Shown: piece by piece, positions 1 to 64,000 of the stretch
Layout of the letters: each line of letters starts with the position of its first letter
How positions within the stretch are numbered: the first letter of the stretch is position 1
Assembly: GCF_051903065.1 (NCBI RefSeq)
Contig: NZ_CP178438.1
Length of the DNA: 64,000 bases
Source of the DNA: Escherichia coli
Lineage (GTDB): Bacteria > Pseudomonadota > Gammaproteobacteria > Enterobacterales > Enterobacteriaceae
Strand: one strand, 5' to 3'
Program-made: the position numbers and the translations under genes
The notes under the pieces: generated by a model
Database searches by the model: none
Told to the model about the DNA's origin: nothing
The model's input: the letters and a program-made list of their open reading frames with translations, nothing else

Positions 1-981
1 TGGGCTGATTTAGTGATTCTCGCCCCTGCCACGGCAGATTTGATTGCCCGTGTTGCTGCCGGAATGGCAAATGATCTGGTATCGACGATTTGTCTGGCTA
101 CACCTGCGCCTGTAGCCGTGCTCCCCGCCATGAACCAGCAGATGTACCGTGCCGCTGCCACGCAGCATAATTTAGAGGTGCTTGCTTCCCGTGGTTTGCT
201 CATCTGGGGGCCAGACAGTGGCAGTCAGGCTTGTGGTGATATCGGTCCTGGGCGAATGCTCGATCCGTTAACCATTGTGGATATGGCAGTAGCGCATTTT
301 TCGCCCGTCAACGACCTGAAACATCTGAACATTATGATTACCGCCGGCCCGACGCGTGAACCGCTCGATCCCGTGCGTTATATCTCTAATCACAGCTCCG
401 GCAAGATGGGTTTTGCTATCGCCGCCGCCGCTGCCCGTCGTGGCGCGAACGTCACGCTGGTATCAGGTCCGGTTTCACTACCGACGCCACCGTTTGTTAA
501 ACGTGTTGATGTGATGACCGCGCTGGAAATGGAAGCCGCCGTGAATGCTTCTGTACAGCAGCAAAATATTTTTATCGGTTGCGCCGCCGTGGCGGATTAT
601 CGCGCAGCTACCGTGGCCCCAGAAAAAATCAAAAAGCAGGCCACGCAGGGTGATGAATTAACAATAAAAATGGTTAAAAACCCCGATATCGTCGCAGGCG
701 TTGCCGCACTAAAAGACCATCGACCCTACGTCGTTGGATTTGCCGCCGAAACAAATAATGTGGAAGAATACGCCCGGCAAAAACGTATCCGTAAAAACCT
801 TGATCTGATCTGCGCGAACGATGTTTCCCAGCCAACTCAAGGATTTAACAGCGACAACAACGCATTACACCTTTTCTGGCAGGACGGAGATAAAGTCTTA
901 CCGCTTGAGCGCAAAGAGCTCCTTGGCCAATTATTACTCGACGAGATCGTGACCCGTTATGATGAAAAAAATCGACGTTAA
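1..981 (+). CDS. coaBC: Bifunctional phosphopantothenoylcysteine decarboxylase/synthetase, 3' portion (5' end lies upstream of the window)
   Basis: Open frame from window edge; translation matches the C-terminal two thirds of CoaBC/Dfp; followed directly by dut as in K-12. Confidence 0.93.
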
Positions 982-1417
982 GATTCTGGACCCGCGCGTT
1001 GGGAAGGAATTTCCGCTCCCGACTTATGCCACCTCTGGCTCTGCCGGACTTGACCTGCGTGCCTGTCTCGACGACGCCGTAGAACTGGCTCCGGGTGACA
1101 CTACGCTGGTTCCGACCGGGCTGGCGATTCATATTGCCGATCCTTCACTGGCGGCAATGATGCTGCCGCGCTCCGGATTGGGACATAAGCACGGTATCGT
1201 GCTTGGTAACCTGGTAGGATTGATCGATTCCGACTATCAGGGCCAGTTGATGATTTCCGTGTGGAACCGTGGTCAGGACAGCTTCACCATTCAACCTGGC
1301 GAACGCATCGCCCAGATGATTTTTGTTCCGGTAGTACAGGCTGAATTTAATCTGGTGGAAGATTTCGACGCCACCGACCGCGGTGAAGGCGGCTTTGGTC
1401 ACTCTGGTCGTCAGTAA
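959..1417 (+). CDS. dut: dUTP diphosphatase (dUTPase)
   Basis: 152 aa [21 protein letters not shown]...GGFGHSGRQ matches Dut; start may be the second ATG at 962; 5' end overlaps coaBC 3' end. Confidence 0.95.
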
Positions 1418-1523
1418 CACATACGCATCCGAATAACGTCATAACATAGCCGCAAACATTTCGTTTGCGGTCATAGCGTGGGTGCCGCCTGGCAAGTGCT
1501 TATTTTCAGGGGTATTTTGTAAC

Positions 1524-2120
1524 ATGGCAGAAAAACAAACTGCGAAAAGGAACCGTCGCGAGGAAATACTTCAGTCTCTGGCGCTGATGCTGGAATCCAG
1601 CGATGGAAGCCAACGTATCACGACGGCAAAACTGGCCGCCTCTGTCGGCGTTTCCGAAGCGGCACTGTATCGCCACTTCCCCAGTAAGACCCGCATGTTC
1701 GATAGCCTGATTGAGTTTATCGAAGATAGCCTGATTACTCGCATCAATCTGATTCTGAAAGATGAGAAAGACACCACAGCGCGCCTGCGTCTGATTGTGT
1801 TGCTGCTTCTCGGTTTTGGTGAGCGTAATCCTGGCCTGACCCGCATCCTCACTGGTCATGCGCTAATGTTTGAACAGGATCGCCTGCAAGGGCGCATCAA
1901 CCAGCTGTTCGAGCGTATTGAAGCGCAGCTGCGCCAGGTATTGCGTGAAAAGAGAATGCGTGAGGGTGAAGGTTACACCACCGATGAAACCCTGCTGGCA
2001 AGCCAGATCCTGGCCTTCTGTGAAGGTATGCTGTCACGTTTTGTCCGCAGCGAATTTAAATACCGCCCGACGGATGATTTTGACGCCCGCTGGCCGCTAA
2101 TTGCCGCGCAGTTGCAGTAA
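1524..2120 (+). CDS. slmA: Nucleoid occlusion factor SlmA (TetR family)
   Basis: Translation from ATG at 1524 ([17 protein letters not shown]...) matches SlmA/Ttk; the longer ORF from 1482 is an upstream extension. Confidence 0.93.
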
Positions 2121-2125
2121 TATGA

Positions 2126-2149
2126 CGCCGGATGAATTTTCATCCGGCG
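2126..2149. terminator. Hairpin between convergent slmA and pyrE (cgccggatgaattttcatccggcg), likely bidirectional terminator
   Basis: Perfect inverted repeat with short loop read in sequence; lies between two convergent stop codons. Confidence 0.5.
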
Positions 2150-2156
2150 AGTTTCT

Positions 2157-2798
2157 TTAAACGCCAAACTCTTCGCGATAGGCCTTAACCGCCGCCAGAT
2201 GTTCCGCCATTTCCGGCTTCTCTTCCAGGTAAGCAATCAGATCTTTCAGGGTGATGATAGAGATCACTTTGCAGTTGTAATCACGCTCAACTTCCTGAAT
2301 CGCCGAAATCTCGCCGCGCCCCCGTTCCTGACGATCGAGCGAAATCAACACGCCAGCAAGCGTCGCGCCATTGGCCTGAATAATTTCCATCGACTCACGA
2401 ATCGCCGTTCCGGCGGTGATCACATCATCTACCAGCATTACGCGTCCTTGTAACGCGCTACCAACCAGATTGCCGCCTTCACCGTGGTCTTTTGCCTCTT
2501 TGCGGTTAAAGCAGTACGGCAGGTCCAGGTCATGATGCTCCGCCAACGCCACGGCGGTTGTGGTGGCAATCGGGATCCCTTTGTAAGCAGGGCCAAACAG
2601 CAGATCGAACTCAATGCCGGAGTCCACCAATGCTTCAGCGTAAAAACGGCCTAACAGTGCCAGGTCGCGCCCGGTATTAAACAGCCCGGCGTTGAAGAAA
2701 TAGGGGCTTTTACGCCCGGATTTCAGCGTAAACTCGCCAAACTTTAACACCTGCTTGCTAAGCGCAAATTCAATAAACTGGCGCTGATATGGTTTCAT
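2157..2798 (-). CDS. pyrE: Orotate phosphoribosyltransferase
   Basis: 213 aa from [15 protein letters not shown]...; start codon complement at 2796-2798; ORF-track upstream extension rejected. Confidence 0.95.
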
Positions 2799-2830
2799 GC
2801 CTTCGCTCCTCATCTTACTTTTCTACAGAC

Positions 2831-2854
2831 AAAAAAAAGCGACTCATCAGTCGC
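2831..2854 (-). promoter_or_regulatory. pyrE attenuator (hairpin gcgactgatgagtcgc followed by U8 on the transcribed strand) in the rph-pyrE intercistronic region
   Basis: Inverted repeat plus A8 run on the + strand (T-run on the - strand) between rph stop and pyrE start; matches the known UTP-sensitive attenuator position. Confidence 0.7.
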
Positions 2855-2862
2855 CTTAAAAA

Positions 2863-3579
2863 TCAGTTTGCCAGCGCCGCCTTCTGCGTCGCTACAATGG
2901 ATTCGATTCCCCCTCGGGCCAGCGCCAACAAGGTGAGTAGCTCTTCATGGGTGAACGGCTCGCCTTCTGCCGTCCCCTGCACTTCAATGATGCGCCCGTC
3001 TTCGGTCATCACTACGTTCATGTCGGTCTCTGCGGCAGAGTCTTCAACGTATTCCAGATCGCAAACCGCTTCGCCGTTCACAATCCCGACAGAAACCGCG
3101 GCTACCATCCCTTTCATCGGGTTGGTTTTCAGCTTGCCGTTTTCCACCAGCTTCTGTAGCGCATCTGCCAGCGCCACACAGGCACCCGTAATCGAAGCGG
3201 TACGCGTGCCACCATCAGCCTGAAGCACGTCGCAGTCCAGCGTAATGGTGAACTCACCCAGCGCTTTCAAATCTACTGCCGCGCGAAGCGCACGGGCGAT
3301 CAGACGCTGGATTTCCATTGTGCGTCCACCCTGCTTACCTTTCGCCGCTTCACGAGCGTTACGGGTGTGGGTAGAACGTGGCAGCATGCCGTACTCTGCG
3401 GTGATCCAGCCCTGGCCCTGACCTTTCAGGAAGCGCGGCACGCCTTCTTCAATAGAGGCGGTACACAACACTTTGGTATCGCCAAATTCGACCAGCACCG
3501 AGCCTTCTGCATGTTTTGTATAGTTACGAGTCAGGGTAACGGGACGCACCTGATTATTGCTACGGCCTGCTGGACGCAT
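2863..3579 (-). CDS. rph: Ribonuclease PH, full length (238 aa)
   Basis: Translation [26 protein letters not shown]...[11 protein letters not shown] is uninterrupted to the native C-terminus. Confidence 0.95.
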
Positions 3580-3705
3580 ATTGAAATCTCCGGCTTGAAA
3601 CAAATGTGGCTGCGCATTATACGGACTTCCGGCGGTTATTCCTATCCTGACAAGGCATCGATGGCTATAATCCTTCCACCTCTCCTTTTATAAACAGGAA
3701 CGTCT

Positions 3706-4569
3706 ATGATCCGCAGTATGACCGCCTACGCCCGGCGTGAAATCAAGGGTGAATGGGGGAGCGCAACCTGGGAAATGCGCTCGGTAAACCAGCGTTATCT
3801 GGAAACTTACTTTCGTCTGCCGGAGCAGTTCCGTAGCCTTGAACCTGTCGTTCGCGAGCGTATTCGTTCTCGCCTGACGCGCGGTAAAGTGGAATGTACC
3901 CTGCGCTATGAGCCAGATGTTAGCGCGCAAGGTGAGCTGATCCTCAACGAAAAACTGGCTAAACAGCTGGTAACTGCCGCGAACTGGGTAAAAATGCAGA
4001 GTGACGAAGGGGAAATCAACCCGGTTGATATTCTACGCTGGCCGGGCGTGATGGCAGCCCAGGAGCAGGATCTTGACGCCATTGCCGCTGAAATTCTCGC
4101 GGCGCTGGATGGTACGCTGGACGACTTTATTGTCGCGCGCGAAACCGAAGGTCAGGCACTGAAAGCATTGATCGAGCAGCGTCTGGAAGGCGTCACCGCC
4201 GAAGTGGTCAAAGTCCGCTCCCATATGCCGGAAATCCTGCAATGGCAGCGTGAACGCTTGGTCGCGAAGCTGGAAGATGCTCAGGTTCAGTTGGAAAACA
4301 ACCGTCTGGAGCAGGAGTTGGTTCTGCTGGCACAACGAATTGACGTTGCCGAAGAACTGGACCGCCTCGAAGCGCATGTCAAAGAGACCTACAACATTCT
4401 GAAGAAAAAAGAAGCCGTTGGTCGTCGTCTGGACTTTATGATGCAGGAGTTCAACCGCGAGTCGAACACTCTTGCGTCGAAGTCTATCAATGCCGAAGTG
4501 ACAAACTCCGCGATTGAGCTGAAAGTGTTGATTGAGCAGATGCGCGAGCAGATTCAGAATATTGAATAA
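3706..4569 (+). CDS. yicC: YicC family stress-induced protein
   Basis: 287 aa ORF MIRSMTAYARREIKGEWGSATWEMRSVNQRYLE... matches YicC. Confidence 0.93.
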   Translation: MIRSMTAYARREIKGEWGSATWEMRSVNQRYLETYFRLPEQFRSLEPVVRERIRSRLTRGKVECTLRYEPDVSAQGELILNEKLAKQLVTAANWVKMQSDEGEINPVDILRWPGVMAAQEQDLDAIAAEILAALDGTLDDFIVARETEGQALKALIEQRLEGVTAEVVKVRSHMPEILQWQRERLVAKLEDAQVQLENNRLEQELVLLAQRIDVAEELDRLEAHVKETYNILKKKEAVGRRLDFMMQEFNRESNTLASKSINAEVTNSAIELKVLIEQMREQIQNIE

Positions 4570-4729
4570 CTCGTAACGCCAATTCTTACTTTTCAGCCTT
4601 CACAAATGCCGCCCACTCAAACAGAGCGGCATTTTTCTTCCCCGCAACTTTCAATTCTGTTTTTCGTGCCTGCTCCAGATTTTGCGATGTTTTTTTGCCC
4701 AGCACACTGAGAACGTGAGATACTCACAA

Positions 4730-4745
4730 CTGTATATAAATACAG
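4730..4745 (+). promoter_or_regulatory. LexA (SOS) box CTGTATATAAATACAG upstream of dinD
   Basis: Perfect CTG-N10-CAG palindrome about 45 bp upstream of the dinD start; dinD is a known SOS gene. Confidence 0.8.
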
Positions 4746-4790
4746 TTACAGATTTACTTTCTTTGCAATTGATATCACATGGAGTGGGCA

Positions 4791-5615
4791 ATGAACGAAC
4801 ATCATCAACCTTTTGAAGAGATAAAACTGATTAATGCAAACGGAGCAGAACAATGGTCAGCAAGACAACTTGGGAAACTACTGGGTTATTCAGAGTATCG
4901 TCACTTTATACCTGTATTAACGCGCGCCAAAGAAGCCTGTGAGAACAGTGGTCACACAATTGATGACCATTTCGAGGAGATCCTCGATATGGTCAAAATT
5001 GGCTCAAATGCCAAAAGAGCATTAAAAGACATCGTACTCTCCCGCTATGCCTGTTACCTGGTAGTACAAAACGGCGACCCTGCGAAACCGGTCATTGCGT
5101 CAGGGCAGACTTATTTTGCTATCCAGACCCGACGGCAGGAGCTTGCTGACGATGAAGCATTTAAGCAACTTCGTGAAGACGAAAAGCGTCTGTTTCTGAG
5201 AAATGAGTTGAAAGAACATAACAAACAATTGGTTGAGGCAGCACAGCAAGCTGGGGTAGCGACAGCTACTGATTTCGCCATATTTCAGAATCATGGTTAC
5301 CAGGGGCTGTATGGTGGATTAGATCAGAAAGCTATTCATCAGCGGAAGGGGCTGAAAAAGAATCAGAAGATCCTGGATCATATGGGTTCAACAGAACTGG
5401 CGGCTAATCTCTTTCGAGCTACCCAAACAGAAGAAAAACTCAAGCGGGATGGCGTGAATTCAAAACAGCAAGCTAATACCACACACTTTGACGTGGGTAG
5501 CAAGGTGAGGCAAACCATTCAGGAACTTGGCGGAACCATGCCTGAGGAGTTGCCGACCCCGCAGGTCAGCATCAAGCAGTTGGAAAACAGTGTAAAAATT
5601 ACAGAGAAGAAATAG
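4791..5615 (+). CDS. dinD: DNA damage-inducible protein D
   Basis: Translation from ATG at 4791 (MNEHHQPFEEIKLINANGAEQWSARQLGKLLGY...) matches DinD; preceded by a LexA box. Confidence 0.92.
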   Translation: MNEHHQPFEEIKLINANGAEQWSARQLGKLLGYSEYRHFIPVLTRAKEACENSGHTIDDHFEEILDMVKIGSNAKRALKDIVLSRYACYLVVQNGDPAKPVIASGQTYFAIQTRRQELADDEAFKQLREDEKRLFLRNELKEHNKQLVEAAQQAGVATATDFAIFQNHGYQGLYGGLDQKAIHQRKGLKKNQKILDHMGSTELAANLFRATQTEEKLKRDGVNSKQQANTTHFDVGSKVRQTIQELGGTMPEELPTPQVSIKQLENSVKITEKK

Positions 5616-5906
5616 CAGAAACTAAAAACTCTTTTTGTTGATTGAGATACCCGATGCGTAAGCCAAAGTCCAGGTGCGGTGAACACAATGGCTAAACATT
5701 GCACCTTTCTTTTCCACCCCTCAATTTTAACCTATTTTTTCTTATGCATTTTCTCAGACAAGAAGTCAGAAGAATGCATCTACGCTACAGAAAATAGCGA
5801 TTTCACATAACTACAAGTTATCAATTTCCTCTCACCTTAAAAAATCTCAATCGTGACAATACGCACAAATCGCTACCCTGCCAGACAGATTTTTAGGGAG
5901 AGAACC

Positions 5907-9084
<3,178 letters not shown>

Positions 9085-9138
9085 ACCTGATTTCAGTATC
9101 ATGCCCAGTCATTTCTTCACCTGTGGAGCTTTTTAAGT

Positions 9139-9414
9139 ATGGCACGCGTAACTGTTCAGGACGCTGTAGAGAAAATTGGTAACCGTTTTGACCTGGTACT
9201 GGTCGCCGCGCGTCGCGCTCGTCAGATGCAGGTAGGCGGAAAGGATCCGCTGGTACCGGAAGAAAACGATAAAACCACTGTAATCGCGCTGCGCGAAATC
9301 GAAGAAGGTCTGATCAACAACCAGATCCTCGACGTTCGCGAACGCCAGGAACAGCAAGAGCAGGAAGCCGCTGAATTACAAGCCGTTACCGCTATTGCTG
9401 AAGGTCGTCGTTAA
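9139..9414 (+). CDS. rpoZ: RNA polymerase omega subunit
   Basis: 91 aa [31 protein letters not shown]... matches RpoZ. Confidence 0.96.
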
Positions 9415-9432
9415 TCACAAAGCGGGTCGCCC

Positions 9433-11541
9433 TTGTATCTGTTTGAAAGCCTGAATCAACTGATTCAAACCTACCTGCCGGAAGACCAAATCAAGCGTCT
9501 GCGGCAGGCGTATCTCGTTGCACGTGATGCTCACGAGGGGCAAACACGTTCAAGCGGTGAACCCTATATCACGCACCCGGTAGCGGTTGCCTGCATTCTG
9601 GCCGAGATGAAACTCGACTATGAAACGCTGATGGCGGCGCTGCTGCATGACGTGATTGAAGATACTCCCGCCACCTACCAGGATATGGAACAGCTTTTTG
9701 GTAAAAGCGTCGCCGAGCTGGTAGAGGGGGTGTCGAAACTTGATAAACTCAAGTTCCGCGATAAGAAAGAGGCGCAGGCCGAAAACTTTCGCAAGATGAT
9801 TATGGCGATGGTGCAGGATATCCGCGTCATCCTCATCAAACTTGCCGACCGTACCCACAACATGCGCACGCTGGGCTCACTTCGCCCGGACAAACGTCGC
9901 CGCATCGCCCGTGAAACTCTCGAAATTTACAGCCCGCTGGCGCACCGTTTAGGTATCCACCACATTAAAACCGAACTCGAAGAGCTGGGTTTTGAGGCGC
10001 TGTATCCCAACCGTTATCGCGTAATCAAAGAAGTGGTGAAAGCCGCGCGCGGCAACCGTAAAGAGATGATCCAGAAGATTCTTTCTGAAATCGAAGGGCG
10101 TTTGCAGGAAGCGGGAATACCGTGCCGCGTCAGTGGTCGCGAAAAGCATCTTTATTCGATTTACTGCAAAATGGTGCTCAAAGAGCAGCGTTTTCACTCA
10201 ATCATGGACATCTACGCTTTCCGCGTGATCGTCAATGATTCTGACACCTGTTATCGCGTGCTGGGCCAGATGCACAGCCTGTACAAGCCGCGTCCGGGCC
10301 GCGTGAAAGACTATATCGCCATTCCAAAAGCGAACGGCTATCAGTCTTTGCACACCTCGATGATTGGCCCGCACGGCGTGCCGGTTGAGGTCCAGATCCG
10401 TACCGAAGATATGGATCAGATGGCGGAGATGGGTGTTGCCGCGCACTGGGCTTATAAAGAGCACGGCGAAACCAGTACTACCGCACAAATCCGCGCCCAG
10501 CGCTGGATGCAAAGCCTGCTGGAGCTGCAACAGAGCGCCGGTAGTTCGTTTGAATTTATCGAGAGCGTTAAATCCGATCTCTTTCCGGATGAGATTTACG
10601 TTTTCACACCGGAAGGGCGCATTGTCGAGCTGCCTGCCGGTGCAACGCCCGTCGACTTCGCTTATGCAGTGCATACCGATATCGGTCATGCCTGCGTGGG
10701 CGCACGCGTTGACCGCCAGCCTTACCCGCTGTCGCAGCCGCTTACCAGCGGTCAAACCGTTGAAATCATTACCGCACCGGGCGCTCGCCCGAATGCCGCG
10801 TGGCTGAACTTTGTCGTTAGCTCAAAAGCGCGCGCCAAAATTCGTCAGTTGCTGAAAAACCTCAAGCGTGATGATTCTGTAAGCCTGGGCCGTCGTCTGC
10901 TCAACCATGCTTTGGGTGGTAGCCGTAAGCTGAATGAAATCCCGCAGGAAAATATTCAGCGCGAGCTGGATCGCATGAAGCTGGCAACGCTTGACGATCT
11001 GCTGGCTGAAATCGGCCTTGGTAACGCAATGAGCGTGGTGGTCGCGAAAAATCTACAACATGGGGACGCCTCCATTCCACCGGCAACCCAAAGTCACGGA
11101 CATCTGCCAATTAAAGGTGCCGATGGCGTGCTGATCACCTTTGCGAAATGCTGCCGCCCTATTCCTGGCGACCCGATTATCGCCCACGTCAGCCCCGGTA
11201 AAGGTCTGGTGATCCACCATGAATCCTGCCGTAACATCCGTGGCTACCAGAAAGAGCCAGAGAAGTTTATGGCTGTGGAATGGGATAAAGAGACGGCGCA
11301 GGAATTCATCACCGAAATCAAGGTGGAGATGTTCAATCATCAGGGTGCGCTGGCAAACCTGACGGCGGCAATTAACACCACGACCTCGAATATTCAAAGT
11401 TTGAATACGGAAGAGAAAGATGGTCGCGTCTACAGCGCCTTTATTCGTCTGACCGCTCGTGACCGTGTGCATCTGGCGAATATCATGCGCAAAATCCGCG
11501 TGATGCCAGACGTGATTAAAGTCACCCGAAACCGAAATTAA
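9433..11541 (+). CDS. spoT: Bifunctional (p)ppGpp synthetase/hydrolase SpoT (TTG start)
   Basis: 702 aa; first codon is TTG at 9433 (ttg tat ctg ttt gaa = LYLFE read as MYLFE); HD domain, synthetase, TGS and ACT regions recognisable. Confidence 0.95.
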   Translation: MYLFESLNQLIQTYLPEDQIKRLRQAYLVARDAHEGQTRSSGEPYITHPVAVACILAEMKLDYETLMAALLHDVIEDTPATYQDMEQLFGKSVAELVEGVSKLDKLKFRDKKEAQAENFRKMIMAMVQDIRVILIKLADRTHNMRTLGSLRPDKRRRIARETLEIYSPLAHRLGIHHIKTELEELGFEALYPNRYRVIKEVVKAARGNRKEMIQKILSEIEGRLQEAGIPCRVSGREKHLYSIYCKMVLKEQRFHSIMDIYAFRVIVNDSDTCYRVLGQMHSLYKPRPGRVKDYIAIPKANGYQSLHTSMIGPHGVPVEVQIRTEDMDQMAEMGVAAHWAYKEHGETSTTAQIRAQRWMQSLLELQQSAGSSFEFIESVKSDLFPDEIYVFTPEGRIVELPAGATPVDFAYAVHTDIGHACVGARVDRQPYPLSQPLTSGQTVEIITAPGARPNAAWLNFVVSSKARAKIRQLLKNLKRDDSVSLGRRLLNHALGGSRKLNEIPQENIQRELDRMKLATLDDLLAEIGLGNAMSVVVAKNLQHGDASIPPATQSHGHLPIKGADGVLITFAKCCRPIPGDPIIAHVSPGKGLVIHHESCRNIRGYQKEPEKFMAVEWDKETAQEFITEIKVEMFNHQGALANLTAAINTTTSNIQSLNTEEKDGRVYSAFIRLTARDRVHLANIMRKIRVMPDVIKVTRNRN

Positions 11542-11547
11542 TGTTTT

Positions 11548-12237
11548 ATGAACCCAACACGTTATGCACGCATCTGCGAAATGCTCGCCAGGCGGCAGCC
11601 TGACCTGACCGTCTGCATGGAGCAGGTCCACAAACCTCATAACGTTTCTGCGATTATTCGTACCGCAGATGCCGTTGGCGTACATGAAGTTCACGCCGTC
11701 TGGCCTGGTAGCCGGATGCGCACCATGGCTTCGGCAGCGGCGGGTAGTAACAGCTGGGTACAGGTGAAAACACACCGCACCATTGGCGATGCCGTCGCTC
11801 ATCTGAAAGGCCAGGGCATGCAGATTCTGGCAACCCATCTTTCTGATAATGCTGTCGATTTCCGCGAAATTGATTACACTCGCCCGACCTGCATTTTGAT
11901 GGGACAGGAGAAAACGGGCATCACGCAGGAAGCATTGGCCCTGGCGGATCAGGACATCATCATTCCGATGATCGGCATGGTGCAGTCGCTGAATGTTTCC
12001 GTTGCCTCAGCCCTCATTCTTTACGAAGCCCAGCGTCAGCGGCAAAATGCAGGCATGTACCTGCGTGAAAACAGCATGTTGCCGGAAGCAGAGCAACAAC
12101 GCCTGTTGTTTGAAGGCGGCTATCCGGTGCTGGCGAAAGTCGCAAAACGCAAAGGCCTGCCTTACCCCCACGTCAATCAGCAAGGCGAAATCGAAGCTGA
12201 TGCTGACTGGTGGTCCACCATGCAGGCCGCAGGGTAA
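11548..12237 (+). CDS. trmH: tRNA (guanosine18-2'-O)-methyltransferase
   Basis: 229 aa MNPTRYARICEMLARRQPDLTVCMEQVHKPHNVSAIIRTADAVG... SpoU/TrmH family. Confidence 0.93.
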   Translation: MNPTRYARICEMLARRQPDLTVCMEQVHKPHNVSAIIRTADAVGVHEVHAVWPGSRMRTMASAAAGSNSWVQVKTHRTIGDAVAHLKGQGMQILATHLSDNAVDFREIDYTRPTCILMGQEKTGITQEALALADQDIIIPMIGMVQSLNVSVASALILYEAQRQRQNAGMYLRENSMLPEAEQQRLLFEGGYPVLAKVAKRKGLPYPHVNQQGEIEADADWWSTMQAAG

Positions 12238-12242
12238 GCGCC

Positions 12243-14324
12243 ATGAAAGGCCGCCTGTTAGATACTGTCCCGCTCAGTTCCCTAACGGGCGTTGGCGCAG
12301 CGCTTAGTAACAAACTGGCGAAAATCAACCTGCATACCGTGCAGGATTTACTCTTACACCTTCCCCTGCGCTACGAAGATCGCACCCATCTCTACCCCAT
12401 CGGAGAACTACTGCCGGGCGTTTATGCCACGGTGGAAGGCGAAGTGCTGAACTGCAATATCTCCTTCGGCGGTCGGCGGATGATGACCTGCCAGATCAGC
12501 GACGGTTCCGGCATCCTCACCATGCGCTTTTTCAATTTCAGCGCGGCAATGAAAAATAGCCTGGCGACGGGCCGCCGTGTACTGGCTTATGGCGAAGCAA
12601 AGCGCGGTAAATATGGTGCGGAGATGATCCACCCGGAATACCGCGTGCAGGGCGATCTCAGCACGCCAGAATTACAGGAAACGCTCACGCCGGTTTATCC
12701 AACAACGGAAGGCGTAAAGCAGGCCACGCTGCGTAAATTAACCGACCAGGCGCTGGATCTGCTCGACACCTGCGCCATTGAAGAACTCCTGCCGCCGGAA
12801 CTGTCACAAGGAATGATGACGCTACCGGAAGCGTTGCGCACTTTGCACCGCCCGCCACCGACGCTACAGCTTAGCGATCTGGAAACCGGGCAGCATCCGG
12901 CGCAACGTCGTCTGATTCTGGAAGAACTGCTGGCGCACAACCTCAGCATGTTAGCCTTACGTGCCGGAGCACAGCGTTTTCATGCCCAGCCGCTGAGCGC
13001 CAATGACACGCTGAAAAATAAACTCCTCGCCGCCTTACCGTTCAAGCCAACGGGCGCACAGGCACGCGTAGTGGCGGAGATCGAGCATGATATGGCGCTG
13101 GATGTGCCGATGATGCGCCTGGTACAGGGCGATGTAGGTTCCGGTAAAACGCTGGTCGCCGCCCTCGCCGCGCTGCGTGCGATTGCCCACGGCAAACAGG
13201 TGGCACTGATGGCACCAACCGAATTACTCGCCGAGCAGCACGCCAATAACTTCCGCAACTGGTTTGCACCGCTCGGTATCAAAGTGGGCTGGCTCGCCGG
13301 TAAGCAGAAAGGCAAAGCGCGACTGTCTCAGCAGGAAGCCATCGCCAGCGGTCAGGTGCAGATGATTGTCGGTACACACGCCATCTTCCAGGAACAGGTG
13401 CAGTTTAACGGCCTGGCGCTGGTGATTATCGACGAACAGCATCGTTTTGGCGTGCATCAGCGTCTGGCATTGTGGGAGAAAGGCCAGCAGCAGGGCTTCC
13501 ATCCGCATCAGTTGATCATGACCGCCACGCCGATCCCCCGCACGCTGGCAATGACGGCGTATGCCGATCTCGATACCTCGGTGATAGATGAGCTGCCGCC
13601 AGGCCGCACGCCAGTGACTACGGTCGCTATTCCTGATACCCGCCGTACCGACATCATTGACCGCGTGCGCCACGCCTGCATAACTGAAGGTCGTCAGGCG
13701 TACTGGGTTTGTACGTTGATTGAAGAGTCAGAGTTACTGGAAGCGCAGGCGGCGGAAGCTACCTGGGAAGAGTTGAAACTGGCGCTACCAGAATTGAATG
13801 TTGGCCTGGTACACGGGCGGATGAAACCAGCCGAGAAACAGGCGGTGATGGCGTCGTTTAAACAAGGTGAGCTACATCTGCTGGTTGCCACTACCGTTAT
13901 TGAAGTCGGTGTTGATGTGCCTAACGCCAGCCTGATGATTATCGAAAACCCTGAGCGTCTGGGTCTGGCGCAGTTACACCAGCTGCGCGGGCGCGTAGGT
14001 CGTGGCGCGGTGGCTTCTCACTGCGTGCTGCTCTACAAAACGCCGCTTTCTAAAACGGCGCAAATTCGCCTGCAAGTGCTGCGCGACAGTAACGACGGTT
14101 TTGTGATTGCGCAAAAAGATCTGGAGATTCGCGGCCCTGGCGAATTGTTAGGCACGCGTCAGACGGGTAATGCTGAATTTAAAGTGGCGGATTTACTGCG
14201 CGATCAGGCGATGATCCCGGAAGTTCAGCGCCTGGCGCGACATATTCACGAACGTTACCCACAACAGGCAAAAGCCTTGATAGAACGCTGGATGCCGGAG
14301 ACAGAACGTTACTCGAATGCGTAA
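12243..14324 (+). CDS. recG: ATP-dependent DNA helicase RecG
   Basis: 693 aa from MKGRLLDTVPLSSLTGVG...; helicase motifs (GDVGSGKT, DEQHRFG) seen. Confidence 0.95.
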   Translation: MKGRLLDTVPLSSLTGVGAALSNKLAKINLHTVQDLLLHLPLRYEDRTHLYPIGELLPGVYATVEGEVLNCNISFGGRRMMTCQISDGSGILTMRFFNFSAAMKNSLATGRRVLAYGEAKRGKYGAEMIHPEYRVQGDLSTPELQETLTPVYPTTEGVKQATLRKLTDQALDLLDTCAIEELLPPELSQGMMTLPEALRTLHRPPPTLQLSDLETGQHPAQRRLILEELLAHNLSMLALRAGAQRFHAQPLSANDTLKNKLLAALPFKPTGAQARVVAEIEHDMALDVPMMRLVQGDVGSGKTLVAALAALRAIAHGKQVALMAPTELLAEQHANNFRNWFAPLGIKVGWLAGKQKGKARLSQQEAIASGQVQMIVGTHAIFQEQVQFNGLALVIIDEQHRFGVHQRLALWEKGQQQGFHPHQLIMTATPIPRTLAMTAYADLDTSVIDELPPGRTPVTTVAIPDTRRTDIIDRVRHACITEGRQAYWVCTLIEESELLEAQAAEATWEELKLALPELNVGLVHGRMKPAEKQAVMASFKQGELHLLVATTVIEVGVDVPNASLMIIENPERLGLAQLHQLRGRVGRGAVASHCVLLYKTPLSKTAQIRLQVLRDSNDGFVIAQKDLEIRGPGELLGTRQTGNAEFKVADLLRDQAMIPEVQRLARHIHERYPQQAKALIERWMPETERYSNA

Positions 14325-14489
14325 AAGGCGGCAGTGAGAAGACCGCCATTTCAGGTTACCCTACCTTCCTGCCGGATGCGATTCACCCTACAAATTCAAT
14401 AAATTATGAATCAATACGCAGGCTTGATAAGCGAAGCGTATCAGGCATTTGTCTTTGTTGCGGCGGCACTTCTACCGCCGCTTCATCGG

Positions 14490-15695
14490 TTAACCGGCAA
14501 AAATCGGCAACATCAAATACAACTTAATTACCAGCGCATTGACGATATCGATAAAGAACGCACCGACCATCGGCACCACCAAAAACGCCATGTGCGACGG
14601 GCCAAAGCGTTCAGTGATCGCCTGCATGTTGGCGATTGCCGTTGGCGTTGCACCGAGGCCAAAACCACAGTGACCCGCAGCCAGCACTGCCGCATCGTAG
14701 TTTTTGCCCATCATGCGCCAGGTAACGAAGATGGCATACAACGCCATGAAGATGGTCTGTACCACCAGAATCGCCAGCATCGGCAGCGCCAGCGAAGCCA
14801 GCTCCCACAGTTTCAGCCCCATCAACGCCATCGCCAGGAACAACGACAAGCTTACGTTACCCAGCACGGATACCGCACGCTCAAAGACGCGGTAAAAGCC
14901 CATTATTGACAGACCGTTGCTCAGAATCACGCCAACAAACAGTACACAGACGAAGGTCGGCAGTTCAAAAGCAGTGCCAGCCAAAAGTTGCGCAACAATT
15001 TTCCCCACCGTCAGGCAGATAGCAATCAGCGCGATAGTTTCAATCAGCACCAACGAGGTGATCATGCGGCCCACATCCGGCTTTTCAAACGCCGTCGGGA
15101 CTTCCTGGTCATCCGGAATACCGTTCGGCGTGGTGGAGTGTTTCACCAGATAGCGCGCCACCGGACCGCCAATCAAGCCGCCCAGCACCAGACCGAACGT
15201 TGCACAGGCCATCGCCACTTCCGTCGCATTGGTGAAGCCATAACGTTCAATGAACAATTTACTCCACGCAGCGCCCGTACCGTGACCGCCGGAAAGCGTA
15301 ATAGAACCGGCCAACAGCCCCATCAGCGGATCAAGCCCTAACAGGCTAGCCATACCAATGCCAATGGCATTTTGCATCACCAACAGACCAACAACCACAA
15401 TCAAGAAGATGCCAACCACACGCCCACCGGCACGCAAACTGGCAATGTTGGCGTTCAGGCCAATGGTGGCGAAGAAAGCCAGCATTAACGGATCGCGCAG
15501 GGACATATCAAAGTTGACTTCCCAGCCCATGCTTTTTTTCAGTACTAGTAGCGCCAGCGCCACCAACAAACCACCCGCAACAGGTTCCGGTATGGTGTAT
15601 TTCTTCAAAAAGGAGACGGAATGGACCAACTTACGCCCGAGCAGCAACGTCAGCGTTGCGGCAACAAGCGTTGCTAAAGTATCGAGATGAAACAT
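14490..15695 (-). CDS. gltS: Sodium/glutamate symporter
   Basis: 401 aa polytopic membrane protein MFHLDTLATLVAATLTLLLGRKLV... matches GltS. Confidence 0.93.
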   Translation of the reverse strand: MFHLDTLATLVAATLTLLLGRKLVHSVSFLKKYTIPEPVAGGLLVALALLVLKKSMGWEVNFDMSLRDPLMLAFFATIGLNANIASLRAGGRVVGIFLIVVVGLLVMQNAIGIGMASLLGLDPLMGLLAGSITLSGGHGTGAAWSKLFIERYGFTNATEVAMACATFGLVLGGLIGGPVARYLVKHSTTPNGIPDDQEVPTAFEKPDVGRMITSLVLIETIALIAICLTVGKIVAQLLAGTAFELPTFVCVLFVGVILSNGLSIMGFYRVFERAVSVLGNVSLSLFLAMALMGLKLWELASLALPMLAILVVQTIFMALYAIFVTWRMMGKNYDAAVLAAGHCGFGLGATPTAIANMQAITERFGPSHMAFLVVPMVGAFFIDIVNALVIKLYLMLPIFAG

Positions 15696-15974
15696 AGTTA
15701 CTCCTTTGTATCCGCATCACTCTTTCATACTCGTCATACTTCATCGCGCAGTGGCAACTTCATGAACTATGACGGGTATCGAGTTATGCTTTCCTGGGTC
15801 AAATTCTCAGCTGTTAATGAACAAATGGCATGGATTTTAAGCAGAAAAATACCAAAAGTTATATAAAAAAGTGCATTTATCTCATTTAAATATTTAGATG
15901 AGGATGTGGCAAACGTTTGCTTTTCTCTTTCGGTCAGCTAAAATGCCCGCTTTGCTACCACGGGATTGTTTTCG

Positions 15975-17366
15975 ATGTCTGTTTCCACCCTCGAGTCAGA
16001 AAATGCGCAACCGGTTGCGCAGACTCAAAACAGCGAACTGATTTACCGTCTTGAAGATCGTCCGCCGCTTCCTCAAACCCTGTTTGCCGCCTGTCAGCAT
16101 CTGCTGGCGATGTTCGTTGCGGTGATCACGCCAGCGCTATTAATCTGCCAGGCGCTGGGTTTACCGGCACAAGACACGCAACACATTATTAGTATGTCGC
16201 TGTTTGCCTCCGGTGTGGCATCGATTATTCAAATTAAGGCCTGGGGTCCGGTTGGCTCCGGGCTGTTGTCTATTCAGGGCACCAGCTTCAACTTTGTTGC
16301 CCCGCTGATTATGGGCGGTACCGCGCTGAAAACCGGTGGTGCTGATGTTCCTACCATGATGGCGGCTTTGTTCGGCACGTTGATGCTGGCAAGTTGCACC
16401 GAGATGGTGATCTCCCGCGTTCTGCATCTGGCGCGCCGCATTATTACGCCGCTGGTTTCTGGCGTTGTGGTGATGATTATCGGCCTGTCGCTAATTCAGG
16501 TTGGGTTAACGTCCATTGGCGGCGGTTACGCAGCCATGAGCGATAACACCTTCGGCGCACCGAAAAATCTGCTGCTGGCAGGCGTGGTCTTAGCCTTAAT
16601 TATCCTGCTTAACCGTCAACGTAACCCTTACTTACGCGTGGCCTCACTGGTGATTGCGATGGCGGCCGGATATGCGCTGGCGTGGTTTATGGGCATGTTG
16701 CCAGAAAGCAACGAACCGATGACGCAAGAACTGATTATGGTGCCAACGCCGCTCTATTACGGTCTTGGCATTGAATGGAGTCTGCTGCTGCCGCTGATGC
16801 TGGTCTTTATGATCACTTCGCTGGAAACCATTGGCGATATCACGGCGACCTCTGACGTTTCCGAACAGCCAGTGTCCGGTCCGCTGTACATGAAACGCCT
16901 GAAAGGTGGCGTGCTGGCAAACGGCCTGAACTCGTTTGTTTCGGCGGTGTTTAACACCTTCCCGAACTCCTGCTTCGGGCAAAACAACGGAGTGATCCAG
17001 TTGACTGGTGTTGCCAGCCGCTATGTCGGTTTTGTCGTCGCGCTGATGTTGATCGTGCTGGGTCTGTTCCCGGCAGTGAGCGGTTTTGTACAACACATTC
17101 CAGAACCGGTTCTGGGCGGCGCAACGCTTGTAATGTTTGGCACCATCGCCGCCTCCGGTGTGCGTATCGTTTCTCGTGAGCCGCTGAACCGTCGGGCGAT
17201 TCTGATTATCGCGCTGTCGCTGGCGGTTGGTCTGGGCGTGTCTCAGCAGCCGCTGATTTTGCAGTTTGCCCCTGAATGGCTGAAAAACCTGCTCTCCTCC
17301 GGGATCGCCGCGGGCGGTATTACTGCCATCGTGCTGAATCTGATTTTCCCACCAGAAAAACAGTAA
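15975..17366 (+). CDS. xanP: Xanthine permease (NCS2 family)
   Basis: 463 aa from [31 protein letters not shown]...; matches XanP/YicE. Confidence 0.93.
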
Positions 17367-17370
17367 TTCA

Positions 17371-17400
17371 CTGGCGGCGGTAAGATAATTACCGCCGCAG
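17371..17400 (+). terminator. Rho-independent terminator-like hairpin after xanP (ctggcggcggtaagataattaccgccgcag)
   Basis: GC-rich inverted repeat immediately after xanP stop. Confidence 0.45.
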
Positions 17401-17486
17401 TCTCACCTCTTTCACCATTCCCGCCTTGAGGATTGCACGTAAATCGTGCATAACTCCCTTATGTGCATTTCACGGGATGGAAGACC

Positions 17487-19196
17487 ATGAAATTTATTGG
17501 GAAGCTGCTTCTCTACATTCTCATCGCTCTGTTAGTGGTGATCGCTGGCCTCTATTTTCTTCTGCAAACCCGCTGGGGAGCAGAACATATCAGCGCATGG
17601 GTTTCCGAGAATAGCGACTATCATCTGGCCTTCGGGGCGATGGATCACCGTTTTTCCGCGCCATCTCATATCGTGCTGGAGAATGTCACGTTTGGTCGTG
17701 ATGGCCAGCCCGCGACCCTGGTGGCCAAAAGTGTCGACATTGCGCTAAGTAGTCGGCAACTGACCGAACCACGCCATGTCGATACCATCCTGCTGGAAAA
17801 CGGGACGCTGAATCTCACCGACCAGACCGCGCCGCTACCGTTCAAAGCCGATCGTCTGCAACTGCGTGATATGGCGTTTAATAGCCCGAATAGCGAATGG
17901 AAACTGAGCGCGCAGCGGGTAAATGGCGGCGTGGTTCCGTGGTCACCAGAAGCCGGTAAAGTGCTGGGTACGAAGGCGCAGATTCAGTTTAGTGCCGGAT
18001 CGCTTTCGCTCAATGATGTTCCTGCCACCAATGTACTGATTGAAGGCAGTATTGATAACGATCGCGTTACGCTGACTAACCTGGGTGCCGACATCGCGCG
18101 CGGGACATTAACCGGAAACGCGCAGCGTAACGCCGACGGCAGCTGGCAAGTGGAAAACCTGCGCATGGCGGATATCCGTCTACAAAGCGAAAAATCGCTA
18201 ACCGACTTCTTTGCGCCATTACGCTCTGTCCCGTCGTTGCAGATTGGTCGCCTGGAAGTGATCGATGCTCGTTTGCAAGGTCCGGACTGGGCGGTGACCG
18301 ACCTCGATCTCAGCTTGCGCAACATGACCTTCAGTAAAGATGACTGGCAGACACAAGAAGGCAAACTGTCGATGAACGCTAGCGAGTTCATTTATGGTTC
18401 GCTGCATTTATTTGACCCGATTATAAACGCGGAATTTTCCCCGCAGGGCGTAGCGCTGCGCCAGTTCACCAGCCGCTGGGAAGGGGGTATGGTCAGAACG
18501 TCAGGGAACTGGCTGCGTGACGGGAAAACGTTGATCCTTGATGATGCGGCAATTGCCGGGCTGGAATATACCTTGCCGAAAAACTGGCAACAGTTGTGGA
18601 TGGAAACGACACCCGGTTGGTTAAACAGCCTGCAACTGAAGAGATTTAGCGCCAGCCGCAATCTGATCATTGATATCGACCCTGACTTCCCGTGGCAGCT
18701 CACCACGCTCGATGGTTACGGTGCCAACCTGACGCTGGTTACCGATCATAAATGGGGCGTCTGGAGTGGCTCGGCGAATCTGAATGCCGCCGCCGCGACA
18801 TTCAATCGTGTTGATGTTCGTCGCCCGTCGCTGGCGCTGACCGCCAACAGCAGCACGGTGAATATCAGCGAACTGAGTGCATTTACTGAAAAAGGCATTC
18901 TGGAAGCCACTGCCAGTGTTTCACAAACGCCACAACGTCAGACCCATATCAGCCTGAATGGACGCGGTGTGCCGGTGAATATTTTGCAACAATGGGGATG
19001 GCCTGAATTACCGTTGACTGGCGACGGCAATATTCAGCTTACCGCCAGTGGAGATATTCAGGCCAATGCCCCGCTGAAACCTACGGTTAGCGGGCAATTG
19101 CATGCCGTGAACGCCGCAAAGCAGCAAGTGACTCAAACCATGAATGCGGGCGTCGTTTCCAGCGGTGAAGTTACATCGACGGAGCCGGTGCAGTAA
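17487..19196 (+). CDS. yicH: AsmA-family protein YicH
   Basis: 569 aa from MKFIGKLLLYILIALLVVIAGLYFLLQTRWG... with N-terminal membrane anchor. Confidence 0.9.
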   Translation: MKFIGKLLLYILIALLVVIAGLYFLLQTRWGAEHISAWVSENSDYHLAFGAMDHRFSAPSHIVLENVTFGRDGQPATLVAKSVDIALSSRQLTEPRHVDTILLENGTLNLTDQTAPLPFKADRLQLRDMAFNSPNSEWKLSAQRVNGGVVPWSPEAGKVLGTKAQIQFSAGSLSLNDVPATNVLIEGSIDNDRVTLTNLGADIARGTLTGNAQRNADGSWQVENLRMADIRLQSEKSLTDFFAPLRSVPSLQIGRLEVIDARLQGPDWAVTDLDLSLRNMTFSKDDWQTQEGKLSMNASEFIYGSLHLFDPIINAEFSPQGVALRQFTSRWEGGMVRTSGNWLRDGKTLILDDAAIAGLEYTLPKNWQQLWMETTPGWLNSLQLKRFSASRNLIIDIDPDFPWQLTTLDGYGANLTLVTDHKWGVWSGSANLNAAAATFNRVDVRRPSLALTANSSTVNISELSAFTEKGILEATASVSQTPQRQTHISLNGRGVPVNILQQWGWPELPLTGDGNIQLTASGDIQANAPLKPTVSGQLHAVNAAKQQVTQTMNAGVVSSGEVTSTEPVQ

Positions 19197-19248
19197 ACAT
19201 CAATCTCGTCGGGTACGACTCAGACGTACCCGGCATTCCATCAATAGA

Positions 19249-21567
19249 TTACAACGTAATTGTCAGCGCATTCCCTTGAGGCTTCACCACCAGCCCCTGC
19301 TCACTTTCAGCCTGCGAACCGCCTTGCAGACCATTTACTTTCACAACATTGCGCAAGCACAGTGTCCAGTTCCTCGCCTCGCCCGCACCAATCACAGTAA
19401 TCGTGTTACCAGTACGTGTTGCTTTTAGAGTAAAGATCACCGAACCGTCAGCAGCGGGCACTTCACAGACGGCTTCATGCCCGTCTTGCTGATTAAAGAG
19501 GTGGAATGCCGTGCCTTCGTGCCACGCGTAATCGGGACGTTGATCGTTGTTGCCCAGCGCCAGTAGAGTGTTATCACGCACATAAACGGGCAGACTCAGG
19601 AAGCTGTGCTGCTGTTTATGCCAGCGACTACCGTCGAGTTCATCGTTGTGCCACAGGTGTGTCCAGCGACCTTCCGGCAGGTAGAACTGCACATCGCCCG
19701 CTTCAGTGAACACCGGCGCAACCATCACGTTGTCGCCTAACATGTATTGACGGTCAAGGTAATCACAAGCCGGATCGTCCGGGAACTCCATCATCATGGC
19801 CCGCATCATCGGCGTACCCCGCGTGTTTGCACGCGCAGCTTCACGATACAGATACGGCATCATGCGGCATTTCAGTTGCGTGAAGAAGCGCACCACATCA
19901 CAGGACTCATCATCGTAGGCCCACGGCACACGATAAGATTTGCTGCCATGTAAACGGCTATGGCTGGAGAGCAAACCAAACGCGCACCAGCGTTTGTAAA
20001 CGTGTGCCGGAGCGGTATTTTCAAAGCCGCCGATATCGTGGCTCCAGAAGCCAAAACCTGAAAGGCCAATAGACAAACCACCGCGCAGGCTTTCCGCCAT
20101 TGATTCGTAGTTAGCGTAACAGTCACCACCCCAGTGTACCGGGAATTTCTGCGCACCAACGGAGGCCGAGCGGGCAAACAAGACGGCTTCTTCCTCACCA
20201 ACGGTGTCCTTGAGCACGTTCCACACCAGTTCGTTGTAGATGTACGCATAATGGTTATGCATTTTCTGCGGATCGGAACCGTCAAACCACTGAACATCGG
20301 TTGGGATACGTTCGCCAAAGTCGGTCTTAAAGCAATCAACGCCCATCGCGACCAGACCTTTCAGTTTGTCGGCGTACCATGTGCAGGCATCCGGATTGGT
20401 AAAGTCATAAATCGCCAGACCTGGCTGCCATTTATCCCACTGCCACAGCGAACCGTCCGGGCGTTTGAGTAAATAGCCTTTCTCTTGTAACTCTTTAAAG
20501 ACGGGGGATTTTTGCCCGATATAGGGGTTAATCCAGACGCAGATTTTCAGCCCTTTCGCTTTCAGGCGGCGGATCATCCCTTCCGGGTCCGGGAAAGTCA
20601 GCGGGTCCCACTCAAAATCGCACCACTGGAAGGCTTTCATCCAGAAACAGTCAAAGTGGAAAACATGCAGTGGCAGATTGCGTTCCGCCATACCATCGAT
20701 AAAGCTGTTTACTGTCGCCTCGTCGTAGTTGGTGGTAAATGAAGTGGTTAGCCACAGACCGAAGGACCACGCGGGCGGCAGCGCCGGACGACCAGTAAAG
20801 CGGGTATAACGATCAAGTACCGCTTTCGGCGTCGGACCGTCGATAACAAAGTATTCGAGATATTCACTCTCAACGCTGAACTGCACTTTGGAGACTTTCT
20901 CCGATCCCACTTCAAAAGAGACGCATTGGGGATGATTGACCAGTACCCCATAACCACGGTTAGTCATGTAGAACGGGATATTTTTATACGCCTGTTCAGT
21001 ACTTGTGCCGCCGTCCCGGTTCCAGGTCTCTACCGTTTGACCATTGCGCACCAGGGCAGTGAAGCGCTCTCCCAGACCATAAACTGTTTCGCCAACGCCA
21101 AGATCCAGCCGCTCAAACATATAATTTCGTTGATTATTCGTGTCCTGCACGTAGCCATTATTTTTCACCTGACTACCGGTAATACGTTCGCCGTTGCGCA
21201 GAAAATCCAGTGACCAGAACTCACCTTTGCTGACACGCGCACTTAAGTTGCCACTTTTAAACTCAGCATAACGCTCTGTGTTTTCGATTGTGACCTTCAC
21301 GTCCTGCAAAATATTGAGTGGGTAATGAGGACCGTTATTCAGCGCCCCCTGAAAATGCTCAATCCGTACACCGACAATACCTTCCTGTGGGGAGAAAAAG
21401 CGCAGCGTAAATAAAGGCGTATCAAGCTGCCAGGTACGTTCACGCACATCACGGGGGGCAGCATAGACCACCATTTCATTACCCTGCTGTTCAACCTCGA
21501 ACACCTGAAGCGGGTGAATCAAATTGAGGCCAGGTTGAATCAACCAGTTTCCATCGCTAATTTTCAT
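19249..21567 (-). CDS. yicI: Alpha-xylosidase (glycoside hydrolase family 31)
   Basis: 772 aa [38 protein letters not shown]... matches YicI. Confidence 0.94.
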
Positions 21568-21576
21568 TGCCGTTCC

Positions 21577-22959
21577 TTAGTTCTGCACTTCTTGAGAGGT
21601 GAATTGTTGCTGGCAACGGCGTTTGCCCTGGGCCAGCTGTTCCATAACGGTTTTCAGATTGTGCGTCGTGAGTGAGTAGTAGCGTTTAGCGATAATCGCG
21701 CTCAGCAAATAACAGATCGCCGGAACAATCGTGAATAGCGCAATAATGATGCTAATCGTGGCGCTGTTCTGCGCTTTTTCTGCCGCATCATATCCGCCAT
21801 AAGCCAGCATCCAGCCGATAAGAGCGCCGCCGAAGGCCAACCCCAGTTTGAGCACAAACAGCGTGCCAGCAAAACTGATCCCGGTCAGGCGTTTACCATT
21901 GCACCACTCGCCGTAGTCGACGGTATCGGACATCATTACCCACTGGATAGGTGTCACCAGTTGATGCAACACACCAATCACGAAGATGAAGACAAACATA
22001 GTGATGCTGGCCTGCATGGGAACAAAGAACATCGCGAGGCTAATCACTGCCAGCAGGGCGTTCGTCCACCAGAAAATAGTGACTTTACATTTCCAGTCGG
22101 TCAGCGGTTTTGCCAGAGCGGAACCAATCAGGTTACCCACGCAATAAGTGGTGAGAAAAGCGACAAACACTTCCGGCGTACCCAAAATCCATGTGACGTA
22201 ATACATCATCGCTCCACCGCGTACGCACACCGCCAGGATATTGAAAATGGTTAGTAAACCGACAATCCGCCACTGGTCGTTTTGCCAGATATCACGTAAA
22301 TCTTCCCGCATAGACGTCGTTGTAGGTGGTGCTTCAACGCGTTCTTTAGTGGTGAAGAAACAGAATGCCAGCATCATGAATGCCACCACGGAAAGGACCG
22401 CGATACCACCCTGGAAACCGAGTGGTTTATTATCACCACCAATTAAATTAACCAGTGGCATCATCAGAACCGTAGAAAGCATGCCTCCCGCGGTCGCCAG
22501 CACAAAACGCCAGGATTGCAGCGAGATACGCTGAGTCGGGTCATTGGTGATTACACCACCCAATGCGCAGTAAGGGATATTGACGACGGTATAAAGTAAG
22601 GTAAGTAGGGTGTAAGTAATTGCTGCATAAATCATTTTTCCGTTCATACTGAGATCTGGCGTGCTATAGGCCAGTACACAGACGATCCCAAATGGCAGTG
22701 CGCCAAACAGTACCCACGGACGAAATTTACCCCAGCGAGAGCGCGTTCGATCGGCCAACAACCCCATGCAAGGATCGGAAATCGCATCCAGTGCACGAGC
22801 GACCAAAAACATGGTTCCGACAAATCCGGCAGGAATGCCAAAAATATCGGTATAAAAGAACATCATATATAACATTACGTTATCGAAAATAATGTGGCTG
22901 GCGGCGTCTCCCATGCCATAACCAATTTTCTCTTTAACGGACAACACTTCACTCTTCAT
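21577..22959 (-). CDS. yicJ: GPH-family sugar:cation symporter YicJ
   Basis: 460 aa membrane protein MKSEVLSVKEKIGYGMGDAASHIIFDNVMLYMMFFY...; adjacent to yicI as in the known yicJI operon. Confidence 0.92.
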   Translation of the reverse strand: MKSEVLSVKEKIGYGMGDAASHIIFDNVMLYMMFFYTDIFGIPAGFVGTMFLVARALDAISDPCMGLLADRTRSRWGKFRPWVLFGALPFGIVCVLAYSTPDLSMNGKMIYAAITYTLLTLLYTVVNIPYCALGGVITNDPTQRISLQSWRFVLATAGGMLSTVLMMPLVNLIGGDNKPLGFQGGIAVLSVVAFMMLAFCFFTTKERVEAPPTTTSMREDLRDIWQNDQWRIVGLLTIFNILAVCVRGGAMMYYVTWILGTPEVFVAFLTTYCVGNLIGSALAKPLTDWKCKVTIFWWTNALLAVISLAMFFVPMQASITMFVFIFVIGVLHQLVTPIQWVMMSDTVDYGEWCNGKRLTGISFAGTLFVLKLGLAFGGALIGWMLAYGGYDAAEKAQNSATISIIIALFTIVPAICYLLSAIIAKRYYSLTTHNLKTVMEQLAQGKRRCQQQFTSQEVQN

Positions 22960-23251
22960 CTACTTTTCCTTGATGCTATAGGGGTGCTGAGACCGATAAC
23001 GCATTTTGTAAACCATCCCTGTGAGAGCGAATATTCCGATATCTGGTTATTAATTTATGATTCTTGTTTTATGTGATCGTGGTAGCGTTAATTCCGCTCA
23101 TATGTCATTGTAAAATATGGATTTTATATGAACTATAATGCTTTCGTGATAATACGCTGCGTGTATTAGGCGGAAAAAACTGATCTGGGGGATGTAGAAA
23201 CTCAAGGAAGTAGCTATAATGCGCCCCGCCTCCATGTAGCAATCGAGGCGC

Positions 23252-23346
23252 GGAAGATCGTCGTCTCCGGTGAGGCGGCTGGACTTCAAATCCAGTTGGG
23301 GCCGCCAGCGGTCCCGGGCAGGTTCGACTCCTGTGATCTTCCGCCA
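23252..23346 (+). tRNA. selC: tRNA-Sec (selenocysteine tRNA, UCA anticodon)
   Basis: 95 nt sequence GGAAGATCGTCGTCTCCGGTGAGGCGGCTGGACTTCAAATCCAGTTGGGGCCGCCAGCGGTCCCGGGCAGGTTCGACTCCTGTGATCTTCCGCCA read directly; matches E. coli selC. Confidence 0.97.
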
Positions 23347-23645
23347 GTTTACCTCTTCTGAACTCTCCCAATGTCAATAAATCTCTTCTAATCCCTTGTA
23401 TATCAGTATTTATTTGTATCCAGAGGTCAACCTACTTCACCCCGTATCAAGTTTCTTTTGGGGGTACTTTAGGGGGTGTTATTTCCTATTGAAATACCAG
23501 CACCCCCATAATAGGAAAAATGTGATATATAACAACGGCTTTTAACAACATCTTTGTTATACAAGGGGTGTATTGGGGGTATCAGGTTAGTTACTGGCAG
23601 AAATCCCCCTCAGGAACATGAATTCATCAAAAGCCGGAGGATGTC

Positions 23646-24422
23646 ATGGCATTAACCGATATCAAAGTGAAAACCGCAAAACCCAAAGACAAACCCTATA
23701 AGCTTGCTGATGGCGGCGGTATGTATCTACTGATTAACACTAATGGTTCTAAATACTGGCGCATGAAGTACCGCTTTGCTGGTAAAGAAAAGATGCTTTC
23801 TATTGGCGTATACCCCGATGTAACGCTAGCCGATGCTCGCGAGAAACGCAGTGAAGCCAGGAAACTCCTCGCTGCTGGAGGCGATCCAGGGGAGGCAAAA
23901 AAGGAAGAAAAAATCGCGCAGCAAATGAGTCTGCAAAATACGTTCGAGGCTATTGCTCGCGAATGGCACCAGTCAAAAGCCGATCGGTGGTCATTACGCT
24001 ATCGTGATGAAATCATTGATACCTTTGAAAAAGACATTTTTCCCTACATTGGCAAGCGCCCTATTGCCGAAATCAAACCAATGGAGTTACTGGAAGCACT
24101 GCGTAAAATGGAAAAACGTGGAGCTCTGGAGAAAATGCGCAAGGTCCGCCAGCGCTGTGGTGAGGTGTTCCGCTATGCAATTGTTACTGGCCGGGCAGAC
24201 TATAACCCAGCCCCCGATCTTGCCAGTGCTTTAGCTACACCGAAAAAAGTACATTTTCCCTTTCTTACTGCTAATGAACTTCCCCACTTCCTCAACGATC
24301 TGGCGGGTTATACCGGAAGTATAATCACTAAGACAGCTACTCAGATCATTATGTTAACCGGCGTACGAACACAAGAACTGCGTTTTGCACGCTGGGAAGA
24401 TATCGATTTTGAGACAAAATTG
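23646..24422 (+). pseudogene. P4-type (tyrosine recombinase) integrase, N-terminal about 259 codons only; truncated by IS insertion
   Basis: MALTDIKVKTAKPKDKPYKLADGGGMYLLINTNGSKYWRMKYRFAGKEKMLSIGVYPDV... is a typical P4-like integrase N-terminus; reading frame runs into the IS inverted repeat and stops; catalytic C-terminal half is absent. Confidence 0.85.
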
Positions 24423-25479
24423 GGCTTTGTTGAATAAATCGAACTTTTGCTGAGTTGAAGGATCAGATCACGTATCTTCCCGACAACGCAGACCGTTCCG
24501 TGGCAAAGCAAAAGTTCAAAATCACCAACTGGCCCACCTACAATAAAGCCCTCATCAACCGTGGCTCCATAACTTTCTGGCTGGATGATGAAGCTATTCA
24601 GGCCTGGTATGAGTCAGCAACACCTTCTTCACGAGGCAGACCTCAGCGCTATTCTGACCTTGCCATCACGACTGTGCTGGTCATTAAACGCGTATTCAGG
24701 CTGACCCTGCGCGCTGCGCAGGGCTTTATTGATTCCATTTTTTCTCTGATGAACGTTCCGCTACGCTGCCCGGATTACAGCTGTGTCAGCAGGCGGGCAA
24801 AGTCGGTTAATGTCAGTTTCAAAACGCCCACCCGGGGTGAAATCGCACACCTGGTAATTGATTCCACCGGGCTGAAGGTCTTCGGTGAAGGCGAGTGGAA
24901 AGTCAAAAAGCATGGCCAGGAACGCCGCCGTATCTGGCGTAAGCTGCATCTCGCCGTTGACAGTAAAACACATGAAATCATCTGCGCTGACCTGTCGCTG
25001 AACAACGTTACGGACTCAGAGGCCTTCCCCGGGTTAATCCGGCAAACCCACCGGAAAATCAGGTCAGCCGCCGCCGATGGCGCTTACGATACCCGGCTAT
25101 GTCACGATGAACTGCGGCGTAAGAAAATCAGCGCGCTTATCCCTCCCCGAAAAGGTGCGGGTTACTGGCCCGGTGAATATGCAGACCGTAACCGTGCAGT
25201 GGCTAATCAGCGAATGACCGGGAGTAATGCGCGGTGGAAATGGACAACAGATTACAACCGTCGCTCGATAGCGGAAACGGCGATGTACCGGGTAAAACAG
25301 CTGTTCGGGGGTTCACTGACACTGCGTGACTACGATGGTCAGGTTGCAGAGGCTATGGCCCTGGTACGAGCGCTGAACAAAATGACGAAAGCAGGTATGC
25401 CTGAAAGCGTGCGTATTGCCTGAAAACACAACCCGCTACGGGGGAGACTTACCCGAAATCTGATTTATTCAACAAAGCC
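24423..25479 (+). mobile_element. IS903-like insertion sequence (IS5 family), 1057 bp with 18 bp terminal inverted repeats
   Basis: Left end GGCTTTGTTGAATAAATC at 24423-24440 and its exact inverse GATTTATTCAACAAAGCC at 25462-25479; single DDE transposase ORF inside. Confidence 0.88.
24500..25423 (+). CDS. IS903-family DDE transposase
   Basis: ORF ...AKQKFKITNWPTYNKALINRGSITFWLDDEAIQAWYESATPSSRGRPQRYSDLAITTVL... with DDE-type motifs (DSTGLKV, ADGAYDT); start uncertain (GTG at 24500 or upstream TTG at 24455). Confidence 0.85.
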   Translation: MAKQKFKITNWPTYNKALINRGSITFWLDDEAIQAWYESATPSSRGRPQRYSDLAITTVLVIKRVFRLTLRAAQGFIDSIFSLMNVPLRCPDYSCVSRRAKSVNVSFKTPTRGEIAHLVIDSTGLKVFGEGEWKVKKHGQERRRIWRKLHLAVDSKTHEIICADLSLNNVTDSEAFPGLIRQTHRKIRSAAADGAYDTRLCHDELRRKKISALIPPRKGAGYWPGEYADRNRAVANQRMTGSNARWKWTTDYNRRSIAETAMYRVKQLFGGSLTLRDYDGQVAEAMALVRALNKMTKAGMPESVRIA

Positions 25480-25767
25480 GGATTTCATCTGAACAACGGC
25501 CCACAGGCCGATCGACTTGCCGACCTGGAAAGAATGCTGCATCTGTTCAGCGGCAAACCGATCCCCGACAACCGGGAAAACATCACTATTCATCTGAATG
25601 AGCACATCCGGTCTGTTCAGGGTAAAGAGTGCTATGAAGATGAAATGTTCAGCATCAGATACTTTAAGAAGGGCTCCGCGCACATCACGTTCAGGAAACC
25701 AGAACTGGTTGATCGGCTAAATGATATTATAGCCAGACACTATCCGGAAATGTTACCTTCACAATAG
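25480..25767 (+). pseudogene. Orphan 3' fragment of an unidentified island gene, open from the IS edge (C-terminal 95 codons)
   Basis: Frame is open from the first base after the IS right end (GFHLNNGPQADRLADLERMLHLFSGKPIPDNRENITIHLNEHIRSVQGKECYEDEMFSIRYFKKGSAHITFRKPELVDRLNDIIARHYPEMLPSQ*); no upstream start or RBS context; family not recognised. Confidence 0.4.
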
Positions 25768-25899
25768 AGTACTAAGAATTGATTCAATTATGTATTTTAG
25801 CTTCATTCCTTCATGCAAAATCATTTGGGGGTTCTTATGGGGGTTACTCATTTATCCAACACATACAAATTATTTAAGATCAATGCATTAATACTTATA

Positions 25900-25922
25900 T
25901 TCGACTCCTGTGATCTCCGCCA
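25900..25922 (+). repeat. Imperfect direct repeat of the selC 3' end (attR-like island boundary)
   Basis: ttcgactcctgtgatctccgcca matches the tRNA 3' end ttcgactcctgtgatcttccgcca (23323-23346) except for one missing T. Confidence 0.75.
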
Positions 25923-26559
25923 AAATGCCTCTCCTGACGTTCTCCAACCCCTTGTAATACTGTCAATCCAGATATTTTCTACTGCTCAATATTCAATCGG
26001 CTTCAGGAATACCTGGTCTAAGGTTTTGTGATGGACGATGAGCGGCTGAAGAATCCGCCTGTCGGTTCTTCTGTCCTCGAACGCATCCGCGATATTCACG
26101 CCAGTATGCGCCGTGTTTATTTGCAGGTGATTTGCCCCCCTGCTGACTCTCAGCCAACTGTATCGCCATTAAGGTGAAGATGTTGTTTTACTCGCCCCAG
26201 AACACCCTTTTTTATACGACTATTCTATTTCTTTAACCGCTGGCGAAAAAAAACTGACTATAAACTTCACCAATAATCAGACTGCCATCAAGATTAATTT
26301 GTTCATTTAATATATCAAATCAACTTGTTTTATTTTTACTATCAAAAATAGCTCATTGCCTTACTATAATTAATATATAAATTCGGTAATTAATTCTTAA
26401 CATGCTTTTACTAATAATCTCAATTGCTGGCCCTATAATATTGCGCTAGCATTGCTTTCTGGTTGTATCAGCGATACTCAAAAATTCTTAATACAATACT
26501 CATTCGACTGGTACTTATTTGTAACTCAGTTATATTTTTTCGCCCGGTGATTCAGAAGA

Positions 26560-27744
26560 ATGCAAAAAACGGCTACCACTCCATCAAAAATACTTGATCT
26601 CACTGCCGCGGCATTTTTACTTGTCGCCTTTCTGACGGGTATTGCGGGCGCTCTTCAGACTCCTACCCTAAGTATATTCCTCGCAGATGAACTGAAAGCC
26701 CGTCCTATAATGGTAGGTTTTTTCTTCACCGGTAGCGCTATTATGGGAATTCTGGTCAGTCAATTTCTGGCAAGGCACTCCGATAAACAAGGCGACCGTA
26801 AATTACTGATTCTGCTATGTTGCTTATTTGGAGTGCTGGCCTGCACGCTTTTTGCGTGGAATCGCAACTACTTCATTCTCCTCTCAACGGGCGTACTTCT
26901 GAGTAGTTTTGCTTCCACCGCAAACCCGCAAATGTTCGCCCTCGCCCGTGAACACGCCGACAGAACAGGCCGTGAGACGGTCATGTTCAGTACATTTTTA
27001 CGTGCTCAGATCTCGCTTGCCTGGGTTATCGGGCCACCGCTCGCTTATGAACTGGCAATGGGATTTAGTTTTAAAGTGATGTATCTCACCGCTGCCATCG
27101 CATTTGTTGTTTGCGGACTGATAGTCTGGTTGTTTTTGCCATCAATACAAAGAAATATTCCTGTCGTTACCCAACCCGTAGAAATTTTACCCTCCACCCA
27201 CAGGAAGCGGGATACGCGGCTACTTTTTGTGGTCTGTTCAATGATGTGGGCGGCGAATAATCTCTACATGATAAATATGCCGCTATTTATTATTGATGAA
27301 CTGCATCTAACCGATAAACTGGCTGGAGAAATGATTGGTATCGCTGCCGGTCTGGAAATTCCGATGATGTTAATCGCAGGCTATTACATGAAACGTATTG
27401 GCAAGCGACTATTAATGCTCATTGCTATCGTGAGTGGAATGTGTTTTTACGCCAGCGTACTCATGGCGACGACTCCGGCGGTTGAGCTGGAATTGCAAAT
27501 TCTTAATGCCATCTTCCTTGGTATTCTCTGTGGTATCGGCATGCTTTATTTTCAGGACTTGATGCCTGAAAAAATAGGCTCTGCGACAACGTTATATGCA
27601 AATACTTCACGCGTCGGCTGGATTATCGCCGGCTCTGTTGACGGAATTATGGTTGAAATCTGGAGCTACCATGCGTTGTTCTGGCTGGCGATAGGGATGT
27701 TGGGTATTGCGATGATTTGCCTGCTGTTTATTAAAGATATTTAG
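26560..27744 (+). CDS. setC: Sugar efflux transporter SetC (MFS)
   Basis: 394 aa MQKTATTPSKILDLTAAAFLLVAFLTGIAGALQTPTLSIFLADELKARPIMVGFFFTG... matches SetC. Confidence 0.92.
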   Translation: MQKTATTPSKILDLTAAAFLLVAFLTGIAGALQTPTLSIFLADELKARPIMVGFFFTGSAIMGILVSQFLARHSDKQGDRKLLILLCCLFGVLACTLFAWNRNYFILLSTGVLLSSFASTANPQMFALAREHADRTGRETVMFSTFLRAQISLAWVIGPPLAYELAMGFSFKVMYLTAAIAFVVCGLIVWLFLPSIQRNIPVVTQPVEILPSTHRKRDTRLLFVVCSMMWAANNLYMINMPLFIIDELHLTDKLAGEMIGIAAGLEIPMMLIAGYYMKRIGKRLLMLIAIVSGMCFYASVLMATTPAVELELQILNAIFLGILCGIGMLYFQDLMPEKIGSATTLYANTSRVGWIIAGSVDGIMVEIWSYHALFWLAIGMLGIAMICLLFIKDI

Positions 27745-27854
27745 CTCACCAGTCTGGGCTAAGAAAAATCGGCGTGGCGCAAACAGAGCCATCCTCGCCA
27801 TTTTTGCTATCATGCCTGCATACATAAACGACAAAACAGTATGCAGAGGGAAAA

Positions 27855-28778
27855 ATGGGTTCCACCAGAAAGGGGATGCTGAACGTTCTGATTGCCGCCG
27901 TGTTGTGGGGAAGTTCAGGGGTCTGCGCGCAATACATCATGGAGCAAAGCCAGATGTCGTCGCAGTTTTTGACTATGACGCGTTTGATATTCGCCGGTTT
28001 GATTCTACTGACGCTGTCATTTGTTCATGGCGATAAAATCTTTTCTATTATTAACAATCATAAAGATGCCATTAGCCTGCTGATTTTTTCCGTGGTTGGC
28101 GCGCTAACTGTACAGCTCACTTTTTTGCTAACCATCGAAAAATCGAACGCAGCCACGGCAACGGTGCTGCAATTCCTCTCACCGACGATTATCGTCGCCT
28201 GGTTCTCACTGGTGCGTAAATCGCGCCCGGGCATTCTGGTTTTCTGCGCTATTTTGACATCGCTGGTCGGGACTTTTTTATTGGTGACACACGGTAATCC
28301 GACGTCATTATCGATCTCTCCTGCCGCGTTGTTCTGGGGCATTGCCTCGGCATTTGCTGCTGCATTCTATACCACCTATCCCTCAACGCTAATTGCCCGC
28401 TATGGCACGTTACCAGTCGTCGGCTGGAGTATGCTGATTGGCGGTCTGATTCTGTTGCCTTTTTATGCCAGACAAGGAACAAACTTTGTCGTTAACGGCA
28501 GTTTGATTCTGGCGTTTTTTTATTTGGTGGTCATTGGTACGTCCCTGACATTTAGTCTGTACCTGAAAGGAGCACAATTAATTGGCGGTCCAAAAGCCAG
28601 CATTTTGAGCTGTGCAGAACCATTAAGTAGCGCGCTACTCTCTTTGCTGTTGCTGGGGATCACGTTCACATTACCGGACTGGCTGGGAACGCTGCTGATT
28701 CTGTCATCGGTGATTTTGATTTCAATGGATTCCCGTCGCCGCGCCAGAAAAATAAATCGTCCGGCGCGGCATAAGTGA
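27855..28778 (+). CDS. yicL: EamA/DMT-family inner membrane transporter YicL
   Basis: 307 aa [32 protein letters not shown]... Confidence 0.9.
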
Positions 28779-28781
28779 GAA

Positions 28782-29600
28782 TTACCAGCCAGGCACCGCG
28801 CCACCGTTAAAAATGGTTTCTGCCGCTTTAGCGACTTCGGGTGATTGATAAGATTGCAGAAATTCCTTCACGTTTTCTGCATTCTTATTATCTTCCCGTG
28901 CCACCAAAATATTCACATACGGCGAATTCTTATCTTCAATAAATACGCTGTCGTGCACCGGAGAAAGCCCGGTCTGCTGAATGTAAGTGGTGCTGATAAT
29001 CGCTACATCAACTTTGGGATCATCCAGTACGCGCGGGAGCTGCGCCCCCTCGAGTTCCATAATCTGCAAATGACGAGGATTATCGGTTATATCCAGCGCG
29101 GTAGGTAATAACCCTTTTCCCTCTTTCAGAGTAATTAGCTTCTCTTTTTGCAACAGTAAAAGTGCGCGACCAAGGTTGGTCGGGTCGTTGGGGATCGCCA
29201 CTGTCGCGCCTTCTTTTATTTGCGCCACGGTTTTGATTTTTTTGGAATAACCCGCCATAGGGAAGACAAACGTATTTCCCACCGCTACCAGTTTATAACC
29301 ATGCGCCTGATTATCTTGTTCAAGAAAGGGTCGATGCTGGAAGACATTCGCATCAAGTTCGCCATGATTTGTCGCATCGTTCGGTAGCAACGAACCGCTA
29401 AATCCTACCAGTTCAACATCGAGGCCATATTTCTCTTTTGCCACCTTTTTAGCGACTTCCGCGACATCTTGTTCTGCGCCATTTATAACGCCAACTTTAA
29501 TGTGTTTTGCATCGCTGCTACTCTGGTCGCAACCTGCCAGCAGAATTCCGGCCAGCAATAATGCGGCCCCTGTCCGTAGATGATGTGTTGTCAGTTTCAT
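28782..29600 (-). CDS. nlpA: Lipoprotein 28 (methionine-binding lipoprotein family)
   Basis: 272 aa MKLTTHHLRTGAALLLAGILLAGCDQSSSDAKHIKVGVINGAEQ... with lipobox LAGC. Confidence 0.93.
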   Translation of the reverse strand: MKLTTHHLRTGAALLLAGILLAGCDQSSSDAKHIKVGVINGAEQDVAEVAKKVAKEKYGLDVELVGFSGSLLPNDATNHGELDANVFQHRPFLEQDNQAHGYKLVAVGNTFVFPMAGYSKKIKTVAQIKEGATVAIPNDPTNLGRALLLLQKEKLITLKEGKGLLPTALDITDNPRHLQIMELEGAQLPRVLDDPKVDVAIISTTYIQQTGLSPVHDSVFIEDKNSPYVNILVAREDNKNAENVKEFLQSYQSPEVAKAAETIFNGGAVPGW

Positions 29601-29821
29601 TTTTTTATCCTTTTATTAATGATTACCTGACTATAGCGGTAAGGTCGCTGCGGTTTAAAAAACGAAACGCTATCGATAAGAATAAAAAGGAATAAAAGTG
29701 GAATATAAAGTCTGGCACTTCTTACTGACCACGCAAGCGCGTTTCGTACAGCATGATGAGAGCGATGAAAGCAAACTACACTTATGCTTCATTCGATACA
29801 CATTTGTAAAAGGTTGAATCC

Positions 29822-30115
29822 ATGAAACCAACGACACTACTGCTTATTTTCACTTTTTTCGCTATGCCAGGCATCGTATACGCCGAGTCGCCTTTTAGCT
29901 CACTGCAGTCCGCAAAAGAGAAAACCACGGTATTACAAGATTTACGTAAAATTTGCACGCCACAGGCGTCATTATCAGATGAAGCGTGGGAAAAGTTAAT
30001 GTTGTCAGATGAAAACAATAAACAACATATACGCGAGGCCATCGTGGCGATGGAACGTAATAATCAGAGCAATTATTGGGAAGCGTTGGGTAAGGTAGAA
30101 TGCCCGGATATGTAA
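29822..30115 (+). CDS. yicS: Small secreted protein YicS
   Basis: 97 aa MKPTTLLLIFTFFAMPGIVYAESPFSSLQSAKEK... with signal peptide. Confidence 0.85.
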   Translation: MKPTTLLLIFTFFAMPGIVYAESPFSSLQSAKEKTTVLQDLRKICTPQASLSDEAWEKLMLSDENNKQHIREAIVAMERNNQSNYWEALGKVECPDM

Positions 30116-30155
30116 GAACAGCAACAACTACTGACCAACGCTTCTTTACCTGATA

Positions 30156-31346
30156 TCAGGATTTCTTCATTTTCACCTTTGCAGTAACCAACAATGCAGT
30201 CAGCAACATCAATGTGCCGGACAACATCAACGGCGAAGTCAGACCAATATTATCCAGCGCATAACCGCCGATTGCCGCGCCACAGGTATTAGCAAGCTGA
30301 ATAACCGCCACCTGAATAGACCCGGCTTTTTCTGCCTGATCGGCCAGCGAGCGGGTGATCCACGTTGACCAGCCGACGGGAACCAATGCAAAAGTTAGCC
30401 CCCAGATAATCGCCACGCCGGTAGCAACGATTTTATCGCTTCCCCACAACGTCAGTACCAACGCACTCACAGCCAGTATTAACGGCGCGCCTGCTAAGGC
30501 CAGTTTTACCGAACGTTTAAGAATGAACGACGAAAGCGACGTACCAATAAAGCTGGCGATACCAAAACTCAACAGCACCAGCGTTAAGCCATCCACGCCG
30601 AATCCCGCCAGGTTCATATACACCGGGCGAATATACGTGAAGAAAGCAAACTGCCCGGCGAAAGACATGAAGATGGCGATCATCCCTGCCATCACACCCG
30701 GACGTTGTAATAAGCGGAAAGTATTTTGTTTCTGATGCGAGGGTTCGCCTGGCAGTGAAGGCAATGATTTGATAATCCAGAAAATACACAGCACGCCCAT
30801 CACCGCCGCCGCATTAAAGACATTGCGCCAACCGATAAGCTCGCCTAAAAAACTTCCCAACGGCGCGGCAATCACCAGCGCAATAGAAACCGCGCCGAAG
30901 ATCACCGACAGCGCCTTCGGCACCGTACGCGGCGGCACCAGACGCATGGTCAGCGACGCCGACATCGCCCAGAACCCGCCCAGCGCCAGCCCCAGACAGG
31001 CACGACCGATTAAAAGCAAACTGAATGAGTTAGCAAAGGAAACCAGCAAGCAGGAGAGCGTCAGCAAAACGGCAAACAAAATAACAACGTAGCGGCGGTC
31101 AGTAGCCTGAATTGTCTGGGTAATAAACAAACTGGCAAACATTGCCACAAAGGCGGTCACGGTCACCGATTGCCCGGCAACCCCTTCCGAAATGCCTAAA
31201 TCCTGGGCCATTGGCGTCAACAAACTGACGGGCAAAAACTCAACGATAATCAGACAGGCGACACAAAACGCCACCGAGAAAACGGCTGACCAGTTCGGTC
31301 GGGTGATGGCATCCGCGCCGCGGTTTTCGGCAATAAATTCACTCAT
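30156..31346 (-). CDS. nepI: Purine ribonucleoside efflux pump NepI (MFS)
   Basis: 396 aa from [37 protein letters not shown]...; upstream ORF-track extension rejected. Confidence 0.92.
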
Positions 31347-31556
31347 GGTGTTACCCGTGGCATGTTTCAGGGGAAAAGCCGACCACTTTAACATTGAAAT
31401 GTGTGACGCATTTAACGTTTTTGCAACTTTTACGGTGTTGCTTGAGCTGGAGTTAAGATCGAAACGGAACAGGGCAAAGATTACCGGATGCGGCGTGAAC
31501 GTCTTATCCACCCGACAGGTCAGGCGCGGTCTGTAGGCTGATAAGACGAAACGGTT

Positions 31557-32009
31557 TCAATGCAACCAGTGAACGCCCTCGGCAGGCTGAAAGAACGCGT
31601 TATAGCGCATCTGAAAAGCATTAATATCCTGCATTTCAGGTTCGGTTTCGCGCAGAAAACCTAGCGCCAGCCTGACCTGAGCGTCGGTAATCGGCGCGGC
31701 GAGGCGAGCTTTTTGTAAAATCCGATGCCATTGCAGCAGGTTCTGTTCGCTACCATCGACAATGACAATTTGCCAGATGAGCAACACCTGCGCGGCGTTT
31801 TGCAGGTGCGACTCAACCGGACGATGCAAATAACGTAAAAATTCGTCACCAGCTGACTTTCCCATTTGATCGACCATCGACTCCACGGGTACGACATCGA
31901 TGTTCAGCCGATCGCTGAGACGGCGAATCGCTTTTCTGGCCCCGGATGTCAGCACCCGAAAACCAACCACAAACACTACCGCCAGCGTGGCGAGCATTAT
32001 CCAGATCAT
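31557..32009 (-). CDS. yicN: DUF1198 family protein YicN
   Basis: About 150 aa from MIWIMLATLAVVFVVGFRVLTSGARKAIRRLSDRLNIDVVPVESMVDQ... Confidence 0.85.
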   Translation of the reverse strand: MIWIMLATLAVVFVVGFRVLTSGARKAIRRLSDRLNIDVVPVESMVDQMGKSAGDEFLRYLHRPVESHLQNAAQVLLIWQIVIVDGSEQNLLQWHRILQKARLAAPITDAQVRLALGFLRETEPEMQDINAFQMRYNAFFQPAEGVHWLH

Positions 32010-32061
32010 GAGTTCTCCTGCGTAATCAGAACTCATGATATCTGGAAACCCTCGCCAGTTA

Positions 32062-33396
32062 CTAATCCACCAGAATAATCTTCAGTGCAAACAGAGCTGC
32101 GACCACCACCACACACAGGTTCAGATCGCGCCAGCGCCCGGTGCATACTTTCATGATGCAGTACGACATAAAGCCGAGTGCAATCCCTTCGGTGATCGAG
32201 AAAGTAAAGGGCATCATCACCGTGGTAATAAACGCAGGCACCGATTCGGTAAAATCATCCCAGTTAACGCGCGCCAGGCTCGAAGTCATCAGCACGCCAA
32301 CAAAGATTAACGCTCCGGCGGTTGCGTAAGGAGGAACTATCGCCACCAGCGGTGAGAAGAACATAACCAACAGGAACATAACGCCAACCACAACCGCAGT
32401 CAGCCCCGTGCGGCCACCGACTGCCACACCAGAAGTACTTTCAATATAGGCAGTAACAGACGAGGTGCCGATAAACGCACCCGCCACCGAACTGACGCTA
32501 TCAACATACAGCGCCTTATTCATATTGGGGAATTTACCGTTACCATCTATTAAGCCCGCTTTATCAGTTACACCAATTAATGTTCCTGATGAATCAAATA
32601 GGTTGATCAGCATAAAGGAGAAAATGATACCGGCGAGTTCAAGTGTTAACGCGCCGCTCAAATCTACTTCACCAATGACGCCGCTAATATCAGGCGGAAT
32701 GGAATAGACGCCGCTAAAATGAACATCACCGAAAAATAATCCACAGCAAGACGTCACCACAATAGAAACCAGCACCGCGGCATGAAAATGACGTGATGAC
32801 AACACGGTTATAATAAAAAACCCTAAAATACCTAACAACACGCCGTGAGAACTTAAATCGCCAATCATCACCAGCGTGTCTTTATTGGCGACAATAACGC
32901 CAGTATTTTTTAATCCCATTAAGGCGATAAATAATCCAATTCCGCTGGTGATACCAATACGTAAACTTAAGGGAATGTTGGAGATCATCCAGTACCGGAT
33001 ACGAAACAGCGTGAGCAAAAATAGTCCAACTGCGCCCCAGAATATTGCGCCCATCCCGGTCTGCCAGGAGATGCCCATCGCCCCCACGACCACGAAGGCA
33101 AAGAAGGCGTTCAGCCCCATTGCCGGAGCCAGCGCCACGGGTAAGTTAGCAAATATCCCCATCGCAATACTGCCGATACCGGCAATCAAACAGGTGGTAA
33201 CAAACACCACTTTCGGGTCCATTTGTGCCGCGCCGAGGATTTGCGGGTTCACAAAAACGATGTACACCATGGTTAAAAAAGTGGTCATCCCCGCAATCAA
33301 TTCTGTGCGGACGGTGGTCCCATGCTGAGGTAGTTTAAATAATCGCGAAAGCGTCCCTGATTCATTACTCACGTAATCGGTATTGTCATTATTCAT
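32062..33396 (-). CDS. adeQ: Adenine permease AdeQ (NCS2/AzgA family)
   Basis: 444 aa from MNNDNTDYVSNESGTLSRLFKLPQHGTTVRTELIAGMTTFLTMVYIVFVNPQ... Confidence 0.92.
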   Translation of the reverse strand: MNNDNTDYVSNESGTLSRLFKLPQHGTTVRTELIAGMTTFLTMVYIVFVNPQILGAAQMDPKVVFVTTCLIAGIGSIAMGIFANLPVALAPAMGLNAFFAFVVVGAMGISWQTGMGAIFWGAVGLFLLTLFRIRYWMISNIPLSLRIGITSGIGLFIALMGLKNTGVIVANKDTLVMIGDLSSHGVLLGILGFFIITVLSSRHFHAAVLVSIVVTSCCGLFFGDVHFSGVYSIPPDISGVIGEVDLSGALTLELAGIIFSFMLINLFDSSGTLIGVTDKAGLIDGNGKFPNMNKALYVDSVSSVAGAFIGTSSVTAYIESTSGVAVGGRTGLTAVVVGVMFLLVMFFSPLVAIVPPYATAGALIFVGVLMTSSLARVNWDDFTESVPAFITTVMMPFTFSITEGIALGFMSYCIMKVCTGRWRDLNLCVVVVAALFALKIILVD

Positions 33397-33570
33397 TTTT
33401 TTGTCCATTGGAGGAGATTTAATCCCTTGCTTTTGTAAAACAAATGACAACAACGGTTCAGTGATAATTATCACATTTCAATTGCACATTAATGGATATT
33501 CTTTAATAATCTCGCGACGTTTCTTTATGATAAATAATAATCAAATTGATAAAATCAAAATGAGAAAAAT

Positions 33571-35337
33571 ATGAATAATTCTATTAACCATAAATTTCAT
33601 CACATTAGCCGGGCTGAATACCAGGAATTGTTAGCCGTTTCCCGTGGCGACGCTGTTGCCGATTATATTATTGATAATGTCTCTATTCTCGACCTGATCA
33701 ATGGCGGAGAAATTTCCGGCCCAATTGTGATTAAAGGACGTTACATTGCCGGTGTTGGCGCAGAATACACTGATGCTCCGGCTTTGCAGCGGATTGATGC
33801 TCGCGGCGCAACGGCGGTGCCAGGGTTTATTGATGCTCACCTGCATATTGAATCCAGCATGATGACGCCGGTCACTTTTGAAACCGCTACCCTGCCGCGC
33901 GGCCTGACGACCGTTATTTGCGACCCTCATGAAATCGTCAACGTGATGGGCGAAGCCGGATTCGCCTGGTTTGCCCGCTGTGCCGAACAGGCAAGGCAAA
34001 ACCAGTACTTACAGGTCAGCTCTTGCGTACCCGCCCTGGAAGGCTGCGATGTTAACGGTGCCAGTTTTACCCTTGAACAGATGCTCGCCTGGCGGGACCA
34101 TCCGCAGGTTACCGGCCTTGCAGAAATGATGGACTACCCTGGCGTAATTAGCGGGCAGAATGCGCTGCTCGATAAACTGGATGCATTTCGCCACCTGACG
34201 CTGGACGGTCACTGCCCGGGTTTGGGTGGTAAAGAACTTAACGCCTATATTACTGCGGGTATTGAAAACTGCCACGAAAGTTATCAGCTGGAAGAAGGAC
34301 GCCGGAAATTACAACTCGGCATGTCGTTGATGATCCGCGAAGGGTCCGCTGCCCGCAATCTCAACGCGCTGGCACCGTTGATCAACGAATTTAACAGCCC
34401 GCAATGCATGCTCTGTACCGATGACCGTAACCCGTGGGAGATCGCCCATGAAGGACACATCGATGCCTTAATTCGCCGCCTGATCGAACAACACAATGTG
34501 CCGCTGCATGTGGCATATCGCGTCGCCAGCTGGTCGACGGCGCGCCACTTTGGTCTGAATCACCTCGGCTTACTGGCACCCGGCAAGCAGGCCGATATCG
34601 TCCTGTTGAGCGATGCGCGTAAGGTCACGGTGCAGCAGGTACTGGTGAAAGGCGAGCCGATTGATGCGCAAACCTTACAGGCGGAAGAGTCGGCGAGACT
34701 GGCACAATCCGCTCCGCCATATGGCAACACCATTGCCCGCCAGCCAGTTTCCGCCAGCGACTTTGCCCTGCAATTTACGCCCGGAAAACGCTATCGGGTC
34801 ATTGACGTCATCCATAACGAATTGATTACGCACTCCCACTCCAGCGTCTACAGCGAAAATGGTTTTGATCGCGATGATGTGAGCTTTATTGCCGTACTTG
34901 AGCGTTACGGGCAACGGCTGGCTCCGGCTTGTGGTTTGCTTGGCGGCTTTGGACTGAATGAAGGTGCGCTGGCTGCGACGGTCAGCCATGACAGCCATAA
35001 TATTGTGGTGATCGGTCGCAGTGCCGAAGAGATGGCGCTGGCGGTCAATCAGGTGATTCAGGATGGCGGCGGGCTGTGCGTGGTACGTAACGGCCAGGTA
35101 CAAAGTCATCTGCCGTTACCCATTGCCGGGCTGATGAGCACCGACACGGCGCAGTCGCTGGCGGAACAAATTGACGCCTTGAAAGCCGCCGCCCGTGAAT
35201 GCGGTCCGTTACCCGATGAGCCGTTTATTCAGATGGCGTTTCTTTCTCTGCCAGTGATCCCCGCGCTAAAACTAACCAGTCAGGGGCTATTTGATGGCGA
35301 GAAGTTTGCCTTCACTACGCTGGAAGTCACGGAATAA
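33571..35337 (+). CDS. adeD: Adenine deaminase
   Basis: 588 aa [47 protein letters not shown]...; amidohydrolase motifs ([10 protein letters not shown]). Confidence 0.93.
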
Positions 35338-35344
35338 TAAAAAA

Positions 35345-35363
35345 AGCCCGGCGTCATGCCGGG
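35345..35363. terminator. Bidirectional terminator hairpin between convergent adeD and uhpT (gcccggcgtcatgccgggc flanked by A/T runs)
   Basis: Perfect GC-rich inverted repeat with A7 upstream and A4 downstream. Confidence 0.6.
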
Positions 35364-35382
35364 CAAAAGTCACCAGTTACGT

Positions 35383-36774
35383 TTATGCCACTGTCAACTG
35401 CTGAATTTTTTTCTCGCGGCGGATTTTGCGTTCTTCCATTACCGCCACTATCGCCATCAGGCAGATACAACCAATCGCGGCGATATCCAGCGCGGCGAAG
35501 GTGCCTGCCCAGCCGGTAAGGCCGAATACCGGCGTCCCATCGGCAATCATTCCCAGACCTAACTTGGCAAAGCTGTCACCAATCAGGTAAGCAAAGGTGC
35601 CTTTAATACCATCGGCAGCGCCAATCGCTTTTTTAGGTACAAAGCCAACAGCAGCCACACCAATCAACAATTGCGGGCCAAAGACCAGGAAACCCAACGC
35701 AAAGAGAGAAGCCAGATAGATATATTCGTTACTGGCATGTTGATACACACCGAGCGTGGCGATAATCAGCGCCAGCGCGATGCAGGCCACCAGGCCACGG
35801 CGACCGTTCGCCAGGTCAGAGAGCCAGCCCCACAGCAGCGTACCGACCAGCGCACCAGCTTCAAACAGCGTAAAGCCCTGAATCGCCACCGCTTTAGAGA
35901 GTTTCAGTTCCTGGAACGCGTATACGGTTGACCACTGGTCGATACCAATACGTACCACATAGAGGAAAATGTTGGCGAAGCACAGCAGCCAGATCACTTT
36001 GTTTTTCAGCACATACTCAACAAAGATCTGCCACTTGGTCATATCGGTAGATTCTGTCTCTTTGTCCTCTTCGCTGATCTCCTCGCCGAACAGTTCTTCA
36101 GCTTTGCCGAGGCCATAAGATTCCGGGGAGTCGCTGCCGTAACGCAGGCCGATAAAACCGACAATCAGCGCGATAATCGACGGGAAGATAAACATGCCGA
36201 TGACATGGCCATCGAACAGGTAATTTGCCCCGAACAGCGCCACACCTGCTGCGCCTGCACCGCCAAGGTTGTGAGAAATATTCCAGAAACCGAGGAATGT
36301 CCCGCGTTTACGACGCGGCGTCCATTTGGTGATGGTGGAGTAACTGCACGAACCGCCGGTACTCTGGAAAAAGCCGCTTAAGGCGTAGAAGGCAATCATC
36401 AGGAACAGGCTAACCGAGCCGCTGCCCATACTGGCACTGAAGCCCAGCATACAAATAGCAGAGAGGATCAGCATGAACGGCAGGAATTGTTTGGTGTTTT
36501 TGCCGTCGGCGTAGTAGGAAACCAGCGTTTTACCCACGCCATAAGTGATGGAGAAACCCAGGCCGATCATCCCCAGCTGCGTCATGCTCAACCCGTAGGT
36601 CGAAATCATATCGTTCTGCGCGATGTTAAAGTTCTTGCGAATCAGGTACATCGTCAGGTAGCCGATAAAGACCACCAGGTAGGATTGCATGAACGGTTTG
36701 AACCACATTTTGCGCCGCACTTCGAGCGGAAGGTCCAGGGTCGGCTTGCGAACCTGGTTTAAGAAAGCCAGCAT
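35383..36774 (-). CDS. uhpT: Hexose-6-phosphate:phosphate antiporter UhpT
   Basis: 463 aa [50 protein letters not shown]... Confidence 0.95.
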
Positions 36775-36911
36775 GGGTTACTCCTGAAATGAATACCTGC
36801 GTGAGGCATGCATTGTAAAAATCAGCAGCAAATCAGGCCTGAGATAGCGTCCAGGCAAAACCTGGAAAATTTCTTAGTTTTGCCGGATATGAAGTGAAAA
36901 GGTGAGATGCA
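36775..36911 (-). promoter_or_regulatory. uhpT promoter region (UhpA-dependent activation expected)
   Basis: Intergenic interval between uhpC stop and uhpT start; assignment by position and known biology only, no motif resolved. Confidence 0.4.
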
Positions 36912-38231
36912 TCACGCTTCGCGCGGTGTCTGGGCGTTCAAAAAGGGCAGTAACAGCAGTGCGGAAATCCCGGCGGCGATAGAGATAACCACAAAAAATC
37001 CGCTCCAGTGCCAGGTATCGAGTACTTTCGCCAGCGGCCAACCAGCAAGCGACGCCCCCAGATAAGCAAACAAGCCGACAAACCCCGTCGCCGCCCCTGC
37101 CGCCTCTTTGTGGGAACACTCTGCCGCCGCCATACCGATTAACATCTGTGGGCCAAAGACAAAAAAACCAATGGTGAAGAAGCAGGTTGCCTGCATCACG
37201 TAGCTGGCAAATGGCATCAGCCACAGGGAGCCGACTGAAAGCAAAATTCCGGCGGCGAAAATCAAATTCATCGGCCCTCGGTTGCCGTTAAACAATTTGT
37301 CCGAGCCCCAACCGGCTACCAGCGCACCGATAAATCCGCCCAGTTCAAACATCGTCACTGCCGTATTCGCCGTGACCAGATCGACGCCCAGTGTCTCGGA
37401 CATATACAAATTGCCCCAGTCGTTGATCGCCGCCCGGACCACATAGACCAGCACATAGCAAAACGAAAGCAGCCAGATATACGGATTCAGCAACACATAT
37501 TTGGTGAGGATCTCTTTACGCGTCAACCCTGCCCCTTCTTGTTGTTGAGCAATTTCCAGCGCGTCGTGTCGCCATTCACCGACCGCCGGTAAACCTAACG
37601 CCTGCGGGCGATCGCGTAGCCGCCAGCAGAGAAAAATCCCCACGACTATCGCCATACAACCAGCAATCATCATCCCGGCACGCCAGCCGTAATGCAGCGC
37701 AGCCGCTGCCATCACAATGGGAATGAGTGCGCCGCCGACGTTATGCGCCGTGTTCCATAATGCCCACCAACCGCCGCGCTCGGTACGTGAATACCAGGCC
37801 GTTAACAGACGCGCACACACCGGTGAACCCCAGCCCTGGAAAAAGGCGTTCAGCACCCAGAGCACGGCAAACGCCCATAGCGACGTCGAGAAGCCAAACA
37901 GAATGTTGATAATGCCCGTGGCGATAAGCCCTATCCCCATAAAATAACGGGCATTTGAGCGATCGCTGACAATGCCGGAGACAAACTTCGACACGCCATA
38001 GGTAATGTAAAACAGGGTCGCTAACAGGCCGATATCGCTACGGCTGAGCACGCCGTTAGCAAGGATTTCTGGTACGGCGGCGTTAAAACTTTTCCGCGTG
38101 AAGTAAAACAGCGCGTAACCCAGCCAGATGGTCAGCAGAATATGCCGACGCCAGTAGCGATAGCGGGCATCAATTTCATATTTATCAGTCATTAATGGCG
38201 CATCGGCAGGCGCTTTCAGAAACGGCAACAT
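36912..38231 (-). CDS. uhpC: Glucose-6-phosphate sensor protein UhpC (MFS)
   Basis: 439 aa from MLPFLKAPADAPLMTDKYEIDARYRYWRRHILLTIWLGYALFYF... Confidence 0.94.
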   Translation of the reverse strand: MLPFLKAPADAPLMTDKYEIDARYRYWRRHILLTIWLGYALFYFTRKSFNAAVPEILANGVLSRSDIGLLATLFYITYGVSKFVSGIVSDRSNARYFMGIGLIATGIINILFGFSTSLWAFAVLWVLNAFFQGWGSPVCARLLTAWYSRTERGGWWALWNTAHNVGGALIPIVMAAAALHYGWRAGMMIAGCMAIVVGIFLCWRLRDRPQALGLPAVGEWRHDALEIAQQQEGAGLTRKEILTKYVLLNPYIWLLSFCYVLVYVVRAAINDWGNLYMSETLGVDLVTANTAVTMFELGGFIGALVAGWGSDKLFNGNRGPMNLIFAAGILLSVGSLWLMPFASYVMQATCFFTIGFFVFGPQMLIGMAAAECSHKEAAGAATGFVGLFAYLGASLAGWPLAKVLDTWHWSGFFVVISIAAGISALLLLPFLNAQTPREA

Positions 38232-38240
38232 CATCAAACC

Positions 38241-39743
38241 TTAGACATAGCGTTGAGGTAGAGAAACGCTGACACGCGTGCCGTGCAGACAGGAAATGTG
38301 TAATGTGCCACCCAGCGCCGTTACGCGCTCGCGCATTCCGGTGAGGCCAAAACCTTGTTGCCCGGAACCCGGCGGCAAACCGCTGCCATCGTCTTCAATA
38401 ACCAGCATCAACCGTTCATCCTGCTGCCAGCCTTGCAGGGTGACCGCGCTGGCATCAGCATGTTTCACAATGTTGTTCAGCCCTTCCTGGCAGACACGAA
38501 ACAGCGTCACGCGCTGGTTTTCGCTTAACGCTGATTCATCGATTCGCCATTCGAGATGGCTGACAATACCGCGCCCTTCCAGCTCCATTTCCCGCATCAG
38601 TGAGCGGATGGCCTGCTCCAGGGTGAGATCATCCAACTGGCGCGGACGTAACCGACCCAACAAACGGCGCACCGCGTCGTAAACGCCCAGCGATAGTTGT
38701 TCGATGAGCTGCCCGCTCTGCTTCACGCTGGCGTTATCTGCCGCCAGCCGCTGAACAATGCCCGCCTGAGTACGAATAGCAGTGATGGTCTGACCGATAT
38801 CATCATGCAGCTCACGCGCCACATCACGGCGCACGCTCTCTTCGGTTTCCAGCAACCGTTCAGCCAGATGCTGATTGCGCGCCAGTTCCTTTTGCAGCGA
38901 CTGGTTAAGTTCACGCAACCGCTGGATGCCAGCGCCAAGCAACAACCCTGTCAGACTTTGCACCAGCAGCGAGAGCAATAAATCCACCGGATGATCGCGC
39001 CAGGTTTGACTGGCGATCAGCGCGATGGCGTTCATCAACGTCGCAATCAGCGCCCCTTGCCAACCATAGTGCCAGGCCAGCGCGATAATCGGCAGCGCCA
39101 GACAGAATGGCGTAAAGCGCGACAGTTCGTCCGGCAATCCCAACTGGAGCCAGAGACTGATAACAAACAGCAGCAAGTACCAGACCAGATGTCGCCCGCG
39201 CCAGTTGATTGGCTGAGAAACCAGTGACGGACCGAGCGGCAGCCAGGTGTTATTGGCGAGATAGTGCCAGAACACCAGACATATCGGGGCCAGCGTCAGG
39301 CCGCCAGTTAAAGTCAGCAACAGCGCATTCCACGACTCTTTGCCGTGCCAAAGCCAGGGCAGCGACTGCAACAACGCCGCCGCCGTTAACGCCGCCCCCT
39401 GTAACAGCAAGGTGCGCCAGTCACGCTGATGGCGATAGCGCGAGATCAGCGCTACGGGCAGTAACGTCAGTAAACTACCGATCATCAATAACGGAAAATG
39501 GGTTAAACCGACCGCCTGCGTTAGCCAGTAAATCAGCAGCCACTCCGCGCCCAGCAATACGGGCCAGTATCCGCGCGGGCATTGCAGCATTAGCCCCAGA
39601 CGCAGACCAAACGGAAATAACAGCACCGCCATATCAGGGCGCTCAACCAGATGCAGGCTGATACTCCACAGGCAAAACCATGCGGCAGAGAAGATAAAAA
39701 AGCAGGCAATAACGGTAATTAAGCGGGAGAACAACGTCTTCAT
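38241..39743 (-). CDS. uhpB: Sensor histidine kinase UhpB
   Basis: 500 aa from [26 protein letters not shown]...; HisKA_3 motif ELHDDIGQ and HATPase domain. Confidence 0.94.
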
Positions 39744-40333
39744 CACCAGCCATCAAACATGCGGCGCGCCAGCTCTACGTCGTTACTGACGCCCAGTTTT
39801 TCCATCAGATTGGCGCGATGGACGTGTACCGTTTTCGGTGACAAGCCCAGTTCGGCGGCAATCTCTTTCACCGCCATTCCTTGCGCCAGTTTTTCCGCCA
39901 CCTGGCGTTCACGTTTGGTTAGCGGGTCCTGACGACCGGATGCCAGTTTAATGGCAATATCCGGCGTCAGATAACAGCCGCCCGTGGCAACCGTATGCAC
40001 CGCAGCAATGAGTTCATCCGGGCTACAGCGTTTGGAAAGAAAGCCGCGTGCCCCCGCGTTAAGCGCCTGCTCAACCAGCGCAGGACTGTCGTGAACGGAG
40101 AGCATAATCGTCGCCATACCTTTCGGCAGCTGGCTTAGCAGCTCCAGACCGGAGATATCGGGCATGGAGATATCGCAAATACACACCTGCACACCGCGCC
40201 CCGGCAGCCCCGCCAGCGCCTCGCGCCCCGAACCAAACTCGGCAACTACCTGCAAATCAGGTTCCAGCCCCAGCAGCTGCGCAAAGCCGGAGCGGACGAT
40301 GAGGTGATCGTCTATAAGGGCAACGGTGATCAT
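39743..40333 (-). CDS. uhpA: Response regulator UhpA (NarL/FixJ family)
   Basis: 196 aa [42 protein letters not shown]...; overlaps uhpB by 1 nt. Confidence 0.95.
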
Positions 40334-40341
40334 GGTCTTGT

Positions 40342-40375
40342 CCTGGCGGGTAAAAAAAATACGCGCTTACCTTAA
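40342..40375 (-). terminator. Rho-independent terminator downstream of ilvN (hairpin gcgcttatcgttaaggtaagcgc followed by U8)
   Basis: Inverted repeat at 40353-40375 with A8 run at 40342-40349 on the + strand (U-run on the ilvBN transcript). Confidence 0.7.
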
Positions 40376-40408
40376 CGATAAGCGCGATGTTGTTCAAGCC
40401 TTGAGCGG

Positions 40409-40699
40409 TTACTGAAAAAACACCGCGATCTTGTTAAACATCGTCGGATCGGACTGATTACGCTGCACTTTCACGACATCTTCCAGCTTATCGATTTGGC
40501 TTATCATCTGCTCCAGACGCTGGTCGTCATTGACCAGTAGCCAGATATGGCTTTTGTCGCTGTCCTGAATCGGCAGACAAAGAATGCCTTCAACGTTAAA
40601 AGCGCGGCGGGCAAAAAGGCCACAAACGTGGGTCATTACGCCCGGATGGTTGCGAACGGTGAGCTCCAGAATTACGTTGTCATGAGTTGTGTTTTGCAT
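40409..40699 (-). CDS. ilvN: Acetolactate synthase I small (regulatory) subunit
   Basis: 96 aa [56 protein letters not shown]... Confidence 0.95.
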
Positions 40700-40702
40700 G
40701 GC

Positions 40703-42391
40703 TTATTCCCCCACCATTTCAGTATTCGCCGCACCTGGCGGCACCATCGGGTAAACTTTTTCTTCGGCATCAATGCGCACATGGATCAGCGCCGGGCCAG
40801 GGCGATTGATGATTTCCTGCAATGAAGCCTGCGGATCGGCTTCGTTATTCAAATCACAGGTTTCGAGGCCGAATCCGGCGGCAATCTGCATAAAGTTGAT
40901 TTTGCCCGGATAGGTGGCGGCAAAAACGCCTTGCTCGTAGAACAGACTCTGTTGCTGATGCACCAGCCCCAGCGCTTCGTTGTTCATCAGAATGATTTTG
41001 ACATCCAGCTGATTTTCACTGGCGGTCGCCATCTCCTGAATATTCATCATCAGGCTGCCGTCGCCGGAGAAACACAACACTTTGCGATCCGGGTTCGCCA
41101 GCGCAGCGCCAATCGCCGCAGGCAGGCCAAAACCCATCGTGCCCAGCCCACCGGAGGTCAGCCACTGGCGTGGGCGATTGAGCGGATAAGCTTGCGCGGT
41201 CCACATCTGATGCTGACCAACGTCGGTGGTGATAATTGCATTGTCATCGACACAGGCGGCAACGGCGTTGATCAGGCCGTAATGGCTTAACGGATCGCAC
41301 GCTTTCGGGATTGGACACGGAAACTCACGCTGCAAATCCGCTACCAACTGGTGCCACTCTGCACGCGGTTGCGCTTCCACCAGCGGGATCAACTGCGCCA
41401 GCACGTCATCAACATCCGCCTGAATCGCCACGTGCGGCTGCTTGATTTTACCCAGCTCTGCACGGTCGATATCGACATGAATGATTTTGGCATTCGGACA
41501 GAACTGCTCGGTTTTGCCAATCGCCCGGTCATCAAAACGCGCACCGAGCACTATCAACAAATCCGCCTCCTGCAAAATATAGTTGGTGCTGCGCACGCCG
41601 TGCATCCCCAGCATACCCAGCGACAACGGATGCGCTTTTGGCAACATGCCCAGCGCCATTAAAGTCATGGTGGTAGGCAGTTGCGCTTTCTCCGCCAGTT
41701 CACGCACCCGTGCGGGCGCATTGATCACACCGCCGCCCAGATAAAGCACCGGGCGTTTGGCAGCGTTAATCATCGCCGCTGCGTCACGAATGCTTTCTTC
41801 GCTAAAGGCGGGGGCGGCGGCTTTTTCTGCCATAGCGGGCTGTGTTTCAATCTCAAAAACTGCCGTTTGCACATCCTTAGGAATGTCTATCCACACCGGG
41901 CCTGGGCGGCCTGATTGCGCAATGCGGAAGGCATCGCTCATGACCTGCGGGAGTTCTTCGATATGTCTGACCAGATAGTTGTGTTTGGTGATGGGGATAG
42001 AGATGCCGTAGGTGTCCACTTCCTGGAAGGCGTCGGTGCCGATCATCGAGGCGGGAACCTGACCAGTGATGCAAATCAGCGGGATGGAGTCCAGCCGCGC
42101 ATCGGCAATGGCGGTCACCAGGTTAGTCGCACCCGGTCCGCTACAGGCCATACAGACCGCCGGTTTACCGTCGGTGCGCGCCATTCCCTGAGCGATAAAG
42201 CCCGCGCCCTGTTCATGACGGGCCAGAATATGGCGGATTTGCGTGCTTTGGCTTAAGGCATCGTAAACAGGCAGGATAGAACCGCCCGGAATGCCTGTCA
42301 CAATCTTAATGCCCTGCTGTTCCAGGAAATGAACGATAAATTCTGCGCCGGTAAAGCGCTTACGCGTCGATGTTGTGCCCGAACTTGCCAT
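40703..42391 (-). CDS. ilvB: Acetolactate synthase I large subunit
   Basis: 562 aa MASSGTTSTRKRFTGAEFIVHFLEQQGIKIVTGIPGGSILPVYDAL...; ThDP-binding enzyme. Confidence 0.95.
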   Translation of the reverse strand: MASSGTTSTRKRFTGAEFIVHFLEQQGIKIVTGIPGGSILPVYDALSQSTQIRHILARHEQGAGFIAQGMARTDGKPAVCMACSGPGATNLVTAIADARLDSIPLICITGQVPASMIGTDAFQEVDTYGISIPITKHNYLVRHIEELPQVMSDAFRIAQSGRPGPVWIDIPKDVQTAVFEIETQPAMAEKAAAPAFSEESIRDAAAMINAAKRPVLYLGGGVINAPARVRELAEKAQLPTTMTLMALGMLPKAHPLSLGMLGMHGVRSTNYILQEADLLIVLGARFDDRAIGKTEQFCPNAKIIHVDIDRAELGKIKQPHVAIQADVDDVLAQLIPLVEAQPRAEWHQLVADLQREFPCPIPKACDPLSHYGLINAVAACVDDNAIITTDVGQHQMWTAQAYPLNRPRQWLTSGGLGTMGFGLPAAIGAALANPDRKVLCFSGDGSLMMNIQEMATASENQLDVKIILMNNEALGLVHQQQSLFYEQGVFAATYPGKINFMQIAAGFGLETCDLNNEADPQASLQEIINRPGPALIHVRIDAEEKVYPMVPPGAANTEMVGE

Positions 42392-42439
42392 GCTCCAGTC
42401 CTTTTCTTCTGGGCCGACTTTCCGGGAGGTGCTTAAACG

Positions 42440-42474
42440 AAAAACCCCGCCCGGTTTGCGCCGGCGGGGTTTTG
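42440..42474 (-). promoter_or_regulatory. ilvB attenuator terminator (GC-rich hairpin with flanking U/A runs) between ivbL and ilvB
   Basis: Sequence aaaaccccgcccggtttgcgccggcggggtttt read on + strand; hairpin plus T-run on the transcribed strand, located between leader peptide stop and ilvB start. Confidence 0.7.
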
Positions 42475-42496
42475 GAATCGTGTGTTGTTCCAGTCC

Positions 42497-42595
42497 CTAC
42501 GGCGCATTGCCGACGACCACCACCACACGCACGACGACCACTGCGGCGGATGGCGCAGTTGGTAGTAGTTTTGCGTTGAGCATGGAAGTAGTCAT
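42497..42595 (-). CDS. ivbL: ilvB operon leader peptide (32 aa, Val/Leu rich)
   Basis: Minus-strand translation MTTSMLNAKLLPTAPSAAVVVVRVVVVVGNAP* read directly; below ORF-track length cutoff. Confidence 0.85.
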   Translation of the reverse strand: MTTSMLNAKLLPTAPSAAVVVVRVVVVVGNAP

Positions 42596-42724
42596 TGGGG
42601 ACCTTGTTGGTTTTGTGTTTAACAATATTTATACAAGCACAGCTTTACAGGGGAGACAATGGAAAATTTTTCAGCAAGGGAAAATTGAGGGGTTGATCAC
42701 GTTTTGTACTGAATTGCAGATAAC

Positions 42725-42865
42725 AAAAAACCCCGCCGGAGCGAGGTTTCGTCAGTCGCCTGCGGCTGGTAACCGCAAAGCACACTGTATTATGTCAACA
42801 CTGAAAGTATACGTGTTCCGCGCAGAACGCGCAATTTCGGCACGAATTTTGACGTATTTAGTGCA
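42725..42865 (-). ncRNA. istR: IstR antitoxin sRNA (IstR-1/IstR-2), approximate boundaries
   Basis: Minus-strand terminator (stem ccucgc/gcgggg with tetraloop, then U6) at 42725-42746; 20 nt element at 42781-42800 that repeats in the tisAB leader; LexA box just upstream; boundaries inferred, not measured. Confidence 0.5.
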
Positions 42866-42907
42866 TAGTTGAGTATCGATCACAGTTTGCGTTTTGTCCA
42901 AATATTA

Positions 42908-42923
42908 CTGTTTATTTATACAG
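42908..42923 (+). promoter_or_regulatory. LexA (SOS) box CTGTTTATTTATACAG in the istR/tisAB divergent control region
   Basis: CTG-N10-CAG palindrome immediately followed by a TATAAT hexamer at 42933-42938. Confidence 0.75.
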
Positions 42924-43159
42924 TAAACTTCTATAATATCACTGTACGCAATGTGTTATGCGGGGGCCGCATCGTTACCCGGCGCACTAAGTCCTGGCTG
43001 AAACGGGTGGTGCCGTCAGCGCCTTAACCCCGCGTGAGCACACTGTGTTATGTCAACAAGCACAACGTTTCTCCTTGAGATACCGCGTGCACAACAGCTG
43101 GCAACAGGCAGCGGAAAGGTACGTCAGCTGGCAGTGCTCCTGAACCACAGGAGACGCGT

Positions 43160-43249
43160 ATGAACCTGGTGGATATCGCCATTCTTATCCTCAAACTCAT
43201 TGTTGCAGCACTGCAACTGCTTGATGCTGTTCTGAAATACCTGAAGTAA
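43160..43249 (+). CDS. tisB: Type I toxin TisB (29 aa membrane peptide)
   Basis: Translation MNLVDIAILILKLIVAALQLLDAVLKYLK* read directly; below ORF-track cutoff. Confidence 0.88.
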   Translation: MNLVDIAILILKLIVAALQLLDAVLKYLK

Positions 43250-43271
43250 TTCAGATTCAAGTCGCACCAAA

Positions 43272-43297
43272 GGGGAGCGGGAAACCGCTCCCCTTTT
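43272..43297 (+). terminator. Rho-independent terminator after tisB (ggggagcgggaaaccgctcccc followed by T4)
   Basis: Perfect 9 bp stem with GAAA loop and T-run directly downstream of tisB stop. Confidence 0.75.
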
Positions 43298-43318
43298 ATA
43301 TTTAGCGTGCGGGTTGGT

Positions 43319-43354
43319 GTCGGATGCGATGCTGACGCATCTTATCCGCCCTAC
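43319..43354. repeat. REP (repetitive extragenic palindromic) element
   Basis: gtcggatgcgatgctgacgcatcttatccgccctac resembles the REP consensus (GCCGGATGCGGCGTGAACGCCTTATCCGGCCTAC). Confidence 0.6.
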
Positions 43355-43528
43355 CATCTCTCCCGGCAACATTTATTGCCGCTTTTGTTTACATATTCTG
43401 CCGCTAAACAATTCCCCATTCCTGGCGTATATCTGGCTAACATTCATCAATGTGATAGATTCCTCTCCCGCATTTATGGGAATGCGTAGTGACTTATTCT
43501 AATTATTTTTATAAAAGCATCCGTGATA

Positions 43529-44713
43529 ATGAAAAGGCAAAGAAACGTCAATTTGTTATTGATGTTGGTATTACTCGTGGCCGTCGGTCAGATGGCGCAA
43601 ACCATTTATATTCCAGCTATTGCCGATATGGCGCGCGATCTCAACGTCCGTGAAGGGGCGGTGCAGAGCGTAATGGGCGCTTATCTGCTGACTTACGGTG
43701 TCTCACAGCTGTTTTATGGCCCGATTTCCGACCGCGTGGGCCGCCGACCGGTGATCCTCGTCGGAATGTCCATTTTTATGCTGGCAACGCTGGTCGCGGT
43801 CACGACCTCCAGTTTGACGGTGTTGATTGCCGCCAGCGCGATGCAGGGGATGGGCACCGGCGTTGGCGGCGTAATGGCGCGTACTTTACCGCGAGATTTA
43901 TATGAACGGACACAGTTGCGCCATGCTAACAGCCTGTTAAACATGGGGATTCTTGTTAGTCCGTTGCTCGCACCGCTAATCGGCGGTCTGCTGGATACGA
44001 TGTGGAACTGGCGCGCCTGTTATCTCTTTTTGTTGGTTCTTTGTGCTGGCGTGACCTTCAGTATGGCCCGCTGGATGCCGGAAACGCGTCCGGTCGATGC
44101 ACCGCGCACGCGCCTGCTTACCAGTTATAAAACGCTTTTCGGTAACGGCGGTTTTAACTGTTATTTGCTGATGCTGATTGGCGGTCTGGCCGGGATTGCC
44201 GCCTTTGAAGCCTGCTCCGGCGTGCTGATGGGCGCGGTGTTAGGGCTGAGCAGTATGACGGTCAGTATTTTGTTTATTCTGCCGATTCCGGCGGCATTTT
44301 TTGGGGCATGGTTTGCCGGACGTCCCAATAAACGCTTCTCAACGTTGATGTGGCAGTCGGTTATCTGCTGCCTGCTGGCTGGCTTGCTGATGTGGATCCC
44401 CGACTGGTTTGGCGTGATGAATGTCTGGACGCTGCTTGTTCCCGCCGCGCTGTTCTTTTTCGGTGCCGGGATGCTGTTTCCGCTGGCGACCAGCGGCGCG
44501 ATGGAGCCGTTCCCCTTCCTGGCGGGCACGGCTGGCGCGCTGGTCGGCGGTCTGCAAAACATTGGTTCCGGCGTGCTGGCGTCGCTCTCAGCGATGTTGC
44601 CGCAAACCGGTCAGGGCAGCCTGGGGTTGTTGATGACCTTAATGGGATTGTTGATCGTGCTGTGCTGGCTACCGCTGGCAACGCGGATGTCGCATCAGGG
44701 GCAGCCCGTTTAA
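43529..44713 (+). CDS. emrD: Multidrug efflux MFS transporter EmrD
   Basis: 394 aa from MKRQRNVNLLLMLVLLVAVGQMAQTIYIPAIADMARDLNV... Confidence 0.94.
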   Translation: MKRQRNVNLLLMLVLLVAVGQMAQTIYIPAIADMARDLNVREGAVQSVMGAYLLTYGVSQLFYGPISDRVGRRPVILVGMSIFMLATLVAVTTSSLTVLIAASAMQGMGTGVGGVMARTLPRDLYERTQLRHANSLLNMGILVSPLLAPLIGGLLDTMWNWRACYLFLLVLCAGVTFSMARWMPETRPVDAPRTRLLTSYKTLFGNGGFNCYLLMLIGGLAGIAAFEACSGVLMGAVLGLSSMTVSILFILPIPAAFFGAWFAGRPNKRFSTLMWQSVICCLLAGLLMWIPDWFGVMNVWTLLVPAALFFFGAGMLFPLATSGAMEPFPFLAGTAGALVGGLQNIGSGVLASLSAMLPQTGQGSLGLLMTLMGLLIVLCWLPLATRMSHQGQPV

Positions 44714-44720
44714 GCGCACA

Positions 44721-45218
44721 TCATCGCAGCATCGTCATCAGCTCCATGGGAGAACGATGCTGCTTTATCAGATCACGCATCACCCGCATATGCGGTGCGG
44801 AGTAAGAATAAAACGCCTGATAGCCCGCACATAGCATGCTGTCTGGCGTCTCCTCCCGAGCGTGCGGACACAGCCGATGCCAGTCGCACGCCTGGCAGTC
44901 ACGGCGCGGGTGCGGGTTTTCGCTGCCACACCATTTTTGTAGGGTGGAGTCAAATAGCTCAATCGAGATACGACTGATATCTGCCCGCACCCAACACTCG
45001 AACAGGGCAATTAAAAATTTCCCCCACAGCTCTGCTGTCACCGAAGCGGCCGTCATATCGCCCCGGTCATCAAATTCAAGATGGGGAATAAGCTGTACGG
45101 AGCGGATGCCCCGCTGTTTGAAATTGTGATAAAAATCGGCAGGTTGCAGAGCATCCTTGTACTCTACAACCAGTTTATGCCTGTCCTCTTCAGCATCAAT
45201 GACCTGACTTCCTGTCAT
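44721..45218 (-). CDS. yidF: Uncharacterized protein YidF (Cys-rich, possible sulfatase-maturase relative)
   Basis: 165 aa MTGSQVIDAEEDRHKLVVEYKDALQPADFYHNFKQRGIRSVQLIPHLEFDDRGDM...; cysteine-rich C-terminal half. Confidence 0.85.
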   Translation of the reverse strand: MTGSQVIDAEEDRHKLVVEYKDALQPADFYHNFKQRGIRSVQLIPHLEFDDRGDMTAASVTAELWGKFLIALFECWVRADISRISIELFDSTLQKWCGSENPHPRRDCQACDWHRLCPHAREETPDSMLCAGYQAFYSYSAPHMRVMRDLIKQHRSPMELMTMLR

Positions 45219-45577
45219 GCGACTCTCTCAATAAATACGATAAGTTGATGTATATGCGTTACAGCAAACAGTATTGCGAGAGATAACACCGCGAGGGAGA
45301 TCAAAAATTTGTCACGGACTACGTGAAATTGGGAAAAATCGCTATTCGTGACATCCATTAAATTGCGATTACGAGTGTAGTGCCAGAGGATCAGCGCCAC
45401 GATGGCGAGGATGCCAATCGAAATCCAGAATAACATGCCCGCCTGGTGCCAGTTGTGTTTGATAGCCAACGCCATCAACGCGCCGTAGCCCAGCATGGTA
45501 CGAAACCACGCCAATGATGTACGCTCCGGCTGCAGCCCTGGGTCGGCAATGCGTCTGGCTTTGCGGCTATCCGGCAT
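45215..45577 (-). CDS. yidG: Inner membrane protein YidG (DUF202)
   Basis: 120 aa MPDSRKARRIADPGLQPERTSLAWFRTMLGYGALMALAI...; overlaps yidF start by 4 nt. Confidence 0.85.
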   Translation of the reverse strand: MPDSRKARRIADPGLQPERTSLAWFRTMLGYGALMALAIKHNWHQAGMLFWISIGILAIVALILWHYTRNRNLMDVTNSDFSQFHVVRDKFLISLAVLSLAILFAVTHIHQLIVFIERVA

Positions 45578-45914
45578 ACAACACCAGTCCCATAACGATC
45601 ACTGCTACGACCATCAATATTAAGCTGATGATTAATAAGCTGTTGGTGTAGGGCAGGTCCTCTTTCAGACGCATCGCTTTTTCATTGCGTAACCAGCGCA
45701 AGTAGCCATACATCGCTAACCCGCCGGAAAACAGACACAACAACAACGCCAGCAGTTCGCGAATGACGGGCGTGGCGAAATCTGGCGCAAGTTGATCAAG
45801 CCCAACCCCCGCCGCCAGAAATCCTAGTGCAGTACGGATCCACGCCAGAAAAGTACGCTCATTAGCCAGCGAGAAGCGGTAATCAGGCGCTTCTCCGAGG
45901 CGGGAAATTTTCAT
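45567..45914 (-). CDS. yidH: Inner membrane protein YidH (DUF202)
   Basis: 115 aa MKISRLGEAPDYRFSLANERTFLAWIRTALGFLAAGVGL...; paralogous to yidG (shared ERTxLAWxRT motif); overlaps yidG by 11 nt. Confidence 0.85.
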   Translation of the reverse strand: MKISRLGEAPDYRFSLANERTFLAWIRTALGFLAAGVGLDQLAPDFATPVIRELLALLLCLFSGGLAMYGYLRWLRNEKAMRLKEDLPYTNSLLIISLILMVVAVIVMGLVLYAG

Positions 45915-46022
45915 TGTTGCTCCTTTGCAATTTCACTAACGCTCTACCTTTAGCGGTTTTTTTTAAGAATTTCGTCCGCCCGTTTCCTGATATGCTTTTG
46001 CCATCCGCTACAAGGAGGTCAG

Positions 46023-46472
46023 ATGGGTATCATAGCGCAAAATAAAATCAGTTCATTGGGCATGCTATTCGGTGCCATCGCTTTAATGATGGGGATTATC
46101 CACTTTTCATTCGGCCCTTTCTCCGCACCACCGCCAACGCTTGAAAGCATCATGGCGGACAAAACGGCTGAAATTAAAAGAGGTCTTCTCGCCGGAATAA
46201 AAGGCGAAAAAATTACCACCGTGGAGAAAAAAGAGGACGTAGATGTCGATAAAATCCTCGATCAAAGCGGTATCGCACTGGCCATTGCTGCGCTACTTTG
46301 CGCATTTATTGGCGGTATGCGTAAGGAAAATCGCTGGGGCATTCGCGGCGCGCTGGTTTTTGGCGGCGGGACGCTGGCTTTCCATACCTTGCTTTTTGGT
46401 ATCGGCATCGTGTGCAGCATTTTGCTGATATTCCTTATCTTTTCCTTCCTGACCGGCGGTTCACTGGTTTAA
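46023..46472 (+). CDS. yidI: Inner membrane protein YidI
   Basis: 149 aa MGIIAQNKISSLGMLFGAIALMMGIIHFSFGPFS... Confidence 0.85.
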   Translation: MGIIAQNKISSLGMLFGAIALMMGIIHFSFGPFSAPPPTLESIMADKTAEIKRGLLAGIKGEKITTVEKKEDVDVDKILDQSGIALAIAALLCAFIGGMRKENRWGIRGALVFGGGTLAFHTLLFGIGIVCSILLIFLIFSFLTGGSLV

Positions 46473-46518
46473 GCAGCCTGAATAATGCCCGCCGGGTGTT
46501 CATCAGCGGGCATTATCG

Positions 46519-48012
46519 TCAGAACTTCTGTTTTTTCTCTTCCACCTTCACCCCTTGTGTCGGTAGGCCGGTGTCATAGTCGCGTACCACTGGCGAATAA
46601 CCATCTTGTGGGCGTGGACGAAATGCCCCCATCCAGCGCGGCTGTGCATCTTTACGCCACGGACGCAGGCTCCATTGGTAACTGCGGAACGGATCGCGAA
46701 TTTTGTCCATATAATCCAATAAGGCATCATGCATTTTGCTGCGAACGTCGGCAAAATGGGCATCATCGATCAGGTTATGCATTTCATTTGGATCATTACG
46801 GCGATCGTAAAGTTCATCACTGGTGAAGAGGTTGAGCACCAGTTTAAAGTCATCCGTCACCCAGCAACGCACCGGAATAAAACCGCCAAAGCTGTCATGC
46901 TCAATCTCGTAGCGGTTAAATTCCACCATCACGCCGCGTGGCTCTTTCACGGCAAGGATATTTTCCCCCGGCAGAATCTCTGGTTTTTCAATATCTGCCA
47001 GCGCCATCATTGTCGGCAGTAAATCGATATGACTGACTGGCGTATTGACCTGTCGCCGCTCCCCTTGCGGCGAACGGATGATCAGCGGAATACGGGTGAT
47101 GTCGTCATACATCGCCGCTCCTTTACTGATCAGCTTATGTGCGCCCATCATTTCGCCGTGATCGGATGTATAAATAACCCACGTATTTTCACGTTGCTCT
47201 GGCGTTAAAGCATTGATGACCCGTCCTATTTGGTCATCAACAAAGTCATTACAGGCAAAATAGAGCGGATGGTGATAAAGCCCGTCATCACCGACTGGCG
47301 ATGGCATCGCCTGCGCCCATAAGCGGTGATGTTCTGGTTTGTTCGCCAGGTCATCCTGTGCTTTCTCGCCCAGCTCGTAGTAAAAATCAGCGTATTTCTC
47401 TAAATACTCCACCGGACAGGTGAACGGGTGATGCGGCTCATCATACGAAACCACCATCAGGAAGGGTTCCTCGGTGCGCGCGGGCTGTTGCAGAAAATCC
47501 ACCGCCCGATTGCTGATGCGGTGCGCCCAGGTGAAGGTTTCGTCGATATGGTTCGCCTGTAAATCCTCAACGCTATTTAGGCCATTGCGCCACAGGCTAA
47601 TCTCTTTCTCCGTCAGTTCGCTAAGATAGTTCGCCCCATCGAACCAGTAATCAGCATCCCACTCCGGCGGACACTCGCCAGTGCCGAAATAGTCATGTCC
47701 ATCGAGATGCCATTTGCCGATGTAACAGGTGTGATAGCCGGCATCCTTAAAGTAGCGCCCCATAGTGGAGATGTTTTTGCCTGGCGCGACGTTGTTGGTC
47801 CACGGGCCGGACTGGTTAGCGTAGATACCGGTGAATAGTCCGGCGCGTGCAGGCGTACAAACCGGTGAACAGGTGTAGGCGGAATTAAAGCGAATACCTT
47901 CCGCCGCCAGACTATCAATAGTCTGCGTATTCAGCGGGTTACCGCTATAGCACCCGACCATATTGGTGGCCTGGGTATCGGTCATGATGAACAGAAAATT
48001 GGGGCGTTTCAT
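46519..48012 (-). CDS. yidJ: Putative sulfatase YidJ
   Basis: 497 aa MKRPNFLFIMTDTQATNMVGCYSGNPLNTQTIDSLAAEGIRFNSAYTCSPVCTPARAGLFTG...; sulfatase CxPxR signature (CSPVCTPAR). Confidence 0.92.
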   Translation of the reverse strand: MKRPNFLFIMTDTQATNMVGCYSGNPLNTQTIDSLAAEGIRFNSAYTCSPVCTPARAGLFTGIYANQSGPWTNNVAPGKNISTMGRYFKDAGYHTCYIGKWHLDGHDYFGTGECPPEWDADYWFDGANYLSELTEKEISLWRNGLNSVEDLQANHIDETFTWAHRISNRAVDFLQQPARTEEPFLMVVSYDEPHHPFTCPVEYLEKYADFYYELGEKAQDDLANKPEHHRLWAQAMPSPVGDDGLYHHPLYFACNDFVDDQIGRVINALTPEQRENTWVIYTSDHGEMMGAHKLISKGAAMYDDITRIPLIIRSPQGERRQVNTPVSHIDLLPTMMALADIEKPEILPGENILAVKEPRGVMVEFNRYEIEHDSFGGFIPVRCWVTDDFKLVLNLFTSDELYDRRNDPNEMHNLIDDAHFADVRSKMHDALLDYMDKIRDPFRSYQWSLRPWRKDAQPRWMGAFRPRPQDGYSPVVRDYDTGLPTQGVKVEEKKQKF

Positions 48013-49724
48013 AGGCTATCCTTTGCATCGGGAGTAAAGGTTACGGCTGGGTCGTGACGATGCCGCCAGCTGTCAAAAATCAGGTAGACAATCACTACGG
48101 CGGCAATGAAATAACTGATCATCGCTAACCAGCGCGTACCGTAGCCGCCGAATTCAGCCAGCCCGGCATAGACGCCAATCATCGCGAACAGGATGCCAAT
48201 TGACGCGATCTTGACGTTTTTCCACGGTTTCATGTCCACCGCAAACGCATCTTTGAAGGTGAACGGCGTGGCGCGCGGTTTGATAAAACCGATCACCAGC
48301 ATCACGACCACGTTGATGCAGAACGTACAGGCCAGCACATAGAGGAAATGGAAGTCGAACTTCACCAGATAGTTGATGGTGATGTAGCTGATTATGCCAA
48401 TCCCCATCGCCACTTTTGCCGCCAGCGCCGGGATGCGCGGGAAGAAAAAGCCCATAATGATGATGGTAACCAGCGGCACGTTGTAAATGCCGTTGAGCTG
48501 TTTCATCCAGCTATACAGCCCCTGCGGCGCGTTGGCGATCCACGGCGCTACCAGCACCGAAACGATAGCGATAAAGAAACCAAATTTGCGCCCGACGGTG
48601 ACCAGCTGCTGCGGCTCGGCATTCTGGTTAATGATGCGACGGTAAATACCCATACTGAATAACGTACTGGCGCTATTCAGAAAGCCGTTGAAGGTACTGA
48701 TCACTGCACCAAATAACACCGCGCCGAAGAAACCCACCAGTGGCACTGGCAGAACGTTATTGACCAGCGTCGGGTAGGCCATGTCGGCTTTCGGTAGATC
48801 CTGATACAGATGAAACGCAATCAACCCTGGCAGCACCAGTACCAGCGGGTCGAGCATTTTCAGCACCGCCGTTAACAGCGCCCCCTTTTGCCCTTCCGCC
48901 AGGCTTTTTGACGCCAGCGTGCGTTGCACGATGCCCTGATTTGTACACCAGTAAAAGGTGTTCACCAGAATTAAACCGGTAAATGCCGCGCCAATCGGCA
49001 AGGGATCGGTCGGGCCACCGACTGAGTTTAATTTCTCGGCGTGAACGGTGGTAATTTGCTCAATGCCCTGCATAAAGCTGCCCTTGCCCATCGCGATCAG
49101 GCCAAATACCGGCACCATCAACCCGCCGATAACCAGCCCAATACCGTTGATGGAGTCCGCCACTGCCATTGCGCGCAGTCCGCCGATCACCGCATACAAA
49201 ATTCCCGCCAGACCAAGCAAAATTACCAGTAGCCAGATAGCCGCACCGTGAGAAATCTGTAGCGATTCCCCGACGTGAAACAGGCTGTTGAGCGCCAACG
49301 CGCCGGAGTAGAGAACAATCGGCAGAAAGCAGACGCCGGTGGCAATGAGGAAGCAGAAGTCGATGATAATACGCGTCGTTTTATCATAACGTTCCTCCAG
49401 AAAATCGGGGATGGTGGCAATGCCGCGCTTCAGATAGCGCGGTAAAAAGATTAGCGCGAGGAAGATCAGCGTCACCGCTGAAGTCACTTCCCAGCCCATC
49501 ACCGACATGCCGCTTTTGTAGGCCTGCCCGGAAAGACCAACCAGTTGTTCCGTGGAAAGGTTGGTTAACATTAACGAAGCGGCAATAACCGGCGCTTTTA
49601 GTGAACGTCCGGCAAGAAAATAGCCTTGTTGCGATCCGGTATCTGTTTTGCGAACCTTCCACCAGGTGATGATCGCCACCAGCAGCGTAAAACCGACAAA
49701 ACTCAAGATTTGTAACGAATTCAT
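48009..49724 (-). CDS. yidK: Sodium:solute symporter family transporter YidK
   Basis: 571 aa MNSLQILSFVGFTLLVAIITWWKVRKTDTGSQQGYFLAGRSLKAPVIAASLMLTNLSTEQ...; overlaps yidJ by 4 nt. Confidence 0.92.
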   Translation of the reverse strand: MNSLQILSFVGFTLLVAIITWWKVRKTDTGSQQGYFLAGRSLKAPVIAASLMLTNLSTEQLVGLSGQAYKSGMSVMGWEVTSAVTLIFLALIFLPRYLKRGIATIPDFLEERYDKTTRIIIDFCFLIATGVCFLPIVLYSGALALNSLFHVGESLQISHGAAIWLLVILLGLAGILYAVIGGLRAMAVADSINGIGLVIGGLMVPVFGLIAMGKGSFMQGIEQITTVHAEKLNSVGGPTDPLPIGAAFTGLILVNTFYWCTNQGIVQRTLASKSLAEGQKGALLTAVLKMLDPLVLVLPGLIAFHLYQDLPKADMAYPTLVNNVLPVPLVGFFGAVLFGAVISTFNGFLNSASTLFSMGIYRRIINQNAEPQQLVTVGRKFGFFIAIVSVLVAPWIANAPQGLYSWMKQLNGIYNVPLVTIIIMGFFFPRIPALAAKVAMGIGIISYITINYLVKFDFHFLYVLACTFCINVVVMLVIGFIKPRATPFTFKDAFAVDMKPWKNVKIASIGILFAMIGVYAGLAEFGGYGTRWLAMISYFIAAVVIVYLIFDSWRHRHDPAVTFTPDAKDSL

Positions 49725-49890
49725 CTCATAGCCCTTATTTATGTTTATGTCCCGGACGCATGAATATAGGGAGAGGTAAAATGCGTCGGGTCAGGCAGTC
49801 AGATTCTTAAAATACAAACGTCGTATCCCTGAACGGATTGTTTTCTGTTAAGTTCAGGTTGTGAGCATAATTCGCCGGAGGGATATTAAA

Positions 49891-53719
<3,829 letters not shown>

Positions 53720-53864
53720 TTCCACATCCTCTTTTCTCAATTCTGTAAGTAGGAAGCCTGATTGGTTATGCGGCAGGCCTGGAGCGAGGATAGGAAGATG
53801 CGATCGGCAGAACATGACGACCCAATGGGATTCGTGATCGCTTTCATGCTTTTCGTTGGGCGGT

Positions 53865-53898
53865 AGAGATCTACGTTTTCGCGAAAAAGTAGACCTCT
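53865..53898. promoter_or_regulatory. 34 bp near-perfect palindrome agagatctacgttttcgcgaaaaagtagacctct in the glvC-yidP divergent intergenic region (candidate operator)
   Basis: Reverse complement differs at 4 of 34 positions; centred on the perfectly palindromic core ttttcgcgaaaa; sits between divergent glv operon and GntR-family yidP. Confidence 0.45.
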
Positions 53899-54014
53899 GT
53901 GAGCACAGGTACACAGCATCGAACACATCTTTAAAAATAAGATGTTTTTTCAATCGATTAAGCAGAACTTGTGGGCGCATTACCCGGGCTTGCAGGCAAA
54001 AAAGAGATCTAGAG

Positions 54015-54731
54015 ATGATCTACAAAAGCATTGCGGAGCGGTTAAGAATTCGACTTAATTCCGCAGATTTCACGCTAAACAGCCTTCTTCCCGGTGAAAA
54101 AAAGCTGGCGGAAGAGTTTGCGGTATCGCGGATGACCATCCGTAAAGCCATTGACCTGCTGGTAGCGTGGGGGCTGGTGGTCCGCCGCCACGGCAGCGGC
54201 ACTTACCTGGTGCGCAAAGATGTGCTGCATCAAACCGCCAGCCTGACCGGGCTGGTGGAGGTGTTAAAACGTCAGGGAAAAACGGTCACCAGCCAGGTGC
54301 TGATTTTTGAAATCATGCCTGCGCCTCCGGCCATTGCCAGCCAGTTACGGATTCAAATCAACGAGCAGATCTACTTCTCCCGTCGCGTTCGTTTTGTGGA
54401 AGGGAAACCGCTGATGCTGGAAGACAGCTATATGCCGGTAAAACTGTTCCGTAATCTTTCGCTGCAACATCTGGAGGGGTCGAAGTTTGAATATATTGAA
54501 CAAGAGTGCGGGATTTTGATTGGCGGTAATTATGAAAGCCTGACGCCGGTGCTCGCCGATAGACTGCTGGCGCGGCAAATGAAGGTAGCGGAACACACGC
54601 CACTGCTGCGGATCACCTCGTTGTCATATAGCGAGAGCGGGGAGTTTTTGAATTATTCAGTGATGTTCAGAAATGCCAGCGAATACCAGGTGGAGTACCA
54701 TTTACGGCGACTCCACCCGGACAAGAGTTAA
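54015..54731 (+). CDS. yidP: GntR-family transcriptional regulator YidP
   Basis: 238 aa from [49 protein letters not shown]... (HTH plus UTRA-like effector domain). Confidence 0.9.
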
Positions 54732-56389
54732 CCGATACTCCAGAAGAGCACCGCCAGTAATTGGGGGGTGATAATGCGCAGGAACATCACTAACGGATAG
54801 ACAGTGGCGTAAGAGAGCGCCGCCGCACCGCTGGTTGGATGAAGATTATTAGCAAACGCCAGCGCCGGAGGATCGGTCATGGAACCTGCCAGCATCCCGC
54901 ACATGGTCAGGTAATTCATTTTGGCTAACATCCGCGCCAGAATGCCAACAGTAATCAGCGGAACGGCGGTGATCAGGGCACCATAACCAATCCAGCTTAG
55001 CCCTTCGCCATTGACCAGGGTATTCACAAAATCCCCACCAGATTTCAGACCAACGACCGAGAGGAACAGCACGATCCCCAGCTCCCGCAGCGCGAGGTTG
55101 GCACTTGGCGGCATAAACCAGTACAGCTTGCCGATACTGCCGATACGCCCGAGGATCAACGCCATAATCAGCGGACCGCCCGCCAGCCCCAGTTTCAACG
55201 CGGCCGGGAATCCCGGCACAAAGACGGGAATAGAACCTAACAATACGCCTAGCCCGATGCCAATAAACACAGGCAGCATCTGAACCTGTTGCAGTTTTTG
55301 CTGCGCATTCCCCAGCACATTGGCAACGGCATCAATTGCGGACGGACGCCCCACCAGATTGAGGATATCGCCGAACTGCAGGCTGATATCGCCACTGGCG
55401 ACCAGTTCGACCCCGGCACGGTTCAGGCGCGAGATAACAACGTCATAGCGTTCTTTAAAATGCAGGTCGCGAATACGCTTACCAAGCACGTTTTCATTGG
55501 TGACCACCACACGCTCGACGCGCAAATCAGTGCCTTTCGTGGACAGCGAAGTATCGACCTCCTGACCAATCACCAGTTGCGCATTATGTAAATCCGCTGG
55601 CTGCCCCACCAGATGCAGCAAATCGCCCAGTTGGATAATGGTATCTGGCGAAGGAACTTTTAGGGTTTCTTCGCGTTTCAGACGCGAGCAGATAATTTTG
55701 TCGCCGTTGAGAATCGGTACATCTTTAATGGCTAAATCATGCAGGTTAGGGTTCTCAACGCGAATATTGATAGTCCTGATCAGCGCGCCGCCATTGGTGC
55801 GTGAAGACTCGTGCTGCTGGGCTTCTGTCTCGACATTGACGCGGAAAATAACCCGCAACATCCACATGGTGAACAATATCCCGCAAATGCCGAATGGATA
55901 CGCCATCGCGTAACTCATCCCCATCTGATCGACCATTTCCATTGGTGTACCCAGGTCGCGCAAGATCTGCTGCCCTGCCCCCAGCGCTGGCGTATTGGTT
56001 ACCGCACCGGAGAAAATCCCCAGCACTACCGGCAGTGGAATATCAAACAGTTTATGCAGGATGGCGGTAACCAGACCACCGATGATGACGATCAAAACAG
56101 CAAACAGGTTGAGGCGTAATCCGGAGACGCGCAATGAGGCAAAGAAGCCCGGCCCTACCTGAATCCCGATGGTATAAACGAACAGGATCAGGCCAAATTC
56201 CTGAATAACATGCAGCATATCGCTACTTAATGTCATCCCCGCCTGAGAAACAAAATGGCCGACGATGATCCCACCAAACAGCACGCCGCCAATACCTAAT
56301 CCTATGCCGCGAAATTTGACGTTGCCGATAAACAAACCGACGACTGCCACCAAAGCCAGAATACTGACCGTTAATGCTATATCACTCAT
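54728..56389 (-). CDS. yidE: Putative transport protein YidE (AAE family)
   Basis: 553 aa from [46 protein letters not shown]...; overlaps yidP stop by 4 nt. Confidence 0.92.
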
Positions 56390-56540
56390 CGTCCATTTCT
56401 CTTGAGATAACATTTTAATTGCTACGGATTATGGCTGAATCGGTGAAGCAGATTTGCCTTATAGCGCACATTATCACGGGAAAGAACGTGCCGAAATATC
56501 TTAAACAGTCGAAATTTAACGCATTGTTGAAGAAGAAAGA

Positions 56541-56568
56541 CAAAAAAAGCCCCACCAGAATGGTGGGG
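56541..56568 (-). terminator. Rho-independent terminator of ibpAB (hairpin gccccaccattctggtggggc followed by U7)
   Basis: Inverted repeat 56548-56568 with A7 at 56541-56547 on + strand, directly after ibpB stop. Confidence 0.8.
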
Positions 56569-56584
56569 CAAAGAGAATAGCTAG

Positions 56585-57013
56585 TTAGCTATTTAACGCG
56601 GGACGTTCGCTGATAGCGATACGCTGCGCTGCGATGGGTTCAGGCTCATTACGAATTAAATCAATATGCAGTAAACCGTTTACGAAAGTTGCGCCAGAGA
56701 CTTCCATATTTTCAGCCAGCGTAAAGCTCAGGCTAAATGGCTGATTCATAAGCCCTTGATGCAGCCATTTTTTCTCTTCTTTTGGCTGCTCCGGCGTGCC
56801 TTTTACGCTCAGGCGCGTACCTTCCAGTTGAATCTCTAAATCTTCCTGACGGAAACCTGCCAGCGCAAGGGTAATGCGGTAGTGGTTATCGTCGCTTTTC
56901 TCAATGTTGTACGGCGGGAAGCTCTGGCTTTCACCGGCGTTTTGCAGTGCGTTGGCCAGTTTGTCAAAACCGATCCATTGACGCATCAGTGGGGATAAAT
57001 CGAAGTTAGGCAT
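56585..57013 (-). CDS. ibpB: Small heat shock protein IbpB
   Basis: 142 aa ...[52 protein letters not shown]...; alpha-crystallin domain. Confidence 0.93.
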
Positions 57014-57125
57014 AGTCATTTCTCCTTCTAAGAAGCGAGTAAGTACCTGCAAATCCGAAGATTCGCATATGCTCCCTGACGGCGAGCATGGAGATGTCAG
57101 GCCGCGCCAGGCGCGCCTTAGGGAA

Positions 57126-57539
57126 TTAGTTGATTTCGATACGGCGCGGTTTTTTCGCTTCCGGAATCACGCGTTCGAGATCGATATACAGCAAACCATT
57201 TACCAGGTTAGCGCCACGAACATGAATGTTCTCAGCTAACTGGAATTTGCGTTCAAAGTTGCGTTCAGCGATGCCCTGGTACAGATAGGTGCGCTCTTTT
57301 TGTTCGTCGGCGTGAGCACCTTTCACCACCAGCAGATTATCCTGGGCGGTAATTTCCAGTTCGCTCTCAGCAAAACCAGCCACAGCGATAGCAATGCGGT
57401 AATGGTTTTCGTCTACCAGTTCAACGTTATACGGAGGGTAGCCGCCATTACTCTGGCTCTGGTTGTTTTCTAAGTGGTTAAACAAACGGTCAAATCCAAT
57501 AGCAGAACGGTAAAGCGGGGATAAATCAAAGTTACGCAT
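57126..57539 (-). CDS. ibpA: Small heat shock protein IbpA
   Basis: 137 aa [56 protein letters not shown]... Confidence 0.95.
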
Positions 57540-57844
57540 AATCAATAGCTCCTGAAATCAGCGAGAATGTAAGACCTTCCACAATGGACAGGTCAGGTAG
57601 CCAGAACACCCATCAGGCGCGTCCTCATCGGCTACGATGTAAAAATGGGTCTGGAAATGAACTTTTCAAGCCTTATCAGCGGACTTTTTTTTGCAGTTTA
57701 TGGTCTATTGCATAGACTGAGGGGGCAGCACGAAACGTTAAAGTGCGATAGCCGCCACAGTGCGACGTAATGATGATGTTATTTTCAGCAAGGGATCGCT
57801 ATAACTCATCAGGCCAACACCCACGATCAACAGATGAATTTATT

Positions 57845-58177
57845 ATGATAAGAAATGTGTTGTTAGCGTTCATGATATGCAGCGGAATGACATTACTCGG
57901 AGGATGCTCCAGCGTGATGTCCCATACCGGGGGGAAAGAAGGAACGTATCCCGGCACCCGCGCCAGCGCCAGCATGATTGGCGACGATGAAACCAACTGG
58001 GGCACTAAGTCGCTGGCGATTCTCGATATGCCGTTTACCGCTGTGATGGACACACTTTTACTGCCGTGGGATGTGTTCCGCAAAGACAGCTCGGTGCGCT
58101 CACGCGTTGAAAAAAGCGAAGCCAACGCGCAAGCCACCAATGCGGTTATTCCACCGGCCAGAATGCCTGATAACTGA
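57845..58177 (+). CDS. yidQ: Uncharacterized lipoprotein YidQ
   Basis: 110 aa from MIRNVLLAFMICSGMTLLGGCSSV... (lipobox LGGC). Confidence 0.88.
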   Translation: MIRNVLLAFMICSGMTLLGGCSSVMSHTGGKEGTYPGTRASASMIGDDETNWGTKSLAILDMPFTAVMDTLLLPWDVFRKDSSVRSRVEKSEANAQATNAVIPPARMPDN

Positions 58178-58178
58178 T

Positions 58179-59411
58179 TTAGCGATCAGTTTCGGTGATC
58201 CACAGCTGACCGCCTTCCATCCACGCCAGCCATTGACCATCCGGCGAGAAGACCACGGCGTCCGCAGAAGGTGGATTGGCGTGGTTTTCGGTTAAATACT
58301 CAACCTCCCCGCTTTCCGCATGGGCACAAGCAATTCGATTATCCAGCACAAAGCCCAACCATTCTCCTGATGGATGCCAGTTAAATGCAGACTGAATATC
58401 CGTTTTGTTATGGGTTAACTGGCGCGGCTCGCCGCCCTGTGGCGAGATAAGCCACAGTTGCACAATGCCGTTATCATCTCGCATTAAAAACGCGATTTGC
58501 GTACCCTGCGGATTACAGCGCACCCAGTGGCGCGGGACGTTGACTAACCCCGGATAAGCCCGATGGTGGGTAAAGGTTAAACGTCGCTGCACGACGCCAC
58601 GCGGTGGCGCGGGCAGGGTTGTTTCCGTTCCGCTTAACGGCGCATCACCTGCTGCTTTCCAGCCAGCTTCATCTTGCGGTAACTCAACGATAAACAGCTC
58701 CGGCACTTTCTCGCTCTTTGGCGAAAGTGTGTCGCCAATAAACGCCAGCGCTTGATTTCCTACCCATCCTTCTTCATAAGCACGATTGATTTCATCGCTG
58801 CCAGGCTGCGGCGTGGGCGTTGTTTTACTCACCAGTGCGCACCAGTGGCTACCGCTGTATTCACGCGGATGCTGCTTTTGTACGTTGACCGGGCCAAACG
58901 GTGCAGCAACCCCGACGTTTCGCAAATCCAGCGCTGGGCTGCGTTCATGCATTACATGGTCGTTATAGGTAAAGCTCACCATTTCACCGTTCGGGCTAAA
59001 GACATGCACATGGCTGCCGCCGCGCAGCGCTCCTGGGGTGTACGGTGCAGTAATATCCATTGCATCGAGATTGCTCACCTTGCCGCCTTCAGCAATGACT
59101 CCGCGTCGATGATGGAAATCGTAATGCCATGTTTCATCAGGATTTTCAGGGCCGTGAATAAAGACATATTTATCTGACTTCGGATGAACGGTCACCACGC
59201 CGACGTGTGCGCCCTGTGACGCGCGATAGATAACCTCGACCTCACCGGTATGGATATTCACACGCTCAATGGTCTCGCCGGTAAACGACGCCCCAGAAGG
59301 ACGCACGTCAAATACCAGCCACTGGCTGTCGGGCGTCCAGGTATTGGTATTGGTGAGCAGGTGATTACGGGGAGCAAAGGTTATCTGTTTCATGGCGTGG
59401 TCCTGATACAA
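58179..59411 (-). CDS. yidR: Uncharacterized beta-propeller protein YidR
   Basis: About 404-410 aa (start at 59411 or at MKQ 59393); matches YidR. Confidence 0.88.
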   Translation of the reverse strand: MYQDHAMKQITFAPRNHLLTNTNTWTPDSQWLVFDVRPSGASFTGETIERVNIHTGEVEVIYRASQGAHVGVVTVHPKSDKYVFIHGPENPDETWHYDFHHRRGVIAEGGKVSNLDAMDITAPYTPGALRGGSHVHVFSPNGEMVSFTYNDHVMHERSPALDLRNVGVAAPFGPVNVQKQHPREYSGSHWCALVSKTTPTPQPGSDEINRAYEEGWVGNQALAFIGDTLSPKSEKVPELFIVELPQDEAGWKAAGDAPLSGTETTLPAPPRGVVQRRLTFTHHRAYPGLVNVPRHWVRCNPQGTQIAFLMRDDNGIVQLWLISPQGGEPRQLTHNKTDIQSAFNWHPSGEWLGFVLDNRIACAHAESGEVEYLTENHANPPSADAVVFSPDGQWLAWMEGGQLWITETDR

Positions 59412-59493
59412 AACGGTTCACGCCATCATACTTCACAAGGACTTCACTTTCAGACAATAGTCTTTTGCCATCGTGATGAATGTGAGTGAAAAG

Positions 59494-60558
59494 ATGGAAC
59501 ATTTCGACGTGGCGATTATTGGCCTCGGCCCGGTAGGGTCGGCGTTGGCGCGAAAGTTAGCAGGCAAAATGCAGGTGATCGCGCTGGATAAAAAGCACCA
59601 GTGTGGTACTGAAGGTTTCAGCAAACCCTGCGGCGGTCTGCTGGCACCGGACGCGCAGCGATCTTTTATTCGCGATGGACTGACGCTTCCTGTCGATGTG
59701 ATCGCTAATCCGCAGATTTTCAGCGTCAAAACCGTCGACGTCGCCGCATCGCTCACGCGTAACTACCAGCGAAGCTATATCAATATTAATCGCCATGCTT
59801 TCGACTTGTGGATGAAATCGCTGATCCCCGCCAGCATTGAGGTTTACCACGATAGCCTGTGCCGGAAAATCTGGCGTGAGGATAATAAATGGCATGTCAT
59901 TTTTCGTGCAGACGGCTGGGAGCAGCATATTACCGCCCGCTATCTGGTCGGTGCCGATGGTGCCAACTCGATGGTGCGGCGACATCTCTACCCGGATCAT
60001 CAAATCCGTAAATATGTCGCAATCCAGCAGTGGTTCGCAGAGAAACATCCGGTGCCGTTCTACTCCTGCATCTTTGATAATGCGATAACTGACTGTTACT
60101 CATGGAGTATCAGCAAAGACGGTTATTTTATCTTTGGTGGTGCCTATCCAATGAAAGACGGTCAGACGCGTTTCGCGACGCTGAAAGAGAAAATGAGCGC
60201 CTTTCAGTTCCAGTTTGGCAAAGCGGTGAAAAGCGAAAAATGCACAGTGCTGTTTCCCTCACGCTGGCAGGATTTTATCTGCGGTAAGGACAACGCCTTT
60301 CTGATTGGTGAAGCGGCGGGATTTATCAGCGCCAGTTCGCTGGAGGGGATTAGCTATGCGCTGGATAGCGCAGAGATTCTGCGTGCGGTGTTCCTGAAAC
60401 AGCCGGAGAAGAGCAACGCCGCTTACTGGCGCGCCACCCGCAAACTGCGTTTAAAACTCTTCGGCAAGATAGTAAAAAGCCGATGCCTGACCGCACCGGC
60501 TTTAAGAAAGTGGATTATGCGCAGTGGTGTGGCACATATTCCACAGTTGAAGGATTAG
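59494..60558 (+). CDS. cbrA: FAD-dependent oxidoreductase CbrA (colicin M resistance)
   Basis: 354 aa from [25 protein letters not shown]... (Rossmann GxGxxG). Confidence 0.92.
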
Positions 60559-60668
60559 CCAACGCGCTTCACATCGCCCACCAGCAGGATGTAAGAGAGC
60601 GCGCCAATCAACGCGACGGCGGAGATATAAACCAGTGCCGGGGCAAAGCCATAGCCTTGCAACAGATA
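60555..60668 (-). pseudogene. dgoT: 3'-terminal remnant (about 37 codons) of D-galactonate transporter gene dgoT; rest of dgo operon absent
   Basis: Minus-strand translation [37 protein letters not shown] matches the C-terminus of DgoT as recalled; an in-frame stop immediately precedes it; its stop codon overlaps the cbrA stop. Confidence 0.6.
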
Positions 60669-60803
60669 TTAGTCCACAAAAAAACACCTCATAAGAAAAG
60701 GTCTTATATCGGGCAGAAATCTGAAAAGGGAGATCAGGCGCTAAACAGGAGGGAAAGAAGAGTATGCTTTCAACGGCTTAGCTACTCGTTTAAAGGATTA
60801 ATC

Positions 60804-61460
60804 ATGAAGTTGAATTTTAAGGGATTTTTTAAGGCTGCCAGTTTATTCCCACTGGCGCTGATGCTTTCAGGCTGTATCTCGTATGCTCTGGTTTCCCATA
60901 CCGCAAAGGGTAGTTCAGGAAAGTATCAATCGCAGTCAGACACCATCACTGGGCTATCGCAGGCAAAAGATAGTAATGGAACAAAAGGCTATGTTTTTGT
61001 AGGGGAATCGCTGGATTACCTTATCACTGATGGTGCCGATGACATCGTTAAGATGCTCAATGATCCAGCACTTAACCGGCACAATATTCAGGTTGCCGAT
61101 GACGCAAGATTTGTTTTAAATGCGGGGAAAAAGAAATTTACCGGCACAATATCGCTTTACTACTACTGGAATAACGAAGAAGAAAAGGCACTGGCAACGC
61201 ATTATGGTTTTGCCTGTGGTGTTCAACACTGTACCAGGTCACTGGAAAACCTAAAAGGCACAATCCATGAGAAAAATAAAAACATGGATTACTCAAAGGT
61301 GATGGCGTTCTACCATCCATTTAAAGTGCGATTTTATGAATACTATTCACCCAGAGGCATTCCGGATGGTGTTTCCGCAGCATTACTGCCAGTGACTGTT
61401 ACGCTGGACATCATTACTGCACCGCTGCAATTTCTGGTTGTATATGCAGTAAACCAATAA
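60804..61460 (+). CDS. yidX: Uncharacterized lipoprotein YidX
   Basis: 218 aa from [30 protein letters not shown]... (lipobox LSGC); ORF-track 60483 start is an upstream extension. Confidence 0.9.
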
Positions 61461-61470
61461 TCAGTAAGCG

Positions 61471-61500
61471 GGCAAACGCGTTTATGCTGTTTGCCCGCCC
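61471..61500. terminator. Hairpin between convergent yidX and yidA (gcgggcaaacgcgtttatgctgtttgcccgc)
   Basis: Long inverted repeat between two convergent stop codons. Confidence 0.5.
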
Positions 61501-61505
61501 ATAGA

Positions 61506-62318
61506 TTAATTCAGCACATACTTTTCAATGGCAAACGCCACGCCATCTTCAAGGTTGGATTTGGTGACAAAGTTCGCCACTTCTTTCACCGAAGGAATAG
61601 CATTATCCATTGCCACACCGACGCCTGCATATTCAATCATTGCAATGTCGTTTTCCTGATCGCCAATCGCCATGATTTCTTCCGGTTTAATACCTAACAC
61701 GTCGGCCAGTGATTTCACCCCCGTACCTTTGTTAACGCGTTTATCGAGGATTTCGAGGAAGTACGGCGCACTTTTCAGCACGGTATATTTCTCTTTCACT
61801 TCCTGCGGAATACGCGCGATAGCCTGGTCGAGGATGGCGGGTTCATCAATCATCATCACTTTCAGGAACTGGGTATTGGGGTCCATTTTCTCCGCTTCGC
61901 AGAACACCAGCGGAATAGTAGCAACGAAGGATTCATGCACCGTGTAGTAGCTGATATCACGGTTGGCGGTGTACAGCGTGGTGCGGTCCAGTGCGTGGAA
62001 ATGAGAACCGACTTCGCGAGAGAGTTTTTCCAGGAAACGGTAGTCGTCATAGCTGAGAGCGGTTTGCGCCACAGTGCTACCATCAGCGGCCTTCTGTACC
62101 AGCGCGCCGTTATAAGTAATGCAGTAGTCGCCCGGCTGTTCCATATGCAGCTCTTTCAGGTAATTGTGAACACCTGCATAAGGGCGACCCGTCGTTAGCA
62201 CGACATTTACGCCACGGGCGCGAGCTGCAGCAATCGCATTTTTAACGGCAGGTGAAATGGTGTGATCGGGCAGCAGAAGGGTGCCATCCATATCGATAGC
62301 AATGAGTTTGATAGCCAT
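61506..62318 (-). CDS. yidA: Sugar phosphatase YidA (HAD superfamily, Cof-type)
   Basis: 270 aa MAIKLIAIDMDGTLLLPDHTISPAVKNAIAAARARGVNVVLTTGRPYAG... with DxDGT motif. Confidence 0.94.
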   Translation of the reverse strand: MAIKLIAIDMDGTLLLPDHTISPAVKNAIAAARARGVNVVLTTGRPYAGVHNYLKELHMEQPGDYCITYNGALVQKAADGSTVAQTALSYDDYRFLEKLSREVGSHFHALDRTTLYTANRDISYYTVHESFVATIPLVFCEAEKMDPNTQFLKVMMIDEPAILDQAIARIPQEVKEKYTVLKSAPYFLEILDKRVNKGTGVKSLADVLGIKPEEIMAIGDQENDIAMIEYAGVGVAMDNAIPSVKEVANFVTKSNLEDGVAFAIEKYVLN

Positions 62319-62432
62319 GAGTTCCCCAGGTAGATTGGTTCCTGACCCATGCTAACGCGATTCCGCTCAAAAATCAGTACAACACCCGAGGGAAAAGGGG
62401 GATGCAACGCGCGTTGCGTGCTCCCCATTTGC

Positions 62433-62831
62433 TTAGCGGAAGAGTTTCCCTTTCAGCAGTTCCATGCCTGCGGAAAGCAGATCGTTATTGGCTTGTGGTG
62501 ACACTTCACCTTGCGGTGAGAGCGCATCAATAATCTTCGGCAATTGTTCTGCCAGTAAACTGGAAGCTGTACTGGTATCCACGCCAAGTTTTTGCCCGAG
62601 CTCGGACACCGCATTTGTGCCGAGCGCCGATTCCAGTTGCTCGCCGCTCACCGATTGATTGCCCTGTTGATTACTCAGCCAGGTTGAGAGAATGGCCCCT
62701 AAGCCGCCACTTTGCAGTTTTTCCAGCAGCACCTGAATGCCGCCCTGCTCCTCAACCCAACTTAAAATCGCCTGATATTTCCCCGCATCGCCTTTCAGAA
62801 AGGCGCCGACAACTTCATCAAAAAGCCCCAT
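62433..62831 (-). CDS. yidB: UPF0213/DUF937 family protein YidB
   Basis: 132 aa from MGLFDEVVGAFLKGDAGKYQAILSWVEEQGG...; ORF-track 215 aa version is an upstream extension. Confidence 0.9.
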   Translation of the reverse strand: MGLFDEVVGAFLKGDAGKYQAILSWVEEQGGIQVLLEKLQSGGLGAILSTWLSNQQGNQSVSGEQLESALGTNAVSELGQKLGVDTSTASSLLAEQLPKIIDALSPQGEVSPQANNDLLSAGMELLKGKLFR

Positions 62832-62908
62832 GATAATCACCTGTAAAGCGTTACGTGTTGACCCAAAAAGTATAGATCTGCGGGATGATAATTGCGGATT
62901 GCAGAAAT

Positions 62909-62940
62909 AAAAAGGGCGGAGATGATCTCCGCCCTTTTTT
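62909..62940. terminator. Bidirectional terminator hairpin (aaaagggcggagatgatctccgccctttttt) between gyrB and yidB
   Basis: Perfect 9 bp stem flanked by A4 and T6 runs. Confidence 0.7.
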
Positions 62941-62950
62941 ATAGCTTCTT

Positions 62951-63049
62951 GCCGGATGCGGCGTGAACGCCTTATCCGGCCTACAAAATCATGCAAAATC
63001 AATATATTGCAGGAGTCTCGTAGGCTTGATAAGCGTAGCGCATCAGGCA
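62951..63049. repeat. BIME: two REP elements in inverted orientation downstream of gyrB
   Basis: gccggatgcggcgtgaacgccttatccggcctac (62951-62984) and taggcttgataagcgtagcgcatcaggca (63021-63049) resemble REP consensus. Confidence 0.75.
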
Positions 63050-63069
63050 CGCTCGCATGGTTAACGCCA

Positions 63070-64000
<931 letters not shown>

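Follow-up and report, generated by a model that had tools for sequence, protein, structure and literature searches.

The window (the whole stretch of DNA analysed, 64,000 nucleotides) almost certainly contains the chromosomal type I toxin-antitoxin locus tisAB/istR of Escherichia coli K-12, and a 22-nt direct repeat within it is the published pairing site of the antitoxin RNA and the toxin mRNA. The locus has already been published in full. Judged by its sequence, the assignment is supported by identity to K-12, a match of 150 bits to the Rfam istR model, and matches of the toxin to TisB equivalog models; together with the published pairing, these bear out the original prediction, which had read the region as istR/tisAB operating by the IstR-1 mechanism. 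None of our analyses yielded evidence contradicting this identity, and all of the sequence-level features that we looked for as marks of tisB/istR-1 membership are present.

Over the 801-nt segment that encloses the locus (42600-43400), identity to E. coli K-12 MG1655, a comparison that the original prediction had proposed, is 100%, and the same holds for many other strains. A match to this segment was found in 5424 of 5426 complete E. coli genomes. The RefSeq gene order around the locus is ilvB-ivbL-[istR]-tisB-ysdE-emrD, with which the open reading frames (ORFs) of the window concur, and both ORFs and annotation place the locus between ilvB/ivbL and emrD, as expected of tisB/istR-1. The istR gene of Salmonella has been placed between ilvB and emrD (PMC2515195). 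Two smaller elements lie between the tisAB terminator and emrD. One is the gene for the 24-residue protein YsdE at 43373-43447 on the minus strand (RefSeq annotation), and the other is a REP-like palindromic element (ggatgcgatgctgacgcatcttatccgccctac) at approximately 43300-43345; a single REP has been mentioned in the tisAB-emrD interval (PMC2577331). The REP-like element probably accounts for the extra places per genome returned by BLAST when searching with 42600-43400. The features of the locus are listed in Table 1.

Table 1. Features of the tisAB/istR locus, in window coordinates.
Feature	Position	Strand	Basis and remarks
IstR-1 antitoxin sRNA, ~75 nt	42725-42799	-	Within the RF01400 match; size from PMC2515195
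IstR-2, ~140 nt, LexA-controlled, contains IstR-1	42725-42865	-	5' end approximate, from promoter
istR intrinsic terminator	42725-42750	-	Terminator scan; stem 42750-42727, U-run to 42725
Constitutive istR-1 promoter	42806-42834	-	-35 TTGCGC (42834-42829), 17-nt spacer, -10 TATACT (42811-42806)
istR-2 promoter	42872-42900	-	-35 TGGACA, 17-nt spacer, -10 GATACT; consensus scan
LexA box TACTGTTTATTTATACAGTA	42906-42925	.	Single box common to the divergent tisAB and istR-2 promoters
22-nt element, copy 1, AGCACACTGTATTATGTCAACA	42779-42800	+	Reverse complement is the IstR-1 5' end (21 nt, 42799-42779)
22-nt element, copy 2, AGCACACTGTGTTATGTCAACA	43037-43058	+	IstR-1 target/standby region; overlaps the tisA AUG (43050)
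tisB, 29-aa membrane toxin	43160-43249	+	ORF, RefSeq, family models, tblastn
tisB Shine-Dalgarno sequence AGGAGA	43149-43154	+	Sequence; PMC11264685; sequestered in predicted structure
tisAB intrinsic terminator	43269-43300	+	Terminator scan, repeat search
tisAB -10 hexamer TATAAT	42932-42937	+	Sequence; PMC11264685 Table 1
Primary tisAB mRNA, ~359 nt	42944-43302	+	Length from PMC2577331; ends inferred
tisA ORF, 37 codons	43050-43163	+	Reported untranslated

The tisB ORF encodes the 29-residue protein MNLVDIAILILKLIVAALQLLDAVLKYLK. It had been predicted to be intact and to have a terminator of its own, and both points hold. The product matches the NCBIfam equivalog models NF011340 (69.6 bits; cut-off 53) and TIGR04459 (59.9 bits; cut-off 38) from residue 1 to residue 29 of 29, as well as Pfam family PF13939 (37.4 bits; cut-off 25), and a perfect 12-bp stem (43269-43296) with a T-rich tail follows the gene. 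The identical protein is recorded in RefSeq as TisB, WP_001054909.1. Residue 2 is asparagine; Asn2 TisB is the K-12-lineage variant carried by laboratory strains of K-12, the dominant E. coli variant being Ser2 (PMC11264685). The tisAB RNA is 359 nt long (PMC2577331) and exists in three forms, an inactive +1, an active +42, and an inert +106 species (PMC6690012). We assumed that +1 lies 7 nt after the -10 hexamer, at 42944, which puts the start of the active form at approximately 42985. In all three forms the tisB Shine-Dalgarno sequence is predicted to be largely paired, with a mean probability of being unpaired of ~0.2. The +42 processing site is spanned by the sequence GCATCGTTACCCGGCGCACT at 42969-42988, which is a published 20-nt antisense match to uxaA (PMC2577331); only one copy of this 20-mer is found in the window, because uxaA is located elsewhere in the genome.

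On the opposite strand, cmscan detected a full-length match to the Rfam istR family (RF01400, model positions 1-130 of 130) at 42725-42854 (150.1 bits, E = 3.5e-32; gathering score 45); scanning the whole window gave the same result. Two istR RNAs of ~75 nt and ~140 nt have been described (PMC2515195). Antitoxin activity resides in the ~75-nt IstR-1, whose pairing element is formed by nucleotides 1-21. We inferred its 5' end (G42799) from the TATACT -10 hexamer located 7 nt upstream. The predicted fold of IstR-1 (-32.5 kcal/mol, z = -4.05) comprises a 5' tail, one internal stem-loop and a rho-independent terminator, with nucleotides 1-12 unpaired in the minimum free energy (MFE) structure. The original prediction had put the sRNA at 42725-42865. 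An sRNA is indeed encoded there, but this span is that of IstR-2, and the active antitoxin occupies 42725-42799. Similarly, a minus-strand terminator is present as predicted, but the predicted span of 42725-42746 covered only its G+C core. In the 14-sequence alignment described below, this terminator has a mean identity to the window of 0.93.

A promoter and a terminator consistent with an sRNA had been named as a check on the minus-strand region, and two promoters were found in addition to the terminator: TGGACA-17-GATACT for istR-2 and TTGCGC-17-TATACT for istR-1. The hexamers of both are identical to those tabulated for MG1655 (PMC11264685 Table 1). A transcript from the former would begin near 42865 and end at 42725, giving the ~140 nt of IstR-2. 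With agreement at only 8 of 12 consensus positions, the istR-1 promoter was not flagged in the scan for consensus promoters; its -10 and -35 hexamers have mean identities of 0.96 and 0.89, respectively, in the 14-sequence alignment. A LexA box and an adjacent TATAAT had been predicted at 42908-42938, and both are present, with corrected coordinates of 42906-42925 for the box and 42932-42937 for the hexamer. The box has two mismatches to the palindromic consensus, for which no chance matches are expected in the entire window, and it overlaps the -35 region of the tisAB promoter. Thus, the locus contains a putative LexA box for tisAB and istR-2 and, ~70 nt away from it, a putative LexA-independent promoter for istR-1, as expected of tisB/istR-1. 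The 5' end of IstR-2 (~42865) and the tisAB +1 position (~42944) are ~80 nt apart, and the two genes diverge without overlapping.

Because of this divergent, non-overlapping arrangement, the complementarity between the two RNAs appears on a single DNA strand as a direct repeat. The repeat had been predicted as a 20-nt element with one mismatch. The direct orientation and the single mismatch (A/G) are correct, but the element is 22 nt long, with copies at 42779-42800 and 43037-43058. Exactly the 22-mer AGCACACTGTGTTATGTCAACA has been listed as the antisense match to istR in the tisAB RNA (PMC2577331), and 21 nt of complementarity to the tisB 5' UTR have been reported together with RNase III-dependent decay (PMC4147584). 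In the window, IstR-1 nucleotides 42799-42779 can pair with 43037-43057 of the tisAB leader, forming 20 Watson-Crick pairs and one G·U pair, which matches the pairing of about 20 nt that had been proposed for the two transcripts. All 21 nucleotides are pairable, because the A/G difference places a U of IstR-1 opposite a G of the mRNA. The ~21 nt of complementarity expected of tisB/istR-1 are therefore present, and the end of the target is ~90 nt from the Shine-Dalgarno sequence (43149). If +1 is 42944, the +106 product of RNase III would start at 43049, inside the duplex.

The stability of the duplex had been proposed as a further check, and calculation predicts the duplex to be stable. The energy of the 21-bp hybrid is predicted to be -33.5 kcal/mol. 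The predicted cost of opening the 21 nucleotides is 8.2 kcal/mol for IstR-1, compared to 6.8 and 10.5 kcal/mol for the +42 and +1 mRNAs, respectively, leaving a net duplex energy of approximately -18.5 kcal/mol with the +42 form. Co-folding of IstR-1 with the +42 mRNA recovered the same duplex (ddG of -26.1 kcal/mol). We set aside the value of -78 kcal/mol (z = -6) obtained from RNAduplex with full-length RNAs in favour of the opening-energy and co-fold values, because RNAduplex ignores intramolecular structure and over-extended the duplex. The target has a mean probability of being unpaired of 0.39 in the +1 form and 0.48 in the +42 form, and so the predictions separate the two forms only modestly. 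In the predicted MFE structure of the +1 form, the RNA's own 5' end (approximately +3 to +22) pairs across 43026-43048. This predicted structure agrees with the published view that the primary transcript keeps its standby region closed and that loss of 41 nt opens it.

We also looked for pairing beyond the 22-mer. Candidate motifs to its left (cgtcag..cgcc..taacc, and a 14-nt pair of segments at 42729-42742 and 43026-43039) were not significant: local alignment of the flanks gave a score of 17, compared to 13.5 ± 2.3 for shuffled sequences, and 184 of 2000 shuffles scored at least as high. This alignment test gives no indication that the duplication or the duplex extends beyond the 22-mer. A third partial copy of the element, CAATGTGTTATG at 42949-42960 (+6 to +17), was considered as a second IstR site and rejected, as a 12-mer with one or two mismatches is unremarkable. 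It may more simply be a part of the 5' segment that is predicted to pair with the standby region in the +1 structure.

To compare the locus across Enterobacteriaceae, one genome per species was scanned with a pattern that fixes conserved positions of IstR, including the stem-loop, but places no constraint on 10 of the 21 pairing positions. The 14 loci identified in this way belong to Citrobacter, Salmonella, Siccibacter, Franconibacter, Pseudenterobacter, an E. coli-clade genome, and other Enterobacteriaceae. Thirteen of these were used, the fourteenth sequence ending before the second copy, and the 13 loci and the window make up the 14-sequence alignment. Both copies of the 22-mer are present in the 13 loci, at a distance of 247-257 nt (258 in the window), and 20-22 of the 22 positions are pairable. 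A CTG-N10-CAG (LexA) box lies between the copies in all 13, and tblastn located a tisB homologue downstream in 12; the remaining locus (L005) is truncated. Peaks of conservation coincide with tisB and with the leader between +42 and +115, as well as with the LexA box, the promoter hexamers, the terminator of istR and the two copies of the 22-mer. Copy 2 is the most conserved segment of the leader, with a mean identity of 0.96, and just downstream of it identity drops to 30-40%.

One pair of positions in the duplex covaries, IstR-1 nucleotide 7 with mRNA position 43051: among the window and the 13 loci the pair is A-U in six, G-C in six, and A·C in two. An A·C mismatch is seen at IstR-1 nucleotide 5 or 7 in a few relatives, among them the Citrobacter loci L010 and L015, in which U is changed to C at 43051, and the G·U wobble at nucleotide 11 is specific to the Escherichia sequences, being C-G elsewhere. 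The support from covariation is thin, because the element barely varies, only one pair position changes on both sides, and the loci are related. The distance from copy 2 to tisB is not the same in all loci. In E. coli, Salmonella and other Citrobacter, tisB starts ~123 nt after the start of copy 2, compared to ~89-90 nt in Citrobacter sp. MGH106 (L002) and C. sedlakii (L014), so that the distance from the standby region to the ribosome-binding site (RBS) is ~33 nt shorter in the latter two.

With this evidence in hand, we considered whether the LexA-induced IstR-2 (42725-~42865), rather than IstR-1, could be the functional antitoxin. IstR-2 contains the same 21-nt element, and the predicted cost of opening it is similar (8.9 compared to 8.2 kcal/mol). 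Its promoter, moreover, was the one flagged by the consensus scan, and deletion of this promoter changed persister levels (PMC2826370). However, the pairing element is internal in IstR-2, which has no free 5' tail, and the IstR-2-specific 5' part is the least conserved portion of the RNA, with a mean identity of 0.59. IstR-1 alone has been reported to repress, and IstR-2 not to repress tisB translation (PMC11264685, PMC2826370). We therefore regard an antitoxin role of IstR-2 in place of IstR-1 as very unlikely.

A different mode of action of IstR-1 was suggested by the position of its target. The duplex at 43037-43057 covers the tisA start codon (43050-43052), and the tisA stop codon (43161-43163) overlaps the start of tisB at 43160, an arrangement typical of translational coupling. 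On these grounds we considered control in the style of hok/mok/sok, in which IstR-1 would block translation of tisA and hence of the coupled tisB. The comparative data argue against it: the ATG of tisA is ACG in eight of the 13 related loci, even though the surrounding 22-mer is nearly invariant, and neither the frame nor the length of tisA is conserved (6-46 codons), whereas the 22-mer, the LexA box and tisB are kept. The tisA ORF has no match among the protein family models of NCBIfam and Pfam, tisA has been reported to be untranslated (PMC2826370), and IstR-1 competes with standby ribosomes (PMC6690012). Thus, tisA is not the translated and conserved upstream ORF that characterises hok/sok systems. 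This kind of control of tisB has already been largely refuted, and we consider it even less probable than an IstR-2 antitoxin. Least credible of all, with a negligible probability and already refuted, is the reading of the direct repeat as a chance match or a neutral remnant of local duplication with no role in pairing. In its favour, intergenic DNA often contains short repeats, and there is the weak third partial copy (42949-42960). Against it, 100 shuffles of the 64-kb window that preserved dinucleotide composition produced no match with up to three mismatches, and chance is excluded by the preservation of both copies, with their spacing kept, in 13 loci representing at least five other genera, in which neighbouring sequence diverges to 30-40% identity. 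The end of similarity at the 22-mer disfavours a recent duplication, and the pairing has been the subject of published mutational and biochemical work.

Pairing of IstR-1 with the standby region thus remains the preferred reading, and the locus would work as follows. LexA would repress the tisAB promoter through the one box at 42906-42925, and DNA damage would release the ~359-nt primary mRNA. This form would not be translatable, because its tisB Shine-Dalgarno sequence is sequestered and its standby region is paired with the transcript's own 5' end. Loss of the first 41 nt would open a single-stranded region at ~43028-43058, to which the 30S subunit would bind with S1 before moving ~100 nt downstream to the tisB RBS. 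The constitutive 75-nt IstR-1 (42799-42725, minus strand) would pair through its first 21 nt with 43037-43057, thereby excluding the standby ribosome and forming a substrate for RNase III, cleavage by which would leave the inert +106 mRNA. At the DNA level, this pairing in trans has its footprint in the 22-nt direct repeat. In the published work, the standby region is single-stranded from +85 to +111 and binds 30S in an S1-dependent manner, and IstR-1 occludes it; the standby site blocked by the pairing lies ~100 nt upstream of the tisB Shine-Dalgarno sequence, RNase III cleavage is triggered, and the RBS is not masked (PMC6690012). Toxicity, repression, +42 processing, standby binding and RNase III cleavage were established by experiment on the identical K-12 sequence (PMC6690012, PMC4147584, PMC2826370). 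Our analysis contributes the identity to K-12, the gene families, the promoters and terminators, the LexA box, a stable and accessible predicted duplex, the conservation, and one covarying pair.

The near-invariance of the 22-mer in at least six genera may point to a constraint beyond simple pairing with IstR-1, possibly sequence-specific recognition by S1. We offer this as a tentative and on balance unlikely proposal. If it were true, a single mRNA segment would pair with IstR-1, pair with its own 5' end in the +1 form, and host the S1/30S standby complex, and recognition of a specific sequence by S1 would contrast with the nonspecific binding usually assumed for standby sites.

In itself, an intact tisB/istR-1 locus only confirms that the window comes from an ordinary chromosome of the E. 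coli K-12 type. tisB/istR-1 serves as the reference case for persister formation induced by the SOS response and for antisense regulation acting on a ribosome standby site, and it has a role in ciprofloxacin-induced persistence (PMC2826370). What the present case adds is that a trans-acting sRNA and its target were recovered, by reading sequence alone, from a short direct repeat between divergent genes. The same heuristic could be used on uncharacterised intergenic regions.

Several other elements were noted in the window. Scans with Rfam and ARAGORN gave matches to tRNA-Sec (selC) at 23252-23346 on the plus strand, ES036 sRNA at 62985-63027 on the plus strand, and a ROSE_2 RNA thermometer at 57533-57605 on the minus strand, which, from its position on the K-12 map, we take to be the ibpA leader. 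An Rfam match to P6 at 42286-42471 has a score of 22 bits against a gathering score of 50 and overlaps the 5' end of ilvB and the attenuator; we dismissed it, attributing it to the ivbL attenuator and its terminator-like hairpin. At 4728-4747 there is another strong LexA box, AACTGTATATAAATACAGTT, just upstream of an ORF at 4779/4788-5615 on the plus strand; yicC (3706-4569) also lies upstream of this ORF. The product of this ORF begins with MNEHHQPFEEIKLINANGAEQW and, going by the K-12 map, is presumably DinD; the gene is an ordinary SOS gene. Collinear transfer of coordinates from K-12 NZ_CP032667.1 predicted pyrE/slmA where yicC/dinD were found, an offset of ~2 kb. The offset implies an indel of ~2 kb between NZ_CP032667.1 and the window, located between ~4.7 kb and 42.6 kb, which is possibly an IS element. 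The 16-nt sequence CAACTGCTTGATGCTG within tisB (43214-43229, plus strand) recurs in reverse-complement form near the end of the dinD ORF (3' end; 5567-5582, minus strand), 38 kb away, with no matches expected by chance. A potential antisense interaction of tisAB with dinD has been described, with no demonstrated effect on the dinD mRNA (PMC2577331).

Compared to known systems, no difference was detected between the locus in the window and tisB/istR-1 of K-12 MG1655 (Vogel 2004 and Darfeuille 2007, as cited in PMC4147584 and PMC6690012): the sequence (801 nt), flanking genes, promoter hexamers, LexA box, 22-mer, and Shine-Dalgarno sequence are the same. The hok/mok/sok systems of plasmid R1 and of chromosomes share with tisB/istR a small membrane toxin, an mRNA that needs processing to become active, and an antisense RNA whose duplex with the mRNA is cut by RNase III. 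However, Sok is encoded in cis, overlaps its target gene and blocks the coupled leader ORF mok, whereas IstR-1 is encoded in trans by a divergent gene, and tisA, unlike mok, is neither translated nor conserved. The shoB-ohsC, zorO-orzO and dinQ-agrB systems, also type I toxin-antitoxin loci of E. coli, resemble tisB/istR in that the toxin and sRNA genes are divergent and non-overlapping (PMC4147584, PMC3919570, PMC3567139), the antitoxin pairs with the 5' UTR through 18-30 nt of complementarity that appear as a direct repeat in the DNA, and the toxin mRNA has a long 5' UTR requiring processing; dinQ, like tisB, is under LexA control. These three systems have other toxin families and other sRNAs than tisB/istR, and a long-range, S1-dependent standby site has been demonstrated biochemically for tisB alone.

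Follow-up and report, generated by a model that had tools for sequence, protein, structure and literature searches.

The yidL/yidKJ/yidHGF locus of Escherichia coli, an already known but uncharacterised sulfatase locus with a degenerate maturase

Gene content and organization of the locus

The window analysed here is a stretch of 64,000 nucleotides of Escherichia coli DNA, in which the yidL/yidKJ/yidHGF locus, already known but uncharacterised, is an ordinary annotated locus with a degenerate maturase; coordinates were taken from the ORF listing and the RefSeq annotation of an identical strain. Five genes lie on the minus strand, namely yidK (48009-49724; 571 aa), encoding a sodium:solute symporter of the SGLT branch, yidJ (46519-48012; 497 aa), encoding a formylglycine-type sulfatase of family S1 that lacks a signal peptide, yidH (45567-45914), encoding a DUF202/Vtc1-like three-helix membrane protein, its DUF202 membrane paralogue yidG (45215-45577), and yidF (44721-45218; 165 aa), an internally deleted descendant of a gene for an anaerobic sulfatase-maturating enzyme (anSME). 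On the plus strand are yidI (46023-46472), encoding a small membrane protein, and yidL (49891-50784), encoding an AraC/XylS-type regulator and divergent from yidK. The tight gene overlaps described in an earlier note on this DNA were confirmed from the window sequence, being 4 nt (ATGA) for yidK/yidJ, 11 nt for yidH/yidG and 4 nt (ATGA) for yidG/yidF, which suggests that translation of these genes may be coupled. The same note had regarded the locus as chromosomal core and not novel DNA, and this agrees with the matching of the 5-kb region of yidF-yidK in 5420 of 5426 complete E. coli genomes, every time on the chromosome. The yidJ gene itself was found in 5131 genomes, and around 5% of E. coli genomes keep yidFGH with yidJ missing.

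The earlier note also counted yidI as part of the module, but this does not hold, as the gene is on the opposite strand, is lacking in roughly one in four E. coli genomes and does not occur in most other genera. With its spacers it is present in only 4006 complete E. coli genomes (missing from ∼26%), and among the related loci (L004-L082) it occurs only in Escherichia (L007, L008, L044), Phytobacter, C. youngae and S. arizonae. YidI has no Pfam or NCBIfam match, and the gene is an opposite-strand insertion outside the conserved module. Where yidJ and yidI converge, their stop codons are separated by a strong hairpin with a 13-bp stem (46482-46516), for which the RNA fold is -27.5 kcal/mol (z = -5.2, with none of 200 shuffles as good). 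It has no clear U-tract, and is probably a bidirectional terminator or RNA-end stabiliser. Together, yidI and the hairpin probably divide the transcription of yidKJ from that of yidHGF in this strain. The divergent yidH-yidI spacer (45915-46022) is the presumed yidHGF promoter here; a simple scan of this spacer found no consensus promoter, and an AGGAG stands 7 nt ahead of the ATG of yidH.

YidL has the Pfam domains HTH_AraC, HTH_18 and AraC_binding, in agreement with the flanking AraC regulator named previously, and its gene is AT-rich (GC 0.40). The divergent arrangement with an AraC-type gene suggests that the yidK-yidL intergenic region (49725-49890) is the control region, in which no consensus sigma-70 promoter was found by simple scan. 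In K-12, the yidL promoter is repressed by H-NS and activated by BglJ-RcsB, with transcription starting at the older annotated GTG (PMC3950696).

The sulfatase YidJ and the symporter YidK

The identification of YidJ as a CxPxR sulfatase is upheld by its motif CSPVC52TPAR56 (C52-T-P-A-R56 at 47845-47859) and by Pfam matches to Sulfatase (E 6.9e-72) and SGSH_C. Orthologues across Gammaproteobacteria share 65–91% identity, with a yidJ dN/dS of 0.03–0.07, and the nearest solved structures, which belong to subfamilies S1_30, S1_17 and S1_11, are only ∼30% identical. With no stretch of sequence preceding the first beta-strand of its sulfatase domain, YidJ appears to be cytoplasmic. Klebsiella atsA-atsB and E. 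coli aslA-aslB and ydeN-ydeM are similar to this locus in that a Cys/Ser-type S1 sulfatase adjoins its own radical-SAM/SPASM maturase. The AtsA, AslA and YdeN sulfatases are exported, whereas YidJ has no signal peptide and its partners are an importer of SGLT type, a regulator of AraC type and two DUF202 membrane proteins, and the maturase is truncated in the E. coli yid locus.

YidK, correctly recognised before as a sodium:solute symporter, scores 857 bits on NCBIfam NF007790 (cutoff 401), and the solved structure closest to it is that of vSGLT, the Na+/galactose symporter of Vibrio parahaemolyticus (PDB 3DH4, 2XQ2; E 1e-53, 186 bits). Measured against the published galactose ligands of vSGLT (PMC8037263), YidK keeps seven of the eight sugar-site residues examined. 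These are four of the five galactose hydrogen-bond ligands (Q60, E79, N255 and K289, for vSGLT Q69, E88, N260 and K294), the stacking tyrosine (Y258, for Y263), S82 (for S91) and W259 (for W264). The fifth ligand, vSGLT Q428, is replaced by Lys408 (codon 48501-48503), and all nine YidJ-paired transporters examined have Lys or Arg here, alongside changes of F424 to Tyr and Q425 to Ser/Thr, while Gln is retained in SSFs that adjoin GH36 alpha-galactosidase genes. A Lys or Arg in place of Q428 within an otherwise kept sugar site fits an anionic hexose, an argument that concerns one position in a sequence alignment at ∼25–30% identity, and one sulfatase-adjacent SSF in Marinomonas, in which Gln is kept, counts against it.

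The evidence leans slightly towards the cassette serving the use of a small sulfated hexose through import and intracellular desulfation, with the short YidF of E. coli replaced as activator. YidL would switch on the operon, the yidL promoter itself being H-NS-silenced in E. coli, and YidK, as an SGLT-like Na+ symporter, would import the sugar sulfate, with which the Lys/Arg at the Q428 position could pair. The cytoplasmic Cys-type YidJ would then take off the sulfate, and the freed hexose would pass into central metabolism, given that the cassette brings no catabolic genes of its own: no linked sugar-catabolic genes were found in the neighbourhoods examined. In Martelella, Erwinia oleae, Rahnella and Halomonas the surrounding genes are unrelated, which fits a product needing no special catabolism. 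Counted against this reading is Thr13 of YidJ, seen by inspection where many S1 sulfatases have a second metal-binding Asp.

The lack of linked sugar-catabolic genes would also suit a cassette that scavenges sulfur rather than carbon, or that acts on choline-O-sulfate, an aryl sulfate, a phosphonate monoester or another non-sugar ester. YidJ does score on the choline-sulfatase and arylsulfatase models (202 and 217 bits), and yidJ is still named "putative sulfatase/phosphatase" in papers as of 2025. Both scores, however, are far below the cutoffs of 433 and 481, so that YidJ is not a member of the choline-sulfatase model, and choline-O-sulfate utilisation by BetC and its transporter, which likewise brings a sulfate ester into the cell for hydrolysis by an S1 sulfatase, differs in that the transporter at the yid locus is a sugar symporter. 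Given also that the galactose ligands are conserved in YidK, that the regulator is AraC-type and not a CysB/Cbl-type sulfur-starvation regulator, and that deleting yidK impairs growth on galactose (PMC5293155), a sulfur-scavenging or non-sugar role is considered unlikely. The literature searched gave no substrate assignment for the yidJK cluster, in line with the note's description of the substrate as undefined.

A conserved six-gene cassette and its DUF202 pair

In 37 loci, from other Enterobacterales species and from Vibrio mediterranei, where the same six genes are present, yidL is divergent from yidK-yidJ-yidH-yidG-yidF and YidF is a full-length anSME of 362–384 aa with CxxxCxxC. This recurring order supports yidL, yidK, yidJ, yidH, yidG and yidF as one conserved gene set, from which the E. 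coli locus is descended. The previous idea of a self-contained import-and-desulfation module is thereby backed as far as the gene set is concerned, but not for E. coli itself, in which YidF has neither the radical-SAM core nor auxiliary cluster I. The association of yidL with yidK extends to 50 related loci.

YidG and YidH were rightly described as paralogous DUF202 membrane proteins, since both match this Pfam family (E 7e-12 and 2.8e-19, respectively) and they are about 24% identical, with ERT and W-x-R-T motifs invariant in both. Every related locus having yidG also has yidH, and dN/dS is 0.00–0.065 for yidH and 0.04–0.15 for yidG. A YidH/G profile matches Vtc1 chains at E about 2e-3, and the top eight PDB matches of the AF2 model of YidH (pLDDT 81) are all VTC chains (TM 0.59–0.76). 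The invariant Arg of the ERT motif, R20 in YidH, aligns with Vtc1 R31, a residue lining the polyphosphate channel where it is narrowest (PMC9911596). Vtc1 and the transmembrane domains of the yeast VTC polyphosphate polymerase/channel (PDB 7YTJ, 8I6V, 9UMG) share with YidH/G the DUF202 family and the three-helix fold, and Vtc1 also has the pore Arg, whereas the bacterial proteins lack SPX and polymerase partners and form a two-paralogue pair tied to a sulfatase and a maturase. YidH and YidG may plausibly form an anion pore, through which sulfate released by YidJ would leave the cell.

It is possible, though rather doubtful, that yidHG(F) is instead a separate system beside the sulfatase genes, such as a general anion or stress-related channel, and that only yidL-yidK-yidJ forms the import-desulfation unit. 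Halomonas, one Marinomonas locus and Rahnella ecdela carry the yidL/K/J core by itself; Martelella and Erwinia oleae have just the yidK-yidJ pair, and in Sodalis the core is accompanied by an anSME but by no DUF202 gene. Conversely, yidHG is found without yidJKL in Citrobacter, K. pneumoniae and Enterobacter, and the E. coli genomes that keep yidFGH without yidJ are a comparable case. The phenotypes published for YidH have no connection with sulfate esters: the yidH deletion gives H2O2 sensitivity, high iron and low NADPH, and YidH overexpression scored in a D-Ala export screen, in which transport was not measurable. The persistence of yidHG under purifying selection without an adjacent sulfatase, with or without short yidF, argues that its role is broader than exporting YidJ-derived sulfate and that its function is not strictly tied to YidJ. 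Against full separation, in all 37 loci from Enterobacterales and Vibrio the sulfatase and anSME genes directly enclose the DUF202 pair, with short spacers or overlaps, and in Marinomonas an anSME-DUF202-DUF202 trio in another gene order stands beside two SSF/sulfatase pairs, arrangements that would be surprising if the genes had no functional link.

YidF, a shrunken maturase

YidF was previously labelled a Cys-rich protein, which is true of its composition (6 Cys in 165 aa) but too narrow, as it is the remnant of an anSME. It has no Pfam match, and its match to the anSME model TIGR03942 covers only model positions 160-363 (76 bits; cutoff 349). A full-length YidF orthologue matches anSMEcpe of Clostridium perfringens (4K36) over the whole length at E 9e-69, and anSMEcpe structures (PDB 4K36-4K39) are the only significant fold matches (E about 1e-5, TMq 0.62–0.65) of the AF2 model of YidF (pLDDT 84, pTM 0.82). 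Four retained cysteines, C108, C111, C117 and C130 (44829-44897), align with anSMEcpe C317, C320, C326/C330 and C348. Alignment with full-length orthologues places two in-frame deletions in E. coli YidF, through which it has lost the CxxxCxxC cluster, the half of the barrel that binds SAM, and the counterparts of C255, C261 and C276 of auxiliary cluster I. The note's question of radical-SAM or anSME-like motifs is thus answered in favour of anSME ancestry, but not of a radical-SAM core.

In most relatives, the full-length YidF would convert Cys52 of YidJ to formylglycine. Without the radical-SAM core and auxiliary cluster I, E. coli YidF cannot act as a maturase, so that YidJ must be activated by another system, for which the AslB or YdeM paralogues, or a further E. 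coli system, are candidates. YidJ nevertheless appears to remain functional in short-YidF lineages, judging from a yidJ dN/dS of 0.04–0.06 that equals that of full-length-YidF lineages.

Since YidF is without every feature for radical-SAM chemistry, the short form could be a dead relic with no function of its own, its frame open by chance or only because translation stabilises yidHG mRNA. The protein evolves several-fold faster than its neighbours (81–83% identity between E. coli and other Escherichia, against 95–99% for YidJ, YidK and YidH), yidF is frameshifted in some E. coli strains, and it is absent in Enterobacter, Phytobacter and Tenebrionibacter. Such a relic is nonetheless thought improbable. 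Short YidF is found in nine loci and the window, and its reading frame is intact in Escherichia, Salmonella arizonae, Citrobacter, Klebsiella, Superficieibacter and Leclercia, with 41–54% identity between the proteins. The C-terminal helix and three Cys are invariant, a fourth Cys is nearly so, and the predicted AF2 fold is compact. The dN/dS of short yidF is 0.045–0.24 in five independent comparisons, in the same range as the 0.085–0.137 of full-length yidF, which points to purifying selection on the short form. Short yidF is also kept with yidHG in Citrobacter and Klebsiella lineages without yidJKL, and between such Citrobacter lineages its dN/dS is 0.147.

Locus organization and the origin of YidF

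The locus is known and annotated but still uncharacterised, and it belongs to a known kind that combines a sulfatase, a maturase and a transporter. Its unexpected element is a maturase remnant lacking the radical-SAM domain, which is maintained by selection alongside a membrane protein pair resembling Vtc1, a subunit of the yeast VTC polyphosphate channel. The open reading frame listing and the RefSeq annotation agree on the genes, which are, beginning next to emrD (+ strand), yidF (44721–45218, − strand), the DUF202 genes yidG (45215–45577, −) and yidH (45567–45914, −), yidI (46023–46472, +), the sulfatase gene yidJ (46519–48012, −), the sodium:solute symporter gene yidK (48009–49724, −) and the AraC-type regulator gene yidL (49891–50784, +). 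The gene overlaps reported in the earlier note are present, with ATGA common to yidK/yidJ and to yidG/yidF and 11 nt shared by yidH and yidG, and its domain calls were reproduced for YidJ (Sulfatase, with C52-T-P-A-R56), YidG and YidH (DUF202), YidK (symporter) and YidL (AraC-type).

The 7-kb stretch around the locus is 100% identical to that of strain 23CRST027 and was matched in 5422 of 5426 complete E. coli genomes, never on a plasmid. The convergent emrD and yidF have stop codons 7 nt apart (44714–44720), with no recognisable terminator seen between them. Close upstream of emrD, the annotation of the identical strain places the ivbL leader peptide and, together with ysdE, the tisB type I toxin (42497–43249). 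Directly after yidL come intact glv-type genes for a 6-phospho-alpha-glucosidase and PTS IIB/C (50781–53719); the glucosidase gene converges on yidL, and their 3′ ends share 4 nt.

YidF had been taken for merely a Cys-rich protein, with a check for motifs of radical-SAM enzymes or of the anaerobic sulfatase-maturating enzyme (anSME) advised. This description proved insufficient, as E. coli YidF is an anSME descendant that fails every defining catalytic feature of that family. The protein has no Pfam match, Radical_SAM and SPASM included, reaches 76 bits against TIGR03942 (cutoff 349.45) over model positions 160–363 only, and lacks the radical-SAM cluster motif CxxxCxxC, which is missing from every other short form as well. 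Full-length orthologues carry CxxxCxxC near the N-terminus, mostly at residue 15 counted from a conserved M-T/S-G-C start, and that of Citrobacter werkmanii aligns end to end with the Clostridium perfringens enzyme, anSMEcpe (PDB 4K36, E = 9e-69). Descent from anSME is evidenced by the same place after yidG, the same MTG start, the alignment to full-length orthologues and a fold match to anSMEcpe only. The anSMEcpe entries were the sole significant PDB matches of a confident AlphaFold model made from 43 aligned sequences (pLDDT 84, pTM 0.82, with the N-terminus and the Cys loop less confident).

Alignment to the full-length orthologues places the losses inside the protein. A first in-frame deletion of ∼145 residues corresponds to the radical-SAM core, and a second, of ∼55–60 residues, includes the Cys aligned to C255, C261 and C276 of anSMEcpe. 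N-terminal truncation from a new start codon was considered and rejected, since the protein still begins at the ancestral MTG... start, the gene still overlaps yidG by ATGA, and the missing residues are all internal. The remaining Cys (C108, C111, C117 and C130) align with C317, C320, C326 or C330, and C348. The auxiliary [4Fe-4S] ligands of anSMEcpe we take to be C255, C261, C276 and C330 for Aux I, and C317, C320, C326 and C348 for Aux II. By alignment, the three N-terminal Aux I Cys fall within the second deletion of E. coli YidF, and its four retained Cys correspond to the Aux II ligands. Long and short enterobacterial forms alike strongly conserve the C-terminal helix (APHMRVMRDLIKQHRSPMELM), in which several positions are invariant.

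Distribution of the cassette and selection on short YidF

A scan for YidJ in one genome per species returned 69 loci, onto which all module genes were then mapped. At 37 of these, yidL is divergent from yidK-yidJ-yidH-yidG-yidF, with a yidF product of 362–384 aa carrying CxxxCxxC; they include C. werkmanii, C. braakii, C. youngae, C. amalonaticus, C. sedlakii, Trabulsiella, Kluyvera, Atlantibacter, Pluralibacter, Buttiauxella, Pantoea, Rahnella, Limnobaculum and Enterobacillus, and the identical six-gene set was found in Vibrio mediterranei. Smaller sets also occur, namely the yidL/K/J core by itself (Halomonas, one Marinomonas locus and Rahnella ecdela), yidK-yidJ with no detectable yidL (Martelella and Erwinia oleae) and K-J-anSME without DUF202 (Sodalis). 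In a second Marinomonas, two SSF/sulfatase pairs adjoin an anSME-DUF202-DUF202 trio, whose gene order is different. Across these gene sets, the trio included, the two DUF202 genes thus accompany the maturase and sulfatases. Conversely, yidH-yidG-short yidF are retained with yidI/J/K/L gone in Citrobacter (loci L002 and L079) and K. pneumoniae, and yidHG alone in Enterobacter kobei. The proposal of an import-and-desulfation module stands for the gene family as a whole and only partly for E. coli, where the maturase is defunct, yidI splits the operon and yidHGF persists apart.

Closely related Citrobacter species share one chromosomal site for the locus but differ in what it holds, some having the full cassette and its complete anSME (L009/L012/L014) and others yidH-yidG-short yidF only (L002/L079); the short Citrobacter allele groups with that of Escherichia. 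This implies either locus replacement or an old polymorphism. Two database entries appear to be enterobacterial DNA under a wrong label or present as contamination: locus L020 (CACSKA010000004.1), labelled Chryseobacterium sp. 18061, with a typical enterobacterial yidLKJHGF and 87% YidJ identity, and protein P0149, filed under the nematode Trichuris trichiura, which is 86% identical to E. coli YidJ.

Short YidF (140–178 aa, 165 aa in E. coli) occurs in Escherichia, S. enterica arizonae, Klebsiella oxytoca, K. spallanzanii, K. pneumoniae, Superficieibacter, Leclercia, Silvania and part of Citrobacter. The short forms were monophyletic in 199/200 neighbour-joining bootstraps on 161 shared columns, with long-branch attraction as a caveat, and both deletion sites are common to them. 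A separate origin in each genus is disfavoured by this monophyly and by the common deletion sites. The first deletion differs in extent in some of the proteins (P0100 and P0102), which suggests progressive erosion of yidF.

Nei-Gojobori dN/dS values for short yidF were 0.11–0.12 between E. coli and three other Escherichia lineages, 0.24 between Escherichia sp. E1V33 and E. whittamii, 0.045 for a Klebsiella pair, 0.19 for a Superficieibacter pair and 0.147 for two Citrobacter lineages lacking yidJKL; full-length yidF gave 0.085–0.137. Short YidF is evolving fast as a protein, yet clearly under purifying selection.

The DUF202 pair and a possible role for the remnant

YidG and YidH match Pfam DUF202, with the E-R-T and W-x-R-T motifs invariant. 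The single-chain AF2 model has three helices, and its top 8 PDB fold matches were VTC chains; the profile of the pair matched Vtc1 at an E-value of about 2e-3. The invariant Arg of the ERT motif aligns with Vtc1 R31, a residue lining the polyphosphate channel where it is narrowest (PMC9911596). It is reasonable to propose by analogy that YidH and YidG might form an anion pore for the sulfate freed by YidJ, which offers a hypothesis for sulfate disposal. A yidH deletion mutant has been described as peroxide sensitive, with high iron and low NADPH, and YidH was positive in a screen for D-Ala export with no measurable transport; these published phenotypes leave the role of the pair unsettled.

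A rather unlikely possibility is that short YidF, instead of being a relic, has been repurposed as a cytoplasmic subunit, a maturase remnant with an invariant C-terminal helix that binds a single Fe-S cluster. It would work with YidH and YidG as a membrane system independent of the sulfatase, perhaps an anion (sulfate) channel responding to redox state or iron. If true, this would be a radical-SAM enzyme that shed its catalytic core and was retained for a new role, and bacterial DUF202 proteins would gain a first function.

Sulfatase, transporter and expression of the locus

YidJ matches PF00884 (E = 6.9e-72, residues 4–341) and SGSH_C (E = 4.8e-17), and has the signature C52-T-P-A-R56 followed by AGLFTG, with Cys52 as the predicted formylglycine site. 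On alignment to 9ihk by inspection, D12, K100/H102, D285/H286 and K297 are present, and Thr13 occupies the place of the second Asp in the usual DD pair. The N-terminus of YidJ already forms the opening strand of the sulfatase fold, which leaves no signal peptide. Identity across Gammaproteobacteria is 65–91%, and YidJ is also found in some Alpha- and Betaproteobacteria. Its dN/dS of 0.03–0.07, lineages with short YidF included, argues that the sulfatase is in use and that E. coli YidJ, judged from these sequences, must be matured by an activity other than YidF.

E. coli has three sulfatase genes. To our knowledge none of the enzymes has a known substrate, and how their formylglycine is formed is an old loose end; work by Benjdia and colleagues from 2007 reportedly concerns a third E. 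coli sulfatase maturation route. Three findings bring this maturation problem closer to a test. The genes yidKJ are part of a cassette which, from Vibrio to Enterobacterales, has its own complete maturase; with the E. coli maturase gutted and the sulfatase strongly selected, YidJ would be a natural client of an alternative route; and close relatives, C. werkmanii for one, and yidI-less E. coli provide intact comparison systems.

The closest solved structures share just about 30% identity with YidJ and come from several S1 subfamilies; the substrate cannot be read off from them. In the literature searched, yidJ, yidK, yidF and yidL have high-throughput mentions only, with neither a substrate assigned nor the present features described, in agreement with the earlier statement that the substrate is undefined.

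The transporter gives a hypothesis at the level of substrate class. YidK matches PF00474 (E = 4.8e-50), NF007790 (857 bits, cutoff 401) and TIGR00813 (417 bits, cutoff 184), and its closest solved relative is the Vibrio parahaemolyticus galactose symporter vSGLT, in which galactose is bound by Q69, E88, N260, K294 and Q428 and stacks on a tyrosine (PMC8037263). In sequence alignment, YidK keeps seven of the eight vSGLT sugar-site residues checked (the equivalents of Q69, E88, S91, N260, Y263, W264 and K294) and has Lys408 at the Q428 position. This position is Lys or Arg in 9/9 YidJ-paired transporters examined, and Gln in SSFs adjoining GH36 genes. Because a basic residue replaces Q428 amid an otherwise kept sugar site, the pocket is consistent with a hexose bearing an anionic group. 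Deletion of yidK impairs growth on galactose (PMC5293155). No consistent catabolic partner was found around yidKJ in Halomonas, Martelella, Erwinia oleae, Rahnella, Sodalis or at a 58%-identical homologue. The Marinomonas loci adjoin GH36 alpha-galactosidase/SSF genes and further sulfatases, a neighbourhood that hints at galactosides but is not shared by the loci of other genera. If sulfated monosaccharides do have such a cytoplasmic pathway, gut E. coli could feed on mucin or dietary-glycan fragments freed by other bacteria.

YidL has the architecture of AraC/XylS regulators, a double HTH at the C-terminus and an AraC-type ligand domain at the N-terminus, with matches to HTH_AraC (E = 5e-18), HTH_18 (E = 2e-17) and AraC_binding (E = 7e-7). 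Its promoter is repressed by H-NS and activated by BglJ-RcsB (PMC3950696). The low GC content of yidL (0.40) agrees with H-NS repression, which would account for silence in the laboratory. A scan of 44500–50100 detected no consensus promoter, only a single weak promoter-like site within a gene, and no terminator that was convincing, and since this was uninformative, the operon structure is based on gene geometry and a hairpin with a 13-bp stem located 3 nt past the yidJ stop (−27.5 kcal/mol, z = −5.2). Given the hairpin, yidKJ and yidHGF are probably on separate transcripts in the window strain.

Among the 5426 complete E. coli genomes, DNA matches numbered ∼5420 for yidFGH, 5131 for yidJ and 4006 for yidI. 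The product of yidI has no Pfam match, and the gene (with spacers, 45915–46518) is a presence/absence polymorphism within the species. In yidI-less E. coli, yidJ and yidH share a strand and are separated by 59 nt, an arrangement also seen in most other genera, and IMT16316 and similar strains have the contiguous K-J-H-G-F order, the ancestral arrangement. Given the 4006 genomes and these contiguous strains, yidI is a polymorphic insertion outside the module.

The locus is being eroded by mobile elements in some E. coli strains. CFSAN051542 (L083) has an IS200/IS605 tnpA/tnpB remnant where yidIJKL would be, and a frameshifted yidF, and in IMT16316 (L084) yidL is split by IS1. Synonymous divergence is also uneven along the locus. 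Between the window strain and other Escherichia, dS is about 0.8–1.0 for yidF and 0.4–0.6 for yidG/H, and for yidK it is only 0.16–0.18 against the Escherichia loci L007 and L008 and 0.48 against E. whittamii (L044). This difference between 44721–45914 and 48009–49724 suggests a recombination mosaic.

Follow-up and report, generated by a model that had tools for sequence, protein, structure and literature searches.

The window analysed here is a 64-kb stretch of Escherichia coli DNA that carries the glv operon and, transcribed divergently from it, the regulator gene yidP. The glv operon occupies 50781-53719 on the minus strand and consists of a gene for a PTS EIICB protein (52103-53719), the equivalent of glvC/glvB of K-12, and a gene for a family-4 6-phospho-alpha-glucosidase (50781-52103); both were assigned by RefSeq and by the Pfam domains PTS_EIIC, PTS_EIIB and Glyco_hydro_4. 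Whereas the operon of K-12 is split and its glvG is a pseudogene, the glvC-glvA operon of the window is intact. The yidP gene lies at 54015-54731 on the plus strand and encodes a regulator with a GntR winged helix-turn-helix (Pfam, E = 6.8e-21) and a UTRA domain (E = 1.2e-30), in agreement with RefSeq, and the presence of both domains makes YidP a member of the HutC subfamily. A second regulator gene, yidL, adjoins glvA in E. coli, and its product has AraC-type domains (Pfam). In E. coli K-12, YidP is still classed with the transcription factors whose function is unknown (PMC4797297; PMC9308461), and a literature search yielded no YidP operator, transcription start, regulon, binding or expression data. 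The orthologues carry the JGI name 'GntR family glv operon transcriptional regulator', a name based on gene context.

The intergenic region between glvC and yidP spans 53720-54014 (295 bp) and contains, at 53865-53898, the sequence agagatctacgttttcgcgaaaaagtagacctct. A repeat search resolved it into two arms of 17 nt (53865-53881 and 53882-53898) with a gap of 0 nt, which are 88% complementary and form 15 of 17 pairs. The earlier note, which drew attention to this palindrome, had counted four mismatches in 34 nucleotides and placed it between the divergent glv operon and yidP; the count is correct and is equivalent to two mismatched pairs of 17, and the location agrees with the gene coordinates of the RefSeq annotation. 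When all centres in the 64-kb window were scanned, this was the sole palindrome without a spacer to reach 15 or more of 17 pairs. After the window had been shuffled 300 times with its dinucleotides preserved, such palindromes numbered 0.003 on average, and any was found in only one shuffle. The palindrome is therefore unusual for random intergenic sequence, as had been supposed, and its uniqueness in 64 kb together with the shuffle mean led us to reject a chance origin. The second-best zero-spacer palindrome of the window, ATGACCATTTCGAGGAGATCCTCGATATGGTCAA at 4963-4996, has 14 of 17 pairs. RefSeq also annotates a ROSE RNA thermometer upstream of ibpA at about 57533-57605 of the window (9534-9606 of locus L001), which is unrelated to the palindrome.

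An identical 34-mer is present in K-12 MG1655 (NC_000913.3, 3863749-3863782). At the sensitivity of BLAST, the intergenic region was found in 4278 of 5426 complete E. coli genomes, at exactly one place per genome. In the other 1148 genomes (approximately 21%), glvC, the intergenic region with the proposed operator and yidP are lost together, and the genomes without the glv locus match the query only from yidE onward. The single occurrence in each of the 4278 genomes, and the single site per locus described below, led us to reject a repeat element such as REP/BIME or a transposon end.

Conservation at orthologous loci had been named in the earlier note, beside binding by YidP or YidL, as a point on which an operator would stand or fall. 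A search for YidP with one genome per species gave 77 loci, and footprinting was carried out on a non-redundant set of 64 orthologous intergenic regions between glvC and yidP, in genera ranging from Escherichia to Proteus. The divergent arrangement of glvC-glvA and yidP is kept in essentially all orthologous loci, and in about 70 loci altogether, and the palindromic element was found at the same position in 64 of the 64 regions, where it coincides with the best or second-best palindrome in most; it is kept as well in the paralogous, Serratia and Erwinia-type clusters described below. From the centre of the element to the start of glvC there are 160-165 nt, or 205-206 nt in regions with an insertion; the distance to the start of yidP is 60 or 135 nt. 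A block of 89 columns around the palindrome aligns without gaps, except for one gap in one Proteus sequence. A symmetric position weight matrix (PWM) gave 18-47 bits at one site per locus and less than 10 bits elsewhere in approximately 740 kb; because the matrix was built from the very sites scored, only the background figure is independent. No second full operator was found with this matrix near the glvC promoter or elsewhere in the loci. Weak recurrent half-site matches inside the glvC coding sequence (below 8 bits) were taken as homology noise. Distant YidP homologues (Tenericutes, Atopostipes; 31-32% identity) have neither glv neighbours nor a site and are for that reason uninformative.

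Inspection of the 64 sequences revealed a defined anatomy of the element. The left half-site, GAGATCTAC at 53866-53874 on the plus strand, contains the GTCTA columns (50-54; 1.55-2.0 bits), reads GTTGTCTAC or GAGGTCTAC in most genera, and matches the NagR unit GTGG-TCT-A. The right half-site at 53889-53897 is an inverted copy of the left one, GAGGTCTAC on the minus strand, and contains TAGACA (53890-53895; columns 71-76; 1.2-2.0 bits); 16 nt separate GTCTA from TAGAC. The five positions of the left GTCTA are conserved in 58, 64, 63, 64 and 61 of the 64 sequences and those of the right TAGAC in 58, 52, 63, 64 and 59; in the window itself the left arm reads ATCTA and the right arm TAGAC. The spacer (53875-53888) consists of a T-tract at 53876-53879 (1.5-2.0 bits), a centre at 53880-53883 and an A-tract at 53885-53888 (1.2-1.5 bits), and the stretch GTCTAC-TTTT that joins the left arm to the T-tract (53869-53878) has 1.1-2.0 bits per column. 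The centre, CGCG in E. coli, varies freely, with 0.04-0.24 bits. The perfect core ttttcgcgaaaa, on which the palindrome had first been centred, is thus perfect as described, but as the key part of the element it fails, being its least conserved part. The pattern of conservation suggests that the working parts are the GTCTA/TAGAC arms and the T- and A-tracts, which look functional, rather than the CGCG core.

The twofold symmetry of the element was also evaluated, counted over 15 'pairs'. Symmetric cells accounted for 74.8%, compared with 71.0% in column shuffles, none of 500 of which reached the observed value, and with 40-52% in slid registers. Pairs 1-5 change on both sides; for example, the Proteus arms read GATCTA...CAGATC, in which pair 5 is changed from G:C to A:T. 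Pair 10 is asymmetric, with C conserved on the left only, and is unpaired in 52 of 63 sequences. Variation was also found within E. coli: most strains have GTAGACATCT with 14 of 17 pairs, the window shares with K-12 the form GTAGACCTCT, in which 15 of 17 pairs match, and O157:H7 (L082, Z570) has AGAGATCTACTTTTTCGCGAAAAAGTAGATCTCT, which differs from the window by G53875T and C53894T and is a perfect 34-bp palindrome (17/17).

Changes on both sides of a pair, as well as a conserved stem with a variable loop, would also be expected if the element acted as an RNA or DNA hairpin, be it a stem in a leader, a target for processing or a cruciform, and not as a protein-bound duplex. The RNA fold of the minus strand is in accordance with that (-14.2 kcal/mol, z = -3.4), but that of the plus strand is unremarkable (z = -1.4), and the wobble patterns are inconsistent between the strands. 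Moreover, the sequence is conserved beyond the need of pairing, since 6 of the 15 pairs are invariant or change on one side only, and pair 10 is mostly unpaired. There is no T-run or terminator at the palindrome, and Rfam gave 0 matches at E<=1. We therefore regard the hairpin as very improbable. An intrinsic terminator or a known RNA family was rejected on the same Rfam result and on a scan that returned 0 terminator-like sites.

The half-sites were then compared with those of the closest relatives of YidP of solved structure, NagR/YvoA of Bacillus subtilis (2WV0, 4U0V, 4WWC; E = 3e-24) and DasR. The recognition helices are nearly identical (VSRMTIRKA in YidP and ISRMTVRQA in NagR), and in the alignment Arg48 and Gly69 of NagR correspond to Arg39 and Gly60 of YidP, and Arg38 to Lys29. 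In the NagR operator, GTGGTCT|AGACCAC, two units abut, and the DNA-binding domain reads G-7 by the wing Gly69, G-5 by Arg38 and G-4 by Arg48 of 5'-GTGGTCTAGACCAC-3', with backbone contacts at -3 to -1; T is frequent at -5 in native NagR sites (PMC4333415). The commonest arm of the YidP element, G-T-T-G-T-C-T-A, is a complete unit of the NagR type, with the right arm as its inverted copy. G-4, the base for the conserved Arg, and G-7, the base for the Gly of the wing, are found in the left arm of 58 and 50 of the 64 sequences, respectively. The window is an exception, with A at -4 of its left arm, where Arg48 of NagR reads G.

The spacing of the half-sites is clearly different. The distance between recognition tetrads is 6 nt in NagR, 5 in FadR and 6 or 8 in AraR (PMC4333415), so that it is 5-8 nt in every HutC, FadR and AraR complex cited, whereas in the palindrome the tetrads are separated by 24 nt, which exceeds the spacing of the NagR dre by 18 bp. 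The dre of NagR/DasR and the predicted YidP site share the regulator fold, the recognition helix, the unit G-n-(G/T)-G-T-C-T-A, the inverted repeat symmetry and a location in the region that controls a catabolic operon of a sugar PTS; however, the DNA-binding domains touch on the dre, whereas the YidP site would hold them apart across phased T- and A-tracts. A similar conclusion is drawn from the HutC consensus NyGTMTAKACNy, whose halves are joined without a gap and which varies at the periphery, the centre being highly conserved (Rigali; Suvorova et al., PMC4494728). The palindrome lies in the control region of a HutC-type regulator gene and its presumed target operon and has the inverted GTMTA/TAKAC half-sites of the consensus (with M = C and K = G), but the halves are split by 16 nt and the centre is variable. 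It therefore agrees with the consensus in the identity of the half-sites and departs from it in their contiguity. The conservation in 64 of 64 regions and the match of the arms to the HutC half-site support the operator proposed in the earlier note, and from these sequence comparisons the palindrome is probably the operator of YidP, a site of the HutC type with half-sites split by 16 bp. This assignment is further supported by the 15 of 17 pairs, the conserved position, the PWM score, the twofold symmetry and the joint loss of operon, operator and yidP in E. coli. Against it stand the wide spacing of the half-sites, the A at -4 in the left arm of the window and the Lys of YidP in place of Arg38.

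Another protein could also occupy the element, for instance YidL, a ROK repressor of the Mlc/NagC type attracted by the TTTT-N-AAAA core of the palindrome, or a further factor. Operators of Mlc and NagC are AT-rich quasi-palindromes of 23 bp with TT-N9-AA near the centre, and other PTS genes are under the control of Mlc. In E. coli the core, TTTTCGCGAAAA, bears a loose resemblance to this pattern, but the YidP element has invariant outer arms at +/-9 to 13 from a freely varying centre, the reverse of what a compact ROK site of 23 bp would show. YidL, which had been suggested beside YidP as a binder, has in its favour the position of its gene next to glvA in E. coli. However, yidL adjoins glvA in only 13 of the 64 loci that carry the element, so that YidL is not a conserved partner, and direct repeats are usual for AraC-type proteins. 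In addition, the arms change along with the clade of the adjacent HutC regulator, as described below. Binding by one of these proteins in place of YidP is considered unlikely, and YidL in particular an unlikely partner.

Co-variation of the arms with the regulator was seen in a group of paralogous loci. Locus L040 (Citrobacter/Scandinavium) has, beside glvC, a second YidP-like regulator of 55% identity, and relatives of this paralogue were collected from C. rodentium, a contig of the Kluyvera georgiana type and a metagenome contig, together with orthologues of the Serratia and Erwinia types. The layout in these clusters is glvA-glvC, a CRP-like site, GT[CA]T[AG]-N16-[TC]A[GT]AC and the regulator gene. 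The arms of the paralogous clade are CCTGT(A/C)TA...TA(T/G)ACAGG, in which M of the HutC consensus is A and K is T, and positions -7 and -6 differ from those of the YidP clade in both arms; the wing is RKNG or RKSG, compared with RRHG in the YidP clade. In these alignments the regulator clade co-varies with both half-sites, among few independent lineages. A simple recognition code, suggested by L040, in which Met40 to Thr in the helix accompanies C to A in the arm, was rejected because the C. rodentium paralogue has an SRMT helix and nevertheless GTATA arms. In some Citrobacter, Scandinavium and Kluyvera genomes, the second yidP paralogue is in tandem with canonical yidP or beside a second glvA-glvC pair (L040, 3267-4735; L085, 2501-3983; L087, 2501-3962; L086, 2501-5693). 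This arrangement suggests that the whole glv module was replaced or duplicated.

The next conserved feature of the intergenic region is a putative CRP site at 53830-53851. Its core, cGTGA-tcgctt-TCAtg (53833-53848, centre 53840.5), follows the TGTGA-N6-TCACA pattern with GTGA and TCA cores and a spacer of 6 nt; all 64 sequences have the same GTGA and TCA, and the spacer between them varies. Members of the paralogous clade have TGTGA as the left half. The distance between the centres of the CRP-like site and the palindrome is 41 bp in every orthologue, with no indels, and 40 bp in L040. The CRP-like site is located 34-35 nt before the left arm, as measured in the window and in the C. rodentium, metagenome and Serratia contigs.

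A strict scan of the region for promoters found none, and an anchored sigma-70 scan gave three positionally conserved candidates. As these are weak and mutually incompatible, the promoter geometry below is a matter of inference. Candidate (a), on the minus strand at 53787-53815, has -10 TATCCT (53792-53787) and -35 ATGTTC (53815-53810) with a spacer of 17 nt and would start glvC transcription at about 53780; in the alignment consensus -12T, -11A, -8C and -7T are conserved in at least 90% of the sequences. This candidate would place the CRP-like site at approximately -60.5 and the centre of the palindrome at approximately -101.5. Candidate (b), also leftward, uses the left arm as -35 (TAGACA), with a 16-nt spacer and -10 AACCAT inside the CRP-like site. 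Candidate (c), on the plus strand at 53850-53877, has -35 TTTTCG (53850-53855), a 16-nt spacer and -10 TACGTT (53872-53877) and would start yidP transcription at about 53884. Its -10 hexamer lies inside the left arm and is TACTTT in most genera, with T53, A54 and T58 (numbered by the 89 alignment columns) conserved in 61-64 of the 64 sequences.

These candidates bear on a further explanation of the conservation, namely that the arms are core elements of divergent promoters kept for contact with RNA polymerase, TAGACA, when read outwards, resembling the -35 element TTGACA and TACTTT serving as -10. Candidate (b), the top-scoring positionally conserved leftward candidate (median 5.1 bits), would fit this explanation, as would the rightward candidates that employ TACTTT or TAGACA. 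However, all the scores are low, in line with the strict scan, and the start of candidate (b) would fall inside the CRP-like site. The match to the NagR half-site extends over eight positions, of which -7 to -4 lie beyond any hexamer, and twofold symmetry is not needed for a promoter, yet the flanks co-vary symmetrically and O157:H7 has a perfect palindrome. For these reasons we doubt that contact with RNA polymerase is what conserves the arms. Operators often overlap promoters, and the promoter and operator readings are compatible and can coexist.

Two hairpins were observed elsewhere in the region. A minus-strand stem at 53754-53780 (AGGCCUG/CAGGCUU) begins at the predicted glvC +1; its energy is unremarkable (z = -1.1), and in other genera it is kept as GGCC...GGCC around a variable loop, into which 43 nt are inserted in Klebsiella and Cedecea, and two of its pairs show compensatory changes. 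On the plus strand, between the palindrome and yidP, an AT-rich hairpin at 53916-53956 (stem 53925-53931/53939-53945, then TTTTTT; -6.8 kcal/mol, z = -3.3) resembles a weak terminator of the intrinsic type, or an attenuator, within what may be a leader of yidP, and lies within a segment of approximately 75 nt peculiar to the 'long-class' intergenic regions.

The only recurrent extra matches of the half-site PWM were found at the start of yidP, where the half-site-like direct repeats GAGATCTAG and ATGATCTAC (54004-54023, plus strand), 11 bp apart, cover the ribosome-binding site and the start codon. AGAG(G/A)TCTA at -12 to -4 of yidP has 1.46-2.0 bits, and codons 1-3 are (G/A)TG ATC TAY, with ATC as codon 2 in 64 of 64 sequences. 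These repeats may be auxiliary sites, or they may reflect constraint on the ribosome-binding site and the coding sequence. In the window, the left-arm 9-mer AGAGATCTA recurs exactly at 54003-54011, and GATCTAC recurs over codons 1-3 of yidP. E. coli and E. albertii have A for G at the same position in the left arm and in the copy at the ribosome-binding site.

Assuming that the palindrome is the YidP operator, we can describe how it might work, although the detailed promoter logic is proposed with much lower confidence than the operator itself. The site is composed of two inverted NagR-type units, G-(T/A)-(T/G)-G-T-C-T-A, with the T-tract and the A-tract approximately 10 bp apart in the spacer. 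Without inducer, YidP would occupy both arms. A single dimer might do so with its DNA-binding domains splayed and the DNA bent intrinsically, or two dimers might lie next to each other. Bent DNA is suggested by the phased tracts. For NagR, a displacement of the DNA-binding domains by approximately 70 Å in the effector-bound form and a 'mixed' binding mode, with one specific and one non-specific contact, have been described (PMC4333415). Such mobility makes a splayed dimer an option, and in the arrangement with two dimers the mixed mode would apply to each of them. A phosphorylated alpha-glucoside bound to the UTRA domain would release YidP, an effector suggested by the enzymes of the operon.

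With regard to yidP itself, the predicted site covers approximately -20 to +15 of candidate promoter (c), and YidP would therefore repress its own gene by occlusion. Simple repression of glvC is less easily envisaged, since the best candidate for a glvC promoter lies approximately 100 bp downstream of the site. The operator is about four helical turns (41 bp) from the CRP-like site, which would itself be centred at approximately -60.5 of this candidate, and with both sites upstream of the promoter the control of glvC-glvA would be by interference with CRP or by upstream contacts and not by direct occlusion. YidP would act from upstream of a class-I-like CRP site, disturbing CRP or the alpha-CTD contacts, a mode of action that agrees with the fixed phasing and with a promoter geometry that is shared. 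It is conceivable, though we hold the idea only tentatively, that YidP represents a HutC binding mode undescribed so far, in which a dimer spans half-sites 18 bp wider than those of the NagR dre, or a pair of dimers binds, and serves as an anti-activator phased with CRP and not as a mere roadblock.

Arrangements of this kind are known in other families. In nagE-nagBACD of E. coli, two full NagC operators with a CRP site between them act by DNA looping, and the OE/CRP arrangement of gal may be compared. The glv locus resembles these systems in the combination of repressor and CRP-like sites, their fixed helical phasing, the divergent sugar-PTS region and the position of the repressor site upstream of the activator, whereas the repressors there are of the ROK and LacI families and here of the HutC subfamily, and each locus here has one full site together with the half-site-like repeats at the yidP start. 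CytR, a dimer of the LacI family with flexibly tethered domains, accepts long and flexible half-site spacing and acts as an anti-activator together with CRP. The unusually long spacing is shared with the CytR operators; however, CytR sits between two CRP dimers, whereas the one CRP-like site of the glv locus is at a distance of 41 bp, and the N16 spacing is fixed at every locus examined.

These results provide a precise candidate operator for YidP, located in K-12 at 3863749-3863782, together with a position-weight model, and they point to CRP as a probable co-regulator. The PTS module concerned, for alpha-glucosides, is found intact in many strains of E. coli and in most Enterobacteriaceae. 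Since searches that assume a compact palindrome of 8-16 bp would miss sites of this type, the spacing tolerance of these regulators matters for operator prediction in so large a family, and the split NagR-type half-sites provide a natural test of the spacing tolerated by the flexibly tethered DNA-binding domains of HutC proteins. Should the splayed state prove to be the one that binds DNA, the YidP branch would have inverted the allosteric logic of HutC regulators.

Follow-up and report, generated by a model that had tools for sequence, protein, structure and literature searches.

Loss of the D-galactonate (dgo) operon between cbrA and yidX in Escherichia coli and a dgoT remnant at a shared deletion scar

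The dgoRKADT operon of Escherichia coli K-12 is responsible for D-galactonate catabolism and is repressed by DgoR, which acts at two inverted repeats overlapping the promoter. In MG1655, the genes at this locus are arranged in the order yidR, cbrA, dgoT, dgoD, dgoA, dgoK, dgoR, yidX, yidA, yidB and gyrB. This agrees with the initial annotation of the E. coli DNA studied here (a stretch of 64,000 nucleotides, hereafter the window), which had placed the K-12 operon between cbrA and yidX; the two genes are therefore not neighbours in K-12. In the window, only a short interval separates them, and this raises the questions of what was lost, how widespread and how old the loss is, and whether the source strain could still use D-galactonate.

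The cbrA-yidX interval and the missing segment

The gene cbrA, which encodes a colicin M resistance lipid reductase, is intact in the window (59494 to 60558, plus strand), following the RefSeq annotation of the window-identical CP083585.1, and K-12 CbrA matches it with 96% identity over 354 amino acids (tblastn). yidX, encoding a putative lipoprotein, is also intact (60804 to 61460, plus strand) and is of the K-12 type, referred to below as allele class 1. Between the cbrA stop and the yidX start (60558 to 60804), 245 bp are counted, so the short gap noted in the initial annotation stands, with its length corrected from 246 bp. Upstream of its ATG, the yidX reading frame continues without a stop for 321 bp, giving a 325-amino-acid open reading frame (60483 to 61460, plus strand) that runs across the scar and antisense to the dgoT remnant described below into the 3' end of cbrA; antisense codon bias probably accounts for it.

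What is left of the operon genes is a dgoT 3' remnant at 60555 to 60668 on the minus strand, consisting of the last 37 codons and the stop codon, a pseudogene fragment without its N-terminus. In a tblastn search of the whole window, it corresponds to residues 394-430 of K-12 DgoT with 97% identity, and the match is far above chance because its E-value is 3.7e-15. The fragment is thus homologous to DgoT, and a complete open reading frame of about 430 amino acids is absent. The remnant is convergent with cbrA and overlaps its 3' end by 4 bp, as dgoT does in MG1655. In the window-identical genome and at other scar loci, PGAP labels it as a pseudo "hypothetical protein, missing N-terminus". An in-frame TAA lies immediately upstream of the remnant (60669 to 60671, minus strand) and comes from the sequence ...GATCTAA... 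just outside the DgoR operator IR1; translation thereby bears out the in-frame stop reported before the DgoT-like C-terminus. No match to DgoD, DgoA, DgoK or DgoR was obtained anywhere in the 64-kb window by tblastn. The claim that the operon is absent and that a dgoT 3' remnant is all that is left of it is upheld.

The extent of the loss was determined by alignment to the K-12 MG1655 locus (L001). By blastn, window positions 60300-60668 correspond to L001 4184-4552, and positions 60669-61100 to L001 9303-9735. The first block, 369 bp long and comprising the 3' end of cbrA and the remnant, is 94% identical to K-12 DNA. As the two blocks abut at 60668/60669, homology ends there, in accordance with the earlier estimate of about 60670, and column-by-column comparison with MG1655 also places the deletion junction at 60668 to 60669. 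It follows from this placement that exactly 4,750 bp are absent, namely L001 4553-9302, or NC_000913.3 3,870,552-3,875,301. The left breakpoint lies after dgoT codon 393. On the other side, the break falls on the outer edge of the operator IR1, ATATTGTTGTACTACAATTTAG (PMC11705089), in the region upstream of dgoR and 141 bp from its start. With these breakpoints, dgoT codons 1-393, dgoD, dgoA, dgoK, dgoR, the dgo promoter and both DgoR operators are gone relative to MG1655, so that promoter, operators and five genes are all lost. From IR1, only the terminal TTAG is left, and everything promoter-proximal is deleted; a dgo promoter with IR1 and IR2, by which the operon could be recognized, is therefore missing from the window. 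The site and the orientation of the dgoT end are the same as in K-12, but the five genes and their promoter and operators are lacking.

At the scar, the last 114 bp of dgoT lie against cbrA, and from the dgoR-yidX intergenic region the distal 135 bp are retained. The latter begin with a scar-specific hypervariable segment (60669 to 60716) that is about 70% identical to K-12, followed by the yidX-proximal part (60717 to 60803), which is nearly identical to K-12 in blastn and other alignments and presumably carries the yidX promoter and ribosome-binding site. A consensus scan of 60300-61000 gave no promoters or terminators above shuffle expectation, and an Rfam scan of 59000-62500 at E<=1 gave no match.

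Both flanks are collinear with the intact allele and nothing is inserted between them, as expected of a simple deletion. A repeat search at 60400-60900 revealed short chance repeats only and no insertion sequence (IS) ends, filler or flanking direct repeats. Any microhomology at the breakpoints would amount to at most 0-2 bp of ambiguous overlap, and the junction sequence is strongly diverged from every intact allele. A microhomology-mediated deletion at GTAC was considered and rejected, as its predicted junction is unlike either scar. The description of the scar as "clean" is thus accurate in that IS elements and filler are lacking, but not for the 30 bp and 48 bp at the junction, which are strongly diverged from every dgo-positive allele examined.

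Distribution of the scar and of dgo genes

The presence of the scar was surveyed in a collection of 5,426 complete E. coli genomes using an 801-bp junction-spanning query for which contiguous coverage was required. The contiguous query was found in 412 genomes, and the 48-mer to the right of the junction in 410, none of them dgo-positive, which corresponds to about 7.6-8% of complete E. coli. dgoD is present in 5,021 genomes and absent from 405. The scar occurs in several lineages, including O157:H7; in strain Sakai, cbrA (ECs_4630) and yidX (ECs_4631) are separated by 245 bp. Further carriers include many other O157:H7 genomes, O145, O169:H41 and O157:H16, as well as assorted isolates from water and from human, poultry, pig and baboon hosts, whose genomes measure 4.6-5.0 Mb. 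The O157:H7 interval has the same junction and the same 245-bp spacing as the window and differs from it in the dgoT codons next to the junction; the exact O157-type 51-mer was found in about 310 genomes. The junction is identical in seven inspected E. coli loci whose flanking sequences differ, and the 245-bp intervals of the inspected scar loci differ pairwise at up to about 10 positions. One scar genome, ET350 (NZ_CP100966.1, 7696-11342), carries IS150 inside the yidR-cbrA-yidX stretch.

Several E. coli isolates without structural dgo genes have been described (PMC12288454). No published description of this scar was found in the literature searched. The scar is an instance of a long-known kind of gene-content polymorphism and of ordinary gene loss. 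O157:H7 lacks dgo as a so-called "K-island", and the Sakai record itself shows the absence. The initial reading of the scar is supported, with the qualification that the allele is neither private nor recent.

A second dgo copy in the source genome is possible in principle, because some scar genomes have dgoD and because conjugative plasmids carry dgoRKADT. Since the sum of 412 and 5,021 exceeds 5,426 by 7, at least 7 scar genomes also hold dgoD; a dgoD copy of any kind occurs in no more than about 2% of scar genomes. For the source strain, the nearest complete genomes were used as stand-ins and were searched with a composite query of 2.2 kb of the window and 701 bp of K-12 dgoD. Three genomes, 23CRST027, 23CRST031 and ECNB21-M121, are identical to the window (100% over 2.2 kb); in each, the composite query matches one place only, and no dgoD was found on the chromosome. 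By this proxy, a complete operon elsewhere, which had been named as a finding that would overturn the initial reading, was not found, and a second copy in the source genome is unlikely. Scar chromosomes with three or four places for the composite query were observed in SM107, APEC37, 3CM, EC1515, EC974, 4FM, DSM 103246 and ABW_A19; a second dgo copy may be present elsewhere in these genomes. On plasmids, only five dgoD places were found in the whole E. coli collection. In both L068 (AP026488.1) and L069 (NZ_AP022088.1), on conjugative IncFIB/IncI-gamma/K1 E. coli plasmids, positions 6985-11982 hold all of dgoRKADT as a module of exactly 5,000 bp, with IS2 and aspA/dcu genes as neighbours. The module equals K-12 L001 4423-9422, essentially the entire cbrA-yidX interval, with its edges near the cbrA stop and the yidX start.

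Related species were scanned, one genome per species, with a CbrA query followed by tblastn of the neighbouring genes. The same type of scar is present in Escherichia sp. E1V33, with 98% identity over 101 bp across the junction and flanks about 92% identical to the window, and in Escherichia sp. MOD1-EC7003, which agrees with the window in the junction-proximal codons and in the right flank but also has an extra 23-bp deletion and a truncated cbrA and has lost part of the remnant. The flanks of these two genomes are about 92-96% identical to the window. An identical junction is thus shared by E. coli, E1V33 and MOD1-EC7003, whereas Escherichia albertii is ambiguous. In E. albertii NBRC 107761, a dgoT remnant is found with the junction shifted by about 5 bp on each side and an equal total length; its right-flank motif is that of the window, but its junction-proximal codons are K-type and its yidX is of class 2, both unlike the window. 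This scar may go back to the same event, with patchy conversion afterwards, or may be an independent deletion nearby. In the genome deposited as "E. coli E69", the deletion is larger and no dgoT remnant is left; here, identity of the flanks to the window is about 92%. Escherichia whittamii Sa2BVA5 (L014, 10477-12503) has dgoT, dgoD and dgoR, with a gap of about 195 bp between dgoD and dgoR; dgoA and dgoK were not detected at the locus by tblastn, and, judged from this arrangement, the operon looks like a case of different, internal degradation.

Outside Escherichia, Citrobacter species are either dgo-positive or dgo-negative at the cbrA site, and the operon is absent in many. Citrobacter sp. 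MGH106 (L026, 9107-9190) has a 28-codon dgoT 3' remnant between cbrA and yidA, and Citrobacter sp. Cu233 (L054, 9128-10234) has kept most of dgoT, but the 3' end of the gene is gone, as is all else of the operon. As in the window, the operon is lost at the same cbrA-proximal site with a dgoT fragment remaining, but these deletions are separate events because breakpoints and genera differ. In Kosakonia, Phytobacter and Superficieibacter, the dgo operon lies on the opposite side of cbrA. This survey indicates that dgo loss is recurrent in the family and that the scar of the window is shared among Escherichia lineages.

Divergence at the junction and origin of the allele

The sequence next to the junction is unusual. 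Compared with four dgo-positive E. coli, the window has 17 differences per 100 bp at 60600-60699 and 7-8 at 60700-60799, against a background of about 1-6. Codon alignment resolves a D-type tip in the remnant, formed by its 10 junction-proximal codons (60639 to 60668, minus strand). Relative to all dgo-positive E. coli sampled, these codons carry eight third-position changes, all synonymous, and in addition GCG>TTG (Ala>Leu), while the 27 cbrA-proximal codons are essentially identical to all E. coli. With 10 variable sites, the probability of 8 or more in the third position is about 0.003 (hand binomial calculation). Such a pattern is the hallmark of a sequence that diverged while constrained to encode protein. 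It does not resemble decay following the deletion or error-prone repair.

Variation also exists among the scar alleles themselves. In the window, three further third-position changes are present at 60639-60650 (GGC TTT GCC CCG, compared with GGG TTC GCA CCT in the O157 type), and its exact 37-mer tip occurs in just three complete genomes. Other scar alleles show intermediate tip combinations, giving a patchy mosaic. To the right of the junction, about 30% of positions in the 48-bp segment differ from K-12, and this segment is variable among dgo-positive alleles as well; within it, the scar alleles without exception share derived states, such as the motif CACCTCATAAG, that the dgo-positive alleles examined lack.

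An intact donor of the tip was looked for in several collections. In roughly 4,949 remaining E. coli genomes, the scar-type 51-mer is matched with only 80-90% identity, and the dgoT-annotated matches, among the matches listed, are all 82-86% identical and represent the ordinary K-type (blastn). No intact dgoT with the diverged tip was found in five diverse dgo-positive E. coli or among 18 dgoT genes of other Enterobacteriaceae, and none on plasmids, whose dgoT copies are K-type. An exact-pattern scan of metagenome contigs for the diverged tip gave two matches, both in unrelated sequence, and when the junction was searched against all fetched loci by blastn-short, matches were confined to Escherichia scars.

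Taken together, the scar very probably reflects a simple 4.75-kb deletion that persists as an old presence/absence allele of diverged origin, with galactonate use predicted to be lost. One deletion of this size would have produced the scar at 60555-60803, would predate the source strain, and would have been passed on both vertically and by homologous recombination. That the allele is old follows from the occurrence of the junction in many E. coli lineages and in other Escherichia. The third-position synonymous divergence peak points to an origin in a strongly diverged, functional dgoT: the scar allele may have been born in such a once-functional gene or may have taken its tip from one. Homogenization of the outer flanks with ordinary E. 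coli alleles would later have extended to a few tens of bp from the junction; the sequence closest to the junction would stay old, because a recombination tract crossing the junction would convert the allele. The scar of E. albertii, at the same place but with ordinary K-type codons, fits a single-event history poorly.

A further-reaching interpretation, which is offered tentatively and is itself rather doubtful, is that dgo-positive and dgo-negative states form an ancient trans-species polymorphism that predates the diversification of E. coli and is perhaps kept by fluctuating or frequency-dependent selection, the dgoT of the scar being foreign or very old. If so, the scar haplotype would go back to a dgoT lineage as distant as that of a different genus, of which only an island of divergence of roughly 80 bp around the junction survives, recombination having homogenized the remainder, and yidX, with its two shared allele classes, would belong to the same long-lived polymorphic locus.

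The simple junction without filler and the rarity of the exact 37-mer tip could also be explained by a recent deletion private to the source isolate or its immediate clone. This is barely credible given that 410-412 complete genomes from a wide range of serotypes and hosts have the same breakpoint, as do O157:H7 Sakai and further Escherichia species, and that scar alleles differ from one another at up to about 10 of 245 bp. Alternatively, the interval could be an ancestral empty site into which the operon was inserted in K-12-like lineages, an idea for which the varying presence and position of dgo in Enterobacteriaceae (Citrobacter, Kosakonia, Phytobacter, Superficieibacter) and the 5.0-kb plasmid module could be cited. 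The 37 in-frame dgoT codons, with 97% amino-acid identity, and the distal dgo regulatory region contradict it, because insertion would leave no dgoT or regulatory remnants, and such an origin is very improbable. Relocation of a functional copy to another locus or a plasmid, with the phenotype kept, is made conceivable by the at least 7 scar genomes with dgoD, by those with three or four places for the composite query and by the conjugative IncFIB/IncI-gamma/K1 plasmids carrying dgoRKADT. It is nevertheless improbable to a similar, slightly lesser degree: the three window-identical genomes show a single place and no chromosomal dgoD, only five plasmid dgoD places exist collection-wide, and at most about 2% of scar genomes have dgoD.

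Two other proposals concern the history and the fate of the remnant. The scars of E. coli and E. albertii may be independent deletions at a recurrent hotspot, as suggested by the E. albertii remnant, which is K-type up to the junction with breakpoints about 5 bp off on each side, and by independent dgo deletions with other dgoT remnants in Citrobacter MGH106 and Cu233, with "E. coli E69" also cited. Set against this are the equal total length of the junction interval in both scars, the derived CACCTCATAAG shared by all scar alleles and missing from the dgo-positive alleles examined, and the lack of a detected repeat or microhomology to account for a hotspot; independent origin is a possibility to be kept in mind but is not the expected outcome. 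It has also been considered that the remnant is kept as a functional small open reading frame encoding a 35-amino-acid single-helix peptide from the TTG created by GCG>TTG, in line with the nearly all synonymous tip substitutions and with an open reading frame with a TTG start at 60555-60662 in the list of open reading frames. However, all synonymous changes fall within 10 codons and the remaining 27 have none, a distribution that fits recombination rather than long-term constraint; elsewhere, singletons such as K>T, L>F, A>G and an altered stop codon occur. With the dgo promoter deleted, neither a promoter-like site nor a well-placed Shine-Dalgarno sequence detected, and part of the remnant missing from MOD1-EC7003, a retained function is hardly believable. 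Under the preferred reading of an old deletion allele, the remnant would be inert, save possibly as the 3' region of cbrA.

Variation between haplotypes is not limited to the junction. In E. coli, yidX exists in two allele classes with 61% amino-acid identity and about 30% nucleotide divergence, which is limited to the gene. Class 1 was observed in the window, K-12 and RM13745, class 2 in S10EC, DLL557, Z1002, E. albertii, "E. coli E69" and MOD1-EC7003, and a third class in E. whittamii (loci examined beside the window: L009, L010, L012, L015, L016 and L059). Every combination of dgo presence or absence and yidX class occurs. In addition, the 5' part of yidR (58900-59200) has 8-13 differences per 100 bp from several E. 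coli, and the yidQ/yidR boundary (58000-58200) has 13-17 differences per 100 bp from S10EC. Old haplotypes appear to form a mosaic across the entire region from yidQ to yidX.

Consequences for D-galactonate use

The functions absent at the locus are uptake (DgoT), dehydration (DgoD), phosphorylation (DgoK), aldol cleavage (DgoA) and regulation (DgoR). With the transporter, dehydratase, kinase, aldolase and regulator all gone, D-galactonate uptake and catabolism should fail, and the source strain is predicted from its gene content to be unable to grow on D-galactonate. The initial annotation had also described galactonate utilization as a trait under selection in gut colonization. This is borne out to the extent that, in the mouse gut, dgoR loss-of-function mutations, which raise dgo expression, are repeatedly selected and show frequency-dependent behaviour (PMC7064181); loss of the operon is not the subject of that work.

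The novelty of these findings is modest and lies in the cross-species scar, the codon-position divergence island and the dimorphic yidX alongside; no new mechanism is proposed. The annotation of such loci can be improved by the name "dgoT remnant", since the RefSeq label is only a pseudo "hypothetical protein", and, as the scar is fixed or near-fixed in O157:H7, it is usable as a lineage marker. D-galactonate counts in gut competition, and the scar predicts that it is not used by the source strain. The divergence at the junction and the dimorphic yidX beside it offer a small, tractable case of the persistence of old presence/absence alleles under recombination.
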